NCBI GenBank assembly: GCA_937881055.1
Contig: CALGFJ010000061.1
Coordinates: forward strand, 1 to 47,857
Length of the DNA: 47,857 nucleotides
Origin: an uncultured Acidimicrobiaceae bacterium
GTDB lineage: Bacteria > Actinomycetota > Acidimicrobiia > Acidimicrobiales > RAAP-2
Reading direction: 5' to 3'
In this document: positions 1 to 47,857 of the stretch, piece by piece
Layout: each line of letters begins with the position of its first letter
Position numbering within the stretch: the stretch's first letter is position 1
Made by a program: the position numbers and the translations under genes
Notes under the pieces: model-generated
Seen by the model: only the letters and a program-made list of their open reading frames with translations
What the model was told of the DNA's origin: nothing
The model's database searches: none

Positions 1-297
1 ATCACGACCGACGTCGAGCAGCGACTGCTCTTCGACCGCGCTCGAATAAAGGACGTCGACGGTAAGCGGGTGGCCATCGTGGACGACGTGATCTCGACGG
101 GCGCGTCGACCGGAACGGCGCTGCGACTATTGCGCGGCGTCGGGGCCGAAATCGTGGTCATCGGTACCCTGGTGACCGAAGCCTCGGTGTGGCGGACATC
201 GCTCGGTGATGACGCGAAGATGGTGCGTGCCCTTGGTTCGATTCCGGTCTTTCGACCCGATGGCACGGGTGGTCTCGTCGAAGACTGGGCCGGTTGA
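1..297 (+). CDS. Type I phosphoribosyltransferase (adenine PRT-like), 5'-truncated by the window edge
   Basis: Frame is open from base 1. It contains the PRPP-binding motif VAIVDDVISTGAS. Confidence 0.8.
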   Translation: MTTDVEQRLLFDRARIKDVDGKRVAIVDDVISTGASTGTALRLLRGVGAEIVVIGTLVTEASVWRTSLGDDAKMVRALGSIPVFRPDGTGGLVEDWAG

Positions 298-308
298 ACC
301 GAAGATGA

Positions 309-340
309 CGATGCCCCCGAGCCGAAGCTCGGGGGCATCG
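309..340. terminator. Bidirectional hairpin terminator between convergent genes
   Basis: Perfect 14-bp stem CGATGCCCCCGAGC-cgaa-GCTCGGGGGCATCG between the PRTase and permease stop codons. Confidence 0.75.
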
Positions 341-349
341 AGCACGTGA

Positions 350-1909
350 CTACGACGTCGGTTCGAGTTCTTGTTGCTTCGTGACTTGTCGCGAAACGTT
401 GCCGGTGACCTTTTCGAGTACGAAGTACACGAGCGCGGCGACGATTATGCCGGTCGGAACCGAGAAGTCAGCGCCGCCGTACCAGCCGGCCGTACAGGCG
501 CCACTGACGTGATTGACGGCGGCGGCGCAGGCGCCACCGTAATGATTCGAGATCGGCGTCATCCAATGGAACGGGAAGTTGACCGGTGGGGGTGCCTTGG
601 AGAAGGCGATAGTCGCGCTGACCATCCCGATGACGAAGGCGACGATCGAGTTCCAGTTCACGCCACTCCTGCCGACGTAGTAGATCCCGCTCTTGTCATC
701 GCGCTGGAGTTCTGAAGCGCTGTAGCGGTACTTACGCATGATCCAGTCCATGAGATAGATGCCGAGCCACGGGGCGATCCACACGATGATGACGCCGACG
801 AACTCCTTCATGTAGAGCGAGAACGTCGACTGGAACATTGCCCAGATCGTGAGCCCGCACGCGAGGAAGCTGTCCAGGACGACGGCCTGGTATCGCTTGA
901 GCTTGAGTCCCATCGCCTGGAGCGAGACGCCCGAAGAGTAGAGGTCGAGCGAGTTGATGCCGAAGAGCTGCACGATCGCGAAGATCAGAAAGAGCGCGAC
1001 GACCCAACTCGGGATGGTGTGCTGGATGTGCAGCGCTTCAAAGGGGTTCGAACCATTCCAGTCCGCCGACTGGGCGCTCGAGGAGATAAAGGTGAACGTG
1101 GCCGCGCCGAGGACCATCATGAAGATCTCCGGAATCGCCGTGCCGAGGAACATCCAGCCGACGATCGAACCCTTGCTCGCGTCGCGCGCCACGTAGCGGG
1201 TGTAGTCATTGCCGCACTCGGTCCAGCCGAGACCCGAAAGAGCGAAGGTGAAGGCCAGTCCGGCGGTGAACAGTTCCCAACCGCCCCCGAAACCCTTGAA
1301 GCTGGCCGAACCGTGCTTGAAGTCATAGAACGCCAACAACACGAAGATCGCACCAAAGGGAATGATCAACGCGCGCAGGACCTTGACCATCGTCGCGTGA
1401 CCGAAGTACGGCATCACGGCCTGAATGGCGGCCGCGAGGATGATGTACGTGACCTTCAGACCACTGGACGTGTGGATGCCGGCCATCTGGGAGAGCACCA
1501 GTGCCGCGCCGACGATGAGGATCAGTCCCTCGGTCTCGAAACCCAACTGCGTTAACCAGTTGAAGAAACTGAGCAGGCGCGAACCGCGGGTGCCGAAGGG
1601 CGCTCGAGAGATCATGAACGCCGTCGTGCCGGTCTCGGGACCCTGCAAGGATGCGAGGCCCAAAAGGAAATACGAGACGTTGCCGATGATGATGACCGCG
1701 AGCGCCGTATAAAAGCTGAAGCCGAAGCCCATCAGGAGCGCACCGTAGATGAAGTACTCGACGTTGATCGAAGTGCCGGCCCACAGGGCGGCGATGTTGC
1801 GCGGCGTCGCCCAGCGCTCGTCTTCCGGGACGTAATCAATGCCGCGTCGTTCTACCTTGAAAGCTTCGTCGCCCACAGATCCGTCGTGAATTTCAATGCC
1901 TGTCGCCAC
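350..1909 (-). CDS. NCS1-family purine/cytosine permease
   Basis: About 12 hydrophobic segments, N-terminal ERRGIDYVPEDER and ISRAPFGTRGS motifs typical of CodB/Fcy2-like permeases. Start moved to GTG 1909, which follows a GGGAGGA Shine-Dalgarno. Confidence 0.85.
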   Translation of the reverse strand: MATGIEIHDGSVGDEAFKVERRGIDYVPEDERWATPRNIAALWAGTSINVEYFIYGALLMGFGFSFYTALAVIIIGNVSYFLLGLASLQGPETGTTAFMISRAPFGTRGSRLLSFFNWLTQLGFETEGLILIVGAALVLSQMAGIHTSSGLKVTYIILAAAIQAVMPYFGHATMVKVLRALIIPFGAIFVLLAFYDFKHGSASFKGFGGGWELFTAGLAFTFALSGLGWTECGNDYTRYVARDASKGSIVGWMFLGTAIPEIFMMVLGAATFTFISSSAQSADWNGSNPFEALHIQHTIPSWVVALFLIFAIVQLFGINSLDLYSSGVSLQAMGLKLKRYQAVVLDSFLACGLTIWAMFQSTFSLYMKEFVGVIIVWIAPWLGIYLMDWIMRKYRYSASELQRDDKSGIYYVGRSGVNWNSIVAFVIGMVSATIAFSKAPPPVNFPFHWMTPISNHYGGACAAAVNHVSGACTAGWYGGADFSVPTGIIVAALVYFVLEKVTGNVSRQVTKQQELEPTS

Positions 1910-1978
1910 TCGTGTGGTCCTCCCTAATAGATGGTGTGCACCTGATACGACCCCGTGAGGTGCTAGTCGTACGCGCCC

Positions 1979-1984
1979 AGTATG
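1979..1984 (-). promoter_or_regulatory. Putative -10 element (CATACT) of the permease gene
   Basis: CATACT on the minus strand, about 70 nt upstream of the GTG start. Confidence 0.4.
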
Positions 1985-2009
1985 CCCGAATTCAATTGGC
2001 GAATGAGGC

Positions 2010-2040
2010 CTTCGTGACAACTTCGTGACGAACTTCGAGA
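2010..2040. repeat. Short tandem direct repeat, possible operator
   Basis: CTTCGTGAC at 2010 and 2021, and CTTCGAGA at 2033, in the divergent intergenic region. Confidence 0.5.
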
Positions 2041-2139
2041 TTTAGTTCCTTCTTAGGCCCTCCCAATCACATCCACACACTCGTCGAAGAAGATGTACCT
2101 GTCTCGAAATCCCCCCATTCGAGACAGAAAGAGAGCATC

Positions 2140-2928
2140 ATGACTCAGTCAACACAAGCACGAGTTCTGCGGCGAGTCGGTGTTTCCTCGGCGGCCGCTG
2201 TCAAGGTGCTCGCCAGCGGCATTGGCGTCGCCAACGCGTCAACCCTCCGGTTGAAGCCAGTTAGCCCGTCGACGACCAACCAAGCGAAAGACGCCATTAC
2301 GAACGCTCCGCCACTGATGCCGTTCGGCGGTCCTGGTGTTAGCAGCGGTCTCGATGACATCGGTGGTGAAGTGACCGCCCTCTCGAGTTCTTCACTCACC
2401 ATTGTCAGTCTTAACGGGACCCAAAGTACGTACGGCATCAATCCGTCGCCGGTCGTGACGGACCTTCGCGCCAGCGGCACCGAGTCGAGCATCGGCGTGG
2501 GCGACAATGTGCGAATCGTGGTGAGCTCCTCCGACTCGAGCATCGCCACTTTCATCGACATCGTGCCCGCGAACATCGCCGGTCGGGTCAGCGCTCTCAG
2601 CGATGACACGATCTCCGTGTCGGGACCCAACGGCATCACGGGAACGATTCAGGTCAGCGCCTCGACCACGTACTCGAAGAATCGTTCGAGCGCGACGCTG
2701 GGTGACGTGAGTGTCGGGACGTTCATCTTCGCCGAAGGTACCTTCGGTTCGTCACCCACAACCATTGATGCCGCGACCGTTGGGATAAGAGCGCCTCATC
2801 CCGGTAACGGTCCGGTCTCCGGACACGACGCCGGGCCCGGACCAACGGGTATCGGTACCTATTGGCACGCTCCGCCTGGGATGCGATCCGATATCGGTCC
2901 TCGTATGAGAGGAGCCGTAGCGAAGTAG
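2140..2928 (+). CDS. Secreted DUF5666-like repeat protein
   Basis: Signal-peptide-like N-terminus ending in ANA. Two beta-rich repeats (GEVTALSSSSLTI...IGVGDNVRI; GRVSALSDDTISV...VSVGTFIFAEG) and a Gly/Pro-rich tail. Confidence 0.65.
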   Translation: MTQSTQARVLRRVGVSSAAAVKVLASGIGVANASTLRLKPVSPSTTNQAKDAITNAPPLMPFGGPGVSSGLDDIGGEVTALSSSSLTIVSLNGTQSTYGINPSPVVTDLRASGTESSIGVGDNVRIVVSSSDSSIATFIDIVPANIAGRVSALSDDTISVSGPNGITGTIQVSASTTYSKNRSSATLGDVSVGTFIFAEGTFGSSPTTIDAATVGIRAPHPGNGPVSGHDAGPGPTGIGTYWHAPPGMRSDIGPRMRGAVAK

Positions 2929-2960
2929 CTCTCAACTGATCGATAGCGATCGACACCTCC

Positions 2961-3058
2961 TCAGGGCCCGGGTGGTCCCTCCCTACCATCCGGGCTCTGA
3001 TGCAACAATTCGAATGTCCAGTCAGGACCCAGACGGCACCCCCTCCGTCTGGGTCCTG
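2961..3058 (+). ncRNA. Tandem hairpins with C-rich loops (6C-like sRNA candidate, or double terminator)
   Basis: 16-bp stem with 2 G-U pairs and loop CCCUCCCU at 2961-3000; 14-bp perfect stem with loop CACCCCCU at 3023-3058. Confidence 0.4.
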
Positions 3059-3212
3059 CGTCATTACTGAGGACTCTGAACACAGTTCGCGAGTGCGACG
3101 TCACGTTTTGATCGCCCCCGATGCCCTGATCACGGGGAACAACTCAGTGGATAACCGGTCGAATACGACCAAAATCCGTTGTTTTGTTACGCCCGACATC
3201 ATCTAATGGGCC

Positions 3213-3240
3213 TCGCAGGACTTTCACAGGGCTCTCACAA
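3213..3240 (+). promoter_or_regulatory. OmpR/PhoP-type direct-repeat box
   Basis: TCGCAG-N5-TCACAG-N5-TCACAA, starting at 3213, 3224 and 3235 (11-bp period). Confidence 0.5.
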
Positions 3241-3874
3241 AACGTGCCCTCAAGATTGATATGTCTTTGATCAACTCGACTCGAGACAGAGGGCAGGTCT
3301 CACGATGTTCCGTACCGAGATGGCAAAGGCGTTCAATCGTCCCACGTTGAACTCAGTGGCCGCTGAGCATCAAATGGTTGACCTCATGGGTCGCGAGTGG
3401 CTTCCGTTCGGCGATCCACTTTCCAGCGCAGATCGGTTCGTCATCTGCAGAACCGTGGCTCGCGACGGTTACGACTCTTCTGGGGTCCTGGAATCTCGCG
3501 ACACTCTCTTCCCCTCTTCTCGCGTCCCTTTCGTCGCTGGCGACTTAATACTCAGCGTTAGGGCCAGAACTCTTGGTACGAGATCAATATTCGCCGTCAC
3601 ACCGAAGTGCCGTTCTCTCAGTTGTGAATGTGACCGTCATCTTCACAACTGCCCTCGACGCGGAATCGCGTCGAACAACCTCGATGGTCGTCACGAGCAC
3701 GGCCACGTATGAGTTTCCCGGGGTCCGTGCGGCGTCGCCCTGCCGATCGGGCCCCGGGAATATAGCCGGAGGGGATTTAGCGACTGCACTTCTTTCCCGA
3801 TGGGTTCTTGCTAAGTTGCGACCAGTAGGAGCGCCAGCACAAGGCCGGAGCTCCCGGGGGAAAGCAGGACAGAG

Positions 3875-5770
3875 ATGTCATCCACGTTCGATCGTCGATC
3901 GTTCCTTACACACTCAGCCGCCACAATCGGTGGTGTCGCGTTGGCGGGCTCGGTCGTTGACGACCTTCTCGCCACCTCGGCCAGCGCCGCGGCGATCGGT
4001 GTGAATGCAGGAAAGCCCAAGCGTGGTGGGACGCTGACCGTCGGAACTCTCTCCGATGTTCCGAACTACCACATTTTTAACGGCTCACAAGGCAAGATGG
4101 ACGCGTCTGGATTCTGCGTCGCCAACGCGCTCTACGACCCGCTGTTCGTGATGTCGGCGAATGGCAAGGTCGCGCTGCCGATGCTGGCGCTTTCAGCTAC
4201 CCCGAACGCGAATTACACGGTGTGGACGATTGCTCTTCGCCAAGGCGTCACCTTCACCAACGGCGACCCATTCGACGCTGACATTGTGGTCGCCAACTGG
4301 GTCGCGGCTAACGCTGATCCCACGGTCGGACTGGCGATTAAGCCGATTATCCAATCGGTGACGAAGGTGGACAGCTTCACCGTGGCCTACAACATGGTGA
4401 TTCCGTTCTCGGCCTTCCCGGTTTCCTTGGCCGAGCAGCAGATTGCCTACATGGCGCACCCCACTTCGTTCGTATCCACCTACACCGGCAACCCGATCGG
4501 AACTGGCCCGTTCAAGGTGAAGTCGTGGCAGGTGAACGTCGAGTCGCAGCTGACGAAGAACGGCAGTTATTGGAAGTCGGACTCCCACGGTCGTCAGCTG
4601 CCGTATTTGAGCAATATTCACTTCAAGACGATTGTTGACCCCGAAGCGCGCAATCAAGCGCTCCAGGCCGGCAACGTGGACATGATCCTCCAGCAGACCG
4701 GACCGCAGATCAATGCGTTCAAACACATGAAGGGTGTGAAGTTCGTCACGGACATCCATGCGCCGCGCGACCCGGGTCTCAACTTCTTGATCATGAACAC
4801 GACGGGCACGATGAACCAGTACTTCGCGTGGGCCGGTGAATTCGCGCCGACCGTGCCTGGATCATTGCAATACATCTTGAAGGGTCAAGCGCCGCCGTTG
4901 CTGGTCCAAGAGGCCGACTGGGTCGGCACGATGGGCGCCGTCAACCCTTCGTCCCTCCAGTGGGACACGACCATGAAGCCGGTCGTGAACGACCAGAGCA
5001 TTCGTCAAGCCTTGGCCATGGCGGTGAATCGCAGCACGTACTTCCGCGTCATCGACGACGGCGTGGGCGCACTGGCGGACGGCATCTTCCGAAAGAGTTC
5101 GCCGTTCTACAAGAACCCCGGCTACCCGGCCTACAACCCGACCAAGGCCAAGGCCCTCGTAGACGCCTACAAATCCAAGAACAGCGTCTCTTCAGTTGGC
5201 TTCGTCATGGACATCGTGGCCGGCAGTGCGACGGCGACCAAAGCCTTCGACTTCTTCCAGCAGGAGTTCTCGAAGATCGGCGTCACGATCACGCCTCGTT
5301 CACTCGTCCAGAGCACGCTCATCAACAACGTGATCTACGGCGAATACGACTGCGCGGGCTGGAACCAGTTCGGTGGCACCGACCAGTCACTGAACTACGT
5401 GTGGTTCGACTCGCAGTCGGCAACGACGTCGCCCGCCGTGGGTGGTTTGGGTATGTCGGGGCTTCCGACGGGAACCCAGATCGCCGGTGCGGTCAACTTC
5501 GCCCACCAGGCCGACCCCGTCGTCGAGACAGCGCTGTTGGCCGCTCTCGCCGCACGCCCCGGTTCGGCCGCGCAAAAGACCGCCTGGCAGACGGTGAACC
5601 GTCGCTTCGCGATCGAGATTCCCTACGTGATGCTCGACACCTTGGTCAACGCGTGGGCCGCGCGGTCCAATGTGCAGAACTGGGTCTCGGGAACGGCCGG
5701 CGACGGTACGACTCGATGCCTCAGCCCGGACGGCGATTCCGCGCGCTGGGACCAGATCTGGAAGAGTTAG
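3875..5770 (+). CDS. Tat-exported ABC transporter substrate-binding protein, family 5 (DppA/OppA-like)
   Basis: Twin-arginine signal FDRRSFL. Family-5 motifs LRQGVTFTNGDPFDA, PIGTGPFK and IRQALAMAVNR. Confidence 0.85.
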   Translation: MSSTFDRRSFLTHSAATIGGVALAGSVVDDLLATSASAAAIGVNAGKPKRGGTLTVGTLSDVPNYHIFNGSQGKMDASGFCVANALYDPLFVMSANGKVALPMLALSATPNANYTVWTIALRQGVTFTNGDPFDADIVVANWVAANADPTVGLAIKPIIQSVTKVDSFTVAYNMVIPFSAFPVSLAEQQIAYMAHPTSFVSTYTGNPIGTGPFKVKSWQVNVESQLTKNGSYWKSDSHGRQLPYLSNIHFKTIVDPEARNQALQAGNVDMILQQTGPQINAFKHMKGVKFVTDIHAPRDPGLNFLIMNTTGTMNQYFAWAGEFAPTVPGSLQYILKGQAPPLLVQEADWVGTMGAVNPSSLQWDTTMKPVVNDQSIRQALAMAVNRSTYFRVIDDGVGALADGIFRKSSPFYKNPGYPAYNPTKAKALVDAYKSKNSVSSVGFVMDIVAGSATATKAFDFFQQEFSKIGVTITPRSLVQSTLINNVIYGEYDCAGWNQFGGTDQSLNYVWFDSQSATTSPAVGGLGMSGLPTGTQIAGAVNFAHQADPVVETALLAALAARPGSAAQKTAWQTVNRRFAIEIPYVMLDTLVNAWAARSNVQNWVSGTAGDGTTRCLSPDGDSARWDQIWKS

Positions 5771-5794
5771 TTTTTCGGCTACGAAGTATTGCAC

Positions 5795-5828
5795 TGACGT
5801 AGGGGCGGCGAGAGCCGCCCCTACGTCA
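5795..5828. terminator. Bidirectional hairpin terminator
   Basis: Perfect 15-bp stem TGACGTAGGGGCGGC-gaga-GCCGCCCCTACGTCA between convergent genes. Confidence 0.8.
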
Positions 5829-5833
5829 CGTGT

Positions 5834-6991
5834 TCACACGCTTTCCGTGATGTTGCCCGTTACGTCGCGCCACCACCACAGGGTCGTCAGTCCGAGAACG
5901 GCCGAGACGACGGCGAGCAGGGTGAAGGGGAGTGCCGAGTTGATCGTGAAGAGGAAACCTGAAGTCCCGGCCGCGACGGCGAGCGCCGCGGTGTTCGAGG
6001 TCGCGTAGAGGCCCTGGCGCCGACTCAGTTCGCGATGGACCGCCCCCTGGCTCATCAGTGACGAAATGGACGGCGCCGACATGGCCGCGCCGATTGACTC
6101 CAGTGACCCCATGAACAAGATGAGGTCGTTGTTGTGAATGTGCGGATAGATAGAGAGGAAGACCGCCCCGTTCAACAATCCGACGAGGGCGACGTAGCGG
6201 CGATTGGCGTGATCGGCCAACCATCCACCGATACCACTGAGCGCAACAAAGGGGAGACAGAAGATTGTCCAACTGAGGCGGATCTGCAACGTTGAGGCGT
6301 GGTGCGCGTGCATCAACAGACTCCAACACGCTTCGTACACGCCGATGACGAGTCCGCCCGCGCAGGCCGCGACGAGCGCCCCCGTGAGTTGCGGGTTCCA
6401 TTGCAACTTGGGCAACGGTGTCGGGTCGTACGCTCGGTCGCCGAGGTTGGTGCGATAGGCGACGATCGCGGCCACGAAGCTGATCATGCCCGCCGCGAAG
6501 AAGGCCCAGCCGAGGCTGTTGACCGACACCACGACGCCGGCGATCGGACCGAGCGCGAGGCCGAGCAGTTGGGCGGCGATGATGCGCGAGACCGCGCGAC
6601 CCCGTTCGCTCTCGGAAAAAAGAGCCGCCACGGCGGACATCGACGCCACTTCGATCGCGCCGGCCGAGGCGCCTTGGACGGCGCGCGCGAGGGCGAACCA
6701 CGGCGCCGAGATGGGCAAGAGATACGTGGTGCTCGCGATGCCGTAGGCGACGAGACTGTAAATCAGAACGGGACGTCGACCGAATCGATCGGCGAGTCGT
6801 CCGAGAAAGAACTGGGTGACGACGCCCGCCACGAAGAACGACGCCATGATGAACCCAATCACGGTGGGCACGCCGCCGCGGTGCTCGAGGAAGAGCGGCA
6901 GCAACGGGAGCCCTAGCGTGGCGCCCATCCACTGGATCGCCACGATGATCGTGAGGCGGCGCAGGGTCTGCCGTGGAGTGCTCGGGGTCAC
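5834..6991 (-). CDS. MFS transporter (DHA1/TetA-like)
   Basis: MFS motif A GRLADRFGRRPV and about 12 TM segments. GTG start lies 6 nt after TAGCGT. Confidence 0.85.
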   Translation of the reverse strand: MTPSTPRQTLRRLTIIVAIQWMGATLGLPLLPLFLEHRGGVPTVIGFIMASFFVAGVVTQFFLGRLADRFGRRPVLIYSLVAYGIASTTYLLPISAPWFALARAVQGASAGAIEVASMSAVAALFSESERGRAVSRIIAAQLLGLALGPIAGVVVSVNSLGWAFFAAGMISFVAAIVAYRTNLGDRAYDPTPLPKLQWNPQLTGALVAACAGGLVIGVYEACWSLLMHAHHASTLQIRLSWTIFCLPFVALSGIGGWLADHANRRYVALVGLLNGAVFLSIYPHIHNNDLILFMGSLESIGAAMSAPSISSLMSQGAVHRELSRRQGLYATSNTAALAVAAGTSGFLFTINSALPFTLLAVVSAVLGLTTLWWWRDVTGNITESV

Positions 6992-7061
6992 CGCACAACG
7001 CTACTCACGCCGTGTCACCGCGCGAACTCCGTACGCCGTCGTCGGAGGCCCTGAAGATCCC

Positions 7062-7628
7062 CTACAGCGATCCGCATTCGATCAAAACCAAGACACCGAG
7101 GCCGAAGTACAGCCACGGCAAAAACGACGGCGCGTGTTTCGTGCCCCACGCGACGATGCGGGGATGTTTCGTGATGCGCTGCGCGCCGACGACGAACAAC
7201 AGCTCCAGCGCGGCGAAAACGACGACGGTCACGACGGCGTGGGCGATACCGTCGGCGCGAAGCAGGGGGATCCACACGGCGAGATTGTCCCCGCCCAGGG
7301 CCAGAGTCGTGACGAACGTCGTGAGCGCTCCCCGGCGAAAGATCTCATTAGGGGCATTGCTGCGGTGGCGCCACGCGTGCCACGCCAGCGCCCATGGTGC
7401 GAGACACAGAAGTCCGACCCACGGCAACGGAATCGGTGTGAGCAGTGAACCGATGCCGCCGGCCAGTACGAGCAGTGCCGCGACGCCGAGCGCTTGTGCG
7501 TAGCTCACTCGACGAACACGCTTCTCTTCCGTGACGATCAATTGCGCGGCGAAGGCGAAGAAATTGTCGAACATCGTGCCGAGATAGGCGAGGACGGCCA
7601 CGACGATGACACTGAGTATCGTGTGCAC
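7062..7628 (-). CDS. Cadmium-resistance transporter (CadD) family membrane protein
   Basis: Hydrophobic, with the CadD-like motifs GTMFDNF and TTLALGGDNLAVWIPL. Confidence 0.7.
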   Translation of the reverse strand: MHTILSVIVVAVLAYLGTMFDNFFAFAAQLIVTEEKRVRRVSYAQALGVAALLVLAGGIGSLLTPIPLPWVGLLCLAPWALAWHAWRHRSNAPNEIFRRGALTTFVTTLALGGDNLAVWIPLLRADGIAHAVVTVVVFAALELLFVVGAQRITKHPRIVAWGTKHAPSFLPWLYFGLGVLVLIECGSL

Positions 7629-7686
7629 GCGTTGACCTTACCTGACGGTCGAAAAACGAGAAATGAAGCACAGTAGGCTGTCAACG

Positions 7687-8661
7687 ATGATTCGTCAGGT
7701 CTTACCCCCGAGTGTCGAGCAGATCGAAGCGGCGCGCCGCGTCATCGCCGATCACCTCGTGCCCACACCGACGATCACTCTGTCGCTCCGTGGTCGACCG
7801 GTTCTCGTCAAGATGGAGAGCTTGCAGCCCACGGGATCGTTCAAGGTCCGAGGCGCGTTGGCCGCCGTGGACGCCTCGCGCCGCGGCGATCCGAACGGTG
7901 CGGTCATCACCGCGTCGGCTGGCAATCACGGACTCGGTATCGCGTACGCGTCATCGGTGCTCGGTGTTCCGGCCACTGTCGTGGTCCCGGAGAACGCGTC
8001 GGCCGCCAAAGTCAAGAAGCTCGGAAACTACATGATCGAGTTGATCCAATTCGGATCGTCTTTCGACGAGGCGCAGGTCCACGCACTGGCGCTCGCTGAC
8101 GAGCGATCAATTCGATTCATATCGCCCTTTAATAACTCCGACGTGATCGCCGGACAGTCCACGGTCTTCGACGAAATACTGTTGCAAGCGCCCGAACTCG
8201 AGCACCTCGTGATATCGGTCGGCGGCGGCGGACTCCTTTCGGGAGCGCTCATCTCTCGTGACGCGCACGGACGCTCCGACATTCGCATCACGGGCGTTCA
8301 GCCGACCGAGAGCGCCGCGCTCTATCACGTGTTACGTGGGGCGACGATGGCCGAGGTGGAACACCGTCCGACCATCGCCGACGGGCTCGCGGGCGGCGGT
8401 GACGACGGTTCCGTCACGAACGACCTCATCGCCTCCCACGACATACCTCTCGTCTTGGTACCCGAGATCGAGATTCGTCGTGCCGTGCGTGAGGCCGCCG
8501 AGAACAACGGCATCGTGATCGAAGGTTCGGCTTCGGCATCGTACGCGGCGATAACCAACGACCTCGTCGACGACGCCACTTCGCGCATCGGATTCATCGC
8601 GAGTGGACGCAACATATCGCTTGAGCTGCTGTTGGAGATATTGCAAGAGCCTCTGGCCTGA
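7687..8661 (+). CDS. PLP-dependent serine/threonine dehydratase family protein (no ACT domain)
   Basis: ESLQPTGSFKVRG (PLP lysine), SAGNHG, VGGGGL and SGRN motifs. ATG 7687 follows TAGGCT. Confidence 0.85.
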   Translation: MIRQVLPPSVEQIEAARRVIADHLVPTPTITLSLRGRPVLVKMESLQPTGSFKVRGALAAVDASRRGDPNGAVITASAGNHGLGIAYASSVLGVPATVVVPENASAAKVKKLGNYMIELIQFGSSFDEAQVHALALADERSIRFISPFNNSDVIAGQSTVFDEILLQAPELEHLVISVGGGGLLSGALISRDAHGRSDIRITGVQPTESAALYHVLRGATMAEVEHRPTIADGLAGGGDDGSVTNDLIASHDIPLVLVPEIEIRRAVREAAENNGIVIEGSASASYAAITNDLVDDATSRIGFIASGRNISLELLLEILQEPLA

Positions 8662-8702
8662 TCCACCGGGAAGCGCAAAACCTCGAACGGTAGTGTGTTC
8701 TC

Positions 8703-9509
8703 GTGGCCGCGTTCAAGAAATCCTCGGGAATCGCGCTCGCCGTTTTTGCCGTCGCCCTCACGACTATGGGTGTCGTGCTGGCCGCCACCGATTCAAACCC
8801 TTCGGGGATCGCGAAAGACCCGCTGGTCTTGAACGGGATCCCTCCTCATTCGGCGAGTGTGCTGATGACGGTGTCGAACGGACAGTCGTACAACGTGTCG
8901 GCGACGATCAACGTCAATTTCGACACTTCACGAGCGCAGGCCATCGTCCAGTTCCCTCTCCTCTTTTCTCAGACGTCGGTCGATCTTCGCCTCATCGGCG
9001 ATCACGTCTACGCCGAGGCGGCCGACATCTCGTCGGGAAAGTGGCTCGAGATCAACGCTCGCCCGCCGTCGTTCTTCGGTTTCGCATTGGAGATGACGCA
9101 GCCGGCGTCGGACCTGAAATTGATCAAGAGTTTCGATCACGAGTCCGTCACGAAGAGTGGCTATTCGACGACGTATGACTTTTCGAGTAACGACGTCGCG
9201 CTCAGCAATGTCCTCGGCACGCCGAAGAAGACCGTGCTCGGTTCGTTGGACATCACCATTGCGACCGGGAGCGGGGGAGAAGTGACGGGCGCGACGATGA
9301 CGTCGAGGTCGCGCCACGACATGAGCAAGGTCGTCTTCCGTGTGCTTTCCTACAACAAGCCCGCGCGGATTGCCGCCCCGTCAGCGAGCGACGTGAATCC
9401 CCTCAAGGTCTCCTCGCTTCGCCAACTGTTCTCCTCGACTTCAATCGCCACGTTGCTGTTACCCGACAATCTCTCGTCGTTGGGTCAAGGGACCGCGCAG
9501 GTAAGTTGA
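8703..9509 (+). CDS. Secreted or membrane-anchored hypothetical protein, possibly LppX/LprAFG-like fold
   Basis: N-terminal signal/anchor, beta-rich body and a SYNKPARIAAPSASDV motif resembling LppX-family C-termini. No lipobox cysteine. Confidence 0.55.
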   Translation: MAAFKKSSGIALAVFAVALTTMGVVLAATDSNPSGIAKDPLVLNGIPPHSASVLMTVSNGQSYNVSATINVNFDTSRAQAIVQFPLLFSQTSVDLRLIGDHVYAEAADISSGKWLEINARPPSFFGFALEMTQPASDLKLIKSFDHESVTKSGYSTTYDFSSNDVALSNVLGTPKKTVLGSLDITIATGSGGEVTGATMTSRSRHDMSKVVFRVLSYNKPARIAAPSASDVNPLKVSSLRQLFSSTSIATLLLPDNLSSLGQGTAQVS

Positions 9510-10150
9510 GCCCCGTCAGCGTCAGCCCCGAGCCTCGATGGCCCGCGTCGCTCGCCCTCGTCGTGTGCGTCGCGCTGTACGTGGTGTTGCCCAATCGACT
9601 CGTCGTGGGGCCGCACTGGCTCCTCCCGGTCCTCGTGGCCCTTCCGCTCGGCCCGCTGTCGGCGAGGAAGCATCGCCACCCCAACGAGAGCCCGTGGATA
9701 CGACACGCCACGATCGGCCTCATCGCGTTGGTCACGCTCGCCAACGTCACGTCGATGGTGCTGTTAGTGCACCACCTGCTGGTGACCCATCTGTCCCAGG
9801 GACGTCCGTTGATCTACTCGGCGGTCGCGGTGTGGCTGACGAACGTCATCGTGTACGGACTGTGGTTCTGGGAGGTCGACCGTGGCGGTCCCCATCGTCG
9901 TGCCTCGGGCGCGAAGCTACTGCCCGACCTGCAGTTCCCCCAGATGGAGAATCCGCAATTGGCGCCCGAACACTGGCGACCTCGTTTCACCGACTACCTC
10001 TACACCTCGCTCGCCAACGGCACGAGTTTCGCGCCCGCGGACGCGATGCCGCTCACGTTGCGGATGAAGGTGCTGTTCACGACGGAGTCGATCGTGTCGC
10101 TCGTCACGATCGCCGTGGTCGCGGCGCGCGCGGTCAACATCCTGCACTAG
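9506..10150 (+). CDS. DUF1345-like membrane protein
   Basis: EPRWPA N-terminus, WFWEVDRGGP, PDLQFPQ, WRPRFTDYLY and DAMPLT motifs. TTG start overlaps the upstream stop codon. Confidence 0.75.
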   Translation: MSPVSVSPEPRWPASLALVVCVALYVVLPNRLVVGPHWLLPVLVALPLGPLSARKHRHPNESPWIRHATIGLIALVTLANVTSMVLLVHHLLVTHLSQGRPLIYSAVAVWLTNVIVYGLWFWEVDRGGPHRRASGAKLLPDLQFPQMENPQLAPEHWRPRFTDYLYTSLANGTSFAPADAMPLTLRMKVLFTTESIVSLVTIAVVAARAVNILH

Positions 10151-10155
10151 GCGCC

Positions 10156-11541
10156 TTAATCGACGAGGCGATCGAGCCACCGACTGGCGCGACTGACGCG
10201 GTCGTGCTTCGATTCGACGCGGTCGGCCCAGGAGGCCAGCGACAGTCCCGCATTGATGCCGATCCAGCGAAACGGTTCGAACTCCCATTTGCGTCCAATG
10301 CGTTGCACGAACGGCAGGCGAGTGCAGTCGCTCTCGGTGTCCGGACTCGTGATCAGATCGGCGAGCGCCGTCGCCGCCACGTGGCTGAGGACGACGCCAT
10401 CGCCGGTGTAGCCACCGGCGGACGCGAGGCCCGAGTCGTAGTCGACGCACGCGAACGGCGAATGGTCGCGCGCCATGGCCAGCGGGCCACCCCACGCGTG
10501 GGTGATCGAGCCCTCCATCATCGGGAAGAATTCTCGCAGGGTCGCCTCCAGTTTCTCGAAGACCTTCTGATTCGAGTCGAATCTCGTCTCCACTGACGAT
10601 CCGAAGTGGTACGGCGCACCGCGGCCGCCAAAAGCGATTCGGTCATCGCTCGTTCGCTGGCCGTAGATGATGAGGTGGCGATCGTCGGCGAAGGTCTCGT
10701 AGTGGGCGAAGCCGACGTCATCCCAGAAATCCTTCGACAGTGGTTCCGTCGCGATCATCAGCGAGTAAAGCGGGACGACCGTTCGACGTTCGTGCGGCAG
10801 GTTGGGCGTGAATCCTTCGGTCGCTCGCACCACGAAGTCGGCGTGGACGGTCGCACCCACCGTGATGACTTCGGCTCGGCGATCGTAACGCCCGGGGATA
10901 ATTCGCGTGACCGTGGTGTTCTCGAAGATCATCGCGCCGAGACGTTCGTTGACGTCACTGAGGCCCCGCACGAGACGGGCCGGGTCGATTCGAGCACAGT
11001 GTGGCGAGAACTGAGCGCCGAGTGCGCCCGCCACGCGACCGTGCGCGTCGAGGTCGGTTCCCTCGATCCAGCTGAGATCGTGCGCCCCGATTCCGACGTC
11101 GCGGGCCGACGAGATCTCCTGTGTGAGTCGTGCCACTTGGACCTCGCTCCGCGCGAAGTTCATCGTGCCGCCGTGAACGTAGCGCGCGTCGATGCCGTCA
11201 CTTCTCGTCGAGGAACCGAGTTCGACGACGGCGTCTTGGAGAACGCGACGCTGATGATCGAAGGACTCGTGGCCGTAGCGCCCGATGACGCTCGCGTTGC
11301 TCATCGGGAAGAGCCCCGACGCCCAGCCGCCGTTGCGGCCCGACGCGCCGAAACCGCAGACCTCTTTCTCGAGGACCGCGATGCGCAGCGAGGCGTCACG
11401 ACGAAGGAGTTCTCGCGCGGTCCAGAGACCAGTGAAGCCACCGCCAATGATCGCCACGTCGACGTCGAGATGGTGTTGCAGCGCCGCTCGGGGCGTGACC
11501 GCCTGCTCGAGGGATGACCACCACAGTGACTGCGATGGCAC
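10156..11541 (-). CDS. FAD-dependent amine oxidoreductase (DAO/PuuB-like)
   Basis: DVAIIGGGFTG FAD motif, GASGRNGG and GGYTGDGV. Last gene of the aminotransferase operon. Confidence 0.85.
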   Translation of the reverse strand: MPSQSLWWSSLEQAVTPRAALQHHLDVDVAIIGGGFTGLWTARELLRRDASLRIAVLEKEVCGFGASGRNGGWASGLFPMSNASVIGRYGHESFDHQRRVLQDAVVELGSSTRSDGIDARYVHGGTMNFARSEVQVARLTQEISSARDVGIGAHDLSWIEGTDLDAHGRVAGALGAQFSPHCARIDPARLVRGLSDVNERLGAMIFENTTVTRIIPGRYDRRAEVITVGATVHADFVVRATEGFTPNLPHERRTVVPLYSLMIATEPLSKDFWDDVGFAHYETFADDRHLIIYGQRTSDDRIAFGGRGAPYHFGSSVETRFDSNQKVFEKLEATLREFFPMMEGSITHAWGGPLAMARDHSPFACVDYDSGLASAGGYTGDGVVLSHVAATALADLITSPDTESDCTRLPFVQRIGRKWEFEPFRWIGINAGLSLASWADRVESKHDRVSRASRWLDRLVD

Positions 11542-11543
11542 GA

Positions 11544-12959
11544 TCAGATGAACTTGACGGCTCCGGTGAAAACCTCACGCATGGTGCCGACCATGAAATC
11601 AATGTCGGCCCGCGTCGAGATGAGCGGCGGCGCGAGTTGTACGACGGGGTCGCCCCGGTCGTCCGAACGACAGATGAGCCCGCGTCGGAACATCTCGGGT
11701 GACACGTAGCCGCGAAGGAGACGTTCCGCGTCCTCGCCGGCCCACGTTTCTTTGGTCACTTGGTTCTTCACCAGTTCCACGCCCCAGAAGTATCCGGTGC
11801 CGCGTACGTCGCCGACGATCGGGATGTCCTTCAGATTCAACAGGCTCTGACGGAAGTAGTCCTCATTGGCGAGCACGTTCTCCAGCACCTTTTCGTTCTC
11901 CATAATCTCGATGCTCTTGAGCGCGACGGCGCACGAGACCGGGTGACCGGACCACGTGAAGCCGTGGACGAACGACGCGTCACCGTGTTGGAAGGGTTCG
12001 GCCAAGCGGTCCGAGACGATCATCGCCCCGAGTGGGGCGTAACCGGCGGTGATGCCCTTCGCGCAGGTGATGATGTCCGGCACGTAGTCGTACTTCTGAC
12101 CACCGAACCAGGTACCGAGTCGCCCGAAGGCGCAGATGACGTCGTCCGAGACCAAGATGACGCCGTAGCGATCACAGATCTCTCGCACCGCCTGCCAATA
12201 GTTCGGCGGGGGAGTGAAGCAACCACCGGCGTTCTGCACGGGCTCTAAGAAGACCGCGGCCACCGTCTCGGGGCCTTCGCGAAGGATTGCCTCTTCGATC
12301 TGGTGGGCCTGCCACATCCCGAAGGCTTCGAAATCGTCGCCGTACTGTTCGGCGCGATAGAAGTTGACCGCGGGGACTTTGACGGCGCCCGGGACCAACG
12401 GTTCGAACGGCTGTCGGTATCCCTCGAGTGAGGTGATCGTGAGGGCGCCCAACGTGGTGCCGTGGTAGGCGACGTCGCGACTGATGACCTTGTAGCGATC
12501 GGTGTCGCCGCGCATCTTGTGGTACTGACGAGCGAGTTTCCACGCGCTCTCATTCGCCTCGGCGCCACCGGAAGTGAAGAACACGCGATTGAGGTCTCCC
12601 GGGGCGAGGCTCGCGATCTTCTCAGCGAGCGCAATGGCCTTCGGGTGGGCGTAGGTCCACAGGGGGAAGAAGGCCATCGTCGTCATCTGCTCGGCCGCCG
12701 CCGCGGCGATGTCCGCACGACCGTGACCGAGCATGTTGGTGAACAGTCCCGAGAGGCCGTCGAAGTACTCGGTGCCGTTCGCGTCGTAGACCCGCGTCCC
12801 TTCACCGCGCACCATGATCGGGATCTCGGACTGTTCGTCGTAGGCACCCATGCGTGACATCTGGAGCCAGAGGTGGCGCCGCGCGCGTTCGGAGTAATTA
12901 TGACTCGCGTGTTTCTCGTCCGTGAATTCAATTCCGTCGCTAATCGTTTCCAGCGTCAC
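11544..12959 (-). CDS. Class III PLP aminotransferase (omega-amine/putrescine:pyruvate type)
   Basis: DGLSGLF, FFTSGGAEANE, EPVQNAGG, DDVICAFGRLG, DIITCAKG and HGFTWSGHP motifs. GTG 12959 overlaps the lrp stop; ATG 12971 is an alternative start. Confidence 0.88.
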   Translation of the reverse strand: MTLETISDGIEFTDEKHASHNYSERARRHLWLQMSRMGAYDEQSEIPIMVRGEGTRVYDANGTEYFDGLSGLFTNMLGHGRADIAAAAAEQMTTMAFFPLWTYAHPKAIALAEKIASLAPGDLNRVFFTSGGAEANESAWKLARQYHKMRGDTDRYKVISRDVAYHGTTLGALTITSLEGYRQPFEPLVPGAVKVPAVNFYRAEQYGDDFEAFGMWQAHQIEEAILREGPETVAAVFLEPVQNAGGCFTPPPNYWQAVREICDRYGVILVSDDVICAFGRLGTWFGGQKYDYVPDIITCAKGITAGYAPLGAMIVSDRLAEPFQHGDASFVHGFTWSGHPVSCAVALKSIEIMENEKVLENVLANEDYFRQSLLNLKDIPIVGDVRGTGYFWGVELVKNQVTKETWAGEDAERLLRGYVSPEMFRRGLICRSDDRGDPVVQLAPPLISTRADIDFMVGTMREVFTGAVKFI

Positions 12960-13480
12960 TTGGTCCCCCATACGTAGGTCTGCTTTGAAAGCTTCAAATA
13001 CAGAAATGTTTCAACTTCCGTCACCCCCGGAATGCTCCGGATCGAGTCGTTCAAGAGGTGGACGAGCGCGTCGTCATCGACGGCGATGACTTCGGCGATG
13101 ATGTCGAAGCTGCCGGCGGTCATAACGACGTAATTGGCTTCGTCGATCGAGGCGATCTTGTCGGCGACGAGTCGCACGTCACCGTGTACTCGAATACCGA
13201 TCAGCGCTTCGCGACCGTAACCGAGTTGTAGAGGATCGGTGATCGCGACGATCTGCATCACACCGGAATCCTTCAGGCGTTGCACGCGACGACGCACGCC
13301 GGCCTCGGAGAGTCCCACCTCGGCCGCGATTGCGCCGTAGGCGCGACGACCATCACGTTGTAGATGGCTGATGATCTGTCGATCGATGGAGTCCAGGGCA
13401 TTCGGCGCGAGCGATACCAGATCTGAGGTCAAGCGCTCAGTGCTCTTCTTCGTCTGACGAATTGGTTTGGTCGCTGGCAT
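12956..13480 (-). CDS. Lrp/AsnC family transcriptional regulator
   Basis: LDSIDRQIISHLQRDGRRAY HTH, VGLSEAGVRRRVQRL, and a C-terminal RAM domain (AGSFDII). Confidence 0.9.
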   Translation of the reverse strand: MPATKPIRQTKKSTERLTSDLVSLAPNALDSIDRQIISHLQRDGRRAYGAIAAEVGLSEAGVRRRVQRLKDSGVMQIVAITDPLQLGYGREALIGIRVHGDVRLVADKIASIDEANYVVMTAGSFDIIAEVIAVDDDALVHLLNDSIRSIPGVTEVETFLYLKLSKQTYVWGTK

Positions 13481-13547
13481 TGGTCACTCCCGGCGAAGCA
13501 GCCCAAGAGCCCCCCGCTGCGGATAGAGACAGTATAGGGGCATGTGG

Positions 13548-13573
13548 CGACGAAAAGAGTCGTTTTTTTCGTC
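13548..13573. promoter_or_regulatory. Putative Lrp-type operator in the divergent promoter region
   Basis: CGAC-GAAAAGA-GTCG palindrome overlapping the inverted repeat GACGAAAA...TTTTCGTC, next to a minus-strand TATACT (13531-13536). Confidence 0.45.
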
Positions 13574-13675
13574 CTAGGGGACTTATATCTTCAATTTAGG
13601 TTGCGGGGTCCCGGCAATCTCTGGCAGAGTGGCTCAGGGCATCGCCGACAGGCGGTCCGTGACTTGGAGGGGAAT

Positions 13676-15103
13676 ATGCGCCGTTTGGACAATTTTGTCG
13701 GGGGCGAGTCCGTCGCTCCGAAGAGCCAAAAGTACGTCGAGTTGATAAATCCCGCGACGGGCGAGCCCTTCGCCGAGATGCCCGTCTCCAACGCCGCCGA
13801 CGTCGATCGCGCGCTCCATGTAGCGAACGCCGCGTTCCAAAGTTGGAAGCGCACGACGCCGTCGCAGCGCAGCCGCGCCCTCCAACAGATCGCCGACGTG
13901 CTCGAAGCGCACGCCGAAGAGTTGGTCGCCGTCGAAGCCGAGAACTGCGGGAAGATCATCGCACTGACGATGAGCGAAGAGATTCCGCCGATGATCGATC
14001 AGATTCGATTCTTCGCCGGTGCGGCGCGCCTCTTGGAGGGCCGCGGCGCGGCGGAGTACATGGAGGGCATGACGAGTTACGTGCGTCGCGAGCCCATCGG
14101 GGTGTGCGGTGCCGTGACGCCGTGGAACTACCCGATGATGATGGCGGTGTGGAAGTGGGCGCCCGCGATCGCCGCGGGCAACACGATGGTCCTTAAGCCC
14201 GGCGATTCGACACCGGCCTCGACGTTGTTGATGGCGCAACTGATGGCCGAGATTCTTCCCCCCGGCGTCTTCAACGTGGTGTGCGGTGACCGAGATACCG
14301 GACGGGCGCTCGTCGAGAATTCGATTCCGGCCATGGTCTCGGTCACGGGTTCGGTGCGCGCCGGAATGGAGGTCGCGTCCAGCGCCTCCCAGACCTTGAA
14401 GAAGGTCCACCTCGAGCTCGGGGGCAAGGCGCCGGTCATTGTCTTCGATGACGTCGATATCGCTTCGGCGGCCGAGAACATCGCGATCGCCGGTTATTTC
14501 AACGCGGGCCAAGACTGCACCGCCGCCACCCGGGTCCTCGCGGGACCCAAGGTGTACGGCGACTTCGTCGACGCATTGGCCGAACAGGCGAAGAACACCG
14601 TCATCGGACCGCCTGACAACGACGACGCGCTCTTCGGACCGGTCAATAACGTCAATCAGTTCGAGCGCGTCACCGGCTTCCTCGGTCGCGCGCCCGGACA
14701 CTCGTCACTCGCCGCCGGGGGCCACCACGTGGGCGACGCCGGATACTTCATCGAGCCGACGGTGGTGGCCGATCTCCACCAAGACGACGAGATGATTCAG
14801 AGTGAGATCTTCGGACCGGTAATCACGGTGCAGAAGTTCAGCGACGACGCCGAGGCACTCGCGTGGGCCAACGGCGTCGACTACGGGCTGGCGTCGTCGG
14901 TCTGGACGAGCGACCACGGACGCGCCATGCGCTTCACGAGGGACCTCGACTTCGGATGTGTGTGGGTTAACACCCACATTCCACTCGTCGCCGAGATGCC
15001 CCACGGCGGCTTCAAGAGGTCCGGCTACGGCAAAGACCTCTCGATGTACGGCTTCGAGGATTACACACGCGTCAAGCACGTGATGCACAACATCGAGTCG
15101 TGA
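13676..15103 (+). CDS. Gamma-aminobutyraldehyde dehydrogenase (PatD/Prr-like)
   Basis: [35 protein letters not shown] and [13 protein letters not shown] motifs. ATG 13676 follows GGAGG. Confidence 0.85.
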
Positions 15104-15198
15104 GGTTGGCTTCAAACGGTCGTGAAGTTAGTTCACACGGGGGCGCATCGAGTGACTACCGTGGATGAGGCCCCGAACAACAGAGAGGGTGATCAACG

Positions 15199-16317
15199 AT
15201 GATCATCGGCGTACCAAAAGAGATCAAGACCGACGAATACCGCGTGGCGTTGACGCCCGCCGGTGCGAGAGAGCTCACCGGTGCAGGTCACCGAGTCCTC
15301 ATCGAACGAGGAGCCGGCGTGGGCTCGTCGATCGGCGACGCCGACTACGTGGCCAATGGAGCCACGATTGTCGAGTCGGCCGACGACGTCTGGTCTGAGA
15401 GTGATCTCTTGATGAAGGTGAAGGAGCCCATCGCTCCTGAGTATCACCGGCTGAGCGCCCACAAGAACCAAGTCCTCTTCACCTACCTCCACCTCGCCGC
15501 CTCGCGCGAGTGCACCGACGCACTGGTCGCAGCCAACAACGTGGCCATCGCGTACGAAACGGTGCGACTCCGCGACAACTCGCTGCCGCTGCTCACGCCC
15601 ATGAGTGAAGTGGCGGGTCGGATGGCCCCCTTGATGGCCGCGCACCATCTCATGCGTCCGGGCGGGGGACACGGGACGCTTATCAGCGGTGTGCCGGGTG
15701 TCGCACCGGCCAACGTCGTCGTCATCGGAGCGGGCGTCTCGGGACTCGCGGCGGCGACGATGGCCGCGGGACTTCACGCCAACGTGAAGATTCTCGATCG
15801 CAATCTCGAGCGACTGCGCCAAGTCGACATCCACTTCGATGGACGAGTACAGACCATCGCGTCCTCGACGCTCGCCCTCGAAGACGCGTGCCTCGACGCC
15901 GACATCGTGATCGGTGCCGTGCTGGTGGTGGGGGCGAAGGCGCCCAAGCTCGTGAGTAACGATCTCGTGGCCCGGATGCGCCCGGGCTCGGTCCTGGTCG
16001 ACATCTCGGTCGACCAGGGTGGCTGCTTCGAAGCGACCCATCCGACGACGCACTCGGATCCGGTCTTCGAAGTCAACGGTTCGATCTTCTACTGCGTGGC
16101 GAACATGCCGGGCGCCTTTCCGTACACGTCGACGTACGCCCTCGCGAACGCGACATTGCCGTACGCGATGGAACTGGCTCGCCACGGATGGCGCGAGGCG
16201 GTGGTCGCCGATGACGCACTCGCCGAAGGCGTCAACGTCGTCGAAGGCGACGTCACCTACGGCCCCGTCGCCGAGTCACTCGGCGTGCCCTTCAGTCCAC
16301 TACGCTCGCTCTTATAA
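15199..16317 (+). CDS. ald: Alanine dehydrogenase
   Basis: IGVPKEIK..EYRVALTP, MSEVAGR, DISVDQGGCFE and YCVANMPGA motifs. Confidence 0.95.
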   Translation: MIIGVPKEIKTDEYRVALTPAGARELTGAGHRVLIERGAGVGSSIGDADYVANGATIVESADDVWSESDLLMKVKEPIAPEYHRLSAHKNQVLFTYLHLAASRECTDALVAANNVAIAYETVRLRDNSLPLLTPMSEVAGRMAPLMAAHHLMRPGGGHGTLISGVPGVAPANVVVIGAGVSGLAAATMAAGLHANVKILDRNLERLRQVDIHFDGRVQTIASSTLALEDACLDADIVIGAVLVVGAKAPKLVSNDLVARMRPGSVLVDISVDQGGCFEATHPTTHSDPVFEVNGSIFYCVANMPGAFPYTSTYALANATLPYAMELARHGWREAVVADDALAEGVNVVEGDVTYGPVAESLGVPFSPLRSLL

Positions 16318-16387
16318 TTGACGGCGGCGCGACGGGCGTAGTGGCCGTGTGTACGACTCTTTTATCTAGCGCTGCACGGGGGAATTA

Positions 16388-17923
16388 ATGTCGGACGCTT
16401 CAGTGAGTCACGTCGTGCACGCTGAAACACCCGATCCGCGTCGATGGTTCGCGCTCGTCGTGATCGGCATCGCCCAACTAATGGTGATTCTCGACGCCTC
16501 AATCGTGAACATCGCGTTGCCGCACGCCGCTCTGCCCAAGGCGCTCGGCGGACTAGCGATAGCCCAGAAGAACTATCAGTGGGCGATCACCGCCTACACC
16601 TTGACCTTCGGCGGATTCCTGTTGCTGGGCGGACGCATCGGCGACTACATGGGCCGAAAGAAGTCCTTCCTCATTGGCCTGCTCGGCTTCGCCGGAGCAT
16701 CGTTGCTCGGGGGCTTCGCGCAGAATCAGCAATGGCTCTTCGGCGCGCGTGCCCTGCAGGGACTCTTTGGCGCCTTGCTCGCGCCCGCGGCGTTGTCGCT
16801 CATTTCTGTGACCTTCACCGATTCCAAAGAGCGCGCGAAGGCCTTCGGCGTCTACGGCGCCCTCGCGGGCGTCGGCGGAGCGATCGGACTCATCGCGGGA
16901 GGTCTCTTAACGCAGTACTTCTCGTGGCGGTGGTGCCTCTTCGTCAACACGCCCATGGCCATCATCGCGTTCTCTCTCGCGGTTCCGAATGTCCGTGAAT
17001 CCAAGGTCGAGGGTCATCCGCACTACGACGTCCCCGGGGCCTTGACCGCGACGGCCGGCATGTTGAGCGTGGTGTTCGGCGTCTCCCATGCGTCCACGGA
17101 CGGCTGGGGCTCGTCGAGCGCGTGGCCGTTCATGGCCCTCGGTGCCTTCTTACTCTTCGTGTTCTTCGTGATCGAGAGTCGCATCAAAGAACCGCTCTTA
17201 CCGCTACGACTGATCACCGACCGTGTTCGGGCGGGCGCGTTCCTCGCTCAACTGTTCGTCGGACTGGGCCTCTTCGGGATGTTCCTCTTCATGACGTTCT
17301 ACTTCCAGAACGTCGAGCAGTATTCGGCCGTGAAGACCGGTCTGTTGTTCATGCCGTTCTCGATCGGCATCATCCTCGCGGCGGGAATGACGAGCCAGTT
17401 GCTGCCAAAGATCGGGCCCCGTCCCCTCGCCACGCTCGGTAATTTGATGGCGGCCTTCGGGATGCTCTACCTCTCGTTCATCAAAGTCGATAGCTCCTAC
17501 GTCACCGGCGTGATGCCCGCGATGATCGTCACAAGCCTTGGACTCGGAATGGCGTTCGTGTCGATCGCCTCCACGGCCCTGTTCAACGTACGGCCCCAAG
17601 ACACCGGCGCCGCGTCCGCCGTACTGACGACCTCCCAACAGATCGGCGGCTCTTTCGGTACCGCGATCGCCAACACAATCGTCGTCTCCAGTGGAACCGC
17701 GTTCATGGTGGCGGCCCTGAAGTCGCACCCGTCGCTCTCGGTGAAGGCCAAGTTGCTGTTGGCGGCGACGGCCCACGTGCACGGCTACGACGAGTCGTTC
17801 CGCTACGGATCGCTGATGCTCTTCATCGCCGCGCTGGCGTTCTTTTCGCTGGTGAACATCGATCGACACCACCTCGGCCAACACGACGAAGCGGCGCCCG
17901 AGGTCTATCCGGCTTCGACGTAG
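16388..17923 (+). CDS. MFS drug:H+ antiporter-2 (14-TMS, EmrB/QacA-like)
   Basis: LDASIVNIALP, GGRIGDYMGRK and WRWCLFVN motifs. Confidence 0.88.
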   Translation: MSDASVSHVVHAETPDPRRWFALVVIGIAQLMVILDASIVNIALPHAALPKALGGLAIAQKNYQWAITAYTLTFGGFLLLGGRIGDYMGRKKSFLIGLLGFAGASLLGGFAQNQQWLFGARALQGLFGALLAPAALSLISVTFTDSKERAKAFGVYGALAGVGGAIGLIAGGLLTQYFSWRWCLFVNTPMAIIAFSLAVPNVRESKVEGHPHYDVPGALTATAGMLSVVFGVSHASTDGWGSSSAWPFMALGAFLLFVFFVIESRIKEPLLPLRLITDRVRAGAFLAQLFVGLGLFGMFLFMTFYFQNVEQYSAVKTGLLFMPFSIGIILAAGMTSQLLPKIGPRPLATLGNLMAAFGMLYLSFIKVDSSYVTGVMPAMIVTSLGLGMAFVSIASTALFNVRPQDTGAASAVLTTSQQIGGSFGTAIANTIVVSSGTAFMVAALKSHPSLSVKAKLLLAATAHVHGYDESFRYGSLMLFIAALAFFSLVNIDRHHLGQHDEAAPEVYPAST

Positions 17924-18126
17924 GGACAGTGGCGACAGCCACTCTCACAACACGTCCCGCGAGCCAGGTGGGTGGCCGACGTCAGTACCATGAGTCCCGA
18001 CGATGGATCGCGGTACGTCGGTTTGCCGGCGATGACCGCGGCTTTGTGGGCGGCGATGATGGCGTCATAGTCCGAACGCGACGGATCGCAACGACTCGGG
18101 TGCGGCCGAGGGACCAAAGAACTCAC
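17905..18126 (-). CDS. Small Cys-rich DUF5522-like protein
   Basis: AHKAA..G..TYRDPSSGLMVLT..HLARGTCCESGCRHCPY motif. GTG start lies 6 nt after TAGTTT. Confidence 0.8.
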   Translation of the reverse strand: MSSLVPRPHPSRCDPSRSDYDAIIAAHKAAVIAGKPTYRDPSSGLMVLTSATHLARGTCCESGCRHCPYVEAG

Positions 18127-18145
18127 TGCGCCAAACTAATGGGGC

Positions 18146-19096
18146 CTACTCGTCGACCCGCAGTACGACTTTTCCAAATTTGCCCGGTTCCGCGAAGTAC
18201 TCGTAGGCGCGCGCGACGTCTTCCAGTGCGAAGCTCTGGGCGACCGGTACGTGCAACTCGCCGGTTCGCCAACGAGGAATGAGCGTCTGACTCACGCGGT
18301 CGGCGACCTCACCCTTTTCTCTGCGCGACCTCGAGCGAAGGGTCGAGCCGGTCAGCGTCGCGCGCGTGCGCATCAAACCGAGAAGGTCCACGTCCACGTG
18401 ACTGCCCCCACCACCAATACCGATGACCACGACGCGCGCGAACGGATTCAACAGCCCGAGGGCGACACTCAGGTGAGCCGCGCCAACCAATTCCAATACG
18501 ACGTCAACCGGCCCAACCTCCGCGACCTGGTCGAGCGTCACGGTCTCGTCGGCGCCGCATTCGCGGAGCCGTTCGTGGTGTTCGCTCGTTCTCGTGACGG
18601 CGATGACGTGTGCTCCGAGTGCACGCGCTATTTGCACGGCGGCAACGCCGACGCCACCGGTGGATCCCGATATCAGGACACGCTCGCCAGCGCCCAGCTG
18701 TCCCTGCGTCACGAGTGCGTCGTGGGCGGTGGTGAAGGCTTCGGGGAACCCTCCGGCCTGATCCCAACTGACGTGGTCGGGTACGAAGAGCAGATGCTCG
18801 CTCGGCACGAGGCAGTGTGTCGCCTGCGCGCCTCCCCCGACGATGGCGCAGACTCGTCGACCGAGGAGCGGTTCGTGCACGCGCTCGCCGACCGCACTCA
18901 CGACGCCGGCGAGTTCCATGCCGGGGACGTCGGCGGGCCAGCCTTCGGGAGCGGGGTAGTGGCCCGCGCGCTGCATGAGGTCGGCCGCATTGATGCCGGC
19001 GCCGCGGACAGCGACGATGACGTCATTGGGACCGGGATTGGGGGTCTCTCGCTCTTGGACTTCGAGGTTCCCATCGTTGATGACGACGCAGCGCAC
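18146..19096 (-). CDS. NAD(P)H:quinone oxidoreductase, MDR/zeta-crystallin family
   Basis: GINAADL, PGMELAG, ISGSTGGVG and GKFGKVVL motifs. Confidence 0.88.
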   Translation of the reverse strand: MRCVVINDGNLEVQERETPNPGPNDVIVAVRGAGINAADLMQRAGHYPAPEGWPADVPGMELAGVVSAVGERVHEPLLGRRVCAIVGGGAQATHCLVPSEHLLFVPDHVSWDQAGGFPEAFTTAHDALVTQGQLGAGERVLISGSTGGVGVAAVQIARALGAHVIAVTRTSEHHERLRECGADETVTLDQVAEVGPVDVVLELVGAAHLSVALGLLNPFARVVVIGIGGGGSHVDVDLLGLMRTRATLTGSTLRSRSRREKGEVADRVSQTLIPRWRTGELHVPVAQSFALEDVARAYEYFAEPGKFGKVVLRVDE

Positions 19097-19148
19097 GCGG
19101 TCAGCCTACGACGCGTCGAGTTCGATGTCACGCCGTTAGTGTCACGAA

Positions 19149-19631
19149 GTGACCATCTTCGACATCCCAGTTCATACGCTCAACGGCGAGCCGAGTTCAT
19201 TGGCTCCCTACGCCGGCAAGACCGTTCTCGTCGTCAACGTCGCGTCCAAGTGCGGCCTGACGCCGCAGTACGAAGGACTCGAGCGACTGCAAACGACGTA
19301 CGAGGACCGCGGCTTCAGCGTCGTCGGTTTCCCGTGCAACCAGTTCCTCGGCCAAGAGCCGGGGACCGCGGAGGAGATCCAAACGTTTTGCTCGACGACC
19401 TACGGCGTGACGTTCCCACTCTTTGAGAAGATCGACGTCAACGGCGAAAACCAGAGTCCGATTTACGCATCGTTGAATCAAACGGCCGACGCCGAGGGCT
19501 ACTCCGGTGACATTCGATGGAACTTCGAGAAGTTCTTGATCGACCCCAGTGGCGCCGTGCAGCGCTTTGCGCCGACCGTGACGCCGGACGACCCGATACT
19601 GGTGGGCGCGATCGAAGGCGCGCTGGGCTAG
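19149..19631 (+). CDS. Glutathione peroxidase family protein (Cys type)
   Basis: NVASKCGLTPQY, GFPCNQF and WNFEKFL motifs. Confidence 0.93.
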   Translation: MTIFDIPVHTLNGEPSSLAPYAGKTVLVVNVASKCGLTPQYEGLERLQTTYEDRGFSVVGFPCNQFLGQEPGTAEEIQTFCSTTYGVTFPLFEKIDVNGENQSPIYASLNQTADAEGYSGDIRWNFEKFLIDPSGAVQRFAPTVTPDDPILVGAIEGALG

Positions 19632-20557
19632 CCGAGTCCAATCGTGCGATGCAGTCGCACGTAGGTCGGCTCGAAACCGTAACTCAACCAGAAGTTTCTC
19701 GCGCGGCGATTCGTCACGCGCCAATTGGTCTCCACGTACTCAAAGCCGGCGCCGCGAGCGTTGCGAAGGGCGGCGTCGATCATCGCCGTAGCGACCCCCT
19801 GGTGCCGATATTCCGCGTCGACGGTCACCGCGCTCAGGTGCAACGTGTGTTCAAACGAGCCGCGGCGATGCGGCAGTGGAAACGTGATGCACTGGGCGAC
19901 GGGATGCTCGCCGTATTGGACGATGTAGTGGTGCACTTCGGGATCGTCCAGGGTCTCCAAGAGATCGTCTCGTTTGCTGGAGTGGTCGAGGCCAATGGAG
20001 AAACTCGGACCGACCCGCTGGACCGCGTCGAGCTCATCGTCGAGGGCCACCGCGATCTCGATGTCGTCAACGCCACCTCGACGTAACGAGTATCCGTCGG
20101 GCAGTGCGTGATCGTGTCGGTCATCGAGTCGAAGGACACCTCGCATGTGCATACGCGCGAAGCCCATTTCGTACCAGGGCTGGGTCGACGCGATGTCGTC
20201 AATGGTCCAGACGTAGTGTTCGAGGGCTCCGTGTTCGATCCACGAAGCGCCGGCCGCGCTGTAGAGGTCGCTCAGGATGTCGGTGTTGTCGAAGGAGACG
20301 CCGTCCGGACCAATCCACACCCCGTTGCCGTAGGACTCGCTCTCGAGCAGTGCGCCGTAGAGGTGACCCACGACGGCGCCGTCGCGCTCGGCGACCCAGG
20401 TCTGGTCCGTCACGTCGCTAAGGGAATCAGTCAGTAGCTGCGTCGCGATGAACGGGTTGACGAGACATTGGATCGCGGCGTCTCGGGCCAATCCGTCGGC
20501 TACGCGAGTCACCACCTGATCGACGTCGCTCAATTCCAGTTGGCGAACGGTGATCAC
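19628..20557 (-). CDS. GNAT family N-acetyltransferase (tandem-domain length)
   Basis: C-terminal motif A VDAEYRHQGVAT and TNRRARNFWLSYGFEP. Confidence 0.8.
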   Translation of the reverse strand: MITVRQLELSDVDQVVTRVADGLARDAAIQCLVNPFIATQLLTDSLSDVTDQTWVAERDGAVVGHLYGALLESESYGNGVWIGPDGVSFDNTDILSDLYSAAGASWIEHGALEHYVWTIDDIASTQPWYEMGFARMHMRGVLRLDDRHDHALPDGYSLRRGGVDDIEIAVALDDELDAVQRVGPSFSIGLDHSSKRDDLLETLDDPEVHHYIVQYGEHPVAQCITFPLPHRRGSFEHTLHLSAVTVDAEYRHQGVATAMIDAALRNARGAGFEYVETNWRVTNRRARNFWLSYGFEPTYVRLHRTIGLG

Positions 20558-20595
20558 AGATCAACCTTACGTGTCGCGTGTGCCAAAGTTGCCGG

Positions 20596-21255
20596 GTGAG
20601 TATTGACGCAACGTTGTTCGACATGGACGGGCTCTTGATCGACTCCGAGATCTTGTGGCACCAGGCGGAAGTCGAAATCTTCGGAGCCCTCGGCGTGCCG
20701 CTCCTGGCCACGTCGACTCGATCCACGAAGGGAGTATTCATCAATGACGTCGTTGCCTACTGGTACTCGCGCTATCCGTGGAACGGCCCTAGTGTCGATG
20801 ACGTCATCGCGAAGTTGGTCAATCGTGTGGGATCGCTGGTCGAATCGGAAGGGCGCCTTTTGCCCGGAGCGATCCGCGCCATCGACCTGACGAGTGAACG
20901 CGGTCCGGTCGCTCTCGCGAGTTCAACGCCGCTCGCCTTGATACAGCGCTCCCTCGAGCACTTCGATTTGTCGGACCGTTTTGCGTCGGTGCACTCGGCT
21001 GAGTTCGAGCCGTACGGCAAACCTCACCCCGGGGTCTTTCTCACCGCGGCGACCTCACTCGGTGTCGCTCCGACGCGCTGTCTGGTCTTCGAAGACTCCA
21101 CCGCTGGCGTGATTGCGGCGCGCGCCGCCAGCATGAGCCTCGTGGCCGTGCCGACGCGCGAGGACCGCGGCGAGGTCGAGTACCTTCTGGCGGACCTCGT
21201 CCTCGACTCACTCGACGACCTTTCAACGGACTGGCTCGACGAGCAGTTCGCCTAA
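20596..21255 (+). CDS. HAD-superfamily phosphatase (HxpB/YniC-like)
   Basis: FDMDGLLIDSE, LASST, GKPHPGVF and FEDS motifs. Confidence 0.88.
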   Translation: MSIDATLFDMDGLLIDSEILWHQAEVEIFGALGVPLLATSTRSTKGVFINDVVAYWYSRYPWNGPSVDDVIAKLVNRVGSLVESEGRLLPGAIRAIDLTSERGPVALASSTPLALIQRSLEHFDLSDRFASVHSAEFEPYGKPHPGVFLTAATSLGVAPTRCLVFEDSTAGVIAARAASMSLVAVPTREDRGEVEYLLADLVLDSLDDLSTDWLDEQFA

Positions 21256-21725
21256 AGCTCCTTCGAGAATCGACGGGCCTGCGCATGACAGAAGACGCCG
21301 GCGGGGTAGTTCTCGACCTGAGTCCAACCGGTTGATTCATAGAGCGACAGCGCCTCGGGTTGCGCCGGTCCGGTCTCGAGGAAGAGCGCCCGATATCCGA
21401 GTTCTTTCGCGTGACGTTCGATCTCGTTCATGAGCGAGAGACCGATTCCCGCGCGGCGAAGATCCGGTCGCACCCAGAGGCGTTTCACCTCCGCGAAGCG
21501 CAGACCTGGTTCACCGATTGAACGAAGTCCGACGCCGCCAACCAGGTGACGATCGTGGCGCGCGACGAGGAAGAGCCCGTCGGGCGCGCGAAGCTCGTCG
21601 ATGCTGAGGTGCGCGTTATCACCATCGCCGCCGTAGCGCTGTTGGAGTTCGTCGCTCGCCGCGTGCATAATGGCGAGCGCTCCGCTGGTATCGATTGATT
21701 CGGCACTAACGGCGATGGAAATCAC
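21252..21725 (-). CDS. GNAT family N-acetyltransferase
   Basis: AEVKRLWVRPDLRRAGIG and LETGPAQPEALSLYE motifs. Confidence 0.85.
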   Translation of the reverse strand: MISIAVSAESIDTSGALAIMHAASDELQQRYGGDGDNAHLSIDELRAPDGLFLVARHDRHLVGGVGLRSIGEPGLRFAEVKRLWVRPDLRRAGIGLSLMNEIERHAKELGYRALFLETGPAQPEALSLYESTGWTQVENYPAGVFCHAQARRFSKEL

Positions 21726-21798
21726 TTGGACATCGTAGAGGTCGGACCGTACATCGTTGATGGTTCAGTACGATGTGGGGACTCATTGAAGGAGACTC

Positions 21799-24700
21799 GT
21801 GTTTCGCCCCGTCAGCGCTGAACTGGATTTTGTGGCTCTCGAAGAAGCCGAACTAGCCCGCTGGCGGGCCAATGACGTCTTCGCCCGGTCCATGAAGCAC
21901 CGCGAGGGCGCCGAGCCATGGGTCTTCTATGAGGGACCACCCACGGCCAACGGCAAGCCGGGCCTCCACCACGTGTGGGCGCGGGTCTACAAAGACCTCT
22001 TCTGTCGTTACCAGACAATGCAGGGACGTTTCGTCGCGCGACGCGCGGGCTGGGACACGCACGGCCTCCCGGTCGAAGTCCAGGTCGAAAAGCAACTCGG
22101 GATATCCGGGAAGAAGGCCATCGTCGAGCAGGTCGGCATCGAGGAGTTCACGCGGTTGTGCCGGGATTCGGTCCTCACCTTCGTCGGCGAATTTGAGCGA
22201 CTCACCGAGCGCATCGGCTACTGGACCGACATGGAGAACGCCTACTACACGTTCCATCCGGCTTACGTCGAATCCGTGTGGTGGCACCTCCAACAGCTCT
22301 TCGAGCACGGTCTGTTGTACGAAGACCTCAAGGTCATTCCGTACTGTCCTCGTTGCGGCACGGCGCTTTCGAGCCACGAGTTGGGTCAGCCGGAGGTCTA
22401 CACCGACGAAGTCGACGAGAGCGCGTACGTCCGCCTCGCGATCACCGATGCTGACGCGCACGACCTCTCGGGCGCGACGCACCTGGCCGTGTGGACGACG
22501 ACCCCCTGGACCCTGCTCTCGAACGTGGCGATCGCCGTCAATCCCGAGATCACCTACGGCGTCGTCGATGGCGTCGTCGTCGCCGCCGAACTGGTGGAGT
22601 CGGTCTTCGGTGCCGGCGTCACGGCGAGCGCGACGTTCCCCGGGAGCGACTTGGCCGGCGTGCACTACGAACGTCCGTTCAGCGACGCCGCGTTGCCCGA
22701 CGACGTCGACGCGTGTTACGTCGTGCTCGCGGATTACGTCACGATCGACGACGGCACCGGACTCGTCCACCAGGCGCCGGCCTTCGGTGAGATCGACCGT
22801 CAGGTCGCTCGCGATCACGGACTGCCCACGATCAATCCCGTGGGACCGGAAGGGAGATTCACCTCCGAGATCCCGTGGCTCGAAGGTCGCGACGTACGCG
22901 AAGCGAACCACACCATCAACGACGAACTCGAGCGTCGCGGCCTCTTGATCCGCCGACTCGACTACAACCACTCCTTGCCGCACTGCTGGCGATGCGGGAC
23001 GGTTCTCATCTACTGGGGCAAGCCCAGTTGGTACGTCGCGACGAGCAAGTTCCGCGAGAAGCTGCTCGCCGAGAACGCGACGATCGACTGGCACCCGGAG
23101 CACATCCGTGACGGCCGCTTCGGCAACTGGCTCGACAACAACGTCGACTGGGCGTTGTCGCGCGACCGCTTCTGGGGAACGCCGTTGCCGATCTGGCGCT
23201 GCCCCGACGATCACTTCACGTGCGTGGGATCTCTCGCCGAACTCTCGGCGCTCGCCGGACGCGACCTCGGCGACCTCGACCCGCATCGTCCGGCGATCGA
23301 TGAGGTCGTGGTGCCGTGTCGCACGTGCGCCCAAGAGGCCCGACGCGTGGAACCGGTCATCGACGCGTGGTTCGACGCCGGGTCCATGCCCGCCGCCCAG
23401 GTCGGCTATCCGCACGTCGAGGGGAGCGCCGAGGCGATGCAGTTCCCGGCGCAACTCATCGTGGAGGCCATCGACCAGACGCGCGGCTGGTTCTACACCC
23501 TGCTCGCCGTCAATACCCTGGTCTTCGGCGCCAAGCCCTTCGAGCACGTGTTGTGCCTCGGCCACATCGTGGACGAGAACGGCAAGAAGATGAGCAAGTC
23601 CGTCGGCAACGTCATCGACCCGTGGGAGGTGTTGAACACGCGAGGGGCCGATCCGTTGCGCTGGTGGATGTTCTCCCAGGGTTCGCCATGGACTTCGACG
23701 CGCACGAGCCTGAGTGCCATTGACGCCTCGCTTCGCGAGACGCTCGCCACCCTCTGGAACACCTTCAGCTTCTTCACCCTCTACGCCTCCATCAACAACT
23801 TTGAACCGACGGACCCTGAGATTCCCGCGCCGCACAACCGCGCCGCGATCGACCAATGGATACTCTCTCGACTCGAGAGCGTGACGGCGACGGTCACGAG
23901 CGCGCTCGACGGCTACGAACCGCTCGGCGCCACCGACGCGCTGAGTGAACTCATCGACGACCTGTCGAACTGGTACGTGCGACGCACTCGCCGACGATTC
24001 TGGCGCACCGACCCCAACGCGCCGCGCTCGGATTCACTGGCGGCGCACGCGACCCTGCTGGAGGTCTTGCAGCGCGTGACCTTCCTCCTGGCACCGTTCT
24101 GTCCGTTCGTGGCGGAACGGCTGTACTCCGAACTATTCGACGTCACGTCGACGGACTCGGTGCATCTGGCCGATTGGCCACTCGGTGAACCGGAACGTCG
24201 CGACGTCGCGCTCGAGGAATCGATGGCCGTGGCCCGACGACTGACGTCGCTCGGTCGTGCGGCGCGTGCCGAGGCCGGGGTGAAGGTCCGTCAACCCCTC
24301 GCGCGCGCGCTCGTCTTCTTGCCGTCGCTCTCGGCGATGCCCCCGGCGGGCGTCGTGGAGGACGAGCTCAACGTCGATCACCTGGAATACGCGAGCGACC
24401 TCGCGAACGTGCTCACCTTCGAGCTGGTACCCAACTTCCGTGCCGTGGGACCGCGACTGGGAGAGGCCGTGAAGGAGTTGAAGCCGGCCCTGGCGTCACT
24501 CGACTCCGTGGCCGCTGCCGAGACCCTCGAATCGGGGGGATCGATCAGCGTGAGGCTCTCGTCGGGCACGTTCGAACTCAGCGCCGACGACATTGAGTTG
24601 CGAGTGAAGGGACAAGACGGGTACGCCGTGTCGCGTGACGGTGGCGAGGTCATCGCGCTTGACTTGACGCTGACCGACGAACTACGGCGTCGCGGTTTCC

Positions 24701-24930
24701 TGCGTGACGTCATTCGCCAGGTCCAAGACCTGCGCAAGAATTCCGGTTTCGACGTGGCCGACCGAATCGTGCTGCACGTGTCGGGCATCGACGACCTCGC
24801 CGAAGGTTTCGCGACGTTGGCGAGCGAGGTGTTGGCCGTCGAAGTGATCACCGGGTCGGGTTGGGGCGAAGGGACGTTGTTGGAACTCGACGACGACCGC
24901 GAGGCGCGGGCCTGGGTCGCGAAGGATTAA
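21799..24930 (+). CDS. ileS: Isoleucine--tRNA ligase, type 2 (IleRS2)
   Basis: YEGPPTANG, GWDTHGLP, WTTTPWTL, DWALSRDRFWGTP and KMSKS motifs. 1043 aa with an IleRS2-type C-terminus and no IleRS1 zinc finger. GAAGGAG Shine-Dalgarno. Confidence 0.96.
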   Translation: MFRPVSAELDFVALEEAELARWRANDVFARSMKHREGAEPWVFYEGPPTANGKPGLHHVWARVYKDLFCRYQTMQGRFVARRAGWDTHGLPVEVQVEKQLGISGKKAIVEQVGIEEFTRLCRDSVLTFVGEFERLTERIGYWTDMENAYYTFHPAYVESVWWHLQQLFEHGLLYEDLKVIPYCPRCGTALSSHELGQPEVYTDEVDESAYVRLAITDADAHDLSGATHLAVWTTTPWTLLSNVAIAVNPEITYGVVDGVVVAAELVESVFGAGVTASATFPGSDLAGVHYERPFSDAALPDDVDACYVVLADYVTIDDGTGLVHQAPAFGEIDRQVARDHGLPTINPVGPEGRFTSEIPWLEGRDVREANHTINDELERRGLLIRRLDYNHSLPHCWRCGTVLIYWGKPSWYVATSKFREKLLAENATIDWHPEHIRDGRFGNWLDNNVDWALSRDRFWGTPLPIWRCPDDHFTCVGSLAELSALAGRDLGDLDPHRPAIDEVVVPCRTCAQEARRVEPVIDAWFDAGSMPAAQVGYPHVEGSAEAMQFPAQLIVEAIDQTRGWFYTLLAVNTLVFGAKPFEHVLCLGHIVDENGKKMSKSVGNVIDPWEVLNTRGADPLRWWMFSQGSPWTSTRTSLSAIDASLRETLATLWNTFSFFTLYASINNFEPTDPEIPAPHNRAAIDQWILSRLESVTATVTSALDGYEPLGATDALSELIDDLSNWYVRRTRRRFWRTDPNAPRSDSLAAHATLLEVLQRVTFLLAPFCPFVAERLYSELFDVTSTDSVHLADWPLGEPERRDVALEESMAVARRLTSLGRAARAEAGVKVRQPLARALVFLPSLSAMPPAGVVEDELNVDHLEYASDLANVLTFELVPNFRAVGPRLGEAVKELKPALASLDSVAAAETLESGGSISVRLSSGTFELSADDIELRVKGQDGYAVSRDGGEVIALDLTLTDELRRRGFLRDVIRQVQDLRKNSGFDVADRIVLHVSGIDDLAEGFATLASEVLAVEVITGSGWGEGTLLELDDDREARAWVAKD

Positions 24931-25385
24931 CGCGACGCGTTGAGCTTCGTCAAGAGCGAAGCGAGCGTCACGCGTTCGCTCTCGGTGAGTTTCTTCGCGA
25001 GGCTCTCGTCCAAATACTCGAGGTGGACGTTGAGGGCTTCGTCCAGTTTGGCGTTACCGGCGTCGGTGATCGCCACGTGAATGGCGCGGCGATCACTAGG
25101 GCAGTTTTGGCGCGCGACGAGGCCGGCCTCTTCGATTCGATCGACGAGCCTGGTCGTGCCGCCACTCGAGTGGACGATGGCGTCGGCGATCTCATTCATC
25201 TTCAGTCGTCCGTCGGGCGAACGTCGTAACTGCAAGAGGACGTCGAACCAGGCGAGGGGGAGTTCGCACGCGGATTCCAACTCGAGGCCCAGACTCCGTG
25301 AGAGTCGGGCGTTCGTTTCGAGCAGCAGCCCGAAGAGTTGCACCTTCTCGTCACCGGAAGGACAGGCGCTGGTCTGGGAACTCAT
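24927..25385 (-). CDS. MarR family transcriptional regulator
   Basis: SSGGTTRLVDRIEEAGLV..CPSDRR winged helix, divergent from yceI. Confidence 0.9.
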   Translation of the reverse strand: MSSQTSACPSGDEKVQLFGLLLETNARLSRSLGLELESACELPLAWFDVLLQLRRSPDGRLKMNEIADAIVHSSGGTTRLVDRIEEAGLVARQNCPSDRRAIHVAITDAGNAKLDEALNVHLEYLDESLAKKLTESERVTLASLLTKLNASR

Positions 25386-25414
25386 GGAAGAATCATACCA
25401 TATTCTTAGTCTTA

Positions 25415-25454
25415 CAATTACTGCTTGACAAGTAGTTGTATAAGCAAGTATACT
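25415..25454 (+). promoter_or_regulatory. Sigma70-type promoter of yceI with overlapping putative MarR operator
   Basis: TTGACA (25425-25430), 18-nt spacer, TATACT (25449-25454). The imperfect palindrome TAGTTG-N6-CAAGTA (25433-25450) fills the spacer. Confidence 0.7.
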
Positions 25455-25495
25455 GGTCCTAGCACGGTAAGTGCCTAGAAAACAGGAGATTTGAA

Positions 25496-26068
25496 ATGAC
25501 CAGTTCCCCCACCACCGAGATTGTCACCACCGACCTGCCCGCCGCGGGCACCTACAACATCGACGCGGTTCACTCAACGGTTGGCTTCGTTGCGCGCCAC
25601 CTCGTCGCCTCCAAGGTCCGCGGACGTTTCACCGACTTTGTCGGTGCGATCACCATTGGTGACACACCGGAGAGCTCGAGTGTCGACGCGACCGTTCAGG
25701 CCGCCAGCATCACGACGGACAACGAGATGCGCGACGCGCACCTCAAGAGCCCGGACTTTCTGGCGTTCGAGACCTACCCGACGTTGACGCTCAAGTCCAC
25801 GAAGGTCAGCGCCAAGGGCGATGACTTCGAAGTCGTCGCGGACCTCACGGTCAAGGGCATCACGAAGTCAGTCACCTTCGACCTCGAGTACCTCGGGACC
25901 GGCCCTTCGATGACCCCCGGCGTCTCGGTCACCGGATTCGAAGCGCGCGCGGAGTTCGACCGACGTGACTTCGGAATCACCTTCGGCAGCACGCTGGAGA
26001 ACGGCAGCCTGGTCGTCGGCAACAAGATCGCGATCGAACTCGCCATCGAGGCGCACCAAGCGATCTAA
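25496..26068 (+). CDS. YceI family polyisoprenoid-binding protein
   Basis: IDAVHSTVGF..RH, RDAHLKSPDF and DRRDFGI motifs. CAGGAG Shine-Dalgarno. Confidence 0.92.
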   Translation: MTSSPTTEIVTTDLPAAGTYNIDAVHSTVGFVARHLVASKVRGRFTDFVGAITIGDTPESSSVDATVQAASITTDNEMRDAHLKSPDFLAFETYPTLTLKSTKVSAKGDDFEVVADLTVKGITKSVTFDLEYLGTGPSMTPGVSVTGFEARAEFDRRDFGITFGSTLENGSLVVGNKIAIELAIEAHQAI

Positions 26069-26081
26069 GGATCACGGGTTG

Positions 26082-26114
26082 AAACGCCGGGGACGACGAC
26101 GTCCCCGGCGTTTT
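26082..26114 (+). terminator. Intrinsic terminator after yceI
   Basis: AAACGCCGGGGACG-acga-CGTCCCCGGCGTTT stem ending in a T run. Confidence 0.85.
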
Positions 26115-26131
26115 GCTCGTTACGATGGGTC

Positions 26132-26254
26132 ATGGCTGAAAACCAGAAGGGTAAGGGCGCCAAGTCCACGATCGGGGTACTGGGTGTCTTGGCCTCGATC
26201 ATCTCGGTCTGGTGGTTCGCCCTTCGTCCGCGCCGCAAGCAACGCGATCAGTAG
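26132..26254 (+). CDS. Putative 40-aa single-pass membrane microprotein
   Basis: MAENQKGKGAKSTIGVLGVLASIISVWWFALRPRRKQRDQ. ATG lies 5 nt after TACGAT, and the ORF fills the gap between the terminator and the next promoter. Confidence 0.65.
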   Translation: MAENQKGKGAKSTIGVLGVLASIISVWWFALRPRRKQRDQ

Positions 26255-26303
26255 TTCGCCACCGCGTGCGGTGGGCGACAAGGTCGAGCGTTAGCGTCAC
26301 GTG

Positions 26304-27554
26304 ATGGCTACCGCGTCGTTCGCGCCGCTTCGTCACCGGAGTTTCGCCCTTTCACTGACCTCGTCGTTCGTCTCGTCGACGGGCACCTGGATGCAGACGG
26401 TCGCACTCGGGGTGTACCTCACGGAGACGACGCACAACGCGGTGTGGCTCGGGCTCTTGACGGTGTGCGCGTGGACGCCAGCATTGATCGGCGCGCCGTT
26501 GGGCGGTGTGATCGCGGACCGCGTGATTCGACAGCGCTGGATTCAGGCGAACAATTTCGTGATGGCCCTCACGGCGAGCGCTCTCGCCACGGCGGAACTG
26601 ACCCATCACCTCTCTCCGCAGTTGGCGTGCTATCTCGCCATCGTCGAAGGACTTTGCTCCTCGGCGTCGTGGGCCGCGTGGCAGTCGCTGTTGCCGGACC
26701 TCGTTGATCGAGACGAGGTCTTCGCCGCCGTGTCCCTCTCGTCGGCGCAGTTCAATCTCGGTCGCATCATCGGCCCCTTGTTGGCCGGCGTGACGCTGGC
26801 CTTCGGATCGCCGGGGATCTGCTTCGCGATCAACGCCGCGTCGTTCGTCTTCGTCGTCGTGATCTTCTCATTCGTGCGCTGCGCTCACCGGCCCAAGCCG
26901 ACCACGCCAATTCGCATCTGGTCCGAGACGAAACACGGCGCGAAGCGAGCCTGGTCAGTAAAGGGCTGTCGCTACCCGATCCTCGCCATTGGGACCGTCG
27001 CGCTCATCGCGAGCCCCTTCATCGCGTTGGTTCCGGCCATGGCGATCCAGACGTTGCACTCCGGACGGATCGGGGTGTCGTGGCTCGTGACGGCGCAGGG
27101 CGTGGGCGCGGTCATCGGGGCGGTGACGTTGCCGGCGCTCGCGCGACGCACGTCGCGGATCGCGGTGTTGCGAGGCTCGGTGGCGACGGTCGCGTTGGCG
27201 CTCGCCCTCTACGGGTTGGCGCCGACGTTGGCGCTCGCCGTCGCGGCCCTGGTCTTGCTCGGCGGTGCCTACGTCGGCACGTTGACGGGTCTCAACACCG
27301 CCGTGCAATTGCACGCACCCACGAGCGAACGCTCGCGCATTCTCTCGCTCTACACGCTGTCATTGTCGATCTTCTATCCGCTCGGTGCCCTCGTGCAAGC
27401 GGCCATCGCCAAGACGTGGGGCGTGCGTCCGGTCACGGTCGGGGCCGCGGTTCTGCTGGCGCTCGTGCTGGGTTTCGTGACCCTGCGGCGCCCGGCGTTC
27501 TGGCGCGAGATCGCCGTGACGCCGAATGAGCCTGTTGTTTTGCTGGCAGACTAG
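26304..27554 (+). CDS. MFS transporter (MFS_3/DHA3-like)
   Basis: FAPLRHRSF...GTWMQTVA, GGVIADR and FNLGRIIGP motifs. Confidence 0.85.
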   Translation: MATASFAPLRHRSFALSLTSSFVSSTGTWMQTVALGVYLTETTHNAVWLGLLTVCAWTPALIGAPLGGVIADRVIRQRWIQANNFVMALTASALATAELTHHLSPQLACYLAIVEGLCSSASWAAWQSLLPDLVDRDEVFAAVSLSSAQFNLGRIIGPLLAGVTLAFGSPGICFAINAASFVFVVVIFSFVRCAHRPKPTTPIRIWSETKHGAKRAWSVKGCRYPILAIGTVALIASPFIALVPAMAIQTLHSGRIGVSWLVTAQGVGAVIGAVTLPALARRTSRIAVLRGSVATVALALALYGLAPTLALAVAALVLLGGAYVGTLTGLNTAVQLHAPTSERSRILSLYTLSLSIFYPLGALVQAAIAKTWGVRPVTVGAAVLLALVLGFVTLRRPAFWREIAVTPNEPVVLLAD

Positions 27555-27558
27555 GGGG

Positions 27559-28923
27559 ATGTCATTCACCGCAATCAATCCCGCCACCGAAGAGTTCGTC
27601 GCTGAGTTTGAGGCTCACAGCGACGCCGACGTCGAACACGCGCTCGCCCACGCACACAGCGCGTTCGAGGCGTGGCGGGGCACCCCGATATCGGAGCGCG
27701 CACACCTGATGATTCGAGCGGCCGAGCTGCTCGAGAGCGAGATCCCCGTCGTCGCCGAGCTCTTGACCAGCGAAATGGGAAAGACCTTCACCGCGGCGAA
27801 GGGCGAAGTAGCCAAGTGCGCCTTTACGATGCGATACTACGCCGAGCACGCCGAGGCCATGCTGCGCGACGAGGACGTCGCAACGAGTGGGTCGCGCAGT
27901 GGTATCCGCTACGACCCGATCGGCGCCGTGCTCGCGGTGATGCCGTGGAACTACCCGCTCTGGCAGTTCATCCGCGTCGCCGCGCCGACCGTCATGGCGG
28001 GCAACGTGATGGTCCTCAAGCACGCCTCCAACGTGCCGGGATGCGCGAAGTTCATCGAGGACCTCTTCACGCGCTCGGGATTCCCCAAGGGCGTCGTGAC
28101 GACGCTCTTCGTGAGTCACGATCAAGTCCCGCGCATCATCGCCGACCCGCGCATCGCCGCGGTGACGCTCACGGGATCGGATCGCGCCGGTCGCTCGGTC
28201 GCTGAAGCCGCCGGACAGCACCTGAAGAAGTCGGTGCTCGAATTGGGCGGTTCGGACCCCTTCATCGTGGCGAGTTCGGCCGACATGGACGCGACGATTC
28301 CCCTGGCGGTCACCGCGCGGCTCCAGAACAACGGGCAGTCCTGCATCGCCTCGAAGCGCTTCATCGTCGTGCGCGAACGCGCTGAGGAGTTCATCGATCG
28401 CTTCGTGAGCGCGATGGCCGCGGTGCCGACGGGCGATCCCATGGACCCCGCGACGGTGCTCGGTCCGGTCGTGAGTCGCTCGCAACTCGACGAGTTGACG
28501 TCCCAGGTCGCCGACGCCATCGCCAAGGGCGCCGTCGCGCGAACCGGTGGCGCGCCGCTCGAGAGGCGGGGCTACTACTTCCCGGCGACGGTCTTGACCG
28601 GCGTACCGACCGACTCGCGCGCCGGCAGCGAAGAGCTGTTCGGCCCGGTCGCAGTCGTCGAAGTCGTCGACGACCTCGATGCCGCGATCGCCTTCGCGAA
28701 CGCGACACCGTGGGGACTCGGCGGCGCAATTCACGCCACTGATCAGAAGGAAGTTGACGCCGCGATCGCCGGACTCGACGTCGGCATGGTCTTCGCCAAC
28801 TCCGTCGTCGCCTCGATGCCCGAGCTGCCCTTCGGCGGCACGAAGGATTCCGGTTTCGGACGAGAACTGGGAGAGTTTGGCGTGCGCGAGTTCACGAACG
28901 TCAAGTCCTACTACGTGGCGTGA
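27559..28923 (+). CDS. NAD(P)-dependent succinate-semialdehyde dehydrogenase (GabD1/Sad-like)
   Basis: AVMPWNYP, LKHASNVP, LELGGSDPF, NNGQSCIASKR and PFGGTKDSGFGREL motifs. Confidence 0.88.
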   Translation: MSFTAINPATEEFVAEFEAHSDADVEHALAHAHSAFEAWRGTPISERAHLMIRAAELLESEIPVVAELLTSEMGKTFTAAKGEVAKCAFTMRYYAEHAEAMLRDEDVATSGSRSGIRYDPIGAVLAVMPWNYPLWQFIRVAAPTVMAGNVMVLKHASNVPGCAKFIEDLFTRSGFPKGVVTTLFVSHDQVPRIIADPRIAAVTLTGSDRAGRSVAEAAGQHLKKSVLELGGSDPFIVASSADMDATIPLAVTARLQNNGQSCIASKRFIVVRERAEEFIDRFVSAMAAVPTGDPMDPATVLGPVVSRSQLDELTSQVADAIAKGAVARTGGAPLERRGYYFPATVLTGVPTDSRAGSEELFGPVAVVEVVDDLDAAIAFANATPWGLGGAIHATDQKEVDAAIAGLDVGMVFANSVVASMPELPFGGTKDSGFGRELGEFGVREFTNVKSYYVA

Positions 28924-30083
28924 CACAGTATTACTTCGATCACGCGGCGTCGGCGCCCCGTCGCGACGAAGTCGCCGACGCTATGGCGCGCTGGCAGCGC
29001 GGCGTCGTCGGTAATCCCTCGGGCAGCCATAGGGCGGCGCGTGACGCTCGACGGGCGGTCGAAGAGGCGCGTGACGATGTGGCGTCGTTTCTCGGAGCCA
29101 AGCCGGGCGGCGTCATCTTCACCGGCGGCGGTACCGAGTCCTGCGCCCTCGCAGTCTTCGGAGTGACCAGTCACCACCGTCGCACGCACGAGAACTCCGA
29201 GATCCTCATCAGTCGCATCGAGCACCACGCGATCAGCGACGCCGCCGAAAAGATGGCGCGCGACTTCGACGACGTGCGCGTGCGCTACATCGACGTCGAC
29301 AGCGACGGCGTCGTAGACCTCGACTCGCTGATGTCGCTCCTCAGTGACGACACCGCACTCGTGAGCGTCATGGCGGCCAACAACGAAACGGGCGTGCGAC
29401 AGCCGCTCGACGGCGTGAGTGCTCTTTCGAAGTCCATCATTCCCGGCGGCGTCCTCACTCACAGTGACGCCATCGCCGCGGCGTCTGGGGTGCACCTCGC
29501 CAACATGACCGCGACCATCGACATGATCTCGATATGCGCCCACAAGATCGGCGGGCCCGTGAACTCCGGCGCGCTGGTCTTGCGCAGCGACATCGCCCTC
29601 GAAGCGTTGATTCCCGGCGGGGGACAAGAACGCGGCCGTCGCGGCGGCACCGTCGACGTCGCCGCCGCCGTCGGGCTGGCTGCGGCCGTGCGCGTGACGA
29701 TGAAGGAACTCGCCGACGTCACCGACCGGGTCCTCGACCTCCAGGAGAAACTCGTGGCGGCCGTGAGCCTGATTCCCGGATGTCTCGTCACCGGCCTGGG
29801 GGCGCTTCGCGTGCCCGGTACCGTTCACGTCACGTTCGAAGATCTGGCGAGTGACGAACTGCTCTTTCTCCTGGACCAAGAAGGCGTGTGCGCGTCGGCG
29901 GCCGCGAGCTGTTCGAGTGGCGCCGCGAGCCCCAGCCACGTGTTGGCCGCGATGGGCGTGTCGCCCGAGCGCGCACGCGGGTCACTTCGACTCTCGATGG
30001 GGGCCGAGACGACCGAAGCGGACGTCGATGCCGTCATCGCCATACTGGCGAGCGTGGTCTACCAATTGCGCGGCGAGGCATAA
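28920..30083 (+). CDS. iscS: Cysteine desulfurase (IscS/NifS family)
   Basis: YFDHAAS, ANNETG, AHKIGGP (PLP lysine) and ASCSSG (catalytic Cys). Lies directly upstream of mnmA. Confidence 0.85.
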   Translation: MTQYYFDHAASAPRRDEVADAMARWQRGVVGNPSGSHRAARDARRAVEEARDDVASFLGAKPGGVIFTGGGTESCALAVFGVTSHHRRTHENSEILISRIEHHAISDAAEKMARDFDDVRVRYIDVDSDGVVDLDSLMSLLSDDTALVSVMAANNETGVRQPLDGVSALSKSIIPGGVLTHSDAIAAASGVHLANMTATIDMISICAHKIGGPVNSGALVLRSDIALEALIPGGGQERGRRGGTVDVAAAVGLAAAVRVTMKELADVTDRVLDLQEKLVAAVSLIPGCLVTGLGALRVPGTVHVTFEDLASDELLFLLDQEGVCASAAASCSSGAASPSHVLAAMGVSPERARGSLRLSMGAETTEADVDAVIAILASVVYQLRGEA

Positions 30084-30111
30084 CGGGCCCTGCGACTGGC
30101 AGACTAGGTCG

Positions 30112-33197
<3,086 letters not shown>

Positions 33198-33225
33198 GTT
33201 CAAATCGGTAGGGTTATTAGGGACT

Positions 33226-35127
33226 ATGCCAGCGCCTACCTTTGCCAACGGTCACCTTTTGGTCAACCGATATCGAATCCAGGAACTCCTGGGCATTGGC
33301 GATACGGCCGAGGTCTATCTGGCCGACGACCAGTCGCTGCAGCGCTCGGTGGTCGTGAAGGTGCTCTTGCCGCGTCTCGCGGGACACGAAGATGTTCGCC
33401 GTGCCTTCCGCGAACGAATCATCAAGGCCGCCACCCTCAGCCACTCGCACCTCGCGCGCGTCTTTGACGGGGGCCAGGAGTCCGGATCCATATTCATGAT
33501 CTGTGAGTACTTGAGCGGGGGATCGCTCGAGGACGTTCTGTCGAGCGGACGCACGTTGAGCGTCGATGACGGCGCGCGCCTCGGTCGCGACGTCGGCAGT
33601 GCATTGGCCTATATCCACGAGAACGGCATGGTGCACGGGGCGCTCTCGCCGTCGAAGTTGCTCCTCGATGAAGAAGGTCGCGTGCGAGTGAGCGATATCG
33701 CGTTGGCGGGAATCGGCAAGGAGTACCGCGAACGCTTGACGCTCGACGACGTGCGGTTCCTCAGTCCCGAACAGGCGATCGGCGACCCCGCCAACGCCCG
33801 CAGCGACGTCTACGCCCTCGCCCTGATCCTCTACGAAGCCGTGACCGGCATCACGCCCTTCGATGGCGTGACGCCCGAGGCGGTGTTGCGCGCGCGCATC
33901 AACGCGACGCTGCCGATGCGTCCGGAACTCGGCACCCTCGACATGCTGCTCGCCCAGGCGGCCGTCGCGGACCCTCGCCTTCGCCTGGACGCCGAACAGT
34001 TCGCCAGTCGCCTCGGTGCCGTCGTGAGTGATTTTGCGCCGCTGGTGATCGCCCCGGTCGCGCGCGACGTACCGCTGCTGAGCCAGTACCGACCGTCCGA
34101 ACCGCGCAACTCGATCGGTTTTCGACCTCCGTCGCCCGATCAGATCACGGGCGCGACCGCCGTCGTCTCTTCGCTCGGGCGCACCGGCGCACCGCGTCAC
34201 GCGCGACCGGCCGACGAGTGGGTCGCCACGAGCTCGCCCGTCGCTCGGAACCGCAACCTTCGCGACGAATTCGATGACCTGGACTACGGGCGACTCCCGC
34301 AGTCTCGTCGACTCGTCTTTCTCGTGGCGGCGCTGGTGCTGCTCGTGGTGGCCATCGGCGGCGGCATCGCCTGGAAGGTCGGACTCTTCACCCAGAGCAA
34401 TTCCGTACCGAACTTCGTGGGTGTCAACTTGGGCGAATACCAGAACGTCCAGTTCACGAGCAGTGCGCCGATCAACAGTTTGCGCTCTACCGTGAAGGCC
34501 GACGGATTCCTCGTCACCATCAAGCACGCGTACTCCGCGAGCGTGAAGACCGGCACGATCATCTCGCAGTCACCGGTGTTCAACACCGAAGCGAAGAGCG
34601 GCCAAGTGGTCACCGTCACGGTTTCTGACGGCGTGCAGACGGTGCGGTTGCCGGCTCACCTCATTGGTGAGACCTGTAATGCGGCCACCACCCAGCTCAC
34701 CCGCCTGCACCTCGTCGTCAGGTGCCCGGCGTCGCAGATGATCGCGAGCTCCACGACCCCAGTCGGTCGCATCGCTCGCGTGGTCAATTCCGCCGGCAAG
34801 TCGATCACGTCGGCGTTAGTGCATTCGACGGTGGTCCTGGAACGAAGCACCGGTACGGTCGCGTCAACCACGACCACGACCGTCGCGACGACACCCACGA
34901 CCACGACGACGGTTGCCGCCCAGACATTGGTCGCGGTGCCCAACGTCGTGGGCAAGAACGAGGCCCAGGTGCACGCGGCGATGACGGCTGCCGACCTCTA
35001 CTACCACACGACCGGTCCCGGCGCCTCGGCAACGAATCCGACCTGGACGAAGGTGGTGTCGGAGAGTCCCGTCGCCGGTACGAAGGTTAAGAAGCTCTCG
35101 TCGGTGACGTTGACCGTCACTAAATGA
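33226..35127 (+). CDS. Membrane Ser/Thr kinase-like protein with extracellular PASTA-like repeats; predicted pseudokinase
   Basis: Kinase fold (RYRIQELLG, VVVK, SPEQ, SDVYAL), one TM segment and PASTA-like VPNFVG/VPNVVG repeats. Catalytic loop reads HGALSPSK, and DIA replaces DFG. Confidence 0.85.
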   Translation: MPAPTFANGHLLVNRYRIQELLGIGDTAEVYLADDQSLQRSVVVKVLLPRLAGHEDVRRAFRERIIKAATLSHSHLARVFDGGQESGSIFMICEYLSGGSLEDVLSSGRTLSVDDGARLGRDVGSALAYIHENGMVHGALSPSKLLLDEEGRVRVSDIALAGIGKEYRERLTLDDVRFLSPEQAIGDPANARSDVYALALILYEAVTGITPFDGVTPEAVLRARINATLPMRPELGTLDMLLAQAAVADPRLRLDAEQFASRLGAVVSDFAPLVIAPVARDVPLLSQYRPSEPRNSIGFRPPSPDQITGATAVVSSLGRTGAPRHARPADEWVATSSPVARNRNLRDEFDDLDYGRLPQSRRLVFLVAALVLLVVAIGGGIAWKVGLFTQSNSVPNFVGVNLGEYQNVQFTSSAPINSLRSTVKADGFLVTIKHAYSASVKTGTIISQSPVFNTEAKSGQVVTVTVSDGVQTVRLPAHLIGETCNAATTQLTRLHLVVRCPASQMIASSTTPVGRIARVVNSAGKSITSALVHSTVVLERSTGTVASTTTTTVATTPTTTTTVAAQTLVAVPNVVGKNEAQVHAAMTAADLYYHTTGPGASATNPTWTKVVSESPVAGTKVKKLSSVTLTVTK

Positions 35128-35423
35128 GTCGCGGCTGCGACCTCTGTGAAGCGGCCGTCATCACCACGCGTTACTTCGAGGACGACGTCTGCTGGATCGC
35201 CGATTGTGAGATCTGCCTCGTACCGATGGTGGTCTGGATCAAGCACGACGACACGCCGCCGGATGACGTCAAGGATCGGCTCCGATCGGCCTTGCGAACC
35301 GTCGCCGACGTGGAGTTCGGCGACGGCAACTGGTCCTATGACGATCACATGCGCAACATCCCCGATCACTACCACGCGCATGCCCGGCCGCCCTATTTCT
35401 GGCGTCGGGGCCAGCAGCGGTAG
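35124..35423 (+). CDS. Small HIT-like Cys/His-rich protein
   Basis: CDLC, CEIC and C-terminal IPDHYHAH motifs. ATGA overlap with the kinase-like gene. Confidence 0.7.
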   Translation: MSRGCDLCEAAVITTRYFEDDVCWIADCEICLVPMVVWIKHDDTPPDDVKDRLRSALRTVADVEFGDGNWSYDDHMRNIPDHYHAHARPPYFWRRGQQR

Positions 35424-35475
35424 CCCTCGGCATCGTCATTACAATCGAAACACCACAATCATTTAAGGGGTCACC

Positions 35476-36354
35476 ATGGGTGCGCTGGACGGTCGCGTAG
35501 CAATCATCACCGGAGCTGGTCGCGGCATCGGGCGAGAGCACGCACTGCTCTTCGCCCACGAAGGCGCCAAGGTTGTCGTCAATGACCTCGGCGGCGCGTT
35601 GGATGGCTCGAGTCACGCCGCCTCGCCCGCCGAAGAGGTCGTCGCCGAGATCAAGGCCATCGGCGGCGAAGCCGTCGCCAATCACGACAACGTCGCGGAG
35701 TGGGAAGGTGGACAGCGTCTCGTGCAATGCGCACTGGAGACCTTCGGCACGTTGCACGTATTGGTGAACAACGCTGGGATTCTGCGCGACCGTGTGTTGG
35801 TCAACCTCAGTGAAGAAGACTGGGACTCGGTCATCAACGTTCACTTGAAGGGCCACTTCGTACCGACCCGCCACGCCGCGAACTACTGGCGCGAAGAGGC
35901 CAAGGCGGGACACCCGGTGAAGGCCGCGATCATCAATACGTCCTCGACCTCGGGCCTGCTGGGCAACATCGGTCAATCGAACTACGGTGCCGCGAAGGCC
36001 GGCATCGCCGCGTTCACGGTCATCATCGCCGAAGAGCTCGGTCGCTACGGCGTGCGCGCGAACGCGATCGCGCCCGCCGCGCGAACTCGGATGACCGAGT
36101 CCACGCCCGGTCTTTCGGATCACGTCGTGGCGCCGTCGGACGCGTCGGTCTTTGACACCTGGGACCCCGCCAACATCTCGCCGTTGGTCGCGAGCCTCGC
36201 GATGGAGGACTGCGACATCACGGGCCAGGTCTTCTTCGTACAGGGCGGCACCGTGCGAAAGTTTCAGAATTGGACGATGACCGCGACGCTCGAGAAGAAC
36301 GATCGCTGGTCGGTCGCCGAACTGGCCGCGCAACTGCCCACACTGTTGCAGTGA
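35476..36354 (+). CDS. Short-chain dehydrogenase/reductase (hydroxyacyl-CoA dehydrogenase-like)
   Basis: TGAGRGIG, VVVNDLGG, NNAGILRD and YGAAK motifs. Confidence 0.92.
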   Translation: MGALDGRVAIITGAGRGIGREHALLFAHEGAKVVVNDLGGALDGSSHAASPAEEVVAEIKAIGGEAVANHDNVAEWEGGQRLVQCALETFGTLHVLVNNAGILRDRVLVNLSEEDWDSVINVHLKGHFVPTRHAANYWREEAKAGHPVKAAIINTSSTSGLLGNIGQSNYGAAKAGIAAFTVIIAEELGRYGVRANAIAPAARTRMTESTPGLSDHVVAPSDASVFDTWDPANISPLVASLAMEDCDITGQVFFVQGGTVRKFQNWTMTATLEKNDRWSVAELAAQLPTLLQ

Positions 36355-37973
36355 GCGCTCCGCGCCCGGGGGCGCATGTCGACCGCGAAGACGCTGACGG
36401 TCTGCTCAACGCGCGCACCGATCCCGGATCGGGCGCGTTCGGCACGCTCGGCACCGAGGCCGGGAGCGATCTCAACTGGTTCTTCCTATTGCGTCATCGC
36501 GTGCAGGCGCGCGCCGAAGGTTCCTCGCGGTACCAGTGGTGGGTGTTGTGGTCACTGCTGGCCGGACTCTTCGCCCTGAACTTCACCTTCACCGTGTTCA
36601 TCGTCGCGTTGCCGACGGTGGCCGCACAGTTCCACACGAGTGTCACGGTATTGACCTGGACGATGGTCGGGCCACTCCTCGCCTACGGACTCGCCGCGCC
36701 GATCCTCGGCAAGACCGGTGATATCTACGGGCATCGGCGCCTGTATCTCTTCGGACTCTTGGGCGCGATGGTCTCGGCGTTGTTGACCGCGCTCGCGCAC
36801 AACGTCGACATGTTGTTGTTCGCGCGAACCCTCGACGGCGTCCAGGGCGCCGCCACGGGCACGGCGTCGGGGGCGCTGATCAACTCGGTCTTCGGTCGCG
36901 AAGAGAGAGTGAAAGCGATGGGCTGGTGGAGCCTCGTGGGGGCCGGAGGACCGGTCATCGGCGTCTCGCTCGGCGCGCCGATCATCGCCGCCTTCGGATG
37001 GCGCGCGCTCTTCTGGTTCCAATTGGTGCTGATCGTCGTCGCGTTTGGCGTCGTGTCAATCGTGCTGCCCAAGCGTCGGGGACTCGATCACGAAGAGGCC
37101 GAGAAGAAGGCGCAAGCACGGCGTGAGTTCAAGGAGATGGACTGGATCGGCAGTTGGTCGCTGTCGATCGCCGTGACCGCGCTCATGCTCGGCCTGTCGA
37201 TCGGACCGAGCACGGGTTGGACGAGCGTGTGGTGTCTCGGCACCTTCGTGCTCGCGGTGGTGATGACCGCCGCGTTCGTCCATCGAATCCGAACGGCCGA
37301 GCACCCCTTGATTCCGGCCGAGTATTTCCATCGAAGAAATTTCGTGATGCCGATGGTGTTGCGCGGTGCGGCGAATTTCGCCTACTTCGGTGCGTTCTTC
37401 CTCTTTCCCCTCCTCATGGAACAGGGGTACGGCTACTCGATCCCGCACGTCGGCGCGCTTGCCATCGCTCGTCCCATCACGTTCTCGCTCTGTTCGCCGA
37501 TCGCCGGCTACGTGGCCGTTCGCATCGGCGAACGCGTGAGTGCGATCGCCGGCGCCACGTTCCTCGCGGCGTCGCTCGGGTTGTTCGCGCTCTTGCAGCC
37601 GAGCTCGGGCACGTGGGTCATCGCGATCGCGCTCGCGCTCTCGGGGCTCGGCATGGGAGTCGCGATGCCCTCGTCGAGTTCGGTGATGGCCAATGAAGTG
37701 AAGACCAACGAATTCGGTGTCATGTCGGCCGCCCAGATGCTCGCGATGCAGGTCGGCGAAGTGGCCGGCATCCAAGTCCTCGAGACCGTGCAACAGGCCC
37801 TGGTTCGTCGCCGCGGGCTGCTGCACGCCAAGCCCGGACCGGCGTTGCTCGCGACCTTCCACCTCCCGTTCATGATCGGTGCGTGCGTCGGTGCGCTCGG
37901 GTTGTTCGCGTCGCTCTTCATACGTTCGATTCCGCGAAGCCGCAAGGAGAAGGCGCTCGCAAGCGACCGGTAG
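36351..37973 (+). CDS. MFS transporter, 14-TMS (DHA2-like)
   Basis: GKTGDIYGHRR motif A and GWRALFW. GTG start overlaps the SDR stop codon. Confidence 0.85.
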   Translation: MSAPRPGAHVDREDADGLLNARTDPGSGAFGTLGTEAGSDLNWFFLLRHRVQARAEGSSRYQWWVLWSLLAGLFALNFTFTVFIVALPTVAAQFHTSVTVLTWTMVGPLLAYGLAAPILGKTGDIYGHRRLYLFGLLGAMVSALLTALAHNVDMLLFARTLDGVQGAATGTASGALINSVFGREERVKAMGWWSLVGAGGPVIGVSLGAPIIAAFGWRALFWFQLVLIVVAFGVVSIVLPKRRGLDHEEAEKKAQARREFKEMDWIGSWSLSIAVTALMLGLSIGPSTGWTSVWCLGTFVLAVVMTAAFVHRIRTAEHPLIPAEYFHRRNFVMPMVLRGAANFAYFGAFFLFPLLMEQGYGYSIPHVGALAIARPITFSLCSPIAGYVAVRIGERVSAIAGATFLAASLGLFALLQPSSGTWVIAIALALSGLGMGVAMPSSSSVMANEVKTNEFGVMSAAQMLAMQVGEVAGIQVLETVQQALVRRRGLLHAKPGPALLATFHLPFMIGACVGALGLFASLFIRSIPRSRKEKALASDR

Positions 37974-37984
37974 GCTCTTTACCT

Positions 37985-38740
37985 ATGAACGACGACATTA
38001 TGCCCGGCTGCGAGCCCTTTTCGTCCGCGGGAAATTCGATGGGTGTGCTGATCCTGCACGGATTCACCGGCAACCCGTACTCCATGCGACCTCTGGCGCA
38101 GCGCTGCGCCGAGGCGGGCTACAGCGTCGAGTTGCCGCGATTCCCCGGTCACGGCACCTCGATCGAAGACCTCGTGCCGCGCCGTTGGCCCGACTTCGTC
38201 GACGTCGCCCTCGGCGCGTTCGATGAACTGTCCGGACGCTGCGACAAGGTGGCCGTCATCGGCCTCTCGGTCGGCGGGGGACTCACGGCCCTGATCGCCG
38301 AGGAGCGTCCCGGAATCGCCGGATGCGTCTTCATCAATCCGATGCTGAAGGGCCCCGGCGCCGAATTAGAGCAGGGACTGCGGGACTTGATCGATTCCGG
38401 TCTCGAAATAATGGCGACGGACGGAAAATCTGACATCAAGAAAGAGGACACGACCGAGGCGAAATACGAAGGGTGGCCGCTTCGCGCGCTGCAGAGCGTC
38501 ATCGAAGGCGTGGAGGACGTCAACGCCAAGATGTCGTCGATCACGGTGCCGAGTCTCTTGATCTCCAGCCGCGAGGACCACACGGTCGCGCCCGAGAACG
38601 GTGACGAGATCGTCGAGAGGTCCTCGGGTCCCGTCGAACGGATCTGGCTGGAGGAGTCGTATCACATCGCCACGTTGGACAACGACCAAGAGCTGGTCGA
38701 GCGTGCGACGATCGAGTTCCTCGCGAAGGTTCTGGAGTAA
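37985..38740 (+). CDS. Alpha/beta-hydrolase carboxylesterase (Est30/YvaK-like)
   Basis: LHGFTG, PGHGT, GLSVGG nucleophile elbow, EDHTV and SYHIATLD motifs. Confidence 0.9.
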   Translation: MNDDIMPGCEPFSSAGNSMGVLILHGFTGNPYSMRPLAQRCAEAGYSVELPRFPGHGTSIEDLVPRRWPDFVDVALGAFDELSGRCDKVAVIGLSVGGGLTALIAEERPGIAGCVFINPMLKGPGAELEQGLRDLIDSGLEIMATDGKSDIKKEDTTEAKYEGWPLRALQSVIEGVEDVNAKMSSITVPSLLISSREDHTVAPENGDEIVERSSGPVERIWLEESYHIATLDNDQELVERATIEFLAKVLE

Positions 38741-39039
38741 TGCCCGGTCTGAAACGCGAAGACGTCGCGCACGTCGCCAAACTGGCGCGACTGACGATGA
38801 GTGAGAGTGAACTGGATAAATTCACCGTGCAGTTGGGCCAGGTCCTCGATCACGCCAGCGACATGAACGCGCTCGATCTCGACGGCGTCGTCGCGACGGC
38901 GCATCCCTTCGGACTCATAAACGTCGTTCGTGACGACGAAGTGCGCCCGGGCCTCGACCACGACGCGGTGATGGCGATGGCGCCCGACGCGCAAGACGGG
39001 CGCTTCGCGGTCCCGCGCATCCTGGGTGAGGCGCCGTGA
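38740..39039 (+). CDS. gatC: Asp/Glu-tRNA amidotransferase subunit C
   Basis: [18 protein letters not shown] and FAVPRIL motifs; directly upstream of gatA. Confidence 0.93.
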
Positions 39040-40460
39040 GAAACGTCCGCGATACCGCGCGCGACGTGCAGAATGGCGACGCCAGCGCGCTGTCCGTGCT
39101 CGAAGAGTCACTCGCGCAGATCCGACGTCGTAACGAGGAGCTCAACGTCTTTCTCCACGTCGATGAGGACGGCGCGCGAGCCGCGGCGAACGCCATCGAC
39201 GGACGAATCGCCCGAGGCGAGAACGTCGGAGCTCTCGCGGGGGTGCCGGTCGCGTTGAAGGACAACCTGTGCCAGACCAACATCCCGACGACCTGTTCGT
39301 CCAAGATCCTCGAAGGGTGGCGCCCGCCCTACAACGCGACAGTCGTCGATCGACTGCTCGCGGCCGGTGCGATTCCCGTCGGTAAGACCAACCTCGATGA
39401 GTTCGCGATGGGTTCATCGACCGAGAACTCGGCCTTCGGTCCGACCCGTAACCCCCTCGACACGTCGCGCGTTCCCGGCGGCTCCTCGGGTGGATCGGCG
39501 GCGGCCGTCGCGGCCGACATGACGCCGCTCGCCCTCGGAAGCGATACCGGCGGTTCGATCCGTCAGCCGGCCGCGTTGTGCGGACTGATCGGCGTGAAGC
39601 CGTCCTACGGTCTCGTCTCTCGTTACGGTCTCATCGCCTTCGCGAGCTCCTTGGACCAGATCGGTCCGCTCACCAAGACGGTCACCGACGCCGCCATGGC
39701 GCTCGAAGTCATCGCCGGCCACGACCCACTCGATTCGACGTCGCTCCCCGAACCGTCGCCGTCACTGGTCGCGCACGTCGAGGACGGCGTGGCGGGCAAG
39801 CGCATCGGCGTGGTCCGCGAACTCATCGACGGCGCCGACGCCGACGTTGTCGCCTCGGTCGAGCGCGCGGTCGAAGCCTTGAAAGAGGCCGGCGCGACGA
39901 TCATCGAACTCTCGGTGCCGGAATTCCGATTGGGACTCAGCGCGTACTACCTGATCGCGCCGGCCGAGGCGTCGAGCAATCTCGCACGGTTCGACGGTGT
40001 GCGCTACGGATTGCGCGTGGACGGCGACGACGTGACCTCGATGATGGAGGCGACGCGCACCGCCGGTTTCGGCGAGGAAGTGAAACGACGCATCATGCTC
40101 GGCACCTACGCCTTGTCGGCCGGTTACTACGACGCGTACTACGGACAGGCCCTGAAGGTCCGCACGCTGACGATCGACGCCTTTCGCCGCGCCTACCACC
40201 AGGCCGACCTGCTGCTCGGCGCCACGACGCCCTCGGTGGCCTTCGAGTTCGGCTCGAAGACCGCCGACCCGATGGCGATGTATCTCTCGGACGTCTTCAC
40301 GATCCCGAGCAACCTGTCGGGCGAACCGGCGATCTCGGTTCCCTTCGGGACCGGCGAGGCGGGGTTGCCGATCGGCGTGCAGCTACTTGGACCGGGCCGG
40401 AGCGAGGGGCAACTCTTCGCGGGCGCGCGCGTCCTGGAGATCGCGGACGGACGACCGTGA
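39036..40460 (+). CDS. gatA: Asp/Glu-tRNA amidotransferase subunit A
   Basis: Amidase signature [36 protein letters not shown] and [10 protein letters not shown]. Confidence 0.97.
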
Positions 40461-41884
40461 CGATGCCCGACGGGTGGGAGATGGTGGTCGGGCTCGAGGT
40501 TCACACCGAGCTCAAGACCAACACCAAGATGTTCTGTGGCTGCGCCAACACCTTCGGCGCCGATCCGAACACGAACGTCTGTCCAATCTGTCTCGGGTTG
40601 CCCGGTTCGTTGCCGGTACTCAACGTGCGCGCGGTCGAATTGGCGATGGCGATCGGCACCGCCCTGCACAGTACGATCTCGCCCTCGACGTTTCACCGCA
40701 AGAACTACTTCTATCCCGACATGCCCAAGGACTTCCAGATCAGTCAGTACGACCTGCCCATCAACGCTGGTGGGTACCTCGACCTGCCCGACGGTTCACG
40801 GGTCTCCATTGAACGGGCTCACCTCGAAGAGGACACCGGCAAATCGACCCACCTCGGGGGCAGCGGTCGCATCCACGGGGCCGACCGGTCACTGGTTGAC
40901 TACAACCGCTCCGGCGTGCCCCTGGTCGAGATCGTCTCGGGACCCGACATTCGAAGTTCGGCCCAAGCGCGCACGTACGCCGCGGAGTTGCGCGGCATCT
41001 TGATCGCCACCGGCGCCTCCGACGGGCGGATGGAAGAGGGCTCGATGCGCATCGACGCCAACGTTTCGGTGCGCCGCTCGGGCGAGGCGCTCGGGACCCG
41101 GTGCGAGATCAAGAACTTGAACTCGCTGCGCAGTCTCACGCGCGCCATCGACTTCGAGGCGGCGCGACAAGTCGAATTGATCGAAGGCGGCGGCACCGTG
41201 CGCCAAGAGACGCGTCACTGGGACGAGAACCTCGGTTCGACCTCCACGATGCGCGTGAAGGAAGAGGCCGACGACTACCGCTACTTCCGAGAGCCCGACC
41301 TCGTCGACCTCGCGCCGGACCAGGCGTGGCAGGACCGCGTTCGCGACGCGTTGAAGCCGATGCCCGCCGAGCGCCGTGCGGCATTGAAGGGTCGTCTCGC
41401 CAATCCGAACCCGGCGTTGCTCGACGCGCTCGAAGTGGTGATCGACCTGGGCCTCGACTCCTACGTCATCGCCGCGCTCGACGCCGGCGTCGAGCCGGAC
41501 CTCGCCTTCGCTCGCGCCGCGAATGAAATCGCGAGTGACCTCGACGGCGTTGGTAACTTGAGCGCCGAATCCTACGTGGCGACATTACGGATGGAGCAAG
41601 GTGGCGACCTCTCCGCCACGCAGGCCAAATCGGTGCTCGCGGAGATCCTCGCCAACGGGGGAGAGCCGGCGTCCGTTGCACAGAGCAAGGGCTTCGAGCG
41701 ACTCGCCTCGGGCGCTCTGGGCGAGGTCGTGGCCCGACTGATCGACGAGAACCCGGACGAGTGGGCGCGCTACCGTGCCGGCGATGAGAAGCTCGCGCAG
41801 TTCTTCATCGGCCAGGTCATGAAGCTCACGAAGGGTCAGGCGAACGGCAAAGACGTGATCGCCGAACTGCAAACTCGTCGCTGA
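40457..41884 (+). CDS. gatB: Asp/Glu-tRNA amidotransferase subunit B
   Basis: [34 protein letters not shown] and [10 protein letters not shown] motifs. Start is GTG 40457 (or ATG 40463). Confidence 0.97.
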
Positions 41885-41932
41885 CGGTAACTGCGACATC
41901 ATCTTCGATTCGAGACCAAGTAGTTTTTTCTT

Positions 41933-42952
41933 ATGCGCCGCCTTCCCCTCGTCGTCGTCGTTGCGGTCATACTGAGCGGCGCGGCGGCGAGCGTCGGGGC
42001 CGCGGACACGACCACCACGACGTCGGCGTCTTCGACGACCTCGACGACCTCGACGACCGTGCCGCACCGAAGGGTCGCCGCCTTGACGGGACTCGCGGAT
42101 CCGACGGCGGTCACGAAGCGACGTTCGGCGCTCACGATCAAGTTGGACAACACGCCCCAGGCGCACCCGCAGTACGGCATCAATGAGGCGGACGTCGTCT
42201 ACGAAGAGATCGTCGAAGGCGGTATCACTCGACTGGCCGCCATTTTCAACTCGAACCTCCCGACAAAGGTGGGTCCGGTGCGATCGGTTCGACGCACCGA
42301 CCGCGAGATCGTCTTTCCGATCGGCGGAATCTTCGCCTTTTCGGGGGGTGCCCAGTACGCCATCACCAGTATCGAGACCGCCCCGGTCACGCTCATCGAT
42401 CAATCGAACGCCGGGGCCGCGATGTTCCGTGACCCCACGCGACCGCCGCCCCACAACCTCTTCGCCAACGCGGCGTCGCTGATGAAAGAGGGCGGCAAGG
42501 TCCACCCACCACCGGCGCTCTTCACGTACGTGCCCCGACGTGCCCCCGCGGTGGGTGCGCCCGCCGGGTCCTTTACGGTGAACTTCGGGTCGGGCTTCGC
42601 CACGTCGTACCAGTGGGATCCCAAGACACGTACCTGGTTGCGATCGATATTCGGAGCCCCCGACGTGACGGCGACCGGCGTGCGCGTCGCGCCGACGAAC
42701 GTGATTGTGATGAGCGTGAAATACTACGGCGGGGTCGGCGTCGAGGGCTCCTACGCCCAGATGGTGGGCTCCGGTCCGGTCGAGGTCTTCTCCGACGGGC
42801 GGTTGCAGAAGGGCACGTGGTACCGCCGCAACATCCACCTGAAGACGGCGTACCGCTCAGCGTCGGGCAAAGTCATCGCGCTGCGTCCCGGTCAGACCTG
42901 GGTGGAACTCCTGGCGACCGCTGAGACGGTCAGCGTCTACGCGCACCCGTAG
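41933..42952 (+). CDS. Secreted DUF3048 (YerB-like) protein
   Basis: Signal peptide, Thr/Ser-rich linker, then IKLDN, ADVVYEEIVEGGITRL, GPVRSVR, PHNLF and PGQTWVE motifs. Confidence 0.85.
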   Translation: MRRLPLVVVVAVILSGAAASVGAADTTTTTSASSTTSTTSTTVPHRRVAALTGLADPTAVTKRRSALTIKLDNTPQAHPQYGINEADVVYEEIVEGGITRLAAIFNSNLPTKVGPVRSVRRTDREIVFPIGGIFAFSGGAQYAITSIETAPVTLIDQSNAGAAMFRDPTRPPPHNLFANAASLMKEGGKVHPPPALFTYVPRRAPAVGAPAGSFTVNFGSGFATSYQWDPKTRTWLRSIFGAPDVTATGVRVAPTNVIVMSVKYYGGVGVEGSYAQMVGSGPVEVFSDGRLQKGTWYRRNIHLKTAYRSASGKVIALRPGQTWVELLATAETVSVYAHP

Positions 42953-42996
42953 GCCGTTCGTCGCTGACCCCGCTGCGCGTTTCATAGACTTCCTCC

Positions 42997-44676
42997 ATGA
43001 CGAACCACCCCACCCCTCGAAGTACTGACGTCACCCTCGGCAAGAGCCGCGCCCCGGCGCGCTCAATGCTGCGCGCGATGGGCCTCACCGACGACGACAT
43101 GACCAAGCCCCAAATCGGTGTCGCGTCGAGCTGGAACGAGGTCACCCCGTGCAACCTGCCCCTCGACCGCTTGGCCAAGCGCACCAAGGTCGCCGTACGC
43201 GACGCCGGTGGTGTGCCGTTCGAATTCGTGACGATTGCGGTCTCCGACGGCATCTCCATGGGTCACGAGGGCATGCGCGCGTCGCTCGTCTCGCGCGAGG
43301 TGATCGCCGATTCGGTCGAGTGCGTCATGCACGCCGAGTGCTTCGACGCCATGGTGACGCTGGCCGGGTGCGACAAGTCGCTGCCCGGAATGCTGATGGC
43401 GGCCGCTCGCTTGGACGTGCCGAGCGTCTTCCTCTACGGCGGCACCATCATGCCCGGTGAACTCGACGGCCGGGCCCTGGATATCACCTCGGTCTTCGAG
43501 GCCGTAGGCGCCAACGCCGTCGGGGCGATCAGTGACGAGGAGTTGACGGCGATCGAGTGCGCGGCCTGTCCCGGTGAGGGGAGTTGTGCCGGGATGTTCA
43601 CCGCCAACACCATGGCGAGCGTGGGAGAGGCTCTGGGCATGTCGCTCCTCGGCAGCGCCTCGGTGCCCTCGATCGACCCGCGTCGCGACCAGTACGCCTA
43701 CGACTCGGGACTCGCGGTCCTGAATCTCCTGGATCGTGGCATCAGCGCACGTCAGGTGATGACCAAGGCGGCCTTCGAGAACGCGATCGCCGTCGTCATG
43801 GCCCTGGGCGGTTCCACCAACGCGGTATTGCATCTGCTCGCCATCGCCCACGAGGCCCGCGTTGACCTCGAGCTCGACGACTTCAATCGGGTGGCGGCCA
43901 GGGTTGCGCACATCGCCGACATGAAGCCGCACGGCCGCTTCCACATGAGCGACCTCGACCGGGTCGGCGGCGTGCCGGTCGTCCTCCAGCATCTGCTCGA
44001 CCACGGCCTCTTGAACGGTGACGTCATGACCGTGAGTGGCAAGACCATGGCCGAAAGCCTCGCGGACTATCAGGCAGCCGCGCCCGACGGCGAGGTCGTG
44101 CACGATCTCGCTCACCCGATCCACGACCGCGGCGGCATCGCCGTATTGCGAGGTTCGCTCGCGCCCAAGGGCGCGGTCGTCAAGGTGGCGGGAATCGACC
44201 AGCTGCAATTCAGTGGTCGCGCGCGCGTCTTTGACGGCGAGGAGTTCGCGCTCGCGGCGATCCTCGCCGACGAGATAGAGCCGGAGACGGTACTGGTGAT
44301 TCGCTACGAAGGCCCCAAGTCCGGTCCGGGCATGAGAGAGATGCTCATGGTGACCGGCGCGATGAAGGGTGTCGGCCGCGGTAGTGACTGCGCCTTGATC
44401 ACCGACGGTCGCTTCAGCGGCGGGACCCACGGTTTTTGCGTCGGGCACGTCGCACCCGAGGCGCTCGACGGAGGTCCGATCGCGCTCGTGCGCGACGGCG
44501 ACCGGATCACGATCGACGTCGAGACACTGTCGATCGACGTCGACGTCGACGCCGCCGAGCTCGCCGAACGAGCGAAGCACGTGGCACCCTTCGTCCCTCG
44601 CTACACGACCGGCGTCCTCGAAAAGTTCGCTCGCATGGCCCAGGGGGCTGAGAAGGGAGCGGTCACCACGAGGTAG
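42997..44676 (+). CDS. ilvD: Dihydroxy-acid dehydratase
   Basis: [32 protein letters not shown] and TDGRFSGG motifs. Confidence 0.97.
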
Positions 44677-44716
44677 CAGTCTTGTGCGCACGGGCCACAT
44701 GTGCTTAGATAAGGAC

Positions 44717-44770
44717 GTGACGACCCGTAACGACATTCTCGTGGTGGTAGTAGGCGCGCGGCGCCGGTAG
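44717..44770 (+). CDS. ilvB attenuator leader peptide (MTTRNDILVVVVGARRR)
   Basis: 17-codon ORF with an Ile-Leu-Val-Val-Val-Val run, just upstream of a terminator and ilvB. Confidence 0.85.
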   Translation: MTTRNDILVVVVGARRR

Positions 44771-44791
44771 TCACGCTCACACGTACTCCGG

Positions 44792-44819
44792 AGGCCTCCC
44801 AAACAAGGGAGGCCTTTTT
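44792..44819 (+). terminator. Attenuator terminator of ilvBNC
   Basis: AGGCCTCCC-aaacaa-GGGAGGCCT followed by TTTT. Confidence 0.85.
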
Positions 44820-44844
44820 GCTTATCTAAGAACAAAGGAACATT

Positions 44845-46560
44845 GTGCAACTCACAGGAGCGCAGGCACTGATCAGGAGCCTCGAGCAAGAAGGCGTCGA
44901 CACGATCTTCGGGCTGCCCGGCGGCGCCATCCTCCCGGTCTACGACCCGCTCCTCGACTCATCGATTCGCCACATCCTCGTGCGTCACGAACAGGGCGCC
45001 GGTCACATGGCCGAGGGCTACGCCCTGGCGACGGGACGTCCCGGTGTCGCGATGGTCACGAGCGGACCGGGCGCGACCAATATCGTCACGCCGATCGGCA
45101 ACGCCCACATGGATTCGACCCCGCTCGTCGTGATCACCGGACAAGTGGCGACCGCGTCGATCGGTACCGACGCGTTCCAGGAGTGCGATATCACCGGCAT
45201 CACCATGGGGATCACGAAGCACAACTTCCTCGTCCAATCGGCCCAAGAGATCCCACGGGCGGTCGCCGCGGCGTTCCACCTGGCGACCACTGGTCGCCCG
45301 GGCCCGGTGTTGATCGACGTGCCCAAGGACGTCACCCAGTCGATGATGGACTGGTGGTACCCGGCGAGCGTCGAGGAGTACGACCTGCCGGGGTACCGGC
45401 CCGAAGTCCCGCTCGACGAAGACGCGATCGCTCGCGCGGTCGCACTGATCAATGAATCCGAGCGTCCCGTACTCTACGTGGGCGGCGGCACTCTGAAGTC
45501 GCGCGCGGCTCAAGAGCTGCGGGCCTTCGCCGAGCGCACGGGCATACCGGTCGTAACTACGTTGATGGCCCGTGGGGCGTTCCCCGATTCCCACGACCTG
45601 CACCTCGGCATGCCCGGGATGCACGGCATGTACACCGCGGTCACCGCAATCCAGAAGTCTGACCTCCTGATCTCCCTCGGCGCCCGGTTCGATGACCGGG
45701 TCACGGGCAAGATCCCCGCCTTCGCCGCGGGCGCCAAGGTCATTCACGTCGACATCGATCGGGCCGAATTCAACAAGGTGCGCCACGCCGACGTCGCGAT
45801 ACAGAGCAACGTGGGTGCCGCCCTCACGGCCTTCGACGACGCCCGGGCGACGCCGAGGAACCTCGACGTGTGGTGGAAGACCATCAACGAATGGCGTGAC
45901 CAGTATCCGTTGGTCTACGACGAACCGTCGGCCGAGGGACCGCTGCGTCCCCAACACGTGATCGAAGCGATCGCCGCGAAGGCCGCACCGGGCACGATCG
46001 TCGCGGCCGGCGTGGGACAGCACCAGATGTGGGCGTCGCAGCACTGGAAGTTCGAAGAGCCCGGTACCTGGATCAACTCCGGGGGAGCGGGGACGATGGG
46101 TTTCGGCGTACCGGCCGCCATCGGCGCGAAGGTCGGTCGACCGGATCGCACCGTGTGGTGCATCGACGGCGACGGCTGTTTCCAGATGACGGCTCAGGAG
46201 TTGACCACGGCGCGATCCGAGGGCATTCCTATCAAGGTCGCGATCCTCAACAACGCCTACCTGGGAATGGTCCGTCAGTGGCAGGAGATGTTCTACGACG
46301 AACGCTATTCCGAGGTCTACCTCAGTGCCGACCTGCCGGACTACGTGAAGTGGGCCGAAGCGATGGGCTGCGTCGGCCTGCGCGCGCGCACGCTCAAAGA
46401 GATGCACGAAGTCATCGACGAGGCCAATTCGATCAACGACGTGCCCGTCGTCATTGACTTTCGAACCGACGCCGAAGAAAAGGTCTTCCCCATGGTCGCC
46501 GCGGGCGCGAGTAACGACGACATCATCGTGCATCCGCTGCAGCGAGGGGGCAATCAATGA
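44845..46560 (+). CDS. ilvB: Acetolactate synthase large subunit
   Basis: [34 protein letters not shown] and the ThDP motif DGDGCFQMT...LNN. Confidence 0.96.
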
Positions 46561-47084
46561 GCCCACCCGAACCGTACCTAGGCGAGGTGTCGCGAACGCC
46601 GGTGCGCCATCACATCCTCTCGGTGCTCGTCGAGAACAAGGCCGGCGTCCTGGCTCGCATCGCCGGACTGTTCGCCCGACGCGGCTTCAACATCTACTCC
46701 CTCGCGGTCGCCCCGGCGGAGAGTCACGCCCGGTTCTCTCGGGTCACGATCGTCGTCGACGCCGAATCGGCGCCGCTCGAACAGATCGTCGGACAGCTGG
46801 ACAAACTGGTCAACGTCGTGGCGATCACCGACCTCGCGCCTCGCGACGCGGTGGAGCGCGAACTGTTGCTCGCGACATTGCCCCTGGGCGACGAAAATCG
46901 TTCGGCGATGCTCGACACCATCACGCGCGCCGGCGCCGCGATCGTCGACGTCGGGCCGACGTCGGTGACCGTGATGCTTGCCGGGACCCCGGCCGCGTGC
47001 GACGAACTCGAAGCGGCCCTCGAAGGCTTCACCGAGGTCGAACTCCATCGAACCGGTCGCGTGGCACTCCCTAGACTTGCCTGA
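46557..47084 (+). CDS. ilvN: Acetolactate synthase small (regulatory) subunit
   Basis: [29 protein letters not shown] domain, ERELLL and RTGRVAL motifs. Confidence 0.95.
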
Positions 47085-47102
47085 GCGACGACGCTCCAAT
47101 AA

Positions 47103-47857
<755 letters not shown>

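Follow-up and report, generated by a model that had tools for sequence, protein, structure and literature searches.

What has become of a PASTA receptor whose kinase domain has lost its catalytic motifs, and what could such a protein still do? The question is raised by a gene next to ligA in the window, by which we mean the whole 47,857-nucleotide stretch of DNA analysed, from the genome (G000) of an uncultured Acidimicrobiaceae bacterium. The gene and its neighbours are the following:

31167..33197, + strand: ligA, the conserved upstream neighbour (Pfam, NCBIfam, synteny), which serves as synteny marker
33226..35127, + strand: PASTA receptor pseudokinase gene, 633 aa (open reading frame, Pfam, NCBIfam)
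35124..35423, + strand: gene of a 99-aa HIT-like protein; its start overlaps the stop of the pseudokinase frame, and it is conserved within the family as the downstream neighbour

The frame begins 28 bases 3′ of the ligA stop and contains no internal stop, so that translation bears out the intact 633-aa frame, without frameshift, reported in a preliminary description of this DNA. A longer open frame from the GTG at 33091 runs into ligA, and Met1 at 33226 is conserved in every row of a 66-row alignment. Pfam recognised a Pkinase domain (E 7e-28) and PASTA domains (E 1e-19) in the 633-aa protein. The best NCBIfam model, NF033483 (Stk1-family PASTA kinase), gave 260 bits, under its cutoff of 450. 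Together with a hydrophobic segment and AlphaFold2 (AF2) models, the Pfam matches agree with the layout first proposed, a kinase fold, a transmembrane segment and about three PASTA-like repeats. GC and GC3 of the gene are in line with those of the adjoining ligA. A promoter scan of positions 27000-39000 returned no promoter-like site and two terminator-like sites, against 6.4 expected. The 99-aa downstream protein gave no match in Pfam, NCBIfam or PDB and no similarity to the kinase; the likeness to HIT comes from an atlas lead (0.85) only.

The state of the catalytic residues is as follows:

33358..33360, + strand: beta-3 Lys45, kept here and in 64 of 80 genus loci
33415..33417, + strand: Arg64 replacing the alphaC Glu, which is present in 10 of 80 genus loci and in 89 of 89 intact orthologues
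33634..33657, + strand: degenerate catalytic loop HGALSPSK, residues 137-144, with the Arg, Asp, Lys and Asn of HRDxKxxN changed; the final Asn is Lys144
33694..33771, + strand: DIA for DFG (residues 157-159, Asp157 kept) and an activation segment that is shorter by four residues and has no GT motif

HGALSPSK (33634-33657), DIA (at 33694), the G-loop GIGDTA (residues 23-28) and VVVK (residues 42-45) all lie where the preliminary description had placed them. The short activation segment lacking a GT motif was also confirmed: from the DFG-Asp to the APE-Glu, its length is 26 residues at 66 of 79 loci of the genus, compared to 30 in 81 of 88 intact orthologues. Alignment to solved PknB put Arg64 at the position of the alphaC Glu and Lys144 at that of the last Asn of HRDxKxxN, two losses that the preliminary description had missed.

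For the window's genus (g1), we examined 80 loci in 79 genomes, taken as the top matches plus the most divergent matches; the related records are uncultured Acidimicrobiales or Acidimicrobiaceae MAGs. The Asn at position 144 is found in none of these loci (Lys in 66) and the DFG Asp in 78. The HRD Asp is absent from 77 of the 80, and the remaining three lack the Arg and the Asn; at every locus at most three of the six catalytic residues are kept. The best 120 of 723 homologues aligned at 55-99% identity, and among the 119 of these that cover the loop, the Asn is missing throughout and an Asp stands at position 139 in six. The possibility, considered from the start, that close orthologues retain HRD and DFG was thus not borne out, HRD being found at 0 of 80 genus loci and its Arg in 0 of 119 homologues. 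Residue 139 varies between Ala, Ser, Glu, Gly and Asp across the genus, and this drift argues that no catalytic base is under selection. In StkP, D136N (HRD Asp), D154A (DFG Asp) and E61A (alphaC Glu) are each reported to abolish activity (PMC13434768). The window protein falls under the sequence definition of a pseudokinase, a kinase fold without at least one of beta-3 Lys, HRD Asp and DFG Asp (PMC12599244), and does not have the intact VAIK-Lys, alphaC-Glu, HRDxKxxN and DFG asked for by NF033483. From its sequence, we consider it with high confidence to be a maintained pseudokinase.

A contig from an RNA library (soil metatranscriptome, where DNA carry-over is possible) spans positions 33480-33895, including the catalytic loop, and differs by two letters, the listed difference, at 33687, being silent in a third codon position. 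A sequencing error is ruled out by this agreement and by the presence of the losses throughout the genus; strain-level decay is ruled out by the genus-wide loss of motifs together with purifying selection. In the nine closest genome pairs, which all include G000 and hence are not independent (dS 0.67-1.06; dS saturates farther out), dN/dS was 0.029-0.057 for the kinase domain and 0.021-0.049 for PknB. It was 0.060-0.089 for the part of ligA compared and, in eight of the pairs, 0.18-0.28 for the pseudokinase ectodomain. The loss of the Asp, for which a check on purifying selection had been suggested, is found at 77 of 80 genus loci, in a domain evolving at a dN/dS of 0.03-0.06. Of 79 genus loci, 5 are cut by the end of a locus or contig; of the other 74, 73 have a full-length frame. 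In the exception, genome G561, the frame ends at 421 aa, and the PknB frame is short too (435 aa), which points to assembly errors.

The origin of the gene can be followed at the ligA locus. We found ligA no more than 1.5 kb upstream of the gene at 79 of 80 loci of the genus; for other genera of the family the count was 67 of 80 loci, and for other families 12 of 16. Outside the genus, Lys, Glu, HRDxKxxN and DFG are all kept in 89 of 96 loci, and the three intact orthologues tested, from sister genera, all clear the NF033483 cutoff with 458-471 bits. An active second PASTA kinase has thus turned into a pseudokinase: the window protein descends from an intact syntenic enzyme, the second PASTA kinase that Acidimicrobiia carry next to ligA, and is catalytically degenerate. 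The preliminary description was silent on the gene being an intact kinase in most relatives, and on the rebuilt ectodomain presented below. Seven loci outside the genus are exceptions: the five of g2, all of which read HGA, have a beta-3 Arg and retain Glu and Asn, that of g165 with HGD, and that of a single g147 genome with HSA. On the ligA tree, at least three changes of state are required, and the g147 case is nested among intact relatives at starred support; the AU test did not reject a single clade of g1, g2 and g165 (p 0.327). Catalysis was likely lost in at least two events. Deep branches of the genus keep the alphaC Glu and sometimes DFG, so that decay was stepwise. At a ligA distance of 0.3-0.4, the catalytic and activation segments diverge by 0.55 in the genus compared to 0.12 in intact orthologues, and the non-catalytic positions of the kinase domain by 0.51 compared to 0.34. 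This concentration of divergence in the catalytic and activation segments means that catalysis was released while the fold was kept. In a 50%-identity library, 24 of the 116 top kinase domains lack HRD, and most of these bear the signature of the ligA-linked pseudokinase family. One locus displays a rare complete series from intact enzyme to pseudokinase, with partial states in g165, g2, one g147 genome and the deep genus branches.

The extracellular part of the receptor was rebuilt in the genus:

34312..34368, + strand: transmembrane helix, hydrophobic segment of residues 363-381
34396..34632, + strand: PASTA repeat 1, residues ~391-469
34639..34854, + strand: PASTA repeat 2, residues ~472-543, with a conserved Cys pair (C484, C500)
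34861..34923, + strand: Thr-rich linker in place of the PASTA3 of intact orthologues
34930..35124, + strand: genus-specific terminal PASTA, residues ~569-633, shared with an RlpA-like protein at G000:C66:181-1335

Intact orthologues and the g2 and g165 copies have four PASTA repeats, while the genus has two, the Thr-rich linker and a distinct terminal repeat; the full-length AF2 model folds all three PASTA-like units with confidence. The linker is found in 62 of 73 genus loci compared to 1 of 89 elsewhere. The terminal repeat groups near PASTA4, and a profile of it, built from genus sequences, matched in 121 of 121 genus genomes. In an order-wide sample (n=201), the best score outside the genus was 43 bits, compared to 87-105 inside. 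The profile matched at least twice in 105 of the 121 genomes, extra copies being inspected at 8 loci only. In G000, these extra copies are two repeats of the C66 protein, 47% and 37% identical to the terminal PASTA. The C-terminus of that protein is an RlpA-like double-psi barrel (atlas features, 0.92), for which Pfam gave no match to the RlpA-like domain at E 0.05. The RlpA-like gene is present in 108 of 151 genomes of the family, and the genus PASTA repeat is carried by 8 of 11 complete genus copies and by 0 of 18 copies from other genera. The repeat sets of pseudokinase and RlpA-like protein form one clade (support 98). In the deep branches of the genus, the terminal repeat is on the pseudokinase only, and thus was likely copied from the receptor to the hydrolase-like protein. 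Among the 116 top domains of the 50%-identity library, no HRD-intact kinase domain carried a terminal PASTA of the genus type.

PASTA domains typically bind the cell wall. By virtue of its own, the pseudokinase ectodomain may bind or sense the wall, and it could be targeted together with the RlpA-like protein. Mycobacterial PknB is reported to bind lipid II at the linker between PASTA3 and PASTA4 (PMC6428115); loss of PASTA3 removes the counterpart of this linker, so that wall sensing may have changed.

On the cytoplasmic side, the modelled domain and its putative pairing surface are located as follows:

33259..34029, + strand: pseudokinase domain, residues 12-268 (AF2 pLDDT 94, pTM 0.87; closest solved folds PknA and PknB)
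33268..33468, + strand: back surface of the N-lobe with R15, D35, L38, R40 and D81, the predicted dimer face (alignment, complex model)

The kinase-domain model was obtained with a 140-row alignment; the full-length model, built on a shallow alignment, reached a pTM of 0.26 with a poorly resolved kinase domain. L38 and D81 align with L33 and D76 of PknB, residues reported at its back-to-back interface (PMC13434768). All five residues are retained in 75 of 79 genus loci, L38 being absent from the other 4. They are conserved to an equal degree in all intact orthologues, and may therefore serve folding or homodimerisation.

A partner for this surface is available in the same cell. G000, which is 92% complete, encodes two intact Hanks kinases besides the pseudokinase. 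Its PknB (NF033483, 568 bits) lies on contig C274, in the usual cluster of what, by their motifs, we take to be FHA, FHA, phosphatase, PBP and kinase genes. PknB keeps intact HRD, DFG and GT motifs in all 50 genus genomes opened, and an intact HRD-DFG segment in 5 of 5 other genomes having a degenerate copy. Against a pairing of the two speaks that the pseudokinase gene is not linked to pknB, which in G000 lies on the separate contig C274. Modelling of the domain alone and with PknB, which the preliminary description had called for, produced the kinase fold above (pTM 0.87) and a complex of PknB 1-280 with pseudokinase 1-275 scoring 0.70, compared to 0.00 for the best of 3 controls. Among solved complexes, 116 of 157 come up to the mark passed here, and among mismatched pairs 2 of 215. 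Contacts agreed by at least 82% between runs, with a partner pLDDT of at least 86. The modelled interface is the symmetric N-lobe one, in which L38 and PknB L36 are buried. A back-to-back PknB-pseudokinase heterodimer is thus predicted; since PknB homodimers are already solved, the pass may reflect likeness and not binding of the pseudokinase. The 24 predicted interface residues have a conservation of 0.71 in the genus compared to 0.64 overall, a weak difference that 717 of 10000 random sets reach. The least conserved part of the domain is the substrate-facing surface (activation segment and alphaG), at 0.56 in the genus compared to 0.80 in intact orthologues. Also against the pairing, two interface positions were swapped together, from Ala65/Trp82 in 96 of 96 loci outside the genus to Ile/Gly in 63 of 79 inside, probably in one event.

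How a dead domain could act through this surface is indicated by PknB itself: a kinase-dead form is reported to stimulate autophosphorylation of the wild type, and L33D abolishes the stimulation (bioRxiv 10.64898/2026.10.08.757607). A dead partner is thus able to activate through the back-to-back surface. Our main reading, to which we give a probability of about 0.45, is that the window protein serves as a co-receptor without catalysis, pairing back-to-back with intact PknB and tuning its activation at the wall. The PASTA repeats would place the pseudokinase at a wall site, where its N-lobe would pair with the PknB of the same cell. Pairing would tune, and probably promote, PknB activation; of the two signs of regulation, we favour activation. 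The preliminary description had proposed a scaffold or an allosteric partner and no enzyme; this agrees with the complex model and with the dimer surface being retained, and stands as a prediction.

Between the kinase domain and the membrane lies a further conserved element:

34105..34146, + strand: juxtamembrane motif, residues 294-307, core GFxxPS; conserved, a candidate functional element

With a pattern derived from the same sequences as those counted, the motif was found in 67 of 78 genus loci, in all 6 degenerate g2 and g165 copies and in 12 of 16 loci of g3, g147, g164 and g152, compared to 2 of 56 other loci of the family and 0 of 16 loci from other families. All catalytic losses observed fall within the part of the family that carries the motif, which is older than the losses. 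Residues 301-310 are ordered in the AF2 model (pLDDT 83).

The motif raises a second reading, which we regard as rather unlikely: a PknB-independent scaffold, in which the pseudokinase would form a back-to-back homodimer, be placed by its terminal PASTA and use the juxtamembrane motif to recruit proteins of division or of the wall, perhaps once phosphorylated by PknB. The age and order of the motif are consistent with it, and so are three reported precedents: MviN makes a dimer of this type and, once phosphorylated by PknB, recruits FhaA (PMC12599244), the phosphorylated juxtamembrane region of StkP recruits division proteins (PMC12077195), and the distal PASTA4 of StkP positions the hydrolase LytB (PMC10434722), the terminal PASTA here being common to an RlpA-like protein. 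However, in the close pairs it is the whole kinase fold, and not one surface, that is selected as strongly as PknB, and the linked partner genes are ligA and the HIT-like gene only.

An inhibitory decoy, which would bind PknB or compete for its wall ligand or substrates and so damp its signalling, draws on the same interface evidence as the PknB co-receptor. Lacking the Lys-Glu bridge, the domain could adopt an inactive-like shape, and a brake could be useful, mycobacterial PknB being reported as hyperactive once ligand binding is lost (PMC6428115). We nevertheless find a decoy improbable: the sole kinase-dead partner tested stimulated PknB (bioRxiv 10.64898/2026.10.08.757607), and the substrate-facing surface that would compete is the one least conserved in the genus.

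Could some chemistry have survived? Lys45, Lys144 and Asp157 are each the majority state of the genus (64, 66 and 78 of 80 loci). ULK4 is reported to have the same Asn-to-Lys change in its catalytic loop, with the Lys contacting ATP and, in the available text, no sign of catalysis (bioRxiv 10.1101/2020.06.18.159293). By analogy, metal-free binding of ATP or another nucleotide through these three residues is plausible, although not universal, as Lys45 is missing at 16 of 80 loci. That they sustain slow phosphotransfer or another nucleotide reaction seems very improbable in view of the drift at position 139, the loci without Lys45 and the ULK4 precedent. A functionless, slowly decaying relic, for which one could invoke the truncated G561 frame and a rate of evolution at non-catalytic positions about 1.5 times that of intact orthologues, deserves hardly any weight given a dN/dS of 0.03-0.06 in close pairs, full-length frames in 73 of 74 loci and the terminal PASTA in all 121 genus genomes.

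The co-receptor reading can be extended into a wider proposal, which we consider doubtful as a whole: a natural kinase/pseudokinase receptor pair for peptidoglycan signalling. Catalysis would have been lost repeatedly after a juxtamembrane docking motif was gained, PknB would now be activated allosterically, and a new wall-address PASTA would later have been copied onto an RlpA-like lytic transglycosylase, sending sensor and hydrolase to the same site. If true, the pair would be a bacterial parallel to the active/dead receptor pairs of eukaryotes. The activation of PASTA kinases is debated between back-to-back allostery and trans-phosphorylation (bioRxiv 10.64898/2026.10.08.757607; PMC13434768). 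A dead paralogue found in nature, with the back-to-back surface retained and the substrate-facing one shed, would directly test this debate with two soluble domains.

The pseudokinase is real and conserved, and its general kind is already known. What is new is the Thr-rich linker replacing PASTA3 and the genus-specific terminal PASTA common to the RlpA-like protein. We found no literature on a PASTA receptor pseudokinase or on a pseudokinase of Acidimicrobiia; earlier computational cataloguing is possible, for instance in atlas supplements or by Kwon et al. in 2019, who reportedly named a PASTA-linked bacterial pseudokinase family among others. PASTA is not mentioned in the available portions of PMC7586955 or bioRxiv 10.64898/2026.09.18.752743.

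Judged by their published descriptions, none of the seven bacterial pseudokinase families of O'Boyle and colleagues accommodates the window protein (bioRxiv 10.1101/2025.01.12.632604; PMC12599244). Its Lys45 and Asp157 separate it from ActPs1, ActPs2, ActPs3 and GLW, described as lacking the beta-3 Lys in all members and the DFG Asp in 98-100% (bioRxiv 10.1101/2025.01.12.632604). Its VVVK, DIA and Lys144 separate it from the DYD pseudokinases, described with Arg for the beta-3 Lys, a DYD motif and the catalytic-loop Asn kept (PMC12599244). Its transmembrane helix, PASTA repeats and Lys45 exclude both CP1, described without a transmembrane segment and linked to a COG3899 domain (PMC12599244), and DLHK, all members of which are said to lack the beta-3 Lys (bioRxiv 10.1101/2025.01.12.632604).

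The closest known systems are the PknB/StkP/PrkC/Stk1 kinases (NF033483; the KAPD family of O'Boyle et al.), which share the kinase-transmembrane-PASTA layout, the fold and the N-lobe dimer residues. In contrast to them, the window protein lacks HRD, the catalytic Lys and Asn and the alphaC Glu, has a shorter activation segment, scores 260 bits and shows three PASTA repeats and a Thr-rich linker where four repeats stand. The MviN pseudokinase domain (ActPs3) is likewise an actinobacterial membrane pseudokinase tied to wall metabolism, with conserved back-to-back dimer residues, but it is described without any of the three catalytic motifs, with an occluded ATP pocket and without PASTA (PMC12599244), whereas the window family mostly keeps Lys45 and Asp157. 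EssB/YukC is comparable as a bitopic bacterial membrane pseudokinase scaffold; it belongs, however, to a type VII secretion machine (PMC12599244), none of which is linked to the window gene. The ATP-contacting Lys of ULK4 is a convergent likeness in an unrelated lineage with the opposite pattern, the HRD Asp reportedly being kept and the beta-3 Lys and DFG Asp lost (bioRxiv 10.1101/2020.06.18.159293). StkP PASTA4 and LytB are another case in which a distal PASTA of a specialised type is tied to a hydrolase of the wall. There, LytB is reported to bind the PASTA (PMC10434722), whereas the RlpA-like protein carries copies of the terminal PASTA, which suggests a common target and not direct binding. 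The PASTA common to receptor and RlpA-like protein offers a handle on what single PASTA repeats recognise.

The features discussed in this part are the following.

Locus handles (kinase copies) or coordinates, and description
L013, L069, L070, L075 and L080 (genus g2), L057 (genus g165) and L044 (genus g147): further degenerate copies at the ligA-linked locus
L143, L146 and L147 (genomes G451, G554 and G508, respectively): rapidly evolving subclade within the window's genus
G000:C274:6299-7975: TnpB-like transposon ORF (L177), immediately upstream of an FHA gene
G000:C233:6045-7592: third Hanks kinase (L178)
G000:C66:181-1335: RlpA-like protein (L179)
window 35124-35423: putative HIT-like gene of 99 aa, its start overlapping the pseudokinase stop

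The degenerate copies of the three other genera differ in their substitution patterns and retain four PASTA repeats. The sister of the degenerate g147 copy (L034, genome G343, also of g147) has lost the GT motif with HRD and DFG still intact, possibly representing an early stage of catalytic loss. Within the window's genus, the rapidly evolving subclade has lost both the beta-3 Lys and L38, a predicted interface residue, and its APE is replaced by SPQ. These three members constitute a natural test for the hypothesis of a back-to-back N-lobe dimer.

The FHA gene beside the TnpB-like ORF is the first gene of the pknB cluster of the window's own genome. In this cluster, whose putative gene labels derive from motifs and background knowledge, neither rodA nor pknA lies between the PBP and phosphatase genes. 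The third Hanks kinase keeps its motifs intact and combines a TM helix with a weakly FIMAH-like ectodomain; it is a candidate alternative partner for the pseudokinase. Four representatives of the 50%-identity library (P0185, P0261, P0165 and P0218) have no intact HRD and lack the signature of the ligA-linked pseudokinase family; they may be additional pseudokinases of independent origin.

PASTA1 of the pseudokinase carries an insertion of about 14 residues (403-416; window 34432-34473) shared by its closest relatives only. The terminal PASTA type occurs twice within one frame on three contigs (G444:C8, G550:C42 and G469:C248), these frames being of pseudokinase length or partial. The same type forms both PASTA repeats of the RlpA-like protein, where they are preceded by an N-terminal hydrophobic segment; a Thr-rich linker comes after them, and then a double-psi barrel of RlpA-like type. 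This gain of PASTA is limited to part of the window's genus.

The 99-aa gene lies 3' of the kinase at 64 of 80 loci of the genus, 68 of 80 loci of other genera and none of the 16 loci of other families. Its product contains CxxC and HxHxH motifs, and its description as HIT-like is a lead taken from the atlas only. A HIT hydrolase, an identity that is putative here, close to ligA brings to mind the aprataxin-type repair of aborted ligation.
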